Positions 1-64,000 of a stretch of DNA of 64,000 nucleotides are shown here, in pieces (within the stretch, counting starts at the first letter, position 1; each line of letters starts with the position of its first letter). The DNA comes from the human T2T-CHM13v2.0 reference genome, Homo sapiens, in the NCBI RefSeq assembly GCF_009914755.1, contig NC_060937.1; one strand, given 5' to 3'. Made by a program: the position numbers and the translations under genes. The notes beneath the pieces are model-generated. The model saw only the letters and a list, made by a program, of their open reading frames with translations, did not search any database and had not been told where the DNA came from.

Positions 1-894
1 CTGGCCTCCCAGTTTCAATCCCTTGAAGCAGTGCCCAAGACCCTCAGTCAAGGAACTATCTTTGGATTGTCTAGAGGTTATTCCTGTATTTTAGGCACTG
101 AAAAGGAATGGAAAAAGTGTGGAAATCACTTTAAGATTAGTGAGTATTAGTAGAGAAGCAGATGAGATCTCTACTAGATGGCGGTTTTTCCTTTGGAAAA
201 GGGTACACACATCGCCTTCTGCTTGGAAAGATAAACCAGCATCAAATTCGTCTTGTCAGGCAAGATGTGTTCCATTAGTAAGACTGATTCCGTTGTACAC
301 TAAATTGCAAAAGAAATAATTTAATTCCTGCTCCCTGTCTTAGATCCTTTCTCTAATGCTAAGAGGACAGTGAGATGCCCTGTTTGCCTTTAGGCCGTGG
401 AATGGTTTGGGTTAAGCAAGGCAGTTTTGGATCATTTCACTTTTGCATTTTACCTAGAATTGGAATGTTGCTCTTAATTATCTGACACAAGAAGCTGTTG
501 ATCATTTCTATCTTGCAGGAGTCAGTGGAATTTAAGTTTACTTAAAGAACTTGAAACATTGATTCTGGTTCTCCTCATGTAATGATTGAACAATTAACGA
601 ATTCCTGGTTAAGTTCCTGTATTTTTCTGTTTTATGTAGGACTAATATTTTCATTGAGTACATGAAAATGAATTTGATGCTAGTAGATATGTGGACATGT
701 AATCAATTTAAGTATTTTAAACTAATACTTGATTATCCTTTATGAAGAAATACTAATCATTAGCTACTTTTAAGCAGTTTAAACATTTACTAAATTTCTA
801 GTACTATCTTTTGAAAATCTTAAGTGCCATTTGATTGACTTGGTGGGGCTCACATTTCTCTGTGGAGTGGTCACATTGGTGAGAGAAACTCTAC

Positions 895-1130
895 CTCATG
901 GTTAAGGACCCGGGGCTGAGTTCACTACGTGTGTTTGTATCCTGGCTGTACCATTTACAAACTTTGGGCCGTGGGCAAGTTAACTCACCTCTGGTGTCTC
1001 AAATTCCTTATATACTCACTGGGGAAATACAGTACCACTGTACGAGGTATTGTGAGTACTCAATGGAACAATATATGCAGAGCATTTAGAACAATGCGTT
1101 GCTTATGGCAAACACATAATAGCTGTTAGC
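895..1130 (+). mobile_element. MIR SINE
   Basis: Diverged MIR core (gggcaagttaactcacctctggtgtctcaaattcctta...ggtattgtgag...atatatgcagagcatttagaaca). Confidence 0.7.
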
Positions 1131-2492
1131 GTTTCTTGTGGTGGATGGTTGCTCTTATTATGAAACCAAAAGAAAGTAGATATGACTATGGGAATTAGAA
1201 TACACACTTAAAAATAAAACAACCTTGGCATTGGTATCTATCACCAGGGTCTTGAATACCCTGTCCTAGTAATAAAAATGCTGTACGCTTATATTTAGCT
1301 TGAGGCAACGTTACCCTGTTTGAATGAACAGTGCTTTGCTTCAGCCTCTTCTGATCACCCCCTCTTCCTTATTTAATCCCAAGGATGGGAATTTTCCTCA
1401 GCTTCTCATTATTATGTTCTTCATGGCAGTCAAATTGGAGGCAAGCTATTGAAGACACAAATCCCAAGCTAATCTGTTTCCAAAAGGTATGGACTTAAAA
1501 ATAGTCTGCATTTGTGTTGGGTAATTTTGTTGTACTTTGTTATTAAGAGAAGATGATGTTAATACCAGATGAGTAATAAAAAATCAATTAAAATCCTTTA
1601 GGGAAATTAAAGCGCTGACAAATTCATAATAGCTTTTCTGGTTGTTAAATGAGGTTGACATGGATTAACAATTGGTGGTGGACAGAAATTTGCTGAATTT
1701 ACTGAAGTATATACCCATTAAAATGACAGCTGTGTCTAAGAGCCTGCACCAGGGCATTTAGTTCCAGGACCTGAGTGTGAAGGAGAGAGCTAATCAAATA
1801 AGACAACTTGTACTTAATTTTAATTAAGTAAATTCCCCGTCACGTTTTAATCACATAAACTCAGTCATGGGTACTGCAGGAGAAAGAGGCCAGCCATTTT
1901 ATTGTCTAACTCTGATTTCTTTTTCAAACTTATTTATTAAAAATAAACGTACAGGCTTAATTTTGGTAGTTGATTGTGCATTCTGATTTCATCTCTTTAT
2001 TGAGAGTAGTTTATCAATCATCTTTTCATTATTAGAAAATTTTCCCATAAATCCCCACAAATCATTTTTATAAAAATGTATTTAAAATTATATAATACAA
2101 TTTGCTATGTAGTATGTAATTTCATGCAAGGGACTTGTGTCAGTGAAGTTGTTTAGTTGCTGAAATAATAATAGTTAAAAAATAATGAATTTTGAAGACC
2201 ATTAAAGCCTTTTTATTTTGATGTGTGTTTGTTCTTGGATTTTTTGGCCAATGTGGGCATAAATGGGACTCTAATATTTGTTAGTTTGTTAGATTCTTGC
2301 TTCCCTGGGGAGTCAGGTGCAGAAAGGTAGCACAGCATCAAGATTTTGTTACACTTGTGGGATATAACCAGGTGCTATAGCATTTATAGTAATCAGATTT
2401 TCTTCTACTTAAACGTACAGTGTGTATAGCCTAAAATTATTTTTTTGGTTGATGTAAATAGAAACATAATTTATGAATTTTGCAGCAGCCTA

Positions 2493-2866
<374 letters not shown>

Positions 2867-2989
2867 TGAATTACAAACAAAATGCCTGCTTTTAAGTTCT
2901 CTACAATGGAAGAGATAGACAGCCAAGCAATAATCCTAGAAAATCAGTTCTAAGTAGAGATAAAATTATTTCAATTGATGTTATACACA

Positions 2990-4764
2990 GAAATTTACAG
3001 ATTCAATGAAATCCCTATCAAAATACCAGTGACATTCTTCACAGAAATAGAAAATACAGTTAAAAATTTATATGTAACCACAAAAGACTCTCAATAGCCA
3101 AAGCAATCCTGAGCAAAAAGAAAAAGCCGGATGCATCACATTACCTGACTGGAAAATATACTACAAAGCTACAGTAACCAAATCAGCATGGTACTGGCAT
3201 AAAAACAGACACATAGACCAATGGAACAGATAGAGAACCCAGAAATAAAATCACACCTTTACAGCCAACTCGTTTTTGACAAAGGTGCCAAGAACACACA
3301 ATAGGGAAATAAATGGTGCTGGGAAAACTAGATATCCATACGCAGAAGAATGAATCTAGGATTCCTATTTCTCACCATATGCAAAAATCAAATAAAAATG
3401 GAATAAAGACTTAAATCTAAGACCTGAAAGCATGAAACTACTAGATGAAAATGTTGCATAAATATAGCAGGACATTGACATGGGTAAAAAAAAAATTTTG
3501 TGTAAGACATCAAAAGCAGAGATAACCAAGGCAAAAACAGACAAACGGGATTACAGCAAGCCAAAAAGCTACTGCATAGCAAGGGAAACAAGCAACATAG
3601 TGAATACATAACCCCCAGAATGGGAGAAAATATTTGCAAATTACCCACTTGACAAGGGATTAATAACCAGAATATATAAGGAACTCAGACAACTTAATAG
3701 CAAAAAACAAAATCCAATTAAAAACTGGGCAAAAAATCTAAATAGACATTTCTCAAAAGAAGACATACAAATGGCCAGCAGATATATGAAAAAATGCTCA
3801 ACATTACTAATCATCTGAGAAATGCAAATCGAAACCCCAATGAGGTATCTCACTTCAGTTAAAATGGCTTTTATGTAAAAGAAAAATAATGCTGCGGAGA
3901 ATGGGGAACCCTTATATGCCATTGGTGGGAATGTAAGTACGGCTACTATGGAAAACAGTGTGGCAGTTCTTCAAAAAACTAAAAATAGAACTAACATATG
4001 ATCCAGCAATTCCACTCCTGGGTATATATCCAAAACAAAGGAAATCAGTATATCGAAGAGATATTTGCATTCCCATGTTTACGGCAGCATTATTCACAAA
4101 AACCAAAGTATGGAATCAACCTAAGTGCCTACTAATGGATGAATGGATAAAGAAAATGTGATATATATGTATATCACCTGGAGCCCCACAGATATGTGTG
4201 CGTATGTGTGTGTGTGTCTGAAACACACGTGTACACATGCACACATACATATATACACACAATGGAATATTATTGAGTTACAGAAACAAATCCTGTTATT
4301 TGTAGCAACATGGTTGGAACTGGAGGTCATTCTGCTAAGTGAAATAAGCCAAGCACAGAAAGGCGAATATCACATGTTCTCCCTCATACGTCAAAACCAA
4401 AAATGTGGATCTCATGAAGGTAAATAGTAGATTGGTGGTTAACAGGAGCTGAGAAGGGGTGGGGGAAGGGTGGGTTGAAGGAGAGGTTCATTAATAGGTA
4501 GAAATGTACAGTTAGCTCAAAGAAATAAGAGCTAGTGTTTGATAGGCCAGTAGGGTGACTATAGTTTATTATAATCTATTGTACATTTCAGGATAGCTAG
4601 AAGAGAATAATTTGAATGTTTCCAGCATAAATAAAAGACAAGTATTTAAGGTGGTAGAGATCCCAATGACACTGATTTGATCTTTACAAATTATAAGTAT
4701 TACATTATCACATGTACCCTGAAAATATGTACATCTATTATGTATCAATAAAAAACATAAAAAT
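2990..4764 (+). mobile_element. L1MA-type LINE-1, 3' ORF2 plus 3'UTR, decayed
   Basis: ORF2 C-terminal remnants ([18 protein letters not shown] in ORF 3958-4161); L1MA-type 3'UTR ending tgtatcaataaaaa. Confidence 0.9.
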
Positions 4765-4999
4765 ATTTCACTTGAAAAATCTGAGAAGGCCTGAAACTTG
4801 ATATTTGAGCTTGGCCTGAAATATGAAATTTGATGGGTAGGAAGTGGCTGGAACCATGACTTCAAGCAGAGAGCCAGCTTGAGCACCGCTATGAAGGGGA
4901 GAGTCCACACTGCATTCAGGGAATGACTGGAGACCTTTGGCAAAATCCAGGGTGAATGAGGGAGGACTTTATTTAGTAGGGAATGAGTCCGGAAACCTA

Positions 5000-5345
5000 G
5001 GTTTATTTACCCAACAGCAAACACTTCTTAGCACCTGCTAAGTGTCAGGTGTGTGCTGCCTGCTTGGTCTACCTTGGTGGTCCTGGCAGTCACAGCCCCT
5101 GCTCTCAGCAAGAGCTGAGTGTCTGGAGGGGACCCCACTGTGTAGTATATGATCATTTTTGAGGATGAGAGTTACACAGTCTGGCAAGTGTTTTAAGAAG
5201 AAAACTCTGGTGACCTGTGGAGGGGAGGGTTGGATAGAGGAGGTGGGGCTGAGGCTGCAAGGAGGGAAAGGGAGGCCTGAGGACATGGAGATGTGCAGGT
5301 GAGGAGGAGAGGGCAGAATCCCAGATGGCACTGGGATTTATTTCC
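5000..5345 (-). mobile_element. L2 fragments
   Basis: L2 3' end-like sequence (caacagcaaacacttcttagcacctgctaagtgtcagg) followed by purine-rich L2-like sequence. Confidence 0.5.
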
Positions 5346-6591
5346 AAAGGTCTGGCTCAGTCATGAGACATCTCTTTTTTATGTGATAACTTTTTCAAGA
5401 AAAAAATGTAGGCCACAGTCTTTCATTTTCCCTTCTTCAGAATTATTCTTTAGCCTCACATAGTAAAATTAGGTATGCTCATAATCAAAATTATCTTTTA
5501 AATAGAAGATTCTCTATCAGAAAAATGATGTTATGTTTTCGCCACTAAAATGTGATTGTTCAGGCATAATTGGTCATCGGCAGCCTCGAGGCAGCTCTCC
5601 TACCATTTTTTCCAAAGGTAAACTGAGCACCTTCCCCAGAAGCTGCATGGTGGGACTGCCCGGGTGCTTATCTCTGGGTCGGCTTGTGTGTGGTGGGGTG
5701 GAACCCTGCCTGTCTTCCTCTGTTCCATTGGGCTGGGAATGGGAGCCAGGCATTGGTCCTCCATAGCACTTCTGTTTCCTTACTGGGTAGATTTAAATGT
5801 GTGGGTCCCTCTCTTTTGGTGTGAATAGAAGGTAGAGGAAAAGTGTGTAGAACTCAGTGCATAGGGCAGTGGTTAGCATTTCAACAAGAACATCTCACAT
5901 ATCTAAGATTTGTTTAGCTCTTCAGGCACTGATAGGAGGTTTTAATAAGATCAATGATTTTTAGTTTAATTGGGTACTTTCCTTGTTCCCCTGGTAGAAT
6001 CCCACCTGGAAAATCTACTATAGCAGAGTAGAATTTGGAACATTTTTTCTTGGTCTGATACACTTAATGGTGGTTAGTGTTAGTCCCCAGCACACCAGAG
6101 GGAGGACATTCCTATTAGTAACCCTAGAGCTGTTACGTATAGGATTTGTGGGGTATTGGGATGGGTTGAAAAAAGTACAGGTAATTGCAATAACTCCTAC
6201 TAGTGGAGTTGAGAATAATTGGCCTTTTATAGCTGTTTGTTTTAGAAGAATTAGAATAGTGGAGTGGGCAGACCTGGAGTCAGGTGGACCTGGGTCATGG
6301 TTTTAACTAACCATTCCATGACTTTGGACAGGTTCCTTGTTACAGATTGAATCATTGAGCCTAGTTTTTCACCCTCTGTTATGGAATTCTGTTCCCTGGC
6401 CCTGGCCTCACGCTCATTGGAGCACACTTCCTTGACTTTGGGCATGGCCCCGTGACTTGCTTTGGCTGATGTCTGTATCCTCGGGTTCTGCATCCGTGGA
6501 TTCAATCAACCACCAATTGAAAATATTTTTGGGAAAAAATAAAAAATAGCAATACAATGATAAAAATAATACAAATAAAACAAAATACAGA

Positions 6592-6944
6592 TGATATGGT
6601 TAGGCTTTGTGTCTCCACCCAAATCTCAACTTCCCCAGGTGTTGAGGGAGGAACCTGGTGGGAGGTGATTGGATCATGGGGGCAGTTTCCCCCATGTTGT
6701 TCTTGTGTGAGTGAGTATTCACAAGATATGATGTTTTTATAAATGTTTGGCAAGTTGTTCCTTTGCTTGCTCTCTCTCTCACCTGCCACCCTGTAAGATG
6801 TGCCTGCTTCCCCTTCCACCATGATTGTAAGTGTCCTGAGGCCTCTCTAGCTGTGTGGAACTGTGAGTCAATTAAACCTCTTTTCATTATAAATTCCTCG
6901 GTCTCCAGAAGTTCTTCCTAGCAGTGTGAAAATGGACTAATACA
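6592..6944 (+). mobile_element. THE1 (THE1C/D-like) MaLR solo LTR
   Basis: tgatatggttaggctttgtgtc...ctgtgagtcaattaaacctctt...aatggactaataca with TG...CA termini. Confidence 0.92.
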
Positions 6945-6977
6945 GCATAATAATGACTGTTTATATTGTATTAGGTA

Positions 6978-7222
6978 TTTTTTTATTATACTTTAAGTTT
7001 TAGGGTACATGTGCACAACGTGCAGGTTTGTTACATATGTATACATGTGCCATGTTGGTGTGCTGCACCCATTAACTGGTCATTTAGCATTAGGTATATC
7101 TCCTAATGCTATCCCTCCCCGCCTCCCCACCCCACAACAGTCCCCGTTGTGTGATGTTCCCCTTCCTGTGTCCATGTGTTCTCATTGTTCAATTCCCACC
7201 TATGAGTGAGAACATGCGGTGT
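6978..7222 (-). mobile_element. L1PA (L1PA3/4-like) 3' end, 5'-truncated
   Basis: ttttattatactttaagttttagggtacatgtgcacaacgtgcagg...gagtgagaacatgcggtgt; TSD tgtattaggtatt at 6967-6979 and 7603-7615. Confidence 0.95.
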
Positions 7223-7322
7223 CAACCTACACACATCTTCCCATATATTTTAAATCATCCCTGCATTACTTATAATACCTAATGTATTATAAGTACTGCA
7301 GGTCACCTCTGTGGTGAATATG

Positions 7323-7600
7323 CATACATTTCCATTTCATTAGTTCAAATTGACTAACAGCCATCTAAGCATGAAGTCAAGGAATCATAAGTCATTTTCC
7401 AACAGAGAATCCCATATAAGCTGCAGCTCACTGACCAATGGCTATTCTCATCTAGGAAATGGTCTCCCTTGAGAGGCAGCACAGAGAGTGGAAATAGTAA
7501 GGTCTTTGGAACGGACAATTGTGTGACCTTAGTTAAATACCTTATGACCCTGAGCGTTTGTTTCCTTGTTTGCTGAATGGTGGGAAATAAGGTTCATCTT
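7323..7600 (-). repeat. 278-bp inverted duplicate of 8997-9274
   Basis: Base-by-base manual comparison gives 4 mismatches in 278 bp and no indels. Confidence 0.97.
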
Positions 7601-8380
7601 AATGTATTAGGTATTGTAAGTAATGCAGGGATAATTTGAAATATGTGGGAGGATGTGTGTAGGTTACATGCAAATACTACACCATTTCATGTCAGAGACT
7701 TGAGCATCTGTAGATTTTGGTATCTGTGGGGGTCCTGGAACCAATACCCCACGGTACTGAGAGACAACTATATTAGCAAATGTGATGTAAGAGGAGGCTT
7801 GATTCTACTTGTGTGCCTGGGCTTGTGCTCAGGTGATTCAGGCTCAATAAAAATGTGCCCTGGAGTTACTGTCCCTTTATCCAGGGCTCCACGGGGTGAG
7901 AAACGGGACAGACCTGAACCCACCTCAACCTGGAGCCCTGCAGGTGAGTGCAGCCTGGACCAGCTGAGCTTCAACCCATGTGCAGACTCATATGTGAGAA
8001 AAATAAATGTAGTTATAAGCCACTGAGATTTTGCATTTGTTATGTAGCATTGTGGTAATAGAGAACTAACACTGTGCTTGTCTTCCCTTCTGTAAAACAG
8101 GAATCTGATCTTCCCACAGGGGGTTCTGTTCTAAGGCTTAAAATAAAATAATCCTGTTAGTGCAGTGCTTGACTCTTAGAAGATGATATGATATAAATAA
8201 ATTGCAGCTATTTTAAATAATGAAAATATGGGATATACATCCAAAATAAAGGGCATAGTTTCTGCACAGAAGGGAATTAGCCAAATAAAGAGGAAAAAAG
8301 GTAAGGTTCTCACATTGTGTTGTGTGTCTCCTGGAAATTTGTTATTGTTCTGAGTGCTTTCTGTTTACTCATTCAATGTA

Positions 8381-8410
8381 TATATTAGTGTAGGTTCTCT
8401 GGAGAATCAG

Positions 8411-8454
<44 letters not shown>

Positions 8455-8866
8455 TTGATTGATCTGTTAACTTATCTATTTATCAGCATTGGCCCACATG
8501 ATTGTGAGGGCTGGCAAGTCTGAGATTTGTAGGGCAGGCTGGCAGGCTTAGAAACTCAGGTAGAGTGGATGTTGTAATCTTCAGTCTACAGTCTGCAGGC
8601 CAGGAAGGCTGGAAACTCAGGCAGGGTTTCTCTGTTGCAGTATTGAGGCAGAATCCCTTCCAGATTGGGAAACTTCAGTCTTTGCTCTTGAGGCCTTCCA
8701 CTGATCGGATAAGGCCAACCCACATTATGAAAGGGTCATTAGCTTTACTTGAAGTCAATTGATCATATGTGTTAATCCCATTAAAACAATACCTTCACAG
8801 CAACATCTTGACTGGTGTTTGGGCGCTATAACCTAATCAAGTTGACACTTAAAATTAACCATCACA
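8381..8866 (-). mobile_element. MLT2 (ERVL) solo LTR
   Basis: Ends aagttgacacttaaaattaaccatcaca; internal gctggcaagtctgagatttgtagggcaggctggcagg. Confidence 0.9.
8413..8452. repeat. (CA)20 microsatellite
   Basis: Perfect dinucleotide run inside MLT2. Confidence 0.98.
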
Positions 8867-8971
8867 ACATATATTAATGGGGTTGCCTGCTCTATGATTG
8901 GGCGGGCCCACAGTGATGACATGATATAGACTTTGCCCTTGTGGGGCTTAGCGTCCAGTGACTGTTGTTTT

Positions 8972-9126
8972 GTTTTATCCTTACAGAAGCCCTGTAAAGA
9001 TGAACCTTATTTCCCACCATTCAGCAAACAAGGAAACAAATGCTCAGGGTCATAAGGTATTTAACTAAGGTCACACAATTGTCCGTTCCAGAGACCTTAC
9101 TATTTCCACTCTCTGTGCTGCCTCTC
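8972..9126 (-). mobile_element. MIR
   Basis: aaggaaacaaatgctcagggtcataaggtatttaactaaggtcacaca...ctgtgctgcctctc. Confidence 0.65.
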
Positions 9127-9737
9127 AAGGGAGACCATTTCCTAGATGAGAATAGCCATTGGTCAATGAGCTGCAGCTTATATGGGATTCTCTGTTGGAA
9201 AATGACTTATGATTCCTTGACTTCATGCTTAGATGGCTGTTAGTCAATTTGAACTAATGAAATGGGAATGTATGGATATAAATTTTAATTGCAACAAATT
9301 CTGAAGGACTTTATATGTGCACATTTTATATTATCAGATTACACTTCCCAGGAGTGGAGTTAACAGAATTAGTTCTCACTCTCCTACCAACTACCACAAT
9401 TAAGTGAAGGCTCTTGCCAGAAAATAAAGTAAATCTATTGTACATGCTTGTAAACAATAGACAAATTGCGTAGTGTAACACAAAAGTCAGCCTAATGTTT
9501 GTACATGGTGGAGATATTGATTAGTTAAAGTTTATTTCATGTATCCCTACTATTGCATTGGGTTTTCATATGTTTCCTTCTTCTTCTTGTGTGTTTGTTA
9601 TTCTTATGTCTGGTTCCAGTTAATACTTCTAGAGAAAAGTTCACTTTTCTAGATTCACTCACTGTTACATAAATAAGTGTATAAGGGCTTAGGTACTGTT
9701 TACTAAAGGCCATCTCTGTGGTGAATATGCTGTGTGA

Positions 9738-10760
<1,023 letters not shown>

Positions 10761-11047
10761 TTCTCCTTTGGTTTTGAAATATTGCAGACAAGTCCTCTGG
10801 AACACATTTATAGTTCCATTATACACATATGTATAAGTGACTGTACTGACAGCAATAATGATTACATGCTGTCCTCTCGTGGTTACTTTCTGGGATTATA
10901 TGCTGCTCCTGGCAAGCCCCATCCTTGAGTCTCCATGGATTATTGTCTGATGAGCCTGGTCTTAGGGCACTACCCAGAAGGAAAGCAAATGCAATTATAA
11001 ACATTTTAACTCAGCCTCAGGGTGCAAACATTCCAAAGACCAGGCTC

Positions 11048-11335
11048 ATTTTTTTTTTTAAGAGACAGAGTCTGTCTGGGTTGCCCGAGTGCAGTGGTGT
11101 GATCATAACTCACTGCGGCCTGGACCTCCTGGGCTCATGATCCTCTTACCTCAACCTCCTGAGTAGCTGGGACCACAGGCTTGTAGCACCATATCTGGCT
11201 AATTTTTAAACTTTTTGTAGAGATGGGATCTCGCTCTGTTGCCCAGACTGGTCTTGAACTCCTGGCCTTAAGTGATCCTTCCGTCTTGGCCTCTCAAAGT
11301 GCTGGGATTACAGGTGTGAGCCACCAGGCCTGGCC
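11048..11335 (-). mobile_element. AluJ
   Basis: Full dimer with J features; diverged TSD caggctcattttt / cagactcgttttt. Confidence 0.93.
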
Positions 11336-12392
11336 CAGACTCGTTTTTTGAGGCAAGATTTTGTATTAGGGAAATAAAGAGGTACTCTGAATTGAAATCA
11401 TGCCTCACCATGTTCTTTTACAGGCCCTGAGCAGGAGGGACTTCGTTAGTTGCCATGATGTTTGCATGATTATGTGATGTTAGCGGGAAAGCAGGTGTCA
11501 TGCCAGCATGCTGGTACCTTTGTCACCTCGAACTAGCACCCCCTACCCCTGCACCCTAAGCCTTTGAAAGTCAACTTGGTTTATAAGTTTTCTTCCTTTT
11601 ACAATTGTAATATGGATTTATTTTGACTGCATGTTTTACTTGGAGATAAAAATGCTTTATCTGACTTTAATCCTGACCTAGTTTTACAGGGCCTTCAATT
11701 GCTCCTTATCTCTAGGAGTCTCTAGGGGTGCCTGTGGCTCACAGCTAAGGCAGCGGTGGTGCTGGCCTCTTTGCTTTCCTGCGGTGCCTGTGCCTTTTGG
11801 TGAGCTCGTTGGATGGGACTGAGTGTCTGGTGTGGCTTGGGGGAAGAACATGGAGTGCCTTCCTCTGGAACCTGCAGCTACTCCTTCCTGGCTTCCCCTT
11901 CCACCTCAGTACGGAGAATCTGTCCTGTCTGGCAGCGTTGGAGGAGGGCGTGTGGGGTGTGACAAGTTAGCCTTTTTCTCATCAGGCATTTCCGGTGTCC
12001 CCTGAGGCTTTGAAACCCAAAAGCCAAGAATTGATTGGGTTGTCTTCTGCTTTCTTCTGAGATGTTGATCCTGAAGAGATGGTGCCGAATGCTCAGTTGC
12101 CTGAATGAAGACCTTGTGGTGGAGGAAAGTGTGCAGTGGGCAGGGGAAGCCTGTCTGTTAATATTCAAAATGGTGTGTGGCTTCTGCTACTTGGGAGTTC
12201 CGGTTTGTTCCTTTGTGCTGTAACAACATGATGTGACCTTCTGTATGGGATGTACTTTTTACTTCTTAAAGAGAACTGCTGGGGTTGTGGAGGAAATAGG
12301 GGCAGAATTTGATTTGAAGGATTATTAGGGGAGTCAGTTCTTGTGGCTATAGACTGAAATAACAGTGATGCTCAGAAGGAGGAGGGTGATTT

Positions 12393-12898
12393 TGAGAGGT
12401 GAAGCCAACTGGACTTCCTGGGTCGAGTGGGAACTTGGAGAACTTTTCTGTCTTACAAGAGAATTGTAAAATGCACCAATCAGCACTCTGTAGCTAGGAT
12501 TGTAAAATGCACCAATCAACACACTGTAGGTAGCTAGAGGTTTGTAAAATGCACCAATCAGCACTCTGTAAGATGGACCAGTAAGCACTCTGTAAAATGG
12601 ACCAACTAGCACACTGTAAAATGGACCAATCAGTGCTCTGTAAAATGGACCAATCAGCAGGACATGGGCAGGGGACAATTAAGGGAATAAAAGCTGGCCA
12701 CCCCAGCCATCAGCGGCAACCCGCTGAGGTCCCCTTCCACACTGTGGAAGCTTTGTTCTTTCGCTTTTCACAATAGATCTTGTGCTGCTCAATTTTTGGG
12801 TCCCTGCTCTCTTTAAGAGCTATAAGCGAAGGTCCCTGGCTTCATTCTTGAAGTCAGGGATACCAAGAACCCACTGGAAGGAACCAACTCTGGACACA
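12393..12898 (+). mobile_element. LTR12 (LTR12F-like) ERV9/ERV1 solo LTR
   Basis: tgagaggtgaagcc...tandem tgtaaaatg(c/g)accaatcagcactc units...gggaataaaagctggcc...ctggacaca; near-TSD attt/gttt. Confidence 0.93.
12465..12700 (+). promoter_or_regulatory. LTR12 U3 CCAAT-box array and AATAAA TATA-like element
   Basis: Five intact and two degenerate CCAAT units upstream of gggaataaaagc; LTR12 U3 regions are known NF-Y-bound promoters/enhancers. Confidence 0.6.
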
Positions 12899-13391
12899 GT
12901 TTCACACCGCCTGATGGACTTCCTAGCTCTCTGTCATGGCTGTCATCCTGGCACAAAGCCCAGGTTTCTGGCCACTTTGGGACAGTGTAGGTGGGTCCTG
13001 CGTGTCCTCAGAGCATAGCCTAGAGTGTCCCTGAGTGGGGTGCAGTGACCTTCTTGGTGCCATGGTTTCTGTTAAGGGGACAGTGACTGGCTCCTGTGGC
13101 TGGTGGGGCCAGTATTTGGGTCAGCTGACCTCTAGGTCTGAAGACAAAGACTTGAAGAAGGAAGACACTGAGCCTAATAGGCCGGAGCTTTGGTACCCTC
13201 ACTCCTTTAAAAGAAGAGCAACTTATGGAGATTCCTAACCACTGACCCACACTTTCCCATTTATCCAGAGGTCCTGCATGCCTCGGAATGAGGATGCTTC
13301 CCTAATCCAATCCCTTGTGCATGCAGGCTCCTGAGAATATAACAAAGTGTAATTTATTGTTAAACATCGCTGACTTTATTAAAAATGTCTT

Positions 13392-13682
13392 GGCCGGGTG
13401 CGGTGGCTCACGTCTGCAATCCCGGCACTTTGGGAGGCCAAGGCGAGCGGATCATGAGGTCAGGAGATCGAGACCATCCTGGTCAACATGGTGAAACCTG
13501 TCTCTACTAAAAATACAAAAATTAGCTGGGCATGGTGTCGCGTGCCTGTAGTCCTAGCTACTCAGGAGGCTGAGGCGGGAGAATCACTTGAACCCAGAGG
13601 TGGAGGTTGCAGTGAGCTGAGATTGTGCCACTGCACTCCAGCCTGGTGACAGAGTGAGACTCTGTCTCAAAAAAAAAAAAAA
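13392..13682 (+). mobile_element. AluSc-like
   Basis: ggatcatgaggtcaggagatcgagaccatcctgg; cagcctggtgacagag; A tail. Confidence 0.95.
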
Positions 13683-15054
13683 TAGTCTTTTTGATTTCCT
13701 AAAGAATTTGCTAAAAAAGAATATATATAGTCTTATGATTATTGTTGTGTTAATCAGAATGATAAGAATATTTTCTTGCCCTCTTTCAAATCAGTAGTGG
13801 ATATATACTGCAAAGAAGGTTAGATTTTTTAGGGGTTATAGTCTGGAGGAAACATTTTATATTAAAAATAATTTTGCCTAATTTTTCTTGCTTACTAACA
13901 TGTGGTACCCAAGTATGAGATGCCCCCAAATTCTCTGTATGGGATCTTTTAGTTTTAGAAATAGAAGGGAACTTATTGGAGAAATTGAGATTCACACAGG
14001 CACAAAAAGGACAAATGTTTTACTTTAACTCTACCAGTCACCTTCCTTACTAAAGACTAAATAAGCCAGCGAGTTAAGTGCTTCGGGCGTACTGAGACTT
14101 TAAATTTAAGACATTGTAAGGCATATGAGATAGCTGTATTTACTTTAAAATGAGAATCCATAAAAGTGAACATCGTTTAATACTGTGCTTTTCAAATGAA
14201 CTCTCTGCCCTTAATAGCATAGGTATGTGATAGTAGGTGGACTGTGCAATCAGATTTCTACACTTGTAATTTCTTCATTCTGCTTCACATTTCTAGACTT
14301 TTCAGGAATTAACCAAAGTAATCTGATACTTCAGCGCTGTAACCACTTTCTCTTCTTTGTTGAGCAAGTCTATTTTTGTATTTCCATTTCAGTTTCCTCT
14401 CAAACTTTACAATGTTTCGCTTTTTACATTGAGCTTTCCTAGTTCTTAAGCTCAGTTTTCTCTTTTGGGCCGGAAATTTGGGTTGCTTCTGCCCAACTGC
14501 TGCTCTTCCTTGTATTGAAACATTGTGTCTTTCCTGTCAGATGCTAACTTTTAAAAGCCAGTATCTTTACAGCCACTGCAGAACGTTTTTAGTGTGGGAG
14601 CAACAGGTAGCTAAAGACTAGGGGCATTTTTAACTGGAGAAATAAAAGGCTAAATACTCAAGACTGTTTGTTTATATTTTGTGTGTAAAAGGGAATTTTC
14701 ATGTTTTAATTTGTGTAGCATATGTCTCTGGGGCTGAATTGCTTTTTGCAATACTAATTGTTTCTGTATTTAGGCCTAAGGAAAGTTTGGGTAATATTTA
14801 AGAAGCATCAACAAAACAGTTTCCAAATGTTTGCCATGCTACATAAAATTGAGTGTTTGCTTTATGCTCCAAAATAATTTTTCATTAGTTATTGGTTCAG
14901 GATCAATTTTTTGCTATTGCAATTTTTCCAAATAAAATTTTAATTTTAGTGTTACTTCTGGAGATGGTGGACTGGTTTCTTGCAAACCAGTTCACCTGCT
15001 GAAAAAACTAGGAAAGGTGAAAAACAAACAAAAAAAAAACTAAGAGAACGTAAG

Positions 15055-15419
15055 TGTCTTAGTCCGTTTTCATGCTGCTAACAAAGACATACCCAACGCT
15101 GGGTAATATATAAAGGAAAGAAGTTTAATGGATTCACAGTTCCCATGGCTAGGGAGGCCTCACAATCAATGGTGGAAGGTGAAGGAGGAGCTAAGTCATG
15201 TCTTACGTGGCGGCAGGCAAGAAAGAGCTTGTGCAGGGGAACTCTCCTTTATAAAACCATCAGATCTCATGAGACTTACTCACTATCATGAGAACACAAT
15301 TGAAAGACCTGCCCCCTTGACTCAGTTACCTCCCACTGGTTCCCTCCCATGACACGTGGGAATTACGGGAGCTACAGTTCAAGATGAGATTTGGGTGAGG
15401 ACACAGCCAAACCATATTA
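15055..15419 (-). mobile_element. THE1 (B/C-like) solo LTR
   Basis: tgtcttagtccgttttcatgctgcta...gagatttgggtgaggacacagccaaaccatatta; near-TSD gtaag/ataag. Confidence 0.93.
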
Positions 15420-15429
15420 ATAAGCCAAA

Positions 15430-16430
15430 ATAACACAGAAACCTATGTTTGTGCAGTCATGTTCACAGCAGTGCTTAACCACAGCCAAAAGGTGGAAACA
15501 ACCCAGATGTTCATCAACAGAAAAAGGGGTAAGTGAACTGTGTTGTGTACATATGATGGAATATTATTAGCTATAAAAAGGAATTAGGTACTGATACATG
15601 CTACAGTGTGGCTTAACCTGAAAAAGATGCTAAGTGAAAGAAGCTGGAAATAAAAGGTCACATATTGTATAATTCCATTTATATGGAATATACAAAATAG
15701 GTAAATCCATACAGACAGCAAATTGGTGTTTACCAGGGTTTGTGGGGAGAAGGGGCGTGGGAAGTAACTACTTAGTGGGTTGGAGGTTACCCTGTTACTG
15801 GAGTTATCAAACCCAGACTTTAAAATAACTTTGACTACTATATTCAGGCAATTAAATAAGATGGAGAATTGGACTAGAAATAGAACTATAAGAGAGTAGA
15901 ACTGGAAACTGTAAGAGTATAAATATTCGAATATAAAAAAAAACAGAAATTGAGAGTTCAATAGTGAGTTTAAGTACAGATTAGATATAGGTAAAGAAGG
16001 AAATAGTGAACTAGAAAATAGATTAATGTCCAGCTGAAGCATGGACATAAAAAGGAATTAGAAAACTACGCCAAACAAATCATGAGAGACACATGGGACA
16101 TGGTAAAAAGATCTGTGGTAAGTGTATTTAGAGTTCCAGAAAATGAGTGGGGGATGGAGGCTGGGAGGAGAGAGAGAAGTAATGTTTGAAGAGATAATGT
16201 CTGAAAACATGTACCATAAAAACATTAACCCAAAAAAAGCTAGGGTAACTATACTGTTACCATCTAAGTTAGACTTTGAGGCAAGGATCATTACTGGACA
16301 TAAAGAGGGAATGATAGCTATACTAAATATGTAGGTAACTAATAGATTACTACAAAGCAAAAAAAAAAAAATTCAAAATCATAGTTGTAGATCTTAACAC
16401 CTCCTCTTCAGTCATTGTTAGAACAACTAT
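15430..16430 (+). mobile_element. L1MB 3' fragment (~15430-15790) followed by older L1M ORF1-region fragments
   Basis: ggtggaaacaacccagatgttcatcaacag...ctgatacatgctaca...; A-rich L1-like sequence afterwards. Confidence 0.7.
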
Positions 16431-16432
16431 AC

Positions 16433-17289
16433 CAATAATTTTCCAACTTTTTGGTCTTAGGTCCCCTATACACTCTTAAGCATTTTTGAGGACTACAAAG
16501 ATCTTTTGTTTATGTGGGTTATATTTATATTTACTGTATTCATTAATGTGGGTATATTCTGTCTATATTTACTGTATTTACATATATTCTGCATATGCTT
16601 ACTGTATATATGTGTTTAAACACTGTAATGTATATGGATAATACACTACAGGAATTTAAGTTAGGAATTTAAAAACATTTATGAATATAATACGTAAATA
16701 TTTAGAACAATAACAAATCAAGACATGCTTATGTTAATTTCTATTTTATAAACAAAAACTTAAAAATATCTTTTTATATTTTTGCAAAATTTGCAAAATT
16801 TGTCTTAAAATTTTAGTATTTTATATTTTTAAATATTTTTGAAAATTTGGTGAATGTTTAGCTTAACAGAAGATATAGCAATAGAAGACAACATTTCTGT
16901 TTTGATATGTTATTTTGGTTGACGTATATGAAGAAAATTAGCTTCACAAAAGTGTATAGTTAGAAAAGGAGGACTATTTTAATAGCTTCTTCAATCATTG
17001 TGAATATTCTTTGGTACATCAAACTTGGCAAGTGGTAGTTTCTTAAGCTTACCTGCAAAGTAGAATCTGGAATTATACCGATGAGCTTTTAGTGCTATAT
17101 TACATTAAAATTCATTGGGCTATCTTGCACTTTAAATTATTTTTTACTAGTGCATGGTTTTCTAACACTATGCATTGGTCATTTGGAAAATATTCATTCA
17201 CTGAGTTATGCAGATCTTTCGTCTTTCAAATGTTGATGCATTTCATTGTATGATATAAAAACTCATGAACATCAATCTCATCAGAAAAT
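16433..17289 (-). mobile_element. Charlie1-family hAT DNA transposon fragment
   Basis: aactttttggtcttaggtcccctatacactcttaa; ttggcaagtggtagtttcttaa; atgcattggtcatttggaaaatatt...ctcatcagaaaa. Confidence 0.8.
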
Positions 17290-18250
17290 ATTGGACTACA
17301 TTAAAGTGAAGAATTGTTTATCAGGAAAACATCACTGAGTATGAAATGGCAAGATAATGATGAGAAGGTATTTGTAATACATGAAAGTAACAAAGATCTT
17401 ACATCTATAATATTTAAATAACTCACTTAAAGCAGTAACAAACAATTCAATAGAAATATCAGCAAAAGAGTTGACATGCACTTCACAAACGAGGATATCC
17501 AAATGGCCAATAAATAAAGATGCTCAACCTCATTAGTCATCAGGGAAATGCAACAAAACCACAATGAGATACCAGCACCCTGCCACTCCCCAAGAATTAC
17601 TGGAATTAAAAAGATGAAAATAGCAATATTGACAATATTGGAGAATATTATAACTCATACTCTATTGATGGAATGTGTATTTGTACACCAGTTTGTAAAG
17701 CTGTTAGTTAAATATTATTTGCATGCCTTATAGACTAGTAATTACATTTTTAGGAATATAACTAACAAATATGGCACATATTAGCATCAAAAGACATATA
17801 CAAGAATGTTCATGGGACCAGTATTCCTAACAGCTCCAAACTGGAAACAACCCAGATGTCCTTCAGTAAGAGAATAGATCAGCAGCCTGTGGTGTATTCT
17901 TACAATGGAATCCTATACAGCAATCAGTAGAGCTGTTGTTACATGGTGACATGGATACATCTCAGTGTTGAGTGAATGCAGCTAGACACAAAAGAGTAAT
18001 GTAGTATATGATTTCAGTTTTTATCAAGGTCAGAAACAGGCAAAACAACTCTGGTGTGTTAAAGGTGAGGTTAGTGGTTATCTGTAGAGAGGACAGCAGG
18101 GAGGAGGGAAGATGGGAGAGCACACAGGAGGCTGCCAGGGTGCTGGTAATGTGCTGTTTCCTGATTCCAGTGGTAGTTTCATTAAGGTGTACTTCATGTT
18201 GATTCATTTAATTATTTAATCATTTTTCTGTATATTTTAATAAAAATTTA
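17290..18250 (+). mobile_element. L1ME 3' fragment
   Basis: atgctcaacctcattagtcatcagggaaatgca...ctccaaactggaaacaacccagatgtcc...ggtgaggttagtggtta. Confidence 0.75.
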
Positions 18251-18666
18251 TGAAACGATATATTAATACTAAGAAAAAATGTGAGTTAGAAGGTTACCAT
18301 ATCCTTATCACAAAAAGCTTGAAAACATAGTTAAAAGAACACAGTCCCTCAAGCTGACATTCCTCTGGCATTATGCTTAGTATCCCTTCTCAGACATTCC
18401 TATGAATGTGATCTGGGGCAAGTTGCTTAGTTCCTTAAGTTCCTCATCAGAAAGCTAAGGAATGTAATAGTGCTTATTTCATATTGCTATTTTTAGAGCT
18501 AGTTAGGTAATATATGTAATGTGCCCAGCATAGTCTTCGGTTCATAATTAGCACCTTAAATTATTCATTGGATAAACATTTACTGAGTTTCTGCTCGTGT
18601 ATCTGGCATTGGGCTAGTGATGGTGATACCAGGAAAAATAAGACAAAGTGAACCCCATCAGGATTA

Positions 18667-18853
18667 CTGTGCTGTCTAACCTGGTAGTCCTTAGCCACAG
18701 ATGGTAATTAAATGAAAATTAAACAGTTCAGTTTCTTAGTACACTAGCTGCATTTCAAGTGCTGAGTTGCCAAATGTGGCTAGGGGTGACATGTTAGACT
18801 GCACGTTTACAGAACATTTCCATCATTGCAGCAACTGTTTCTGGACATTGTTG
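18667..18853. mobile_element. MER3 (hAT-Charlie), flanked by MIR and L2 pieces
   Basis: ctgtgctgtctaa...cactagctgcatttcaagtgct...agaacatttccatcattgcag. Confidence 0.75.
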
Positions 18854-19382
18854 GGCAGGGCAGGCGATGGGTGACAGAGGTGGGCATTGCAGGGTCCTGG
18901 TAGAGAGGTGAGACTTGAGCTGCTCAGAAAGAGGAATTTTCAGGTGGAAGAATGAAGAGTTGGCCATTCCAGTTGAGTGAAAACACAGTGAACCAGGGCT
19001 TTGAGCTTGACTCAGCTGGAGATTGTAAGCAGTTCAATATGGCAAGAGCACCGGATGCATAGGGAGGAAGCTGGAGGGGTGGCTGGAAGGCACAGTGGGC
19101 CTGGGCTCTGGAGGGCAGGGAATGCCACATTGAGGAGCTATTCTAGGGGATGCTCAGGAGTGCTTTTATCCATTACTTGCTTACCTCTTAAGACTTAATG
19201 CTTCTTTTTAAAAAAATCAATTTACTTAACAAAAATAAAACAATCATATTTGCTAAAAATATTTTTTCCTAGTTTTTTGATTGCTTTTTTTTGTAGTGTA
19301 TTGGTGTTAGATTTTTACGTAGGCAAGTCTGTGGTTTTTTTAGAATTTCTAAGCATAGAAGATGTTACTTCTAGAGACTAAT

Positions 19383-19624
19383 TTTCTTTTTTTAATATAT
19401 AATATACATATTTTGGGGGTACATGGGATACTTTGATACAATTTGATACATTCATATAATCAGGGTAATTGGTATATCCATCACCTTAAATATTTATCTT
19501 TTCTTTATGCTGGGAACATTTGAATTATTGCTTTCTAGCTATTCTGAAAGTATGACAGATCAATGTAAACTATAGTCACTTGACTGATCTATCGAATACC
19601 AGGTCTTATTTCTTCTAAGTGTAT
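19383..19624 (-). mobile_element. L1MA 3'UTR fragment
   Basis: atcagggtaattggtatatccatcaccttaaatatttatc...ttctagctattctgaaa. Confidence 0.8.
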
Positions 19625-20104
19625 AGAGAAATTTTCAATTCTGTTTTATTTTTTTCTACACTTTTATTTTTATATATTTAAGTATAAAATGGTGTCAGGG
19701 TAACTTCTGTGTGCTTCAAATGGATTGTCTAAATTTTAGGTATAGATATTACAGAGTGCTAGCTAGTAAGTCCCAACCATTTGTTCAATGTTTCCCATTC
19801 TTTGTGATGAATCCTTTGTGGTCTTGTATATAATGACATTTACTTCTGAGTTATTAGTTGTATTCTATTGCTCTTTCTTATGTTAATGTAACATTGCTTA
19901 TTTATGCCACAACATTTATTAAGTATCTGTGTTTTGTAAATTAAAACTTGTGATGACTTAGTTCCTCTTTTTATATTTGAAAATTGGAACTCATCCTTGG
20001 GCTGTGGGAGTGGTCTGAACAGGCTAAATCACACAGCTTGTCATCGAAGTCCAGACTAAGCACTGTATTTACTATAAACACCATTCGTGATAGGTACATC
20101 CTTT

Positions 20105-21220
20105 TTCTCTTTTACTGTCTTATAACAAATTTGTATTAAGGGGCACAAGTGCAGTTTTGTTACATGGACATACTGTGTAGTGGTGAAGCCTGATCTTTTA
20201 GTGCAACCATCACCCGAATAATGTACATTGAACCTATTAAGTAACTTCTTATTCCTCACCCCCTCCCACCCTTAAAACCCTTCTGAGTCTCCAGTATCTA
20301 TCATTCCACACTCTGTGTCCATGCATACACATTATTTAGCTCTGAGTGGTGAGAAATGCAGTATTTGACTTTATGTTTCTGAATTATTTCACTTAAGAAA
20401 ATGGCTTCCAGTTCCATCCATGTTGTAAAAGACATGATTCGTTGTTTTTTATGGATGAGTAGTATTCCATTATATATATATATATATACACCACATTTTC
20501 TTTATCCAGTCGTCTGCTGATGGACACTTAGGTTGATTCCATATCTTTGCTATTGTGAATAGTGCTATAATAAACATACGAGGGAAGGTATCTTTTCGAT
20601 ATAATGATTTTTTTTTCCTTTGGGTTTCAACCCAGTAGTGTAGAGTATTTGGGTAGATACCAGTAGGTAGTTCTATTTTTAGTTCTTTGAGAAATCTCCA
20701 TACTGTTTTCCACAGAGGTTGTACTAATGTACATTCCCACTGGCAGTGTATAAGTGTTTCCCTTTCTCCACATCCTTGCCAACATCTTGTTATTTTTTGA
20801 CATTTTAATAACATCTGACTGGTGTAAGATGATATCTCAGTGTGGTTTTAATTTGCATTTCTGATGATTAGTGACGTCCAACATTTTTTCATATATTTGT
20901 TGGCCATTTGTATGTCTTCTTTTGAAAAATGTCTGTTCATATCCTTTGCCCACTTTTTAAAGGGGTTATTTGTGTTTTGTTGTTGTTGTTGAGTTGTTTG
21001 AGTTCCTTATTGATTCTGGATTTGAATGCATAGTTTGTAAATATTTTTACTTACTCCATAGGTTGTCTCTTCTTTCTGTTGATTATTTCAGAATTGACTA
21101 TATAGAAACTTTATAGTGTGAGTCCCATTTTTCTATTTTGTTTTTGTTGTGTTTGCATTTGAGGTTTTAATCGTGATTTCTTTGCCTAAGGCAATGTCCA
21201 GAAGAGTTTTCTGGTAGGTA
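20105..21220 (-). mobile_element. L1PB-type 3' fragment
   Basis: gggcacaagtgcagttttgttacatggac...; ORF2 remnant [20 protein letters not shown] in ORF 20470-20814. Confidence 0.88.
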
Positions 21221-21564
21221 CTCTTTTGAAAATGTATGTAGTGGTCTTTTAGGACTCTGAAAGACAGCTTTACCTCATGGATGATGATGTATTCAGTAGT
21301 GCATTTAGCACACAGCTATAGATATGTAAAAGGGAGTTTGTGTAGCAGTGTTGTAATCTTTTAAACTTCACAGTTATATAGTTTAATATAACAATGGTAA
21401 TCTGTAAGTATTAGCTATAGGAAAAAGTTCTCTTACTGACATTTTGTTAATTGGAAGACTCAGAAAGCTAGAAGTAACCAGCATGTAGAAGGCCCTTTAA
21501 ATTCACCAGTCTAGCAAGCATTTCCAATGGTGCTTTTACTTTTCCTGGTATCTCTCTTTCTGTC

Positions 21565-21567
21565 TGC

Positions 21568-21605
<38 letters not shown>

Positions 21606-21609
21606 ATAC
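21565..21609. repeat. Compound (TG)n(CG)n alternating purine-pyrimidine tract
   Basis: tgcgtgtg...tgtgcgcgcgcgcacatac. Confidence 0.95.
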
Positions 21610-22005
21610 CTGCGTGCAAGTGTGCATGTACACACACACATGTGAGTTCCTGCTAAGGAGTGGGATTGAGGGGTGCAAGGGAATAGGACTTTTGGAAGCT
21701 GAGGTAATTCACAAATGTAATTTTTCGGTAGATCCTAAGGAAAAAGTCATGGCATAGGTGTTTGAGGGAGATGGCTTGATCAGCATCATAAATGCTCATC
21801 AGATATGCCCAATAACAACAACTATTATGTAACATCATCCTGGGGGTTCCTATGATCTTCCTTCAGGCATATCAACATGGATAGAACCGAAAGTTGTTTT
21901 TCAGAGGTTGCTTTAAAGAATAATTAGTAATTTTCTCAAACAATTTGAAATTCAGATATCACTTAGCTTAGATGGACTGGCATTCACAAAAATTAGACAA
22001 CAGGG

Positions 22006-22139
22006 TTTTTTTTTTCTTTTTGTGGAGATGGGGTCTCACTGTGCTGCCCAGGCTGGTCTTCAATTCCTGGCCTCAAGTGATCCTCCTGCCTTGGCCCCCC
22101 AAACTGCTTGGATTCCAGGTGGAGCCACCACACCTGACC
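22006..22139 (-). mobile_element. FLAM/Alu left monomer
   Basis: Single arm ggagatggggtctcactgtgctgcccaggctgg...gagccaccacacctgacc with T tail. Confidence 0.88.
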
Positions 22140-23644
22140 AGTCACCAGTTTTTAACTCTTGCTCTTCATTCATTTGATGTGAACTATTTCCATGTAGAAG
22201 TCATTTTCCTTTGTAGAGAGCTTTAGCATTCCCAAAGCACCTTTCATATTTCGTATATGATGCTTACAACATACCTGTGAGGCAGGTATTCACATTAGCC
22301 ACAGTTTACAAACATTACAGCCCAGATGTAGAGAGTAAGAAGGGCCCCCAGGAAAGAATATTTTTACTTAACTGTGCTCTTTATTGTGGTTGAGTTCACT
22401 CTCCTTACTGTGGCTTACATAAGATTTTATATTACTTTATCCGACTGCCTCAATTTGAGCCTTGAATTTACTAATTAAAGTTTTACTGGGCTTTTATGTT
22501 TTGGCTGTTAAGAACTGCAGCTGAAAAGAGTGTCGCTGCTTGAAAGCAGGGGATGCTTTCAAAGGTCTGGTGCTTAGTAGGTGCTTTGTGATGGCTGTGC
22601 AACCTGGAACTGAATTAAAGATTAGGGGCTGGACCATTGCTTTGGAATGCATGAGCGAGTGTTTACTTTAGAAAAGAATAATGCTTGAGAAAGCATTTAA
22701 ATTGAATTTTATACTTTTCTTTTGATAGACATTAACTTTTTTGTATTAATACCTCAATATGTTTGCGAATGACATATTCATTTACACGGGGTCTTCAAAG
22801 TGTCTACCAAAGCCACATGAGATCTTTCGGCTTTTGCAAAAAAAAATGCTTATTGCTGTTAATGGAAACAAATTATAAGCGAGCTCCTCTTTTAGACCCA
22901 AAGCAGCTTCGTAATTATAGGTATTGACTTCACCCCACTCAGTATGTAAAGAATCTAACTGTAGCACTTGTATCTCCAACACCTCTCAGGTCTTACCCAG
23001 TGCTAGTTAATTCACATTTAAAATGTTACACTTAAGGAAAATATAAGTCATTTTTTAGTCTAATTTTAATTTTCATGCCTTTCCTCAAAGAAAGGAAAAT
23101 AAGTAATTGTGTGTATGCTACTCTTTCTTTGATAAATATTTGAGGATGCTTTTAGAAATAGAGCCCATTAAAACTTTTTAATACATGGGATGTTTGGCCA
23201 CATGGTTATTTTTTGTGGTTGTCAATTTCAGTGGCTTGCTTGAGACTGTAATTGGTTTTAAGTATGTTGTTTATGCTTTGAAGGAAATTTTCTTTAGAAA
23301 TTCAAACCAAAATTCACAGGTTGTCTTTTTCTTGTTCAAAGATGACAGATCATTTTCAGAGCTAGCATATTTATGCAATCAAAAATTACTGAACACGATG
23401 TAGCTATTTTTCACTAGCAAAATAATTTTGCTGTTAATCTGACTTCCAAAATCTAAACTCATTTAGGGTAGGAACTTTGTGCCTAAGTGTTCATTAGCCA
23501 GCTGTTTACTCACTTGTGTGACTTCTGTATTCCTCCAAGCAAATAATGTTACCTCAGGTGGTCGATAAATGTGTTTTCAAATGATCCTAAATCACCTACA
23601 TAATTTTAGATAATCTCTCAATTTTAAGAAACTAAGGCTCAGGC

Positions 23645-23878
23645 CCACAGGTAGAAGTTACAGGAGGCATTTATTGGTTCTGTATAAGAAGGAGCTTTAT
23701 AATCCTTTAGGGCTGCTAAAAAATAGAATGGACTATTTTGCTAGGCAGCGACATTCTCTGCATTTAGAAATATGCAAGCAGATGGCAGGCACCTGCCTGT
23801 CTGAAGTTCTGTGCGTGAGGTTCCTCTATTACTTAGAAAATTAGTCTTCTTGATTTCTAAGATTTTTCCCCCTTATTC
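23645..23878 (+). mobile_element. L3/CR1 3' fragment
   Basis: aagttacaggaggc...ataagaaggagcttt...aaaatagaatggact...aagcagatggc resembles the CR1 3' end. Confidence 0.55.
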
Positions 23879-24745
23879 CAATATAGGTTATTTCTACCCT
23901 CTCATAAAATAGATGCTTGCAATCTGTTGAAATATCAGAGGAGGCTTAATAACCGTGTTGGCAACATATTCCAGAGCACCGTGATGGAGTTATAATGTAT
24001 GGTAATGTTCGCATTGCTTGTTTCACAGGTATGTGTGTGGCAGCAGGGGAACAGGGGTGGGGAAAGGAAACAGCATGTCTTGGGCCCCCATATGGCTGTA
24101 TACACTATAACAGGTGTCCACTCCCCCGGTCTTATAAACTCAGTTCAGATCTCAAGTACGGGTTGGTGGTCTTCCCTACTCCCATGTCGGGTGTCCAGTG
24201 GGTCCCCCTTTGGACTTAAGGTTGTTCTGGGAGGGCTACCAATTTGTAAATCTCAGAAGTTGCTTAACATCTCTGAGCTTCATTTTTTCTTTTACCATAT
24301 CCAGTGTATTTTATATGTAGTATATAAAAGGGAACATGTGTATGTAGGAGAACATAAATGTTTAAATTTTTTTTTCCAAATTAAGAAGAAACTTGTTTTT
24401 CAATCTTTGTTGCACAGAAAGGGATTCTTTTGCTCATTTTATGGGAGGCTGACCCTCCTTAGGGAAAATAAACATCTCTTCTCCCGTTCATTGAGCCAGG
24501 CTTTGACTTTGAGCCACAAGAATCGGTTTTTCTGTTGTGTATGGTTTGGGCACCAGTTTAATGGGCAGCTAGTTTACCCTGAATGGTAGCCAGTGGCCTG
24601 CCTTGGGGCTCTGGCTTTTAGAATGCTTTTGGGTTTGCTTACTTGTTTCCAGCTTCTCTCTGTTTCCAGCACAGTTTCTTACCATTACTTCGCCTATCTT
24701 GCTATCTTTTAATTACAATATCCAATTCTCATAATGTTTTGAAAA

Positions 24746-25866
24746 TATTTTAATTGTGGTAAAATACACCTAACATTTACCATCTTAACAATTTTTAACT
24801 GTATAGTTCAGTAGTGTTAATTAAATTCACAGTATTGTGTAACCAATATCTAGAACTCTTTTTTTCACCTTGAAAAACTGAAACTATATCCATAAACAAC
24901 AACTCCCTATTTTCCTCCCAGCCCCTGGCCACCACCATTCTACTCTGTCTCTATGAATATGACTGCTCTGGTACCTTATGTAGGTAGAATCATACAATAT
25001 TGATCCTTCTGTGTCTGGCTTATTTCACTTAGCATAATGCCCCCAAGGTTCATCCATGTTATAGAATGTGCCAGGATTTCCTTCCTTTTTAAGGCTGAAT
25101 GATATTCCACTGTAAAGATATACCACATTTTGTTTATCTGTTGGTGAACACTTGCACTGCCTCTGCATTTTGGCTATTGTGACTAATGCTGCTGTGAACA
25201 TCCATGTACAAATATTTCTTTAGGACTTTGCTTTCAATTCTTTTGAATATGTATCCAACCCAGAAGGGGAATTTCTGGATCATGCAGTAATTCTATTTTA
25301 AATTTCTTGAAGAACTGCTGTACTATTTTCCACAATGGTTGCTCTATTTTACATTCACAACAGTGCACAAGGGTTCCAATTTTTCCACATCCTTGCCCAC
25401 ACTTGTTATTGTCTGTTTTTTGATACTAGCCATCCTTATGGGTATCCGGTGACATTTTATGGTTTTGATTTGCAATTTCCAAATGATTAGTGCTGTTCAC
25501 CATCTTCATATTCTTGTTGGCCATTTGTATATCTTCTTTGGAGAAATTTGTATTCAAGTCCTTTGCTCATTTTTAATCAGGTTATTTGTTTTTGTTTGTT
25601 GTTGAGCTGTGGAAGCTCTGAAGGGCATTCGGGTATTAATCGTTTGTCAGATATGTGATTCGCAAATGTTTTTTCCCATTCAATAGGTTACCGTTTCACT
25701 ATGTTAATGACAATTTTTGATACATAGAAGTCTTTTAGTGTAGTCAGATTTACCTATTTTTACCTTTGTTGCTTGTAATTTTGGCATCTGTCCAATAAAT
25801 TCTTCCAAATCCAGTGTCATGAAACTTTTCTGTTTTCTTCTAAGACTTTAGCCTTACATTTAGGTC
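24746..25866 (-). mobile_element. L1MB 3' fragment
   Basis: ttaattgtggtaaaatacacc...cccagcccctggccaccaccattctactctgtctctatga... Confidence 0.88.
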
Positions 25867-26268
25867 TAATTTCGATATTGTTATGTCTCAGGGAATAGGG
25901 AAGCCCAAAGCGAGAGAGAAATATGGAAAATGACCAGTCAGTGGAGCAGTCAGAACAAACATATTTATCAATTAAGTTTGCCATCTTATATGGGCATGGT
26001 TCATGGTGCTCCCAAAACAGTATAATAGTAACATCAAAGATCTCTGATCACAGATCACTGTAACAGATATATTAATAATGAAAAAGTTTGAAATATTGTG
26101 AGAATTATCAAAATGTGACATGGAGACATGAAGTGAGCACATGTGCCATTAGAAAAATGGCACCGATAGACTTGCACGATGCAGGGTTGCCACAAAGCTT
26201 CCATTTGTAAAAAACACAAAATCTGTGAAACGCAATAAAGTGAAACTCAGTAAAACAAGGTGTACCTG
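25865..26268 (-). mobile_element. Tigger1 left-end fragment with TIR
   Basis: gtctcagggaatagggaagccc...gcagggttgccacaaa...aataaagtgaaactcagtaaaacaaggtgtacctg followed by TA. Confidence 0.9.
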
Positions 26269-26269
26269 T

Positions 26270-26790
26270 AAAAGACATCTAAATTGAGAAGGAAGTAAAA
26301 TTATCTATTTGTTGATGCAATGATCTTATATCTAGGAAACCCTAAAAACTCCACTTAAAAATTGTTAGAACTAATAAATTCAGCAAAGTACCAGGATGCA
26401 AAAGAATCACAAAAAATCAGCTGCATTTCTGTACACTAATAATGAACATTTCAAAATAAGAAAATTCCATTTACAATAACACCAAAAATAATACTTAGAA
26501 ATTAACCAAGGAGGCAGAAGACTTACACACTGAAAACTATTTTGATAGAGATTGCATTAAAGCTGTAGATTACTTTGGATAGTATTGACATCTTAGTAAT
26601 ATTAAGTTTTCCAATCCATGAACACGGAATGTCTTTTCATTTATTTGTCTTTTAAAATTTCTTTCAGCAACATTTTATAGTCTTTCACCACTGAGTATGG
26701 TGTTTGCTGTGGGCTTTTCATATGTGATCTTATTATATTGAGGCAGTTTCCTTCTCCTCCTAGTTTTGTGAGTGCATTCTCTTAATTAAA
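26270..26790. mobile_element. L1 ORF2 (RT-region) fragments in mixed orientation
   Basis: 26270-26540 sense, including a degenerate FADDMI-encoding segment; 26541-26681 and 26682-26790 antisense. Confidence 0.75.
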
Positions 26791-26807
26791 AAAAATTAAA
26801 GTCTTGA

Positions 26808-27105
26808 GGCTGGGTGCAGTGGCTCACACCTGTAATCCCAGCACTTTGGGAGGCCACAGTGGGTAGATTACTTGAGGCCAGGAGTTTGAGACCAGCTTGG
26901 GCAACATGGTAAAACCCCATTTCTACTAAAAATACAAAAATGTGCTGGGTGTGGTGGTGCACGCCTGTAGTCCCAGCTTCCTGGGAGGCTGAGGCACGAG
27001 AATTGCCAGAACCCAGGAGGTGGAGGTTGCAGTGAGCCAAGATCACACTACTGAACTCCAGCCTGGATGACAGAGTGAGACTCTGGCTCAAAGAAAAAAA
27101 AAAAA
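26808..27105 (+). mobile_element. AluS (Sz-like)
   Basis: Full dimer; TSD ttaaagtcttg on both sides. Confidence 0.95.
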
Positions 27106-27439
27106 TTTAAAGTCTTGCATTTTATCCCAAGCACGATGATTAGGAAACCAAGATGAAGCATCTGACTTGGTATAATATCTGTTAGTAGGTGATGCCAGGT
27201 GACAGAGCTTCTGGTACTGGCCAGGGCAGGGTGGCATTTGTTGAAGGGCAGGGCTGGTGATAGAGTGCCTGTGTGCAGCATGCCCGCATAACCCATCTTT
27301 GTGTGGAAGTGCACCAGTGGCAAATGCCTGGATGACCTTTGAAAAAAAATTCATGATGCATATTTTATTTCCTGTCACAATTATTACTGTTTCTCCTTTT
27401 CTAAAAAAGAAAATTTCTTTATTTGATACTTTTAGTTAC

Positions 27440-29360
<1,921 letters not shown>

Positions 29361-31199
29361 AAATTCTGTTGTTAAAAGAGTAGTATATTTAAAATATATC
29401 TACTTTTTAAAAATTTCAGGGGAAAAAAGAATTTGCAGAGTGTGTTCATTTTTATCAACAATGCAGATAAATATTCATGGCATTTGCGAATAAATTCCAC
29501 AGAAAAATGCAGAATCTTTGCTGAAGAATTTCTCAGTGGCGGCTCATTTTGGTGTATTTCAGTGACTGTGACAATGACAGTCAAGTCATTTGCTGACCTC
29601 ACACCATAAGTGCTGACAAGTCTGAGGGAATATCCCAGTGGGTCACTTCTTAATTTCAAGGCACTACAGATGACACAGATGGTACAAGATTAATTACCTA
29701 AAAACAAAAGAAAATTGTGACCTTCCATTAGTTTCTTCTCTCATTAGTCCATGCACACGGGGCATTTCCTAACCGAATGCAGCTGGGCAGAATTAGGAGG
29801 GAGGGTGTGTTCCTTTATTCAGGAATGTATTCATAGTGGCCCATATGGGGAGTGGGTGTGGGCAGTGCTAAGAGATTCTGAGGAGGAAGGTGGTGGTGTG
29901 GGAGCATCATTGAAGTGGAGCCGTGAAGCAGAGGTAGGATTTTAACAGGTGGAATGGAAAAGGTGGCCTTCCAAGAACGTGTGTGACATAAGCACACACG
30001 CATGTGCAATAGTTTGGTGAAGTGGATATGTGAGGAGAGAGGGGAATGATCAGGTTAGGAGTGATCAGCCCTACATGATCAGAGGTGGGGCCTCCAGCAT
30101 GGGAGACTTACGTATAGGGCTGAGTTTGTTTTGGAAAGGTCACTTCGAGGGGTGGTTGGAGTAGAGTCCATTCAGAAGTCTCTTCATAACCATGACCTTA
30201 TTTGGCCTGTGCTCTGTTGACTGCCCCCAGACAGTTACCATTTACTGAGCAATTCCAGATGCCAAGGTTCATTAGGCACTTCCCATGCAAGAACACTGTG
30301 GAGTCAGCAATCGATCCTGGTCTTACAGGTAAGAAAACTGAGTAACGAGACCAGTTTTCACTGGGTTATGTTTATTGGCAGAGCTGCTATTCAGAGTCTG
30401 GTCTGATAGGATCCAAAGACTTTGCCCTTTCTAACCTATGACACTGTCTTTTACCCACATGTTACATCTGCGCCCCTGCCACCTGCCCACAGTAATACCA
30501 GCCTGACATTGCACGATTTCTGTGAAGTTTCGTGTAATGCAGCTTGCATTATGGTTAATGCACCCCATGCATAATTGAACTGACTTTAAAGAATAAAATA
30601 TAAATACAAACTAAAAGCAGATTTATAAGTATCTAGAGGCAGCTTTTGTGTGGCACAGCATTTAAGGAAAGCCTTTATCTTGTTGTCAGCATATTGCCAC
30701 ATTAGCCAGAGCCAGCCAGATGGGAATGTGGTGGCCCACTTAGGTCCTCTTTAATTGCTCACTATAAATAGCTTAATGATGCCGCCATAAAAGGTCTCTG
30801 ATGTAAGTGAGGGGCTCAGTGTGACCCATATATGTGATGGTTTTCTAGGTGTCTGTGTCTGGGAAAATGGATGGCCGTGTCTGAGATGGTTTTCACTGCT
30901 GAAATGAAAGCTTCATTTGTAAGCCAATCCTTTCTTACTCCCCCTCCCTTCAGATGCCATTGTCTCCCTCATTCCTTTCTGCTGTCATCTATGGGGAGGT
31001 TGAGGTTGACACTTTATCACTCTCACATGCCAGTTAGAATTCCAGCACCCACTTGACCTGGCACCAGGGAGAAGTGCCTGCCTGAGCCAGTCCTGATCTA
31101 AGAGGGGCCACTGCAGGCCTTCATGGCATGCCCCTTTCTGCTTGGACCATCATGGGAACTTTAGACACCTTGCTTTGCTCCAGACATGGATGAATTTTC

Positions 31200-31503
31200 T
31201 TTTTTTAAAAATTTCCAGAAGTTATTGGGACACAGGTGGTATTTGGTTACGTGAGTGAGTTCTTTAGTGGTGATTTGTGAGATTTTGGTGCACCCGTTAC
31301 CCCAGCAGTATCCACAGCACCATATTTGTAGTCTTCTGTCTCTTGCCCCCCCCCATCCTTTCCCCCAAGTCCCCAAAGTCCATTCTGTCATTCTTATGCC
31401 TTTGCGTCCTCATAGCTTAGCTCCCACATACCAGTGAGAACATACAATGTTTGGTTTTCCATTCCTGAGTTACTTCACTTAGAATAATAGTCTCTAATCT
31501 CAT
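31200..31503 (-). mobile_element. L1PB1-like 3' end
   Basis: caggtggtatttggttac...ttctttagtggtgatttgtgagattttggtgcaccc; perfect 20-bp TSD agacatggatgaattttctt at 31182-31201 and 31504-31523. Confidence 0.93.
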
Positions 31504-32029
31504 AGACATGGATGAATTTTCTTGATTCAGTCACAAGATCATTTCCGCCATGGTTGTCACTAGCTTTTTTCAGTCCCCACCCTCACCCTCACTCCTATCC
31601 CCAGCACCGGGTAGGAGTCTCCCTTAAGGTTCTCGCCTGCCACAGGTTGTAGATGGTGCCACATCAGTTCAATAGGGCGGCAGCAACCCAGTGCTCCTTC
31701 TGGTCTACCTGCTCCACCCCCACTGGAGGTTGGCTTCCCACCTTTGTATGAAACATACCAGTAAAACTTGGTTGGCTTCCCCACCAAAGCCTCTTTTTTC
31801 AAAAAGGATAGAATCCTGTAGAATTGGAGATATGAGAGGTCAGGAGGGTTGCACTGAAAGCAGAGGGGGCTACTGGGTAAAGACCATATATAATAAAGAC
31901 CCAAACTTCAGGGGAGTGTGTATAGCTGGAAGAAACAAAAACACCAATGAAACAAACACTGTAACTTGGAGGATTAAAGGGAGATAGAGGGAGTGAGGGA
32001 GCAGTGGGAGGCAGTCCTGGGGAGGTTGT

Positions 32030-32329
32030 ATGGATAAGCTGGTGGGAAGGAAGTGTGGCGGGGACAGAGGGAAGAAGGCTGCCCTAGAGATGGGTGAGCT
32101 GGCGGAAAGGAAGTGTGGCGGGGACAGAGGGAAGAAGGCTGCCCTAGAGATGGGTGAGCTGGTGGAAAGAAAGTGTGATGGCGACAGAGGGAAGAAGGCT
32201 GCCCTCGAGATGGGCGATCTGGTGGGAAGGAAGTGTTGGGGGACAGAGGGAAGAAGGCTGCCCTAGAGATAGGTGAGCTGGCGGGAAGGAAGTGTGGCAG
32301 GGACAGAAGGAAGAAGGCTGCCCTAGAGA
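32030..32329. repeat. Purine-rich minisatellite, 60-bp unit, about 5 copies
   Basis: Unit gagctggtgggaaggaagtgtggcggggacagagggaagaaggctgccctagagatgggt. Confidence 0.97.
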
Positions 32330-32678
32330 AAGAGCAATGCTTTCATAGTCTGGAGCTTGCACCTGCCTTTCCACATGTGCTAAAAGATGTATCACAGTGT
32401 ACAAAGAGCTCTGGACGTGGAGATAATGGTTGGATTCTCACTGGAATAGAAACAACTTGGTACTTTGGCCCATTAGCATGGGTGCTAATCAGTTGGTGTT
32501 AGTGTCTGGTATCCTTTCCCTTTATGAAGAGGTGATCTTTTCCTTACACATAAAAAAATTAATACCAGTGATGACATTTGCCATTCATTCAATACCCATG
32601 TTTCCTTTGCACCATGGTTCTTCTCTCCAAAGTTTATCATAAGTCAGTAAAGCGGGGGATACTTTCCTTATTCTATTA

Positions 32679-33025
32679 CATTTTGGTCTTCTGTATCCCT
32701 TGGTTCCACATTAATGGATTCATCCAACTGTGGATTGAAAATATTCAGAAAAAAGGAGGATTGCATCTATATTGAACATGCACAGACTTTTTTTCTTGTC
32801 ACTCTTTCTTAAATAATACAGAATAACAACTATTTATCTAGCATTTACATTGTGTTGGGTATTACTAGTAATCTAGAGAGGATTTAAAGTATACAGGAAG
32901 ATGTGCTCAGGTTAGATGCAAATACTATGGCATTTTATGTCAGACACTTGAGCACCCACAGATTTTTGTATCTGGAGGGGGGGGTCCTGGGACCAATGCC
33001 CTGTGGATACTGGGAGATGGCTGTA
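32679..33025 (-). mobile_element. MER2, near full length, inside a MIR
   Basis: ctgtatcccttggttccaca...gggtcctgggaccaatgccctgtggatactgggagatggctgta. Confidence 0.9.
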
Positions 33026-34741
33026 TTCAGGTAACTTGCCAAGGCCACAGAGGTGAATTTAGAACTCTCTGATTCTAAACTCACACTCTTTCTTGGGAAC
33101 CACGTCTTTTCTCTCAGAAGCACAGATGTGCATGAACCCTGCAATATGATGCCAGGAATTGGTTCTATTTGCTATGGAATTCAGGAATGTAGCATTCTAT
33201 GTTTTGTGATAGGCATGGGATAGGAGACATGTGACAAAACTGTAAGGTGGACCTTTAATGAATTACTAGCCTAGACACCTTGAAAAACCACATGCCTGGG
33301 GCATGGTCTCCGAGCACAGCCATTTTTTTCTGAAATGAACAGGTGCTGCAACCCGTTGTGCTGGAATTGTCAGCGTTGGCTGTGCTCTAACAGTAATAAA
33401 GTAAGAAAAAATGTCCAAGTGCTTATTAGGCATCTGAATTTAACTTGTGCCTCCTGCTTAATTAGCATAGTAGTTTGGAATCCTCAGCTCCCAGCCTATC
33501 TGTGATCTCCGGCTGCCCCGGATAGTGGGTTTGTAGAGCCACCAGGCGGAGGGCGTTTTCCCAGCTGTCTGTACTTGGCGTGGGCTGCCTGTTTTCCCGC
33601 AAGCCTACTGCTTGCTTGATTTATCTTTATTAACGTAAAATGAATCTATAAGTACGGTGGCACTGCATGCTATTTAAGATCATTTATATCCAACTTCAGC
33701 TAACTGAAGATGGTGAGGAAAATATAAGTAAGCCTAAAGGATGTTGGAGCAGCCTAAATTGATGTTGGGAAATTTGTATATGAAGTGAAGAGTCTGTTAT
33801 TCTTAGTCTGTTTACTATTGTTTAAAAATATCTCCAAAAGATTTGACTGTCTGGTGTCTCAGGCTGCACGCTGGTAAAAGTAGCAGATTAAAAGGTGTGG
33901 AAATTCTCTGGAGGCAGCCACATTGACAAGAGCTAGAAGTAGAAAATGGAACAGGCAATTACAGGAACTTCCAAAATTGGGTCAACAGGTCCCATTTAAC
34001 ATGACAGCAAATGGAAGAGTGCGCATCACATAGCAAACTCCAAGTGAATCTTTTGGAATAAAGAAAGCTGTAGCTGTGGATGTTTGCATCGTTGAGCTTG
34101 TCAGCAAGGTTAAATTCATTTCAGTGGCCTGTGTTTCAGAAGGATAAGGCAATGCATAATTCACTTTAAAGCTATGTGTATATTTAATATTTAACAAATT
34201 TTTAAAAAATTAGTATTTAAAAAAACAAGCTGGACTTCTGCTTCTGGGAAGAGGGTAGGCTTCTGAGAATATAAGTGAATACTCCTAGGCAGACCAGCTA
34301 GAGACCTCAGGACTTGAGGAGGAACACAGTGGTGGGGGTCCCTGGGCTTGCTTCTTGCCTCATCTGTCTCAGAGTGGGAGCAGAAGCAGCTGGTAACCCA
34401 GAAGAGCCCATGGATACAGAGGAAAAAGCCCCAACAACAGCCGGCTTTCTCTAGCCAGAAGACCAGGAAAGGAGCAGTTCAGTAAGACAGGAAACTTCTC
34501 TGATCACCTCTCGACTCCAGCTGAACACCACGGAAAAAGTGTGCCGCCACTTCCACCTGTGCCGGTGAATGTCACATGGAGAGCCTAGGCTCCCCATCTT
34601 CTGAGACTGTAATGACCCACTGCAGTGGTGTCAGAGAAGGCCCAGTGGAGAGGCAGGACTTCATCACCCCAGTAGCAATGAGGTCGCATACCCCTTCCAT
34701 GGTTCAGTGGAAGCCATATGGGGAGCCTGGACTTCTAGCCC

Positions 34742-35145
34742 TGTGTTAGTCTGTTTGCATGGCTATAAACTGGGTAATTTATAAAGAAAGAGGTTTGTAT
34801 GGCTCATGGTCTGCAGGCTGTACACAAAGTATAGTGTCAGCGTCTGCTTTTGGTGAGGGCCTCAGGAAGCTTCCACTCATGGCAGAAGATGAAGGGGAGC
34901 TGGTGAGTCACATGGTGAGAGAGGGAGCAGGAGGGAGAAAGAGGAGGTGCCAGGCAATTTTAAACAACCAGATTCCAAGTGAACTCATAGAGTGAGAACC
35001 CACTCATTATTGCTAGGTCAGGACCAAGCCATTCATGAGGGATCTGTCCCCATGACTCAAACACCTGCCACTAGGCCTACCTCCAACATTGGAGGGTACA
35101 TTTCAACATGGGATTTGGAGGGGACAAAACGTCCAAACCGTATCA
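34742..35145 (-). mobile_element. MSTB-like MaLR solo LTR
   Basis: tgtgttagtctgtttgcat...ggtgagggcctcaggaagcttccactcatggcagaag...atttggaggggacaaaacgtccaaaccgtatca. Confidence 0.9.
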
Positions 35146-35424
35146 CACCACCTGTCAGTAATGTGATGGTGCAGCCCCCTTCCCCATTTCTTCTGCCAGA
35201 GCATTATCAGTTTAAAGGAGTCAGCATCTCATAACAAATAACATAATATGCAAAATGTCCAGTTTTCAATAAAGAAGAATTTGTCATACCAAAAACCAGG
35301 AAAATCTCAAAGCTAATGAGAAAAGACAATCAATAGATACCGATATTGAGGTGACAAGTGTTAGAACTATCTGACAAAGATTTTAAAACAGCCATTATAA
35401 AATTGCTTCAATAACACACAAAAA

Positions 35425-36165
35425 AATGCTCAATGCCATTAGGAAAATGCAAATCAAAACCACAATTAAATACCACATCACACCCACTAGGATGGCTATA
35501 ATAAAAAAGACAGGTGATAAGAATGTTGGCAAGGATATGGAAAAGTTAGAACCCCCATAAATTGCTTGTGGGATTATAAAATGGTACAAAGAATTTGGAA
35601 AGCAATTTGGTGGTTCTTCAAAAAGTTAGATATAGAGTTATCATATGACTCAGTAATTTTAGTCCTAGGTATATATCCAAGAGTGTGAAAACATACATGC
35701 ACACAAAAATTTGTACACAGATGTTCATAGTATTGTTCATAACATTCAAAAGTAGAAACAATACAAGTGCATACACAATATATCCTCATACAATTGAATG
35801 TTATTCAGCCATAAAAAATGAGGTATTCATTCATACTATAACATGGATGGATTTTGAAAACATTATGCTGAGTAAAAGAAGCCAGACACAGAAGGTCACA
35901 TGTTGTATGATTCCACTCAAACATGAAATGTCTAGAATAGGCAAATCTATAAAGACAGAAAATAGATTAGTGGTTTCCAGGGACTGGGGAGAAAGGGAGA
36001 TGAGGAGTGACTGGTGATGGGTATGGGGTTTTATATTGTGATACAAATGTTCTGGCATTAGGTAGTGGTAGTTGTTGCACAACTTTGTGAATATACTGAA
36101 AACCGCTGAATCATATACTTCAAAAGGATGAATTCTATGGTGTGTGAATTATATCTCAATAAATA
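35425..36165 (+). mobile_element. L1MB 3' fragment
   Basis: cattaggaaaatgcaaatcaaaaccaca...gttgcacaactttgtgaatatact...gtgtgaattatatctcaataaa. Confidence 0.88.
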
Positions 36166-38360
36166 TACACAATGTTTCAAAAGGAAATTACAGGCACACT
36201 TGAAAAAAACGAAAGTCTCCACAAAGAAATGGATGATATAAAGAAAAACCAAATGGACATTGTAGAACTGAAAAATATAATAAATAACTCAATGGATGGG
36301 CTCAACAGAGGAATGGAGGAGACAGAGGAGAAAAAATCAGTGAGTTGGAACATAGGATAATAGAAATTATCTAAACAACAGAGAAAATAAATTAACAGAA
36401 CATCAGGAACCTGTGGGACTCTAACAAAAGATTTTTGTTGACATTCATGTCATCAGAATCCTGGAAAATGAGGAGAAAGAGGATGGACTTAAAAATTACT
36501 CAAATAGTGGCTGAAAACTTCCTAAATTTGTTCAAGATAGAAACTTTCAAGAACTTTAAGATTCAAGAAACCGAGAGAATCTGGAACAGGATAAATCCAA
36601 AGAAATCCACACCAGAACATATTCTAATCAAACTTGTGAAAACAAAAGACAAAAAATGTTGAAAGTAGCATCATAGAAATGACACCTTATCTATAGAGGA
36701 AAAACAATTAGAATGACATTGGATTTCTCATCAGAAAGTGTGGAGAGCAGAGCAAAGTGAAACCTAGACACATTCTATTGTACTCCGTTATAATTACTTC
36801 CATCAACTCTTCCTTCCCACCATTTGGCTACAGCTTAAAATTTTAAATGATAAAACCTCTGATTATGAAAATAAAATTTAATTATTGATAAATTGGGATT
36901 AACATAGCTAAAATGCAAATCACTCATAATCCTACCACCTGGAAATTTTGTCAAGTTTTTCATGTGTTTTATATCCAGTCTTTTTATTGTACACTTTACA
37001 AAACTGGGATCATCTAAGATACGTAGTTTTGCAGTGTACCTTTTCATTCAACTTTGGATCATGTGAGTTTTTCCACTTTGTTAAATAGTCTTCTAGGACA
37101 TGATTTTTCATGGTTGCATAACATTCCATACTCTGAGGGTAAAATGATTTATGTTTGGTTATTTTGGTGGTTTGCAAATTCTTGTTATTTTAAATAACAC
37201 TCCCATGTCCATCATTGGTTATCAGTCTTTGGCTGTACCTCTGATTATTTCTTAGGATAGGATTTTGGGAGTAGAATTCTTGGATTGCAGAGAATAAATA
37301 TTTAAAAATCTCTTTCTATACATATATATTTTATATACATATTTATACATATAAAGAGATTTTAAAATATTCTCTATATACATATAAAATGAAGATATTT
37401 AAAAATATCTGAAAAATATACATTTTTCATATATTTTTAACAAATTGTTGTCCTGAAAAATTGTACTAGCTTACATGATGGGAAAAGCGTGTATGTGTAT
37501 ATATATGATTCTTATAAAAATATCAAATGTACTCTTCCACCAGTCAAGTCAAGAGTCTAGATGTGTTTTCATCTCTCTTCTCTCCCCTCTCCCACACTGT
37601 TCCTGGCCCCAACTCCTTGATATTTCCCATATTATAAATTTCTGGAATATTGGTTTTAGAAAGTTCTTACTTTTTTTAATAATAAAATTACCTAGACAAA
37701 TATAAGTTTACTGATATATTGGCTGTATTCTCTCCTGAATTGCAGCCTTCAACCTTTTGCAAGGTTTTTTGTTTTATATATCCTCTAGGTATATCTTTAA
37801 CATAGCTTTGTAGATGGCAGGTCACTCTGAGGAATTAGTGGAAATGAAGTTTCTTTAAAAGAAAACAGAAAAGCCAGTTTCCTGTTTGCAGCTGGTGTAT
37901 GCCATTGGCCATCCTAGCTCCTGAAACTCTCAAGATTCTTTTGTAACCTTTTTTAGGTCTCCTTTGCCTCAGTCTTAGATTCATTATTATTTTGTGGGCT
38001 TAGTAAACCAAGATTTGGGAAGGTTACAGAGTCCTCTCTACCCAGGACTTGTTCTGGGTGTCTCAGAGGTGCTGGATTTAGAGCAGTGTGAGAACTTCCA
38101 GAGCCTTGTGGACACTGAGTCTGTGTGGTGCAGTCAGACCAGCCCTGATCAGTGTCACTTTTGGGACTGGTGGGCCAAGCTTGCAGGACAAATGCCCTGA
38201 GAATTCTGATGGGTCCTCTATCCTGCACCATCAGTATCCCCCCTTTCTACTCTATCATTTCCAAACAACTCATAAACATACTGTAATTGAGCCTTCCTTT
38301 CTTTTTTGTAGAAGTTTATATTTCAAAACTCATTCTTTTAATTGAAATAGAGTATCTGCA

Positions 38361-38886
<526 letters not shown>

Positions 38887-38899
38887 TTAAAAACAAAAC

Positions 38900-40351
<1,452 letters not shown>

Positions 40352-41132
40352 CTTTTTTGTGTTTTTAATGCCTGGGTCTTGGGTTAGAAGAACCCTAATG
40401 CCCAAAGTCCCATCCATACCTTGTGGTGATGGCTGGCCTTTCTCGATTGCACATTTCTGAACAGCATCTCTGCGTTCCCGAGCTCAACTCTGCTCATCTT
40501 GGCAGGGTCTCCTGCTGTGCATGTATATCTGATAGTCCCATATGCTCCCTGTTTTGATGGGGCTCCCATTTTAGAAACATGCGGTTTGTGTGCGATTGCT
40601 CCCTTTAGCTGATGAGCAGCGCAGTAATTGCAATCACCCCATGGCATATGTGTGTCACTTTCCATTTTGGTAACATAGTGGAGAGAGTCTCTTGTTTTAA
40701 CCCGTGTTGTCATAATGAAGTTCACACGGATGGTTGTGATTTATGATCTCTCTTCTAGCTCTTCCTGCCAGTGGCACATTTCTTTATAATTTACAAAGTT
40801 CTTTCAATAGCCTCATCGTATTTAGAGCCTCCTGAGGTAGGCAGAAGTGGTAGCAGGTGCCCCATTCAACACAAGGGGAAACTGCGTGGAAACAAGTGGC
40901 CTCTAAGTCACTTGTTTAAGTTCCATTGTTTGTAATCAGTGGGCCTAGATCTTGAATCTCAGTGTTTGGATTCTAAAGGGGGCTTTCTGGCATTTCTCAT
41001 TCCTGTCTACACGGTTTTAGGTGTGCAGTGATTCCTTTAATAGGTTGTAACACTGGTTATGAGAGAGAACTGCCTGGAAGCCTCTTTGTATTGAATGTTA
41101 AGAATTCAGAAATGTGTGCCTGAGCGATTGGT

Positions 41133-41612
41133 TGTATTAGAGCTCTTCAGAGAAAGAATCATGGAGCAAATAGAATGTATACGCTATATATGTATATATG
41201 CATAACATACACATATATACATATATGTGTGTGTGTGTATATATATGATAAGAGAGGTTTATTTTAAGGAATTGGCTCATCAACTGTAGGAACTAGCAAG
41301 TTCAAAACCTGCAGGGTAGGTGAGCAGGTCAGCGACCCAGGAAGGGCTGATACTGCAGCTCAAGTCCCAAGTCAGTCTGGAAGCAGAGTTCCTTCTTCCT
41401 CTGAGGACCTCAATCTTTTTCTCTGAAGGCAGTCAACTGATTGGATGTGGCTCACCCACATTATGGAGCATAATCAGCTTTTCTCAAACTCTACTGATTT
41501 GAATGTTAATCACATCTAAAAAAATACCTTTACAGCAACATCTAGATGGATTTGCCTAAACAACTGGGCACCATGGCCTAGCCAAGCTGATGTATAAAAA
41601 TTAACCATCACA
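41133..41612 (-). mobile_element. MLT2 (MLT2D-like) solo LTR
   Basis: tgtattagagctcttcagaga...ttttaaggaattggctca...aaattaaccatcaca. Confidence 0.9.
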
Positions 41613-42052
41613 CTGGCTAACTAAACAGTGCTCAAAGTGGCATCTTTACAAAGAGATTTCTGGAATATCTGGTAAAAATGAAATGTTTATATTTTCCCTA
41701 CCATTGTTAACCAAATAATAATAGTGAAATAAAGTAATAATGAAAAGCTAGAGCCTTTAATCACGGGGTTATTTTATGATACCCTCCAAATAATACTTAG
41801 CAAATTAAAGATATGACCTCCCCCTCTTTTGCATTAGCACCAACATTGCAAAAAAAATGATTAATTCCTAGGAAATTCTATAGCAGCTTGCAAGAATAGA
41901 TTCTAATTATCATAGCCTTTTATTTTAGAGACTTGTTTAAAGATATTCAGTTTATTTGCACATTCTTTGCTTTGGAAATACTTAGATTTTGCACAAGTTC
42001 TTATTAGATAATTTTCTATTCATGTTTATGCCTAATTCAAGAATTGGCTATC

Positions 42053-42364
42053 GGCTGGGTGCAATGGGTCACACCTCTAATCCAAGCACGTTGTGGGGGC
42101 TGAGGTGGGAGGATGGCTTGAGCCCAGGAGTACAAGACCAGTATGGGCAACATAGTGAGAACCTTTTCTACAAAAAATTAAAAAGCAATTAGCTGGGCAT
42201 AGTGGTACATGTCTGCAGTCCCAGCTACTTAGGAGGCTGAGGCAGGAGGATGGCTTGAACCTAGGAGGTCCATGCTGCAGTGAGCTGTGATGGTGTTACT
42301 GTACTTGAGCCTGGGAGACAAAGTAAGACCCTGTCTCAAAAAAAAAAAAAAAAAAAAAAACAAA
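42053..42364 (+). mobile_element. AluJ
   Basis: ggaggatggcttgagcccaggag; long A tail; diverged TSD aagaattggctat / aagaactgattat. Confidence 0.93.
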
Positions 42365-43861
42365 GAACTGATTATTATTTTTTGAACATTTCTCAAACTG
42401 GGAAGGTTTAGCGTTGCAAACCTGGGCTTATACTCCATGAAAATAATACCCATTTTGAAATATTAAGGAAGTTTACAATTGTACAGTGTTTCTTGATTTG
42501 AGGGATAATCTTCCTCAGAGGAAATTTGTACAAGCTGAATTTATTGAGAATAGTAGCAAATTTTCCCTTGATTAAGTGTGGTAAATGTGAGTATATCCTG
42601 ACCACTGTTACCACGATCTGGCAGTAATAGTACTGCGATAGCAATTTCATACACTGGACATCATTAACTACCTCATGAAACTGCCTACAAGACTTACCAG
42701 GCACTATACTTGCAATGTGTGAGTAAGTTCAAATAAGTTCTTGCCACCTTAATTCCAGCAGGGGGAGGAGTCATATGGAATGGTCAGTAGCATCATTGAA
42801 GATGAGTATTATACAAAATAAATTTAACTTCTTTTGCTTTGAACATGTAGCACACCCTGGGCCTGACTACTATATTAATATTCCTTGTGCACCATTTTAC
42901 TATTTATATTGCCGGGGGGAGAGGCATTTCTGAAATGATCTACTCATCAGGAACTTTCCAGGAAGGTTAAAATTAACAAAGTGTAATTATAATTTACTGC
43001 ATATTGGACTTACAGTGTGTCTTCTACCCCACCTATATCCCTGTAGTCTTGCCAGTAAGAAGAAATAAAAAAGCTCTGGTCTGTTAAGAGACTCTTGATT
43101 TACCCAACAGAGAACGTGCTGTAGGAACTAAAGCATCTGTGCTGTTATTGTCATCATCATTGTCATGGAAAAGCTTCTATCAAGTTGTTGGAGGCCATTC
43201 TGAATGTTATTCACCAAAAGTACTGTCTGCTTGGGTCATAGCATTAGACACTGGTGTCAGTGGAGGCAGGATCTTGATTTAGAGCTCCGTGGCCCTTCTC
43301 ATTTCCCCCTTCTCAAGTCAGCCACCTCACACACACATGCCCTTGTTACCCAGATGACATGATCTGTGCAAAAATTCATCATCCCTGGAAGAAGTAGCCC
43401 AGCATATGTTCCAGGAGCCATGAGTCTGTGTATATAGAGAGAGCCATTTGTTTCATATGGAGTATATGGCTGTAGTTCCTGTGTGTTATAAATATCACAT
43501 AAAAACATGTATGAACGTGAAAATGTTGGAGATGTGGACAGAACTACACCCTGTTATTATTTCAATAGCGTTTATTTTTATAGTTCTTTAAATATTGTTT
43601 ACACAATTGAAACATGCAATAGATAAAAATTATTCATGATGTCACCATTCAGAGATATACCTGCTAACATTAGACTGCAATACCTTCCAGTCTCTCCAAT
43701 TTGCCTTTTGCTGCATGACTGTATAGAAAGTATCTGCAGTAGTGATTCTGATTTTTTGAGGTATCATTGTGTCTCATTTTTTTCATAAAAGTTAGTTTTA
43801 AAAATTTATTTTTAACGTTTGCATTTTTTAAATTATTTGGATGAACCAAAATATATTTCAT

Positions 43862-44660
43862 ACTGTGAGGCTGGCCAAAGTACAAAATAAAGGCCCACAT
43901 ATCATATGCTTAGGTATTTAAAGGTATACATTGAGTTAACAAAGTGTTAAATAAAATGTATTCTGTTTCCCTACCTTGGCAAATACGTCATTGCAATGGC
44001 AAAATTTTTAAAAAGTGTAGTTATGATTTTTATATCAGTGAATATCAGAAAAATGTCAAATGATTGAATTTATTATTTTGCACTATTATTAAATGCAGAA
44101 AATGGGCCAGTTTTGTAATTAAATCTTGATTTAATAAGGAATCTAAAGTTCCTGGGATTTCAACTTAACAGGTTAGAACTTGGACTGGATGAGATACTTT
44201 TCTTGTTCAATTTTAGTGTTTTGCTCAGTAATTCAATCTTCATTAAATAAAAAAATTTTCATGTCCTATTTATGAGTTTTATATGACTCGTGCCTTACAG
44301 AGCCTGCTCACTTTTAGTTTTAATAGTAAAAATTTTAAGCAGATTGCTTCTTTGAAGATTTTTAACTTTTTAAACTTTGTCTTTTCTGAATTCTACTTTC
44401 ATAATTTGTTTCTAAAACATTCTTCACTTGTACTCATTATCATGTAAAGGATTAAAAAGTAGTGAAATTTTATTCAAAGTATACTAAAAATGTAAATAAA
44501 AGTAAATGTGAAGTTTAAAATATTAAAAACTTTCTCTTCAAAATTATTCAAAAATTATACAGTAAAACTAAAAGGCAAAATATAGACTACAACTGATGAT
44601 ATCAAAATTTTAAATAAAGTTGTTTTTATAAAGCTGCAATTTTTTGTATAATTTTGTTAA
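43862..44660. mobile_element. hAT-Tip100 DNA transposon remnant (FordPrefect-like)
   Basis: aagtacaaaataaaggcccacatatcatatg...tgttaaataaaatgtattctgtttccctaccttggcaaata resembles the recalled consensus; AT-rich body. Confidence 0.5.
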
Positions 44661-44885
<225 letters not shown>

Positions 44886-45061
44886 TAATTGCCAAAGAAT
44901 AATTATATATATTCATGGGATATACAGTAGTGTCTCAACATATACAGTGTATACTGATCAGATCATTAGGGTAATTGGCAAATCCATCATCTCAAACATT
45001 TATCATTTTTGTGTTGGAAACGTTCAGTATCTTCCTTCTAGTTACTTGAAACCATGAAATA

Positions 45062-45734
<673 letters not shown>

Positions 45735-45974
45735 TGATAAAGAACACTAGAAGTTTAATAGTTAGAAAATTTAGTTTTATTTTTATGAAAATGATTTTTA
45801 AAATAATTCCAGTAATACCATTGTCTATTTGTCAATGTTAAGTTAGTATTATGCTTCATGCATGCTTTGTCTAGATCTTTATATGTACAAATGTAGAATA
45901 ATATAAATTTTTTATATTGTAAAACATTCCTCAGACACCATTGGAACTTGTGAATAATGTGAGCATCTCTAGAA

Positions 45975-46189
45975 TAGGGGTTGGCAACCTATGGCCCATA
46001 GACCACATCTGTCCTGCCACCTGTATTTGTGAATAAAATCTCACTGGAACACAACCACCATCGTTCATTCATGCGTTGTCTCTGTCTTCACACTGCAACA
46101 GCAGTTTAGTTACAACAGGGACTGTGTGGCCTGCAAAGCCTGAAGTATTTGCTCTATGGCTGTTTGTAGAAAAAGTTTGCATCCTTCTG
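45975..46189 (+). mobile_element. MER58A (hAT-Charlie)
   Basis: aggggttggcaacctatggccc...ggcctgcaaagcctgaagtattt...gaaaaagtttgc; 8-bp TSD ctctagaa/ctctggaa. Confidence 0.9.
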
Positions 46190-48919
46190 CTCTGGAACCA
46201 TAAATTAGAACAGGAAGAAAAGTAAGAAGATGAAGGCTTGACCTTACTGTGAAACAATATCTTTTATGCAAGAAATGCTTACATTTGTGCTCTCTGAGAA
46301 GAAAGATTTGAAAACTTAGTTTTCCCGGCCCTCAGATGCCATATTCCCCTCCATCCCCCTCCATCGTGGCAGCAGCACAGCCTGCAAACCTATACAGTGT
46401 TCCTGTCATATCAGGGCCATGGAGCAAGAGCTGTATAAATGTGTTTCTCCAGAGCATGCACATTGTCAGTGACCAGAGGAGACGCCGCACTCAGGGTTAT
46501 AGGGTCCACCGTGCTCATGCTGAGGGCAGGATCCAGTGTGACAGAGGCATCCACGTGGTATTTTATCCTGTGGATTTGTGATTTGCAAGAGCAGCTAATG
46601 CAAACAGGTGTAAAAGCAGTACTCGATAGTTATTAAATCGCCTGTGTTTTATTCTAAATGTTGCTCACAAATCAGTATTATATGCTCTTCATCCCTGGAA
46701 CACACATTGAAAAATCGTGCCAGAAAGTAGAGATTGGTGTTGGATTTGGGATTTTTCAAATACTATGGGAAAGCTTCTTCATTTCAGTCACTTGAAAACA
46801 TTTTAAAAATATCTGGATTTAGAGTATTTTAAAAAATAATCATAATATCCTGACTCATTACTGGTAGTGTTGTTCCCTTGATATTGGTGACTTAAAGCCA
46901 GCTATATGGTTGGGGGCCACTGAAACACAGCAAAATGAGCTGTTTCACAAGGAAAACAAATGGTATGATTTTGATATGGAACTCCATGGTCTGGTGAGCC
47001 AAGTACCTAGGATATGTCCGAAGGAATCCTCAGGCTCTCATTTTGAGAAATAATCTGAGTACCTGTTCTCTCAAGCTGAAAAAGAAATTGTAATGAAGAA
47101 TTCAAGTTAATAGGTGAGAGAAATACTATACCCATTAGGACTTCAACAGTAAGAGCTATATAAAAATGGAATGGGCCACAGTGAACAAATATGGAAATAG
47201 CAGTCCCATTTATGGATTTTATTTGCATTATATAATGGGGTGCAGACATTACATTCATTGCTATTACCACTAATAACAGCACCACCTTACGTTTTCATAA
47301 TGCTTTCTATTTTACGCAGGGCTTCCCACACACTTGAGCTCGTTTACTTCTCATATAAACATGTGAGAAAGTGTAGACAAAGAAACTGAGTTTCAAAATG
47401 GTGACAGCACTTACCCAAGGTCAGAAAGCTTCCATGTGGCCAAAACAGGACACAAATTGAGATGTTCTTGTCCCATTTTTCATGTTTTCTGCCATGCCAA
47501 AGCTTGCCTTGTAAATAAAGTAACCGATGCAATTCATGTGCTGCATGCAAACAGCCATGCTGGACAATTCATGGTAACACTGATTTAAAGTGCTAATAGC
47601 CAAGGGTGAAAACAAACATATGATTTATGGCTTTAGTATTAATGAGAACTTTCAAATTTCACAAGATATAGATGGCATTGAGTCTGGGGGTGTTAAAACT
47701 CTGCACACAGAACAACTATTGAGGAGAAAGAAATATTTTGCGTAGATCAAAGCCATTTTGAATACTTCTCAGCATCTTAGATCTGCACAAATAAAGCTGT
47801 ATTTGGAAGGTGAGGAGGGTGGCAGGGTCCACACCCTGGGTGGGGGAAGATGCAGCCCTTGGCATCACAGCAGTCACAGGTACAATAACAAATGGCTTCT
47901 CTGATAAGTGACTCTCCGGTTCTTCCGGGACACTTGACTGCAGAAAACAGTCAGCATTATTAACCTAAGAAATAATTGGTCCCCACAATGTCCTTCTGCA
48001 CTGTGTTCGCAGGTGGCCCTGTGAGGAGTCAGCTAAAATCATGCCTGCTCAGCACCAGGCAGCATTCTCAATCACCGAAGCTTCAGAATAAACAGTATGC
48101 ATTTGGACCTAGGACCTTTTAATGTTCAGAAACCCAAAACAATCTTAGTTTCTCAAAGGGTCAAATTGTAAATAATACTGAAAGCACAGCCACTTAGGTT
48201 AGTTTTACCCTGTGGCCCAAGGTACAGTAAAACCTAAATACTAATGTCGCAGCCCCGAGTTCTGAGAGCTGCAGGGTGTTTGAGAATGGCTTTCCCATTC
48301 TTCAAAGCTCAGTTCCTGTCTTATGGGAGAAAGTGTACCTTGAAAAGGTAATTCTTTAAAAATTACTTAACAATTTTTGTTTTGTGAATTATTTAAACAC
48401 AAAAACACAGAAAATAATTCACCTTTATGTACATCCACTTCTAAGAGATGCTGATTTTTTTGCATTTGCTGCAGACTTTTTAAGAGAAATGTTCAGGCAG
48501 AGATAGTTAAGCCCCTATCTAAATTCTTTCCCTGTGCCCCTTCCCCCAATAAAACTGCTAGTCTGAGTAGATATGAACATTTCCTTGCATGATTTTATCC
48601 TCTTATTATATATGTATATATCAAAAAATATATATAGTTCTATTTTGTATGTTTACAGTGGACATACACTCTGTATGTAGCTTGCTTTTTTAGAAAAAAA
48701 TCCCTAGCATTATTTTTTGAGATTAAAATAGATTTTATTTATTAACTGCTGTAAATTTATTAGCCTGCTCTATGATATGAATAGGAAGTTGGATGTAAAA
48801 TTTAGTTTTTCCTGTCTGCTGTTGATAGACACTGAAATTATTTAAAATTTTTCACTCTTAGCAAGAGTAATGAAACAACACTTCTGACAGGTAACTCCAT
48901 GGACATGAGAGGTATCCTA

Positions 48920-49073
48920 CAGGCTGTCTTGAAAACTGTCATTATTGCATATTATAAGGGTAAGTTTTGTTTAGTTAAACTTTTTTCCATTAGATGTTTA
49001 TATATGCAGGTGCACTGGGCTGTGATGTAAAATATATTTCTGAGGGTCATAGTGAAAAACTGGAAGCTGCCTC
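48920..49073 (-). mobile_element. Charlie4-like hAT fragment within an old L1ME (~48370-49260)
   Basis: aagggtaagttttgtttagttaaacttt...cactgggctgtgatgtaaaatatatttct. Confidence 0.55.
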
Positions 49074-49737
49074 ACTAGGGCATGTACCTAAGACCTACTG
49101 TTGGGTCACAGGATATATGCATCTTCGGCTATCCTGAATGTTGCCAAACTGCTTATGAAAGTGACTGCATCTTATTTGCAGGGCTCCCTCCTATTTTACC
49201 ACATTTTAGCACTAGGCTTTTGTGACAAGGGTTTCTAACTGTAATCATAGTTTGCTTTTCCCTATTGCTGGTGAGGCTAAGAATAAGTCAGTTCTAAGTG
49301 TTAGAAATCCATTTATTTGAAGGTTTACATTTTGTAATTTTATCACAGTATTGGATAGTCACAAGAAAAATAAAGCATGTGGAAAGGAGAGGCTGGGATC
49401 TTTCTAGGTTGATTGGAAGAAGGCAGGCGAGAAATAGCTAATATTTTGATACCTGATGTTACAGACTTCAGCCTTAGAAAACGACTAGAATTGATGGTGC
49501 TCTCTGCTGTCGGGTATGTGATGTGTTGCACTTAGGGCAGAGGGTGAAAATGTAGGTGCCTTCAGCAGCCTGTGTTTTTATGTAAGTGAGTAAAGCGTGC
49601 TGGGTGTAACATGTTTGCACATTTAATGCATGGAACAGTTCTTCACTCCTTCAGACGTATATTCTCTCTCCCAATTTTCTTGTTATACTGCCCTCTTTGT
49701 CTTTTATTTTCTGTCTTTGATGCTTGTGTGGACGCAG

Positions 49738-49752
49738 AGAGCTAACTGGACG
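49738..49752 (+). other. Candidate 15-nt cassette microexon (AGAGCTAACTGGACG)
   Basis: No AG between 49655 and 49735; C/T-rich tract; TGC at 49721-49723; gcag| acceptor; ACG|GTGAGT donor; length divisible by 3. Confidence 0.5.
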
Positions 49753-51075
49753 GTGAGTAGTTTCTTATGGTAAGTTTCCGTGGTGGGCTCTGCAGGGACA
49801 GCTGCAACTCTGCTCTAGGGGAGTTTTGTTTTGTGGGAATTAGAATCCAATGTTGCTAGATATTTTTATGCGTTTTCCAAGAGAAAGTGGAAATATTTTT
49901 AAAAATTAATTTAATCTTGTGAAGTCTCTTGATTTAGTTTTTAAAATACTGAGCCACGTTTTTAAAAACACAGTTTGGGCCAAACAAACTGTATCTGAAT
50001 TTAGACTGTGAGCCACTGATTTGAAATTTCTATGTTAAGGGAACAGAACTGTGAAATGGCTAAGTTTTTAGAAATCATGAACACCAATGTTGATTCCTTA
50101 TGACCTAATTTGTCATTTTGCTTGTTTCCTCCTGGGTGTGTAAATGAGTGCTGAAGGAGCTGTGAAATTCTGAATAATACTCATTTGTCTTTGCTCCTCA
50201 GCACTTAATACAAGGCTTGTTATATAATAGGTTCATAATAAATGTTTGTCCAATCAATGCATAAATGAATGATGAAAACATACGGCTCCTGTTCCTTTAG
50301 AATTGAAAATCTGAGTTAAAAAACATACTTGCTGTTTACCAGTTTTGTGTTATTTTCTCGGGGCTAATAGTAAGAGGAAATTTCTGCTGTGCAAGGCTTT
50401 TCCACATGTCAAACCCTGACAGTTTTACTGTTCACCAAAATGCCACATAGCTAATTCATGATTTATAAAGAAAGCTCAGCACATTAATAGATTAGATAGT
50501 AGAATGAATAATAAATGGCAAAGCTATGTATACAAAGAAAATATGCATAGCTCTTGGAAAATCATATAATGAGGGTTGGTCCATCTGGAGCCTTTTCTTC
50601 CTAGGGGAAATGTAAGGATCGAGTGATAATCCTTCAGTTATAAAAGAAGAAAATGAAGTTCCATATGGGTATTTGATCAAGCCCAGGAAATTGCAGTGCT
50701 GAGGAAATTCTAGAACAATTAAGGCTCTTCCGCACTTAACCCAGTAGGCAGCCCGATTGGATCCATGGCAGCAGAATGCTATTGAAAATGTTAGTGTGGA
50801 GTGGGTAGGAATTTGATCATGATCCTTTCCATCCCTAGCAGCCAGAGCCATCAAAGTCTTATTTTAAGTCTCTTGATTCTAAAAATCACTTCAGAGCTGT
50901 CCTTAGTTCTCCCTGCTTCCCGACTTGCTTCTGCCTGGCCTGGGCCACAGAAACGCGGCATGGTCAGTGGGGTCTTTGCCCGGCCCTGAAGTCCTGTTAG
51001 AGTTCTCCTGGTCCCGGCTCTGACTCTCCACAGTGGCTTCTTCGGCAGTTTACTCACTGGGCGTTTCCAATCTCG

Positions 51076-51122
51076 CCTGCGGCAGCATCGCCCTCCCCTG
51101 CGGCAGCATCGCCCTCCCCTGC
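51076..51122. repeat. Perfect 21-bp tandem duplication cctgcggcagcatcgccctcc
   Basis: Two exact copies (51076-51096, 51097-51117) plus a partial third. Confidence 0.97.
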
Positions 51123-51429
51123 AGCCCCCTGCCTTCAGCACTGTAGGAAAACCCATCAGAAGACCACCTTGACAGTGTGGTCAGTCAACCAAATGTCTTT
51201 TCTCCATCCTTCCTCTCCTTCTGGACATAATAACATCTGTTGAGTGCATTCCATTTGCCAGACACTGTTGCAAATATTTGATGCATTTTATCTCATTTAA
51301 TCTTTGCCAGAAACCATGAGGACAATATTATTTTTATCCCTAATTTTTGTGGTGAGGAAACTGAGGCACAGGAACATGTTGATTATCTTTGCCTTTTTGA
51401 AACTCAGCTTATTTTTTGCTTTCCATACC

Positions 51430-52330
51430 AGTTCATTTCAGTGAACATTTATGACCTACTGTATTTCCGTTATAAAGATGAGCAATGCAGGATTCCTTCC
51501 CTCTTGGAGCGTACAGTGGAGGAGATGAAAAATTCCACTGTGACAAGCAAGGGAGGACTGAGGTGGGCACAGGCAGCAATGAAAGGTCATTGTCCATTCT
51601 GAGGGATAGAGACCACTTCCTGAGGGAGGTGGTGGCAGAGCTGCCTTGGAGGCAAAAATATAAAAAATAGGCAGGTGCGGTGGTGCACATTTGTAGTCCC
51701 AGCTACTCAGGAGGCTGAGGTGAGAGGATTGATTGAGCTTGGGAGGTCGAGGCAGCAGTGAGCCATGATTGCACCACTGCACTCCAGTTTAGATGACAGA
51801 ATGAGACCTTGTCTCAAAAAAAAAAAAAAAAAAAAAGAAAAGAAGAAAAAAAGAATTAGAGAAATAAGATGGGAGGGTGTTCCAGGAAGAAGGCACAGCA
51901 TGAGTTGAGGCAGAGAGGTATGAAGCAACCTAATGTTGTATGAGAACTGCAAACAGTTTGATATTACTAAATTAATGTGATGGCAATGGGTGGAACATTG
52001 TAGGAGGCATGTATAATGTGCTAATGAGCCTGGCTTTCATCGAGTAAGTAGTAGTGGCTGTTTTATTTTAAGCTTGGAACAGGTGTGGACTGGAATATAA
52101 TTCAGTAGATTGCAGTGCATTTTGGAGGATGAATGGAGGGGAAGGTAAGAATCAAGGGAGATCAATTATGTGGCTGTTGTGATAGTCCAGGGAGGGATGA
52201 GGAGCTACAGAATAAAGCCATTTGGAAGTACAGTAGGAGGAGATGAGAGAATGGATATGAGAAACATTTAGAAGTTAAAATAAGTAGGACATTTTTTGTA
52301 ACAGTGATTGGCAATATCTAAATGGGCTGT
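51430..52330 (-). mobile_element. L2 fragment interrupted by an Alu arm
   Basis: ttcatttcagtgaacatttatgacctactgta...gagggtgttccaggaagaaggcacagcatgag...gtgatagtccagggagggatga. Confidence 0.7.
51652..51852 (+). mobile_element. Alu right arm (AluJ/FRAM-like)
   Basis: aaaaatataaaaaataggcaggtgcggtggtgc...gtgagccatgattgcaccactgcactccag; long A tail. Confidence 0.88.
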
Positions 52331-55300
52331 GGTGAGGGAATGATTATATTATATGTATACTAGGGTGCATGATCAGCTGTTAGGAAGCATCAGGAAGCTT
52401 TATGTAAATGGCATGGATGAATTTGAAACATTGGAAGTGAATGGGAGGAATAAGATACAAAATAATCTGCATGCTATGCTAATCATGACTGTACAAAACA
52501 AATTTGCATAGACTAACTCTGGAAGGATGTGTGAGTTATCTCTGCAGAGGACAATTAGGTGGTTGGGGGAAGGGATAGAGAGAAGGGGCTTAGGTTTTAT
52601 GATATACCCTTCCCCCCTTTGAGTTTGATGCCATGGGAATATATGACCTCTTTTTATCAAATCTCTGCTTGTGAACTGGATATGGGGAGTGAAGGAGAGG
52701 AATTAGTTGTACATAACCCTGGGTTCACAAATGCAGGTGAGGGAGTAGGTTTATCTGGTGGGGTCATTGCGGGGGAGAGGGGATGATGAGTCAGTTGTAG
52801 ATACATTTTTCACAGTGAATTTAAGTATGATTGATGAATCGCATCCTGGTGTCTCTTTTTCATTTAAAATTATTAAAAGCATTATTTTAAGGTATTTCAA
52901 CCCAATTGGCCTTTATTTAGACCAATTTTAAGAGAGTAGGAATTTTAGCTTAGGAGAAGGAATAGGAAATCTTTTCAATGACCAGAACTCAGCAGTTATA
53001 ATCAGCTGCTAACAGGTTCAAATGACTTTGGGAAATAAACTGGGAAACTTACTACCTTTTATATTTTTATGGGAGACTATTTTCTCAATTCCCAACAACT
53101 TCCTCCTAAACTTTCTGTAATATAACCTACGAGGTAATTGGTTTTCTTATGTGCTTCTTATTAAGCAATTATCCGACAAAATAGAGTTTTGTAACACACA
53201 TTTATAGGCTGTTAGTAGCTTCACATGTACATCAATCATCATAATGTTACTTCGCTGTATTATCAGGTGGAGATGAAAGCCTTTATGATAATCAAAATAA
53301 TTTAAAAATTTTCCCTTCACTGGGGTGAAGACAGAAAAAAAAATATTATTAAAAAGCCAGCACTCTACTAATTTGGTTTTCAGCTGGTGGAGTCCAGGAT
53401 TTATTCATTTATTTTTAATAGGAAATTCAAGTCTTAACTCACCTAGAAAATCATCATCTTTGCCTGTTTAATGTTTTCAGTTTTGAAATACTAATTTACA
53501 AACCTAACCTCTCTCAGCATCACACTTTTTGCCAGCTGTAATACATACACTGTCTCTTTCCCGGACTACCACAGCCCCCTGCAAGAGATTTGTAGCCATG
53601 CCATGGTCACAAAGATAGAAAAATGACTTATAATTACAGTACTGCACAAAGTACATGACATTGCTCTTTGAGATAGAATTTATCTGCCAAATTAAAGAAC
53701 TGTATTTTTTTCTGCTACATTTACCTTGCCACATGTGTTCTTTCTTTCTTTAACCACTTTTATTGCACTTGACATTCATTAGAATATATTAAGAATATAG
53801 AAAGTTAAGTGAAATAGGCAAGTGTCTCAACTACCTAGTGGTGAAAAATTTCCCCCTAGATTTAAGATCTTCTTACATCAAAAGGATTTTTCTAGTTCTA
53901 CAAAACAGTTCATTGCAATAGACTAAGCCTTGACCCTTCACTTTGTAGAGACAGTTTTGATTAGGGAATAGGATAGAATATCCAGAGAAGCAGTCAGGAA
54001 TGCAAACTTTGACTATTAGATTAAGCAACATAAAGGGCATAAACAACATCATTTGCAGGAAGAAGAATGAGAAGGGGGATATCATTTATACACTGGTTTC
54101 CATTTTAAGATGTAGAAATAATATACCTTTCCTTATGTAAACTCTTACAGTGTTCTTATCTGCTTAGCAGGCCATCTTTGTTATATTAGAACTCAAACAA
54201 GATAGTGATCTCTAATTCATTGGAAATTACTGTGATGTGATGGTTGTGATTATAGTTTGTTTTAAAATACAGATTTAGATGTACTGCAGGTATGTATGTC
54301 CTGTAGAGTGTAATTCCTCATGATAACATCCTTTTGTTGTAAGACAGCAGCACATCTGTGGGCCCCAGTGACCTAACAGGCTGCATTCATGGCTCTGGCC
54401 TTGTGACGACGGGTCAGTGGACTCTACACTATCTGCCCAGGTCTTGCCAGTGGTGCTATCAAAGGCTGTTAGGCTCTGACAGCTAAGATTGGTGGAGTAC
54501 AACCAGCCAGTGAGGCTCTTTCCTGGGATCTACCGCTCCATTTCACTCAATATGACCTTCCCAAAATGACTGTCTCTGCATAGGGTTGTGGAAAGCAGCC
54601 CCGTGGATCATTCAGAAGAGAGGCAAGTCCCCTTCTACACTCCTCAGAGACATCTGTAACCTCTGCAGTCAGACATTGCAAAGAGTTCCAGTGAACATTT
54701 TAGAATAACTACCAGATTCCAAGTGGTTTCCTTCAGGAGCTGAAGTTTGGAAGAAAGCTTGATTGAGAGAAACTTGTTTTAAGTAGGTAGCGTGACCAGC
54801 CACAGTTGAGGACTTAAACAAAACTCTTTGTTAGGTACTCTGTGTTGAGAGGTCTGACTTCCATGGCCAAATTGTTATTGATTTCTATTTATGCTTGTAA
54901 ATTCTACCAGAATGCTGCCTAATTAGAGCTGCTCTATTATTTTTCAGAAATCATTGTTATAAACAAAAATTATTGAAAATTAACAATGCCTTTTCATCCT
55001 GAAAACCATTTCAGGCCCTTTCCATTTTTAAGAATAAAATTATGGAAATTAAAGAATATACTGGATTTCTTTAAGGTGTAGAAATCCAGCATATACTTTT
55101 CTCTTGCTTTTCTCATCCTAAAACAACCCTTTGTTTTTTTTCTAAAAAGATTTAGTTATATTATCTTGAGGAAAAGATTTAGAAATAACAAGTTTGAAAT
55201 TAATAGAAGAGTTAAATGGTAAAACATGTAGTCACCATGAGTTTAGGTTTTTGTTGCTATCTTGGAGTCAGTTCCATGAGGTCTGAAGTGATTCCCAGGT

Positions 55301-56461
55301 TCAAAATGGAAAGGGAATCTGGGAGAGTAAGAGGCTCTGATGAGAGTCTGAGTTTAGTGCCTCAGAAGATGCCCAGTTTCCCAGAATACACTGCAGCATA
55401 TCTTAACGTTAGCATTAAATGTTAAATGCTAACATTTAATGTACACATTGAAATGATATTACGATAATGTTTTAAAATTTGGAGCAACCTTTTTTGGGGA
55501 GGGGGACTTTAAAATGATTCAAGTTATCAAGAACCAGTGCTCCCTTAAAAGAAGTAAACATAACACCCAGAAGAGAATTAGGGAGGTACTCTCTTGCTTT
55601 TGGGATGACATGTTTAAATTTAAAGCAAATCATCAGAAGGAACTTTCTTATGCTTAGGCCAACTACATGATGCGTTTTGAAAAGGAATAATTAGATGATG
55701 AATTTTGAAAAGGAAGTCACTTTCCTGATACTTGAGGGCTTTTGAATACATTCATTGTTTAAAAGGTAAATGTATTGATTTTGTGAATATCGAAAATAAA
55801 TTGATTACAATAGAGTCCATGCATTAAACTTGGCAGTTCTTTTCCCAAGAATGTTTCCCCCTAGTTTTTCTTTTTAATTAATTGTTTTTGAATAGGTAAT
55901 ACATTTGTTTACATTGTTAAAAAAGTTAAGAGAGACATTAGAAGGTATGCTTTGAGAAGTTTTACTGCCAACCCTGTTTTCGTTTGCCTCATCCCACCCT
56001 TCTGCCCCACAGGCCAACATGCTAGTTTCTCTGTATTTTCCCAGGATCTTTGGAGGCAGTTCTTTTTGCAAATATATGTTGTGCTTCTCCCTACTCCCCT
56101 TTTTACATAAAAATAGCGTAGTATATATGTTGTCCTTTGTTTTCCTCACTTAAGGGTACATCCTAGAGCGGTTTCCATTATCAGAAAACAGGGAGCTGCT
56201 TCTTTTAGCTCACGGGGATGGCTACTTGGATTGTTTCCAATGTTTTTCTTGTACAAACACTGCTGTGATATTTTATATGCATGTATAGGAATATCTGTAG
56301 GATAAAGTCTCACAAATGAGATTGTTGGATCAATATTTGTAATTTTGATAGATGTCAGGTTATTCCTCAGAGTGTTTTTGTCGTTGTTGTTTGTTTGTTT
56401 TTTAGAACAGAATTTTGCTTTCTCACCAGGAATGTTTGAAGGAAACTATTTTCCTGTGGCA

Positions 56462-56592
56462 AGCATGGCCATGTAATTTTTTTGTCTGAACCGTGACACT
56501 TCTGAGAGTGAAAAGTGGCTTATTAATAACCACACTAGGGCAACAGGCATAAGCCGGGACTTTGCCAGGTAATCTGGGACATGTCTTGACTT
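56462..56592. mobile_element. MER94 (hAT-Blackjack) inside an old antisense L1ME (~55870-56640)
   Basis: gacacttctgagagtgaaaag...tattaataa...caacaggcataagccgggact. Confidence 0.7.
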
Positions 56593-56714
56593 AATGTTAG
56601 CTTTGCTGACAGAATATGCCATAAGACTTTCCGATTTTTCTCAGGAGACCTTGAATGGAATTAAAATTCAAAAGTAATCCTTTAATGAGGCCAGCCTTTA
56701 AAAGTGAAGCCACT

Positions 56715-57185
56715 GATGATTGCACAACAGTATGAATGTATGTAGTGCCATGGAACTGTACACTTCAATGTGATTAAAATGGTAAATTTCATTATGTATA
56801 TTTTACCACAATATAAAGCATAAAAGTTAAATAAAGATACTACTAATATATGAACCCACATGGATTAATCTCAAACAAATTAGATAAAATGAGAAAAAGG
56901 AAAAAGACAGTCTCAAATGCTACATATTGTATGATTTTATTCATAAAGATATTCTGGAAAAGGTAAAACTATAGAAACAGCAAACGTGTAGGTAGTTTCC
57001 AGGGGCTGAGGGCACAGGGAGGGTTGACTACGAAGGAGCTGGAGGAAATTTTGGAGGGTGATGGGACTGTTCTATATCTTGACTATGGTAGTAGTTACAG
57101 GATTTTGTGTGTTTTTCAGAACTCATAGAAGTATACACTTAAAGGAGTACATTTCGCTGCATGTAAATTATAGCTTAATAAAAGA
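56715..57185 (+). mobile_element. L1M 3' end fragments
   Basis: gattgcacaacagtatgaatgta...; ttctggaaaaggtaaaactatag...gagggtgatgggactgttctatatcttgact...cttaataaaa. Confidence 0.75.
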
Positions 57186-57869
57186 GAAATGAAAAAAGTG
57201 ATGGAAAAAAGTAGAGTTCCCAGTATTGTTTCCCTTGAGCTCTGGGAAAGATGTCTTGCCTGGTCTGGCTTCTCTTCTGGGCAAGGGCAGCATGAGCTGA
57301 GTGGCGCTTGGCAATGGGCCTCCTGCCCAGTGACCCCTGTGCCACTTGCACTTTTCTAGCTGTCATCGGTGGCCCTGCCGCTTCAGGAAACTGTGGTACT
57401 CTAACGCTTCATCTGGCCTGTTTTAGGGATCTTGCAGATGCTAAGGTCAGGGGTTCAGGATGAGTGCGGCCCACCATTGTGTCACCCCGAGGCTCAAGTG
57501 GGTATGAGCGTATCTGGTTCCGTTTCACCTGGAGGGAATGGGGAAGCCTGATAATTGCTTCCGAGTGCCCCAGCCTTTCTTGAATGCCCTAGGGATTCGC
57601 CCTTGTTTCTTCGTGGCATAGGGAAAGGATTCTTACATGGTGAATCAATCTTGGCTGTGACAGAGGATGCCAGTTAATGGCCAATGTAAATGTCTGCTGC
57701 ATCTGGACCAAGTAAAAAGAATGTTTAGATGGGCAAGAACAGAAGGTTCCACAGGTAAGTAGGGTGCAGGGTCAGGAAGACAGTGAAGACAGATGGAAAA
57801 AGGCACATTCTCTGGGTCCAGGATGGGAGGTGGATGCGAAAGTCAGCAGAGGTCAAGAGTCAAAATCAG

Positions 57870-58680
57870 AAGAATGCTCAACATCACTAGTCATTAGGGA
57901 AATGCAAATCAAAGCACAGTGAGCTACTACTTCACACCTATGAGGATGGTTATTATTTAAAAAAAAAAAAGAAAATAGCAAGTGTTGATGAGAATGTGGA
58001 GAAATGGAAACAGTTGTGCACCATTGGTAGGAATGTAAAATGCTGCTGCTGCTGCTGTGGAAAACAGTATGGTGGTTCCTCAAAAAATCAAACATAGAAT
58101 TATCATCTGATCCTGCAATCTCACTTCTGGGTTTGTATCCAAAAGCAGTGAAAGCAGGGACCGAAACAGGTATTTGTAGACCTCTGTTCACAGCAGCATT
58201 ATTCACAATGGCCAAGAGATAGAAGCAACCTAACTGCCCACTGACACTTGGATGAATGGATAAACAAAATGAGGTCTGTACATAACAGTGGAATATTATT
58301 CAGCCTTGGGAAGGAAATTCTGACACGTGCTACAACATGGATGAACCTTGAGCATATTAGCGTATTATGTTAAAGGAAATAAGCCAGTCATAAAAAGACA
58401 AATACTATGTGATTCCATTCAGATGAGGCACCTAGGGTGGTGAAATTCATAGACGAAAAGTAGAAGGGTGGTTGCCAGGGGTTGGGGATAGCAACATGGG
58501 GGAATTGTTTAATAGGTATAGAGTTTTAATTTTGCAAGGTGAAAAGAGTTCTGGAGATGGATGGTGGTGATGGTTGCAGAACAATGTACTTACTGCCACT
58601 GAACTAGTGAATACATTTTAAAATGATTAAAATGGCAAATTTAATGTTTTGGATATCTTACCATAAAACCATAATCTTAA
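57870..58680 (+). mobile_element. L1MB 3' fragment
   Basis: aatgctcaacatcactagtcattagggaaatgcaaatcaaa...gagttctggagatggatggtggtgatggttgc. Confidence 0.9.
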
Positions 58681-58939
58681 GAAAAATTCAAGGGGTGTGA
58701 GCTAAAGCCAGCAGGTTTTTTACCTGCAAATCCGAGGCAGGGTGGCTGTCATCTCCTTCAGGTGAGTGTGAACAAGGCACCTATGCAGTGGGTGATTCCT
58801 CACACAGAGGTCCCTGGCAGGTCCACCTCTCTATCGCTCCAGAGTGGCCCGACTTCTCTCATATGCCATCACTTGCATGACCATCAAGCTAATCTGCCTG
58901 CTACATGCATTGTCATTCACTTACAGTGACCATCTTCTG

Positions 58940-59250
58940 TAACTTCTGTCCAGGACAGTGGCCAGAAGCCATGTGTGGCTGTTGTGCACTTCCAATGTGG
59001 CTCATCCAAGTTGAGGTGTGCTGTAAATGTAAGATGCACACTGGATTCTGGAGCCTTAATCTGAAAAAATATATGATGTAAAATACCTTGTTAATAATTT
59101 TATATTGATAGTATGTTGAAATAACATTGGGGTCAATGAAATGTATTATTAAAATTAATCTCACTTGTTTGATTTGAATTTTTTTGTTGTGGCTACTAGA
59201 AAATCTAAAATTTCATGGATGGCTTTCATTGTATTTCTGTTGACTAGCAT
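58940..59250. mobile_element. MER33 (hAT-Charlie)
   Basis: gtgtgctgtaaatgtaagatgcacactggatt...attattaaaattaatctcacttgtt...gtggctactagaaaat. Confidence 0.8.
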
Positions 59251-59254
59251 TTTT

Positions 59255-59395
59255 CTGGAGCAGCAGCACCATCTGAAAATGTGTTAGAAATGCAGATTCT
59301 TGGGTCCCACCCCAGGCCCTTGGAACCAGAAACTCTGGGGATGGAGCCAGCAATCTGTGTTTTAACATCTGCTCAAGTTTGAGAGCCAGGGCTCT
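59255..59395. mobile_element. MER5A
   Basis: tgttagaaatgcagattcttgggtcccaccccag...gcaatctgtgttttaaca. Confidence 0.8.
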
Positions 59396-61254
59396 AGAGC
59401 ACTCTGTCTCAATCAGTTTAACAACTACTAACACTAAACTAACAGGCTGCTTTATCACTGCTGCCAAGCACCTTGACCTTTAATCACAGCTTACCGCAGG
59501 AAGGACTGACTGCAGGTGCAGATTAGCACAGGCACTCGCAGCTGTTTGGGCGCTCTCTTGCTTTGCTCTGGATTCTCTGTCTCTCCACTCTCTGCTTATG
59601 TGGCTTCTCACCCACTTTGTTTCTTTACCTGTTTCCAGCTCTATGTTCAGTGGGCTTGACAACAGATTCCACTTTCCCTTCTCCTCGCTCCCTGGGGACA
59701 AAGGGAGTCCTTCTTGTCAGTTTCTGCTACTTGATGCACTTGAGTTAAGGACGATAGCTGAGCACTCATGTGAACTTTGCTGAATTCTGCATCGTGTCTT
59801 CATTTTGCTCAGGCAGGAAGGGAGGGGAAGATGTGAAGAATTAGGGGAAGGGTGCTAAATTATCATTGGTTTTGGAAATCTCATGCAGTTGAGAATCTCT
59901 TGGGAAAAATGAGACTCTAAATTTGTTCCTCTCTCCTTCTACCCCTCCTTTCCTTTCTTCCTTCTGGGGGAAATTTTGGTTTCTTCCTAGTATCCATAAA
60001 AGGGGTCTTTATGAGACTTCTGCATCTGGTTTTGATGAGACCAGATGTGTTTGAGCAAATCATTCACCTTCTCAGTGCTTCTACCTCCTGGTCCTTAAGG
60101 TAGAATTAACGGCTTCCAGTGCTGCATCACAGCTTGCAGCGCACTCTCTGTCATGGAGTGAAGGTCAGCGTGCCTACGATAGAGTTGTTTGGAAGCCCCG
60201 TTCTGGCACTGACATCTGATGGAGCTGTATTTGGGCTCTTTTCGAACCCCTATGACGTAATTTGTCAAATGAGGATAAAGGAGATCCTCAATACTTTCTA
60301 TAAAACCATCTGGGCCAAATATGTGCATGAATTTGCGCTTCAGGTTTTAAGATTGTGCCTGTGTTGTATATAACATGACATTCCTAAGGAAGGGCTAGGG
60401 CAGCGCCCTGTATCAGATACGTTATTTCTGAAGTGAAACATGGGCATTCACACTAAATGAGATTTCTCAAAAAGACTATAAATAGCTTCATACATTTGGG
60501 TTGTGTTTTCCTGTCAAATGAGTTATAAAAACAACCTCACAGCTTTTAGATCTTTTGGCATTCAGGATAATGGATAAGGGATTGTGGACTTTGGTAGTGC
60601 CTGTGTTGTCTGAAATAACAGAATAAACCCAGATTAGCAAATGTGTGGCTTTTATTTTGGAATGGCTGAGGAATGCCCCAGATTAGGAGAAGATTCCAAA
60701 GAGCTGATTCATGTGTCAACCTTTTGGAGTTGGTATTTTTGCCAACAACCTGAGAGAACTATATGTCAGTGTCCAGAAATATATATGGACATTCCCAGAT
60801 ATCGGAGCTTAATGTTAAGATTTTAACATTAAGACAGAAAAAGATTATCCAATTCAGACATATCTTTGAATCTGGCTGTATATGCATGCTACACAAAGTT
60901 TTATTTCTTTGAAAGCAGAACACAAGGTAGTTGCAAAAATCCACCACAGTGTCATAGGTTCATTGTGATGACTAAATGGGATACTGTACTGAAAGCAGTT
61001 AGCACAGAGTTTGGTCTTTAAAAATTCAATAAGTGATAATTTGGTATATTGTTATAATAACTGGGGATGTTAATAAGTAGCATTGTCTGTTGTCATTCCA
61101 GTTATAAATGCATTTTATCAAAATTTGTTCCTTATATTTTAAAATATTTTAGCAATCGAAGAAATGGTATTCTTTTTTTTTTTTTTTTAAAAAGCTTTAT
61201 CTTTGGTTTTTCTCTGGTTTTAATTCAGTGCCGTTGTTTAAGTCACTTCACCTC

Positions 61255-61620
61255 TGTGATGGTTAATTTTATGTGTCAGCTTGCCTAGGCCACGATGCCC
61301 GGATATGTGGTCAAAGATTATTCTGGATATTTCTGTGAGGGTATTTTTGGATGAGATTAACATTTAAATTGAAGGATTTTGGGTAAAGCAGATTGATCCT
61401 CCATGATGTGGGTGGGCCTCATCCAATCAGTTTTAGGCCTGGATAGCCCTCTCCTGAGCAAGAGGGAAGTCTGCCTACAGACAGCCTTTGGACTCCAACT
61501 GCAGCATTAGCTCTTCCCTGGTTTCCAGCCCGATGGCCCACCCTGCAGCTTTTGGACTTGCCAGCTTTCATAATTGTGCGAGCTAATTCTTTAAAATAAA
61601 TCTCAATCTCTTTCTCTCGA
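61255..61620 (+). mobile_element. MLT2 solo LTR, 3'-truncated
   Basis: tgtgatggttaattttatgtgtcagcttg...gtgggtgggcctcatccaatcag...ttaaaataaatctc. Confidence 0.9.
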
Positions 61621-62377
61621 ACTCTGATGAATGGACCTCTCTTGACCTTACTTGGTTTTTCTTCATTTATAGAAACGGAACATAGGAGATGATGGCTTCC
61701 AAAGTTTCCTTTAAGAGTGTGAGAAGTTATTTGGGTCTGAAGCAGCATCTAGGATGGCCCAGGCTTGGGTGGTTGGGAGGATGGGGGCAGGAAGGAGAAT
61801 GGGCCTTGGGAGCGGGCATAGATGGCAGGCTTAGTTGGGAGCTGTTGGGGCCTATGGGGATCCATATGGAGGTGTCCAGTACACATCTGGATGACAGTGG
61901 TCTTGAGGGTGATGGTGATTCATGGAGAGGTGTTAACAGACACAGGATGTAAGAACTTGCCTGCTGTGTAGAGCAGAGTCCCTGATGCATACACTAGGTG
62001 GGCACTGGCTTCCTGGCTTCAGAGCCCAGAGGGAAACGCAGCAGCTGGGACTCCCACTTAGTTGTATTAAACATGCTACCTCCAGTGTCCTGGAGACTGT
62101 GGCTGCATGCCTGCTTTCTCACCAGATGCAAAGAACTAAGACAAAACAACTCCTTAATGTTCACCGTGTCCCCTGATGAATTTTGGGCTACTCTCCCGAG
62201 CATAGAATCCTCTAACAGCACCAGGCATCAAGTTTGGCTGAGATCTGTTCCTGTAGAGTCCAAGTCTTAGATGGAGGCTTGAGCTGGAACAGCTTGGTAT
62301 TACTATTCCCTTTGTGAATAGTGACAATGTTAATAGCTGTGTCTGCTGATGTGTGTTCAGTGTTCATCACTCCAGAG

Positions 62378-62578
62378 CTGTGCTATCCACTAGGGAGCCA
62401 CTGGTCCCATGTAACTATTTACATTACAATTAAAATAATTAAATTAAGAATTTAATTATTCAGTCACAGTTGCCACATTGCAAGTGTTCAGTGGCTGCAT
62501 ATACCTGGTGGCTTCTGTATTGGACACCACAGATGTGGGACATTTTCATCCTCACAGAAAGTTGGCTGGACAGCCATG
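62378..62578. mobile_element. MER3 inside a MIR
   Basis: ctgtgctatccac...gccacattgcaagtgttcagtggc...gacattttcatcctcacagaaagtt. Confidence 0.75.
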
Positions 62579-64000
62579 CTCTAGTCCAGAGCTTTGTGTA
62601 CATTGTTATATACTCCCATGGTGTTTTGGAGTGGGAATTATTATCCCCAGTTTGTAGATGAAGATGTTGGGGCTTAGGCTGAATAATTGACCCCAAATCA
62701 CAGTTTTAAGTGACAAAGCTGGGAACTCAAAGCTGGACCCCTCGGACTCTCCTGGAGCTCTGGACTCGTCCACTGGATCTGGACTTGTCAGCCTACAGGT
62801 GGTAGTGAGCCTTGAGTGTGCAGGAAATCTTCCCTCCCTGTGGCAAGAGGCAACCCTGGGTGAAAAGATGGAGAAGAGTGGAGACACACAGAGGGTGTGG
62901 ACAGAGGCTCCAGAAGGATGCAGCACATCTAGTGCAGCACAGAGAGATCGAGTCGCATTGCACAGTGGCACCATGAGGTCATTGGTCTTTGCGAGGGCTG
63001 TTTCAGCCTACTAGAGGGGGAGAAAGCTGGATATCACGGCTTTGAGGAGTAAATGAGAGATGAGGGAGAGGAAGGAGATGGGGGTTGGGCAGCTAGAAAG
63101 AGACATGAAATGAAAAGACAGGACACTTTTAGGCTTGAGGAAGCTCGACCCTATTAATAGACTAAGGTAAAGACTGTGTGGGAACCAGGCTGGAAGCAAC
63201 TTTGGGGTGGGGGCCGTCCCTGAGACACATGCCCTGCCTGGAGGGGGCCACCACCATCCTGTCCCAGCTGATTGCTGCTGGGAGACCATATTAGCTTTCT
63301 GTTGCCAGAGTCCACACATCTGGATTTTTATGTGAAATGTGCCAAATTCTAAACACGTTTAAAATAACATGTGTTTCCATAAAAAGCACACATCCCGTTG
63401 CAGAACAATGTGAATGTCTTTAATGCTGCACAACTGTACACTTAAGAATGGTTAAAATGGTACAATTTTTGTGTTTTTTACCAAAAAACAAAAAGCACAT
63501 ACCACTGGGCCACTTTGGCACACAAGCTGTGAGTTTGTGACTTCTGGGCTAGGGGAATAGATCCTGCATTACTCTCTGCCTTGGCTGTGCAATAGAATCC
63601 TAAACCCCAGGCCATACCTTGGAACAATGAAGTCAGAATGTCTGGAGGAGGGACCCAGGTAGCAGAATTGTTTAAAATGAAAAAGTGATCTCATTTTACA
63701 GCCAATGTTGAAAAGGTGAAATAATTAGCAATTAGGATAGAGACAGGAAGAAACAGCATAAGAATCCATGTGTAGGGAACTTCTGTTTCTGGGACTGGAG
63801 GGACAAAAGTGAGGATGTATATGGATTATGCTAAATTAGGGGTGTGAGGATACCACAGCAAGATTAATGGAGAATTTCATGATGTCCAAGACTTGAGCTC
63901 AGCTATTCTTTAACTTTTCTAGTTGCAAAGTGGGAATGATATATGCACCTACCTGGCTATGTCATCATGTCTTTGTGCTTCTGAAAATCTGTTTGTTCCC

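What the first reader, a model, noticed from the sequence alone, without database searches (positions are those of the whole stretch)
6967..7615. L1PA insertion whose TSD encloses a four-part mosaic of locally templated host DNA
Seen in the sequence: the 13-bp TSD tgtattaggtatt (6967-6979 and 7603-7615) brackets more than the 245-bp antisense L1PA 3' end (6978-7222). It is followed by: (a) 7224-7283, the reverse complement of the immediate right flank 7606-7665 (5 mismatches in 60, sharing the locus-specific taatgcaggg variant of MER2); (b) a 12-bp fold-back at 7284-7295; (c) 7294-7323, a same-strand match to 9701-9730 (4 mismatches in 30, last 17 bp exact); (d) 7323-7600, the reverse complement of 8997-9274 (4 mismatches in 278). 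The joins show short microhomologies (tact, atat). Established: L1 target-primed reverse transcription produces TSDs, and here the + strand is the first-strand cDNA. Inference: one retrotransposition event was resolved by at least four template switches within about 2.5 kb. Possible mechanisms are ORF2p template jumping, polymerase-theta end joining or MMBIR-like synthesis. The two long pieces are complementary to the + strand, as expected if a + strand nascent RNA was the template.
Basis: partly seen in the sequence, partly recalled or inferred. Interest (0 to 1): 0.85.

Follow-up and report, generated by a model that had tools for sequence, protein, structure and literature searches.

The report
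L1 insertion carrying locally copied DNA
A short LINE-1 fragment in an MTUS2 intron was sealed into the chromosome only after about 380 bases had been copied piecemeal from DNA within 2.1 kb of the break; such messy repair is known from tumours and cultured cells, and here it is preserved in the reference genome.

Summary
In 13 of 29 other copies of that repeat, the two flanks overlap by exactly the 13-nt TSD, so everything in 6980-7602 is inserted. After the L1 come five parts:
- one extra C (7223);
- an inverted copy of the right flank (7224-7283);
- a 19-bp snap-back arm (7284-7302, loop CTAAT), not 12 bp;
- 21 nt matching 9710-9730 on the same strand;
- an inverted copy of 8997-9279 (283 nt, 98%).

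The 283-nt piece has only these two copies in the 3.1-Gb genome. The 17-mer of the short piece occurs three times.

The best reading is one TPRT event whose 5' end was joined after serial microhomology-guided copying from the far side of the break. Nam 2023 and Mendez-Dorantes 2024/2026 describe this kind in somatic, tumour and cultured cells, so this is a new, unusually complex germline member.

DNA versus nascent-RNA templates remains open. No orthologue or second haplotype could be checked. One feature is unexplained: the flank copy differs from its source at 5 of 60 positions, against 4 of 277 for the long copy, and four of those five changes lie in the flank.

The parts
6967..6979 (.). 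Left copy of the target-site duplication (TGTATTAGGTATT); its 3' TT is the primer end of the nicked + strand
   Evidence: In 13 of 29 other copies of the host repeat, the left-flank and right-flank hits overlap by exactly these 13 nt.
6980..7222 (-). 5'-truncated LINE-1 3' end (243 nt). The A tail is read as the T run 6980-6986 on the + strand.
   Evidence: 39 other genomic copies match at 95-97%, from 40 scored of 757 candidates. A longer family member (L073) carries Exo_endo_phos and the L1 ORF1 dsRBD-like domain on the same strand. The fragment differs from the majority of its 29 nearest copies at 6 of 244 positions.
7223..7223 (+). One extra C between the L1 5' end and piece a; neither source templates it
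7224..7283 (+). Piece a: inverted copy of the right flank plus the last 10 nt of the TSD (source 7606-7665)
   Evidence: 55 of 60 identical. Four derived bases are shared only with the local flank.
7284..7302 (+). Piece h: snap-back arm complementary to 7260-7278, with loop CTAAT at 7279-7283
   Evidence: I5. It carries the same A as piece a at the position equivalent to 7616.
7303..7323 (+). Piece c: same-strand copy of 9710-9730 (19 of 21 identical, last 17 exact)
7324..7600 (+). Piece d: inverted copy of unique DNA 8997-9273. The match runs back to 7318, through the shared ATAT.C junction block.
7601..7602 (+). AA between piece d and the right TSD. It is either filler or part of a 16-nt TSD with one mismatch.
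   Evidence: D12.
7603..7615 (.). Right copy of the target-site duplication
7616..7665 (+). Right flank, the source of piece a. Four flank-derived changes (7616, 7633, 7638, 7645) cluster in the first 30 nt after the TSD.
8997..9279 (+). Source of piece d: single-copy intronic DNA, still in place
9701..9730 (+). Source of piece c (9710-9730), preceded by 9 nt of homeology to the hairpin arm (TACTAAAGG against TACTGCAGG, 7 of 9)

Best explanation
This is one endonuclease-dependent TPRT insertion of a 5'-truncated LINE-1 into a MER2-type repeat. Its 5' end was joined to the other side of the break only after about 380 nt of extra DNA had been copied in short runs from local sequence.

Shown:
- The + strand was nicked after ...GGTATT, and the + strand is the first cDNA strand.
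- A 13-16-nt TSD encloses the L1, one extra C, and four locally derived pieces a, h, c and d.
- Every template lies on the reciprocal-end side, 0 to 2.1 kb from the nick.
- The sources are still in place, so this was copying and not cut-and-paste.
- The junctions carry short or imperfect homology: AGG within TACT..AGG, and ATAT.C.

Inferred:
- The staggered nicks became a double-strand break.
- The 5' strand of the reciprocal end was resected for about 2 kb or more.
- Its 3' overhang self-annealed near 8997 and was extended 283 nt, which became piece d next to the TSD.
- The cDNA end gained piece a, snapped back on itself for 19 nt (h), then annealed to the exposed - strand at 9701-9709 and was extended 21 nt (c).
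- The two new 3' ends paired through ATAT.C, and the gaps were filled.

The polymerase cannot be read from the sequence (ORF2p, Pol theta or a replicative enzyme). I put single event at about 0.85, local templating at about 0.97, and DNA rather than RNA templates for a and d at about 0.55-0.6. The confidence given is for the statement as a whole, including the DNA-template part.
For: - The TSD is real and the empty site is contiguous. In 13 of 29 other copies the two flank hits overlap by exactly 13 nt, and all 29 aligned copies read through the site.
- The family is LINE-1, and the truncation is exactly at 7222.
- Piece d is unique DNA with only two copies genome-wide, and it directly abuts the right TSD. 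The reciprocal-end self-annealing model predicts this and says the TSD is preserved (Mendez-Dorantes, passages).
- Piece a is local in origin: four derived bases are shared with the flank, and 0 of 37 other copies have GCAGGG.
- The hairpin is strong: 19 bp, z -8.6.
- At the h|c and c|d junctions, the homology sits at the 3' end of a + strand nascent chain: 7 of 9 (P 0.0013) and 5 of 6. There is none on the other side, 2 of 12 each.
- The copies have diverged (5 in 283 and 5 in 60). That is what an old real duplication gives, not an assembly duplication.
- There are precedents. Nam 2023 reports 3 (+1 combined with an L1-body inversion) somatic L1 insertions with a 52-220-bp inverted duplication of the upstream target flank. 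[quoted passage not shown]
Against: - No orthologue, other haplotype or read data could be examined, so single origin rests on anatomy alone.
- Divergence is uneven. Piece a differs from the flank at 5 of 60 positions and piece d from its source at 4 of 277 (Fisher P 0.011). A homogeneity test with the L1 (6 of 244) gives P about 0.012.
- Piece a includes TSD bases contiguous with the flank. On the cut chromatid, only the - strand keeps that continuity. A + strand nascent piece a therefore needs RNA or a sister chromatid as template, which the two-ended DNA model does not explain.
- The direction of synthesis is only weakly inferred. At c|d it rests on one base (G7322).
- The nick site TATT/ATAA is only a degenerate match to TTTT/AA.
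Confidence: 0.55

Rival explanations
1. RNA-templated version. ORF2p left the L1 RNA at 7222 and reverse-transcribed nascent MTUS2 intronic RNA for pieces a and d. The DNA-templated steps (snap-back h, piece c) fell in between.
For: - Pieces a and d are both complementary to the + strand, and MTUS2 is a + strand gene (hub annotation).
- Piece a copies TSD and flank as one contiguous template. On the cut chromatid the + strand cannot provide this, but a transcript can.
- Junction homology favours + strand synthesis.
- One extra nucleotide at the L1|a junction is what is recalled for RT template jumps. No call supports this point.
Against: - Pieces h and c have the wrong polarity for sense RNA, so DNA templates are needed anyway.
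- All templates lie on the reciprocal side of the break.
- Piece d abuts the TSD, as the self-annealing DNA model predicts.
- MTUS2 expression in the germline or early embryo is unknown here.
- Nothing in the sequence marks RNA, such as editing or splicing.
Confidence: 0.22
2. MMBIR or FoSTeS-like copying from the intact sister chromatid. The cDNA 3' end invaded the sister by microhomology and switched strands and positions several times before rejoining.
For: - Both strands and the uncut TSD-flank continuity are available on a sister, so a, c and d all have templates.
- Microhomology or homeology is present at three of the five junctions.
Against: - Sequence cannot separate this from the resected-end model.
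- Nothing explains why only the reciprocal side was used.
- The L1|a junction has an extra C that interrupts the TGT homology.
Confidence: 0.12
3. Two or more separate events: an ordinary L1 insertion, then a later templated insertion or inverted duplication at its 5' edge (or the reverse order).
For: Divergence is unequal: 8.3% for piece a and 1.4% for piece d.
Against: - One TSD encloses everything, and there is no second TSD or junction scar.
- A later event would have to hit the exact L1/TSD boundary.
- A structure that began as L1-a-loop-flank has only 5-10 nt of the TSD to the right of the L1, so a later event could not recreate the full 13-nt right TSD.
- The excess differences of piece a lie in the flank and not in piece a itself, 4 of 5. 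This does not make piece a older.
Confidence: 0.08
4. Assembly artefact in the reference.
For: No evidence was found. Read support could not be checked here.
Against: - The copies differ from their sources (5 in 283 and 5 in 60).
- The pieces are joined at microhomologies inside a TSD.
- A mis-join would give identical copies and no TSD.
Confidence: 0.02

Closest known systems
Short foldback inversion (inverted duplication) of the 5' upstream target flank at somatic L1 insertions, 'process C' of Nam et al. 2023 (Nature, PMC10191854; section 11 read)
   Same: An inverted duplicate of the flank next to the L1 5' end lies inside canonical poly-A and TSD hallmarks. The size class matches: 52-220 bp reported, and piece a is 60-66 nt. 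The authors attribute it to extra DNA synthesis at final resolution.
   Different: Those cases are somatic colon clones, 3 (+1 combined with an L1-body inversion) of 1,708 somatic insertions called in normal and adenomatous clones (the reported 0.3% implies a base near 1,200). Here the allele is in the reference germline genome. It has three further pieces: a snap-back arm, a 21-nt same-strand piece from 2.1 kb away, and a 283-nt inverted piece from 1.4 kb away.
[quoted passage not shown]
   Same: The model is a resected reciprocal end whose 3' overhang self-anneals by microhomology and primes synthesis. That gives an inverted duplication with the TSD kept. Piece d abuts the TSD as the model predicts.
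   Different: The inverted-duplication examples they describe involve small hairpins with 2-bp homology. Here the loop would be about 1.4 kb, and the product is a four-piece mosaic that also needs extension of the cDNA end. Their figures and supplements were not visible to me.
Twin priming (Ostertag and Kazazian 2001; seen only as cited)
   Same: It uses two-ended logic. Both 3' ends of the staggered break are extended and then annealed at microhomology, which leaves an inverted segment inside an intact TSD.
   Different: In twin priming the inverted segment is L1 cDNA primed on the L1 RNA. Here no inverted L1 is present. The inverted segments are unique host DNA and host repeat flank.
L1 chimeras made by RT template switching to other RNAs, such as U6/L1 and mRNA/L1 (Cell Genomics 2026, PMC13174262, passages). 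Also the nearby pre-mRNA co-insertion of Nam 2023.
   Same: Extra sequence is joined to the L1 5' end inside one TSD. Pieces a and d are oriented as cDNA of the host transcript.
   Different: The sources here are intronic DNA within 2.1 kb, not abundant small RNAs or spliced mRNAs. Two pieces have the wrong polarity for RNA. MTUS2 does not appear in that paper's four readable supplementary tables.
Polymerase-theta templated insertions and MMBIR/FoSTeS serial template switching (recalled; named only in reference lists seen)
   Same: These also give short copied runs from nearby sequence in either orientation, snap-back copying, imperfect microhomology at each join, and mismatches near the joins.
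   Different: Those processes are described at ordinary breaks or stalled forks. Here the break is an L1 TPRT intermediate, and one run is 283 nt. No enzyme can be assigned from the sequence.

Membership tests
Endonuclease-dependent L1 TPRT insertion | The inserted sequence is the 3' end of a LINE-1 | tested here: met
   39 other copies match at 95-97%. A longer member, L073, has Exo_endo_phos (E 4e-13) and the L1 ORF1 dsRBD-like domain (E 2e-6) on the same strand. The 'L1PA' subfamily name was not tested.
Endonuclease-dependent L1 TPRT insertion | A target-site duplication flanks the insert, and the empty site holds one copy | tested here: met
   There is a 13-nt exact repeat. In 13 of 29 paralogous copies the two flanks overlap by exactly 13 nt; 15 gave no left-flank hit and 1 gave an unrelated hit. 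The true orthologous empty site was not available.
Endonuclease-dependent L1 TPRT insertion | A poly-A tail at the 3' junction | tested here: met
   A 7-nt T run at 6980-6986 lies on the + strand directly after the TSD. It is short.
Endonuclease-dependent L1 TPRT insertion | A nick at a TTTT/AA-like site | tested here: inconclusive
   The nicked strand reads TATT/GTAA now. It reads TATT/ATAA if piece a keeps the ancestral base at 7616. That is 4 of 6 against the motif as quoted.
Twin-priming 5' inversion | The inverted segment is L1 sequence contiguous with the non-inverted part | tested here: not met
   7223-7602 consists of host flank and unique host DNA. Piece d has only two genomic copies.
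L1 5' transduction | The extra 5' sequence has the same sense as the L1 and derives from upstream of a full-length source element elsewhere | tested here: not met
   The L1 is truncated to 243 nt, and the extra pieces derive from 0-2.1 kb away at the target itself.
L1 insertion with inverted duplication of the reciprocal-end flank (Nam process C; Mendez-Dorantes outcome 3) | An inverted copy of target-side DNA lies between the L1 5' end and the TSD, the source is retained, and the TSD is preserved | tested here: met
   Pieces a and d are inverted copies. Their sources at 7606-7665 and 8997-9279 are still present, and the TSD is intact.
L1 insertion with inverted duplication of the reciprocal-end flank (Nam process C; Mendez-Dorantes outcome 3) | It arises in the same event as the L1 insertion | not testable with these tools
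   This needs primate orthologues or other haplotypes, and none is reachable here.
RT switch to nearby host pre-mRNA | The co-inserted pieces are antisense to the host transcript on the first cDNA strand | tested here: inconclusive
   This is met for a and d, but not for h and c (gene strand from the hub annotation).

The most novel reading that the evidence does not exclude
Pieces a and d were reverse-transcribed from nascent MTUS2 intronic RNA, possibly RNA hybridised to the resected break end, after the polymerase left the L1 RNA. DNA-templated snap-back and gap copying fell in between. On that reading, this fixed germline allele records one enzyme run that switched among L1 RNA, host pre-mRNA, its own product and chromosomal DNA. 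The cluster of four flank changes right after the TSD would then be the scar of low-fidelity fill-in at the same event.
Probability: 0.2. Interest if true: 0.6.

Novelty: new member of a known kind. Interest (0 to 1): 0.35.

Why it matters
How the 5' end of an L1 copy is attached is the least understood step of retrotransposition. Complex outcomes have so far been documented mainly in tumours, colon clones and over-expression systems. This locus shows that the same messy resolution entered the germline and persisted. It left a 283-bp, 98% inverted repeat with a 1.4-kb spacer inside an MTUS2 intron, which should form a long double-stranded RNA hairpin in the transcript. With five junctions in one allele, it gives more constraints on strand order and microhomology use than the single-piece cases in print. 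It also yields concrete predictions for orthologue comparison. It does not reveal a new kind of mechanism.

Tried and rejected
- Earlier findings were not open.
- Two literature searches failed on term format. The first was re-sent corrected; the second was dropped.
- Chance MER2 similarity for piece a. Other copies match piece a as well as the local flank does: 88-93% against 55 of 60. That is because piece a is close to the family majority. I rejected chance similarity because four derived bases are shared only with the local flank.
- APOBEC-type C>T editing of the cDNA. Four of the five a-versus-flank differences read T in piece a and C in the flank complement. Three of those four are states where piece a agrees with the family majority (23, 29 and 24 of 29), so the flank changed and not piece a. 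Rejected.
- ADAR editing of an RNA template. It would give T>C in piece a, and only one site (7256) fits. Rejected.
- Error-prone synthesis of piece a. Rejected for the same polarity reason.
- Twin priming and 5' transduction. Defining features were not met.
- A later second event. It cannot recreate the full right TSD.
- ORF searches to name the family. L047 had no ORF. The L062 ORF with RVT_1 lies on the wrong side of the match and belongs to a neighbouring copy. The L068 ORF had no family. L073 then gave the L1 domains.
- Small control. 2 of 58 fetched 3.2-kb loci (29 L1 and 29 MER2-type) hold a local pair of 40 nt or more at 90% or more. Both are L1 loci, and the pairs were not examined further. 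The set is too small to estimate how often such mosaics occur.
- The supplementary tables of PMC13174262 do not mention MTUS2. I did not search by coordinate.
- The subfamily (L1PA number) could not be assigned. Age is bounded only loosely by 6 of 244 private differences.
Full report
**What is there**

The + strand from 6967 to 7615 reads as follows:
- TSD (TGTATTAGGTATT);
- a 7-nt T run;
- 243 nt of antisense repeat ending at 7222;
- one C;
- piece a (7224-7283);
- a 5-nt loop (7279-7283, the last bases of a);
- piece h (7284-7302);
- piece c (7303-7323);
- piece d (7324-7600, with the match running back to 7318);
- AA;
- the TSD again.

blastn of 6900-7700 against the window gives these matches:

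| Query | Subject | Length | Identity | Note |
|---|---|---|---|---|
| 7318-7600 | 9279-8997 | 283 nt | 98.2% | E 5e-140 |
| 7224-7289 | 7665-7600 | 66 nt | 89.4% | |
| 7294-7323 | 9701-9730 | 30 nt | 86.7% | last 17 exact |

**The repeat is a LINE-1**

The fragment matches 39 other genomic places at 95-97%, from 40 scored of 757 candidates. A longer member of this set (L073) carries, on the same strand, Exo_endo_phos (E 4e-13) and the Pfam 'L1 transposable element dsRBD-like domain' (E 2e-6). Of the eight family copies printed, seven continue TTGGTTTTTTGTCC after the position of 7222 and one continues TGGGTTTTTTGTCC; the window does not continue this way. So the L1 is truncated exactly at 7222.

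No call named them.

**The TSD is real**

The flanks belong to a repeat family with thousands of copies: 3955 candidates, of which 40 were scored at 81-88%. I aligned the left flank (6880-6979) and the right flank (7603-7780) separately to 29 fetched copies:
- 13 copies gave a left-flank hit, and in all 13 it overlaps the right-flank hit by exactly the 13 nt of the TSD.
- 15 copies gave no left-flank hit at E 0.01.
- 1 copy gave an unrelated hit.

In the multiple alignment all 29 read ...ATTGTATTAGGTATT|ATAAG... without interruption. The pre-insertion site was therefore one contiguous repeat copy, and everything in 6980-7602 was inserted.

**The extra pieces are local copies, not chance or repeat-family matches**

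- Piece d has exactly two places in the 3.1-Gb genome, both in this window. It is also the only non-self pair at 95% or more over 50 nt or more, among 93 pairs in the window.
- The 17-mer of piece c occurs three times genome-wide: the two local sites and one on another chromosome. Its reversed control occurs 0 times. By my own arithmetic about 0.4 occurrences are expected by chance. The source region 9660-9760 is single copy.
- Piece a needed more care. Other family copies match it at 88-93%, as well as the adjacent flank does at 55 of 60, because piece a is close to the family majority. However, piece a and the adjacent flank share four states that the family lacks:
  - 7625 G (26 of 29 others have C);
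  - 7626 C (25 of 29 have T);
  - 7629 G (29 of 29 have A);
  - 7641 A (21 of 29 have G).
  None of 37 other copies has GCAGGG. Piece a also carries the last 10 nt of the TSD in the right register. It is a copy of this flank.
- Piece h is complementary to 7260-7278 at 18 of 19 positions, and it shares with piece a the A at the position equivalent to 7616. The hairpin folds at -15 kcal/mol, z -8.6.

- The fold-back is 19 bp, not 12.
- Bases 7294-7302 belong to the hairpin arm (8 of 9) rather than to the 9701-9709 match (7 of 9). Piece c is therefore 21 nt, and the nine bases before it are junction homeology.

**Junctions**

| Junction | What is seen |
|---|---|
| L1\|a | TGT shared, but interrupted by the extra C |
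| a\|h | Snap-back with loop CTAAT |
| h\|c | The product end TACTGCAGG matches TACTAAAGG before the c source, 7 of 9 (P 0.0013); terminal AGG is exact |
| c\|d | ATATGC against ATATCC, 5 of 6 |
| d\|TSD | At most 1-2 nt, or none if the TSD is read as 16 nt with one mismatch |

At h|c and c|d the homology lies at what would be the 3' end of a chain growing left to right on the + strand. The other side shows 2 of 12 matches at each junction. This weakly favours + strand growth at those two joins, or annealing of two 3' ends at c|d. At c|d the inference rests on one base (G7322).

**Geometry**

The L1 is on the - strand, so the + strand is the first cDNA strand, primed from ...GGTATT-3'. All four templates lie to the right, on the reciprocal-end side, within 2.1 kb.

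Pieces a and d have - strand polarity, and pieces h and c have + strand polarity. Piece a spans the TSD and flank as one template. On the cut chromatid, that continuity exists only on the - strand. Otherwise it requires a sister chromatid or a transcript.

**What is known**

- Nam et al. [quoted passage not shown] They ascribe it to 52-220 bp of extra DNA synthesis. They also report one insertion in which pre-mRNA transcribed near the site was co-inserted.
- The 2026 version of that preprint (passages) proposes that the reciprocal end is resected and its 3' overhang self-anneals by microhomology. Priming synthesis there gives an inverted duplication with the TSD preserved. I did not see their figures or supplements, which may hold multi-piece cases.
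- Kojima 2010 (passages) counts extra nucleotides at 14.6% of 5'-truncated human- and chimpanzee-specific L1 junctions, without tracing their origin.
- The 1,019-genome study (passages) lists 311 inverted duplications, median 284 bp for the 277 outside mobile-element insertions. It favours a replicative origin.

I did not search for a prior description of this particular locus, beyond finding no MTUS2 entry in four supplementary tables of PMC13174262.

**Most likely mechanism**

Shown: one TSD encloses the L1 and the four copied pieces; the templates are local, retained and all on one side; and the joins carry short homology.

Inferred:
1. The staggered nicks became a double-strand break.
2. 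The reciprocal end was resected for about 2 kb or more.
3. Its 3' overhang folded back near 8997 and was extended 283 nt, which places piece d next to the TSD.
4. The cDNA end acquired piece a, snapped back for 19 nt (h), then annealed at 9701-9709 on the exposed - strand and was extended 21 nt (c).
5. The two new 3' ends paired at ATAT.C and were filled in.

The weak point is the template of piece a.

**Rivals**

- RNA templating of a and d from nascent MTUS2 RNA (0.22). It solves the template problem for piece a and fits the polarity of a and d, but it still needs DNA steps for h and c.
- Copying from the sister chromatid in MMBIR style (0.12).
- Separate events (0.08).
- Assembly artefact (0.02). 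This is unlikely because the copies have diverged from their sources.

**An unexplained feature**

Piece a differs from its source at 5 of 60 positions, while piece d differs at 4 of 277 (Fisher P 0.011). Pooling a, h and c gives 8 of 100 against d, P 0.0036.

I polarised the five differences with 29 family copies:

| Position | Flank | Piece a | Family copies |
|---|---|---|---|
| 7616 | G | A | A in 23 of 29 |
| 7633 | A | G | G in 15 of 29 |
| 7638 | G | A | A in 29 of 29 |
| 7645 | G | A | A in 24 of 29 |
| 7651 | G | A | G in 27 of 29 |

At the first four positions piece a keeps the family state and the flank is derived. Only at 7651 is piece a the derived one. The 4-to-1 split is not itself significant (binomial P 0.375).

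The four flank changes sit within 30 nt of the TSD, and three of them are A>G on the + strand. Errors made while copying piece a, APOBEC editing of the cDNA, and ADAR editing of an RNA template all predict changes in piece a, so they do not fit. A low-fidelity fill-in of the resected + strand next to the junction would fit. So would chance plus local rate variation. An empty-site orthologue would decide between them.

The L1 itself differs from the majority of its 29 nearest copies at 6 of 244 positions, and four of those are clustered at 7121-7124. That is compatible with either rate.

**Verdict**

The single-event, multi-switch reading is the best available but is untested against orthologues. 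The RNA-template argument is not discriminating. The kind of event is already described in somatic, tumour and experimental settings, so this is an unusually complex germline member of a known kind.

Noticed in passing
window 7318-7600 and 8997-9279: The insertion created a 283-bp, 98% inverted repeat with a 1.4-kb spacer. With piece a and the flank it also created a nested 66-bp inverted repeat. Both lie inside an MTUS2 intron on the sense strand. The pre-mRNA should form a long double-stranded hairpin, a likely A-to-I editing substrate.
   Followed up: no
window 7616-7645: Four flank-derived substitutions (A>G, G>A, A>G, A>G) fall within 30 nt immediately after the right TSD, while the inverted copy keeps the family-majority bases. 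This may be a fill-in scar of the insertion event or may be chance.
   Followed up: partly
window 32851-32948: A second, more diverged copy of the same host repeat family, 74% identical to 7603-7700.
   Followed up: no
window 6800-6945: A different repeat abuts the host repeat on the left and ends near 6945 (...GGACTAATACAG). The host repeat can be followed leftwards only to about 6936-6940 in 5 of 29 copies, so it is truncated or interrupted there.
   Followed up: no
window 8534-8695: Diverged direct repeats with 61-nt and 94-nt spacing (D1 and D6, 73% identity) lie between the insertion and the source of piece d. This may be an old tandem or SINE-like remnant.
   Followed up: no
L063 (1-1551) and L053 (1496-3112): Two of the 29 fetched L1 loci hold local high-identity pairs. 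L063 has a 186-nt inverted pair at 94.6% and a 225-nt direct pair at 93.3%. L053 has an 801-nt direct pair at 95.5%. They may be other rearranged L1 insertions.
   Followed up: no

What the first reader, a model, noticed from the sequence alone, without database searches (positions are those of the whole stretch)
49600..49780. Candidate SRRM4-type 15-nt neural microexon on the + strand
Seen: about 80 nt with no AG (49655-49735), C/T-rich including tctctctc, TGC 15-17 nt upstream of the acceptor, then gacgcag|AGAGCTAACTGGACG|gtgagt. A TGCATG (RBFOX motif) lies at 49627-49632 and the region is free of recognisable repeats. Established: neural microexons are 3-27 nt, usually frame-preserving, and have long AG-exclusion zones, strong pyrimidine tracts and a UGC near the 3' splice site bound by SRRM3/4. 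Inference: a 5-aa insert, RANWT in phase 0 or -ELTG- in phase 2; the third frame contains TAA. A second strong donor (ATG|GTAAGT at 49769/49770) would give a 32-nt frameshifting or poison version. This is the best exon-like signal I found and would put the host gene on +.
Basis: partly seen in the sequence, partly recalled or inferred. Interest (0 to 1): 0.75.

Follow-up and report, generated by a model that had tools for sequence, protein, structure and literature searches.

The report
Microexon look-alike in MTUS2 upstream intron
A 15-base stretch deep in a non-coding upstream intron of human MTUS2 carries nearly every sequence hallmark of a brain-specific microexon, but it lies before the protein's start codon, so it cannot add five amino acids, and it is most likely an unused look-alike.

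Summary
The combination is rare. Of 46,212 AG-N(3-27)-GT pairs in 528 kb of strand sequence (window plus 200 kb downstream, both strands), only this site passes even relaxed cuts. The factorised chance expectation is 0.017-0.14 per 528 kb. That still implies about 200-1,600 chance look-alikes genome-wide, as many as or more than the known neural microexons (231, 144).

The architecture matches the published SRRM3/4 layout: UCUCUC...UGC, a distal pyrimidine tract, a weak 3' splice site and a strong 5' splice site.

The coding inference fails. The large first coding exon of MTUS2 lies at window coordinates ~100,078-102,590, and an in-frame stop precedes its ATG. The window therefore lies 5' of the coding sequence, in an intron of transcripts that start at a CpG-island promoter 105 kb upstream. 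No 5-aa insert is possible in transcripts that use that exon.

The TGCATG lies upstream of the exon and no GCATG lies downstream. Conservation and junction reads could not be tested. No paper links MTUS2 to microexons.

Verdict: most likely a chance pseudo-exon (~0.72); a real, non-coding 5'-UTR mini-exon is possible (~0.2).

The parts
49627..49632 (+). TGCATG (RBFOX-type hexamer), 106 nt upstream of the acceptor
   Evidence: TGCATG occurs once per 2,422 nt on + in 264 kb, and it is the only GCATG within 300 nt on either side of the candidate.
49642..49646 (+). TTCAC, branch-point-like yUnAy (A at 49645) just before the AG-free zone; a possible distal branch point 93 nt from the exon
   Evidence: motif list. 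Use as a branch point is inferred, not shown.
49655..49735 (+). 81-nt AG-free zone, 74% pyrimidine over the 78 nt before the acceptor
   Evidence: A zone of >=81 nt is seen at 0.58% of the acceptors examined.
49663..49670 (+). TCTCTCTC, the alternating CU tract (UCUCUC half of the bipartite enhancer; PTBP1-type motif)
   Evidence: Architecture taken from passages.
49689..49691 (+). First TGC inside the AG-free zone
49703..49721 (+). Two branch-point-like yUnAy motifs, TTTAT (A at 49706, 32 nt from the exon) and TTGAT (A at 49720, 18 nt)
49721..49723 (+). TGC 15-17 nt before the exon, between the pyrimidine tract and the AG (the position of the SRRM3/4-associated UGC)
   Evidence: distance 17. 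The motif's role is from passages.
49736..49737 (+). Candidate acceptor AG (cAG), followed by two more AGs at 49738-41; weak 3' splice-site context
   Evidence: 3'ss score is 2.66 bits with a recalled approximate matrix.
49738..49752 (+). Candidate 15-nt exon AGAGCTAACTGGACG; has no ATG and contains CTAAC
49753..49758 (+). Strong donor ACG|GTGAGT
   Evidence: Score is 10.63 of a possible 13.0; 0.24% of AG..GT pairs reach it.
49770..49775 (+). Second strong donor ATG|GTAAGT, giving a 32-nt exon (49738-49769) that ends in ATG
   Evidence: Score 9.85. Pairs of donors scoring >=9.8 within 40 nt: 7 in 528 kb.
49582..49591 (+). Two overlapping weaker GTRAGT motifs (TAT|GTAAGT 6.48, TAA|GTGAGT 6.89), part of a cluster of four GTRAGT in 190 nt
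   Evidence: Three such clusters of >=4 within 200 nt occur in 528 kb.

Best explanation
This is most likely a chance pseudo-exon: a rare but fortuitous conjunction of splice-like motifs (distal CU-rich tract, UGC, cAG, 15 nt, strong GTGAGT, then a second GTAAGT). It sits in a very long non-coding (5'-UTR) intron of MTUS2 transcripts that start at a CpG-island promoter 105 kb upstream of the window. It is not spliced into mRNA at more than noise level. Whatever its use, it cannot insert amino acids into the MTUS2 protein, because the coding sequence begins about 50 kb further downstream. Shown: the motifs, their rarity, the single-copy status, and the position of the coding start relative to the window. 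Inferred: that the site is not used.
For: (1) Base rates. The factorised chance expectation is 0.017-0.14 per 528 kb. Scaled to about 6.2 Gb of strand sequence (3.117 Gb genome), that is about 200-1,600 chance sites of equal quality. Recent studies analyse 231 human neural microexons (180 with UGC plus 51 without, passages) and 144 SRRM3/4-dependent ones (73 plus 71, passages), and only a fraction of those would pass the same cuts. [quoted passage not shown] This site is outside the coding sequence: the 769-codon frame begins at window coordinate 100284, with a TAG inside the exon before the ATG, and the hub table lists no coding part in the window. (3) The selected RefSeq transcript has none of its 16 exons in the window (hub table). 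[quoted passage not shown] Full-text searches for MTUS2 with microexon, micro-exon, HsaEX or cryptic exon found 0 papers each. MTUS2 with SRRM4 found 6 papers, whose listing (titles, start of abstracts, 1-2 occurrences per term) gave no sign of splicing of MTUS2; I did not open them. (5) The 3'ss proper is weak. There is no downstream GCATG. The branch-point-to-3'ss region is not unusually unpaired: pairing probability 0.515, 32nd percentile of 150 random AG sites and 72nd of 100 pyrimidine-rich AG sites.
Against: The conjunction is truly unusual. It is the only one of 46,212 candidate pairs in 528 kb to pass even relaxed cuts, and the pattern-only test agrees (1 of 128). It matches the published SRRM3/4 layout in four features. 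It lies on the sense strand of a gene transcribed through the window from a strong CpG-island promoter (skews). A second strong donor sits 17 nt further on. Local CpG o/e of 0.36-0.41 is near the 90th percentile of 300-nt bins, which could hint at constraint. The other 13 RefSeq transcripts, all junction data, all cross-species conservation and the supplementary tables of microexon papers were not visible to me.
Confidence: 0.72

Rival explanations
1. It is a real but non-coding cassette mini-exon (15 nt, or 32 nt with the second donor) in the 5' UTR of MTUS2 transcripts that start at the upstream CpG-island promoter. PTBP1 on the CU tract would repress it in most tissues. SRRM3/4 bound near the UGC would switch it on in neurons or endocrine cells, helping U2 snRNP recruitment to a distal branch point. 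The 15-nt form would only lengthen the leader. The 32-nt form ends in ATG and would add an upstream start codon.
For: The site shows four cis features of the SRRM3/4 class (layout passages). The conjunction is rare. The site is on the sense strand downstream of a strong CpG island at the annotated gene start. There are two strong donors. CpG o/e is mildly raised. The gene has 14 RefSeq transcripts, of which I saw only one (hub table).
Against: Chance look-alikes are as many as or more than real microexons genome-wide. Microexons are usually coding and frame-preserving (passages), and this one cannot be. No paper connects MTUS2 with microexons. There is no downstream GCATG, and the 3'ss region is not unusually accessible. 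No expression or conservation evidence of any kind is available.
Confidence: 0.2
2. One reading: a frame-preserving coding neural microexon that inserts RANWT or -ELTG- into the MTUS2 protein.
For: 15 nt is a multiple of three, and two of the three frames are open. The cis features are as above.
Against: The window lies 5' of the coding sequence. The large coding exon starts at about window coordinate 100,078, and an in-frame TAG inside that exon lies upstream of its ATGs, so no reading frame can enter it from upstream. The hub table lists no coding parts in the window. This reading would need an unannotated isoform with an upstream start codon that skips or differently splices that exon.
Confidence: 0.02
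3. The motif cluster serves something other than exon inclusion. For example, it could be a cluster of U1 snRNP binding sites (four GTRAGT in 190 nt) that protects the long intron from premature cleavage and polyadenylation, a splicing decoy, or a DNA-level regulatory element whose sequence happens to look exon-like.
For: Four GTRAGT lie within 190 nt. CpG o/e is near the 90th percentile. The sequence is unique in the genome.
Against: Clusters of >=4 GTRAGT within 200 nt occur 3 times in 528 kb, so they are not rare. GTRAGT is generally enriched on + (151 against 92), as expected from the G+T skew. No test of binding or conservation was possible. The U1-protection mechanism is recalled, not from a call.
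Confidence: 0.05

Closest known systems
SRRM3/4 (nSR100, eMIC-domain)-dependent neural and endocrine microexons of vertebrates
   Same: The length is 15 nt (class range 3-27). The 5' splice site is strong. There is an 81-nt AG-free zone with the CU-rich pyrimidine tract and candidate branch points far from the AG. A UGC lies 15-17 nt before the exon, between the tract and the AG. UCUCUC is followed within 50 nt by UGC. The 3'ss context is weak (against passages and the fly/mammal comparison).
   Different: It lies outside the coding sequence, so it is not a frame-preserving protein insert. There is no evidence of inclusion, of SRRM4 response or of vertebrate conservation. The region before the 3'ss is not unusually unpaired. 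It is absent from the one RefSeq transcript shown.
Intronic pseudo-exons (splice-site-flanked stretches in long introns that are not spliced)
   Same: It is deep in an intron (about 154 kb from the upstream promoter and about 50 kb from the next known exon). It is unannotated in the transcript shown, its 3'ss is weak, and such sites are expected by chance at genome scale.
   Different: It is of much higher quality than the other 46,211 AG-N(3-27)-GT pairs in the surrounding 528 kb.
RBFOX-activated micro-exons (Li et al. 2015, PMC4317164)
   Same: A TGCATG is nearby.
   Different: The motif is upstream of the exon and none lies within 300 nt downstream. That activation goes with downstream sites is recalled, not read in a call; my term searches in that paper for the motif found nothing.
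Recursive splice sites and RS-exons of long vertebrate introns
   Same: It is a very long intron of a brain-expressed gene, with a strong downstream donor.
   Different: A recursive site needs AG immediately followed by GTRAGT so that a 5'ss is rebuilt after the first step. Here the AG is followed by AGAGCT. The definition is recalled.

Membership tests
SRRM3/4-dependent neural microexon | Exon of 3-27 nt bounded by AG and GT | tested here: met
   AG at 49736-37, 15 nt at 49738-52, GT at 49753-54. Length range passages.
SRRM3/4-dependent neural microexon | Strong 5' splice site | tested here: met
   ACG|GTGAGT scores 10.63 of a possible 13.0 with a recalled approximate matrix, a top 0.24% value among AG..GT pairs. 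It also matches G|GTRAGT, as 128 pairs in 528 kb do. MaxEntScan was not available.
SRRM3/4-dependent neural microexon | Pyrimidine tract and branch point far from the AG (long AG-exclusion zone) with a weak 3'ss context | tested here: met
   The AG-free zone is 81 nt (0.58% of acceptors reach this) and 74% pyrimidine. yUnAy motifs lie 18, 32 and 93 nt from the exon. The 3'ss score is 2.66. Branch points are motif matches only; SVM-BPfinder was not available.
SRRM3/4-dependent neural microexon | UGC between pyrimidine tract or branch point and AG; bipartite UCU_CUC[N1-50]_UGC enhancer | tested here: met
   TCTCTCTC is at 49663-70 and TGC at 49689-91 and 49721-23. A TGC in -5..-40 occurs by chance at 40% of acceptors. 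UGC is present in 79% (57/73) and 74% (51/71) of real events.
SRRM3/4-dependent neural microexon | Lies in the coding sequence and preserves the reading frame (usual, not universal) | tested here: not met
   The coding sequence starts in the exon at window coordinates ~100,078-102,590, with an in-frame TAG before the ATG. The hub table lists no coding part in the window. That this ORF is MTUS2's first coding exon is inferred from its place, strand and length; Pfam gave no family.
SRRM3/4-dependent neural microexon | High vertebrate conservation of the exon and about 75 nt of each flank | not testable with these tools
   No vertebrate genome other than the window's own is held (one search says it has no relatives here). 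The feature is passages.
SRRM3/4-dependent neural microexon | Inclusion in neural or endocrine RNA and response to SRRM3/4 dosage | not testable with these tools
   No RNA-seq or junction resource is available. Literature searches found 0 papers for MTUS2 with microexon, micro-exon or HsaEX. Supplementary tables were closed.
SRRM3/4-dependent neural microexon | Unusually accessible (unpaired) branch-point-to-3'ss region | tested here: inconclusive
   Mean pairing probability of the 45 nt before the 3'ss is 0.515. For 150 random AG sites it is 0.564 +/- 0.099, and for 100 pyrimidine-rich AG sites 0.438 +/- 0.121. The feature is passages.
RBFOX-activated exon | (U)GCAUG in the downstream intron | tested here: not met
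   There are 0 GCATG in 49753-50052; the only one within 300 nt is upstream at 49628. The position rule is recalled.
Recursive splice site | AG directly followed by GTRAGT | tested here: not met
   The AG is followed by AGAGCT. The definition is recalled.

The most novel reading that the evidence does not exclude
This is an unannotated SRRM3/4- and PTBP1-controlled mini-exon in the 5' leader of MTUS2 transcripts from the far-upstream CpG-island promoter. Its two competing donors would give either a neutral 15-nt insert or a 32-nt insert that ends in ATG and plants an upstream start codon. It would then be a neural splicing switch acting on translation of a microtubule plus-end scaffold rather than on its protein sequence.
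Probability: 0.05. Interest if true: 0.45.

Novelty: not a real feature. Interest (0 to 1): 0.2.

Why it matters
If the site were used, it would be one of the uncommon non-coding microexons. It would tie MTUS2 (a microtubule plus-end scaffold expressed in heart and brain, as I recall) to the SRRM3/4 programme through its leader rather than its protein. As it stands, the value is methodological. Sequence-only calls of microexons can reach a very high motif quality (unique in half a megabase) and still be outnumbered by chance sites genome-wide. The position of the coding start must also be checked before any reading-frame argument is made.

Tried and rejected
- **Repeat or pseudogene origin:** rejected. 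The 301-nt and 1,701-nt queries matched only themselves in the 3.1-Gb genome, apart from one 54-nt match on another chromosome. That search skips very common words, so an ancient diverged repeat is not excluded.
- **Structured RNA:** no Rfam match at E<=1 in 48500-51000.
- **Recursive splice site:** rejected, because the AG is not followed by GT.
- **RBFOX activation:** not supported.
- **Nearby alternative promoter:** the GC-rich patch at 50900-51130 is not CpG-island-like by my cut (GC>=0.55 and o/e>=0.6), so I dropped it.
- **Bacterial promoter/terminator scan:** irrelevant to human DNA and ignored.
- **Pfam on the large ORF:** nothing found, so its identity rests on place, strand and length.
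- **RNA accessibility:** uninformative.
- **Earlier findings of the scan:** not open.
- **Upstream 110 kb of the gene:** could not be fetched whole. Only 5 kb around the gene start was read, so exons between the upstream promoter and the window were not looked for.
- **Irimia et al. 2014:** not held.
- **Term searches in PMC4317164 for the RBFOX motif:** found nothing.
- **Positive control:** I could not run my cuts on known microexons, because that needs sequences I did not hold. The fraction of real events that would pass is my estimate, not a result.

Full report
**1. Observation**

- The acceptor is cAG at 49736-37.
- The 15 nt AGAGCTAACTGGACG lie at 49738-52, followed by GTGAGT at 49753-58.
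- The previous AG is at 49653-54, so 49655-49735 (81 nt) is free of AG.
- TCTCTCTC lies at 49663-70.
- TGC lies at 49721-23 (15-17 nt before the exon), with another at 49689-91.
- TGCATG lies at 49627-32.
- A second donor, ATG|GTAAGT, lies at 49769/49770 and gives a 32-nt version.
- The three frames read RANWT, ELTG and S*LD.

The stretch is single-copy in its own 3.1-Gb genome. A 301-nt query matched only itself. A 1,701-nt query matched itself plus one 54-nt match at 85% identity on another chromosome, at window 50218-50271. It matches no Rfam family at E<=1.

**2. Is it more than chance?**

I fetched the 200 kb directly downstream of the window. I then scanned window plus flank on both strands, which is 528 kb of strand sequence.
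- There are 46,212 AG-N(3-27)-GT pairs.
- At the site's own quality (5'ss score >=10.6, AG-free zone >=60, pyrimidines >=0.70 over 78 nt, TGC at -5..-40), only the site itself passes.
- With much looser cuts (5'ss >=6, zone >=30, pyrimidines >=0.70, TGC), it is still the only one.
- A donor criterion that uses no weight matrix (G|GTRAGT) gives the same result: 1 of 128 pairs. With the looser N|GTRAGN, zone >=45 and pyrimidines >=0.65, 4 of 2,002 pairs pass, including this site.
- Multiplying the separately measured frequencies gives 0.017 expected per 528 kb at the site's own values. The frequencies are P(5'ss) 0.0024, P(zone >=81) 0.0058, P(pyrimidines >=0.74 given a long zone) 0.063 and P(TGC) 0.40. 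At cuts of 60 nt and 0.70 the expectation is 0.14.

Two cautions apply. The cuts were chosen after seeing the site, and the splice-site matrices are approximations I recalled. At genome scale (about 6.2 Gb of strand sequence), the same rates predict roughly 200-1,600 chance sites of this quality.

**3. Fit to the known class**

Passages of bioRxiv 10.1101/2024.09.17.613571 describe SRRM3/4-dependent microexons as follows.
- They have strong 5' splice sites.
- They have strong pyrimidine tracts and branch points placed far from the AG, hence a weak 3'ss context.
- They have a bipartite UCU_CUC[N1-50]_UGC enhancer.
- UGC is present in 57/73 and 51/71 events and is not strictly required.

Passages of PMC12871342 add three points. 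Predicted branch points are a median 45 nt from the 3'ss, against 34 nt for other alternative exons. The branch-point-to-3'ss region is unusually accessible. Microexons are usually coding, retain the reading frame and are highly conserved.

The candidate meets the length, 5'ss, AG-free zone and distal tract, and UCUCUC...UGC features. Branch-point-like yUnAy motifs lie 18, 32 and 93 nt from the exon. Accessibility is unremarkable: pairing probability is 0.515, against 0.564 +/- 0.099 for 150 random AG sites and 0.438 +/- 0.121 for 100 pyrimidine-rich AG sites.

The TGCATG is upstream, and there is no GCATG in the 300 nt after the donor. By the position rule as I recall it, that does not favour inclusion.

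**4. Where the site sits in the gene**

The hub table places the window inside MTUS2 (+ strand). The gene spans -104,785 to 580,869 in window coordinates, and none of the 16 exons of the selected transcript lies in the window.
- In the downstream flank there is a single very long open frame on +: 769 codons at window coordinates 100,284-102,590 (L005:6284-8590).
- It follows a good acceptor (ctctctag|GTCTC at L005:6077/6078).
- It has a TAG at L005:6281 in frame, ahead of the ATGs at 6290 and 6320.
- It has no Pfam family, so it is not a recognisable transposon frame.
- From its place, strand and length I take it to be the large first coding exon of the long MTUS2 isoform. Its N-terminus also agrees with my recollection of the protein, which no call supports.

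Because an in-frame stop lies inside that exon upstream of the ATG, no reading frame can enter it from upstream. Everything in the window is therefore 5' of the coding sequence.

The annotated gene start carries a strong CpG island (GC 0.76-0.83, CpG o/e 0.75-1.07 over about 1.2 kb; L022:1800-3000). Transcripts from that promoter would run through the window. T>A and G>C skews on + across the window are consistent with transcription on that strand.

The candidate thus lies about 154 kb from that promoter and about 50 kb before the large coding exon, in a leader intron. The '5-aa insert' cannot hold for any transcript that uses that exon. At most this would be a non-coding 5'-UTR mini-exon. The 15-nt form has no ATG, while the 32-nt form ends in ATG and would add an upstream start codon.

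**5. Weighing**

For a real exon:
- the exceptional motif quality;
- the sense strand of a gene with a CpG-island promoter upstream;
- two strong donors 17 nt apart (7 such pairs in 528 kb);
- CpG o/e of 0.36-0.41, near the 90th percentile of 300-nt bins.

Against a real exon:
- Chance sites of this quality are as many as or more than the real class genome-wide (231 and 144 events).
- The site lacks the coding, frame-preserving character typical of the class.
- Four full-text searches pairing MTUS2 with microexon, micro-exon, HsaEX or cryptic exon returned 0 papers.
- MTUS2 with SRRM4 returned six papers. Their listing (titles, start of abstracts, 1-2 occurrences per term) gave no sign of splicing of MTUS2, and I did not open them.

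Supplementary tables, where microexon lists live, were closed, so absence from print is weakly established. I could not see the other 13 RefSeq transcripts, any junction data or any other vertebrate genome. These are the decisive data, and they are named under next steps.

**6. Verdict**

| Reading | Probability |
|---|---|
| Chance pseudo-exon | 0.72 |
| Real non-coding mini-exon, possibly SRRM3/4- or PTBP-regulated | 0.20 |
| Other role (U1-site cluster or DNA element) | 0.05 |
| Coding microexon as proposed | 0.02 |

Interest is low to modest. Even if real, it would be one more member of a known class, placed in a leader.

Noticed in passing
L022:1800-3000 (about 105 kb upstream of the window start, at the annotated MTUS2 gene start): There is a strong CpG island (GC 0.76-0.83, CpG o/e 0.75-1.07). 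It marks a far-upstream promoter about 205 kb before the first coding exon. Transcripts from it would carry a very long leader intron that includes the whole window.
   Followed up: partly
L005:6078-8590 (window coordinates ~100,078-102,590): A 769-codon open frame on + sits behind a good acceptor, with an in-frame TAG before its first ATGs. It is taken to be the large first coding exon of MTUS2. It has no Pfam family.
   Followed up: partly
window 51077-51118: Two exact head-to-tail copies of a 21-nt unit, with the start of a third, lie inside a GC-rich patch at 50900-51130 (GC 0.59). The patch is not CpG-island-like by my cut.
   Followed up: no
window 6707-6863 (+), and one cluster on the minus strand of the downstream flank (reverse-complement coordinates 65861-66014 of the 264-kb stretch, i.e. 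about window coordinates 197,987-198,140): These are two other clusters of four or more GTRAGT motifs within 200 nt. The first borders stretches masked as repeats in the hub table, so both are probably repeat-borne.
   Followed up: no
window plus 200 kb downstream, whole: GTRAGT is much commoner on + (151) than on - (92). T>A and G>C skews on + hold in most 12-kb bins, with T>A reaching 0.12-0.20 in several bins downstream of the window. This fits transcription-linked asymmetry plus oriented repeats.
   Followed up: no
window 50218-50271: This is the only other match of the 1.7 kb around the site in the whole genome: 54 nt at 85% identity on contig C21. It is probably a fragment of an old repeat.
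   Followed up: no
window 40051-40350: This is the only CpG-island-like bin inside the window (GC 0.58, o/e 0.95, 24 CpG). It coincides with a stretch masked as repeat (40026-40372 in the hub table), so it is probably a young CpG-rich repeat rather than a promoter.
   Followed up: no
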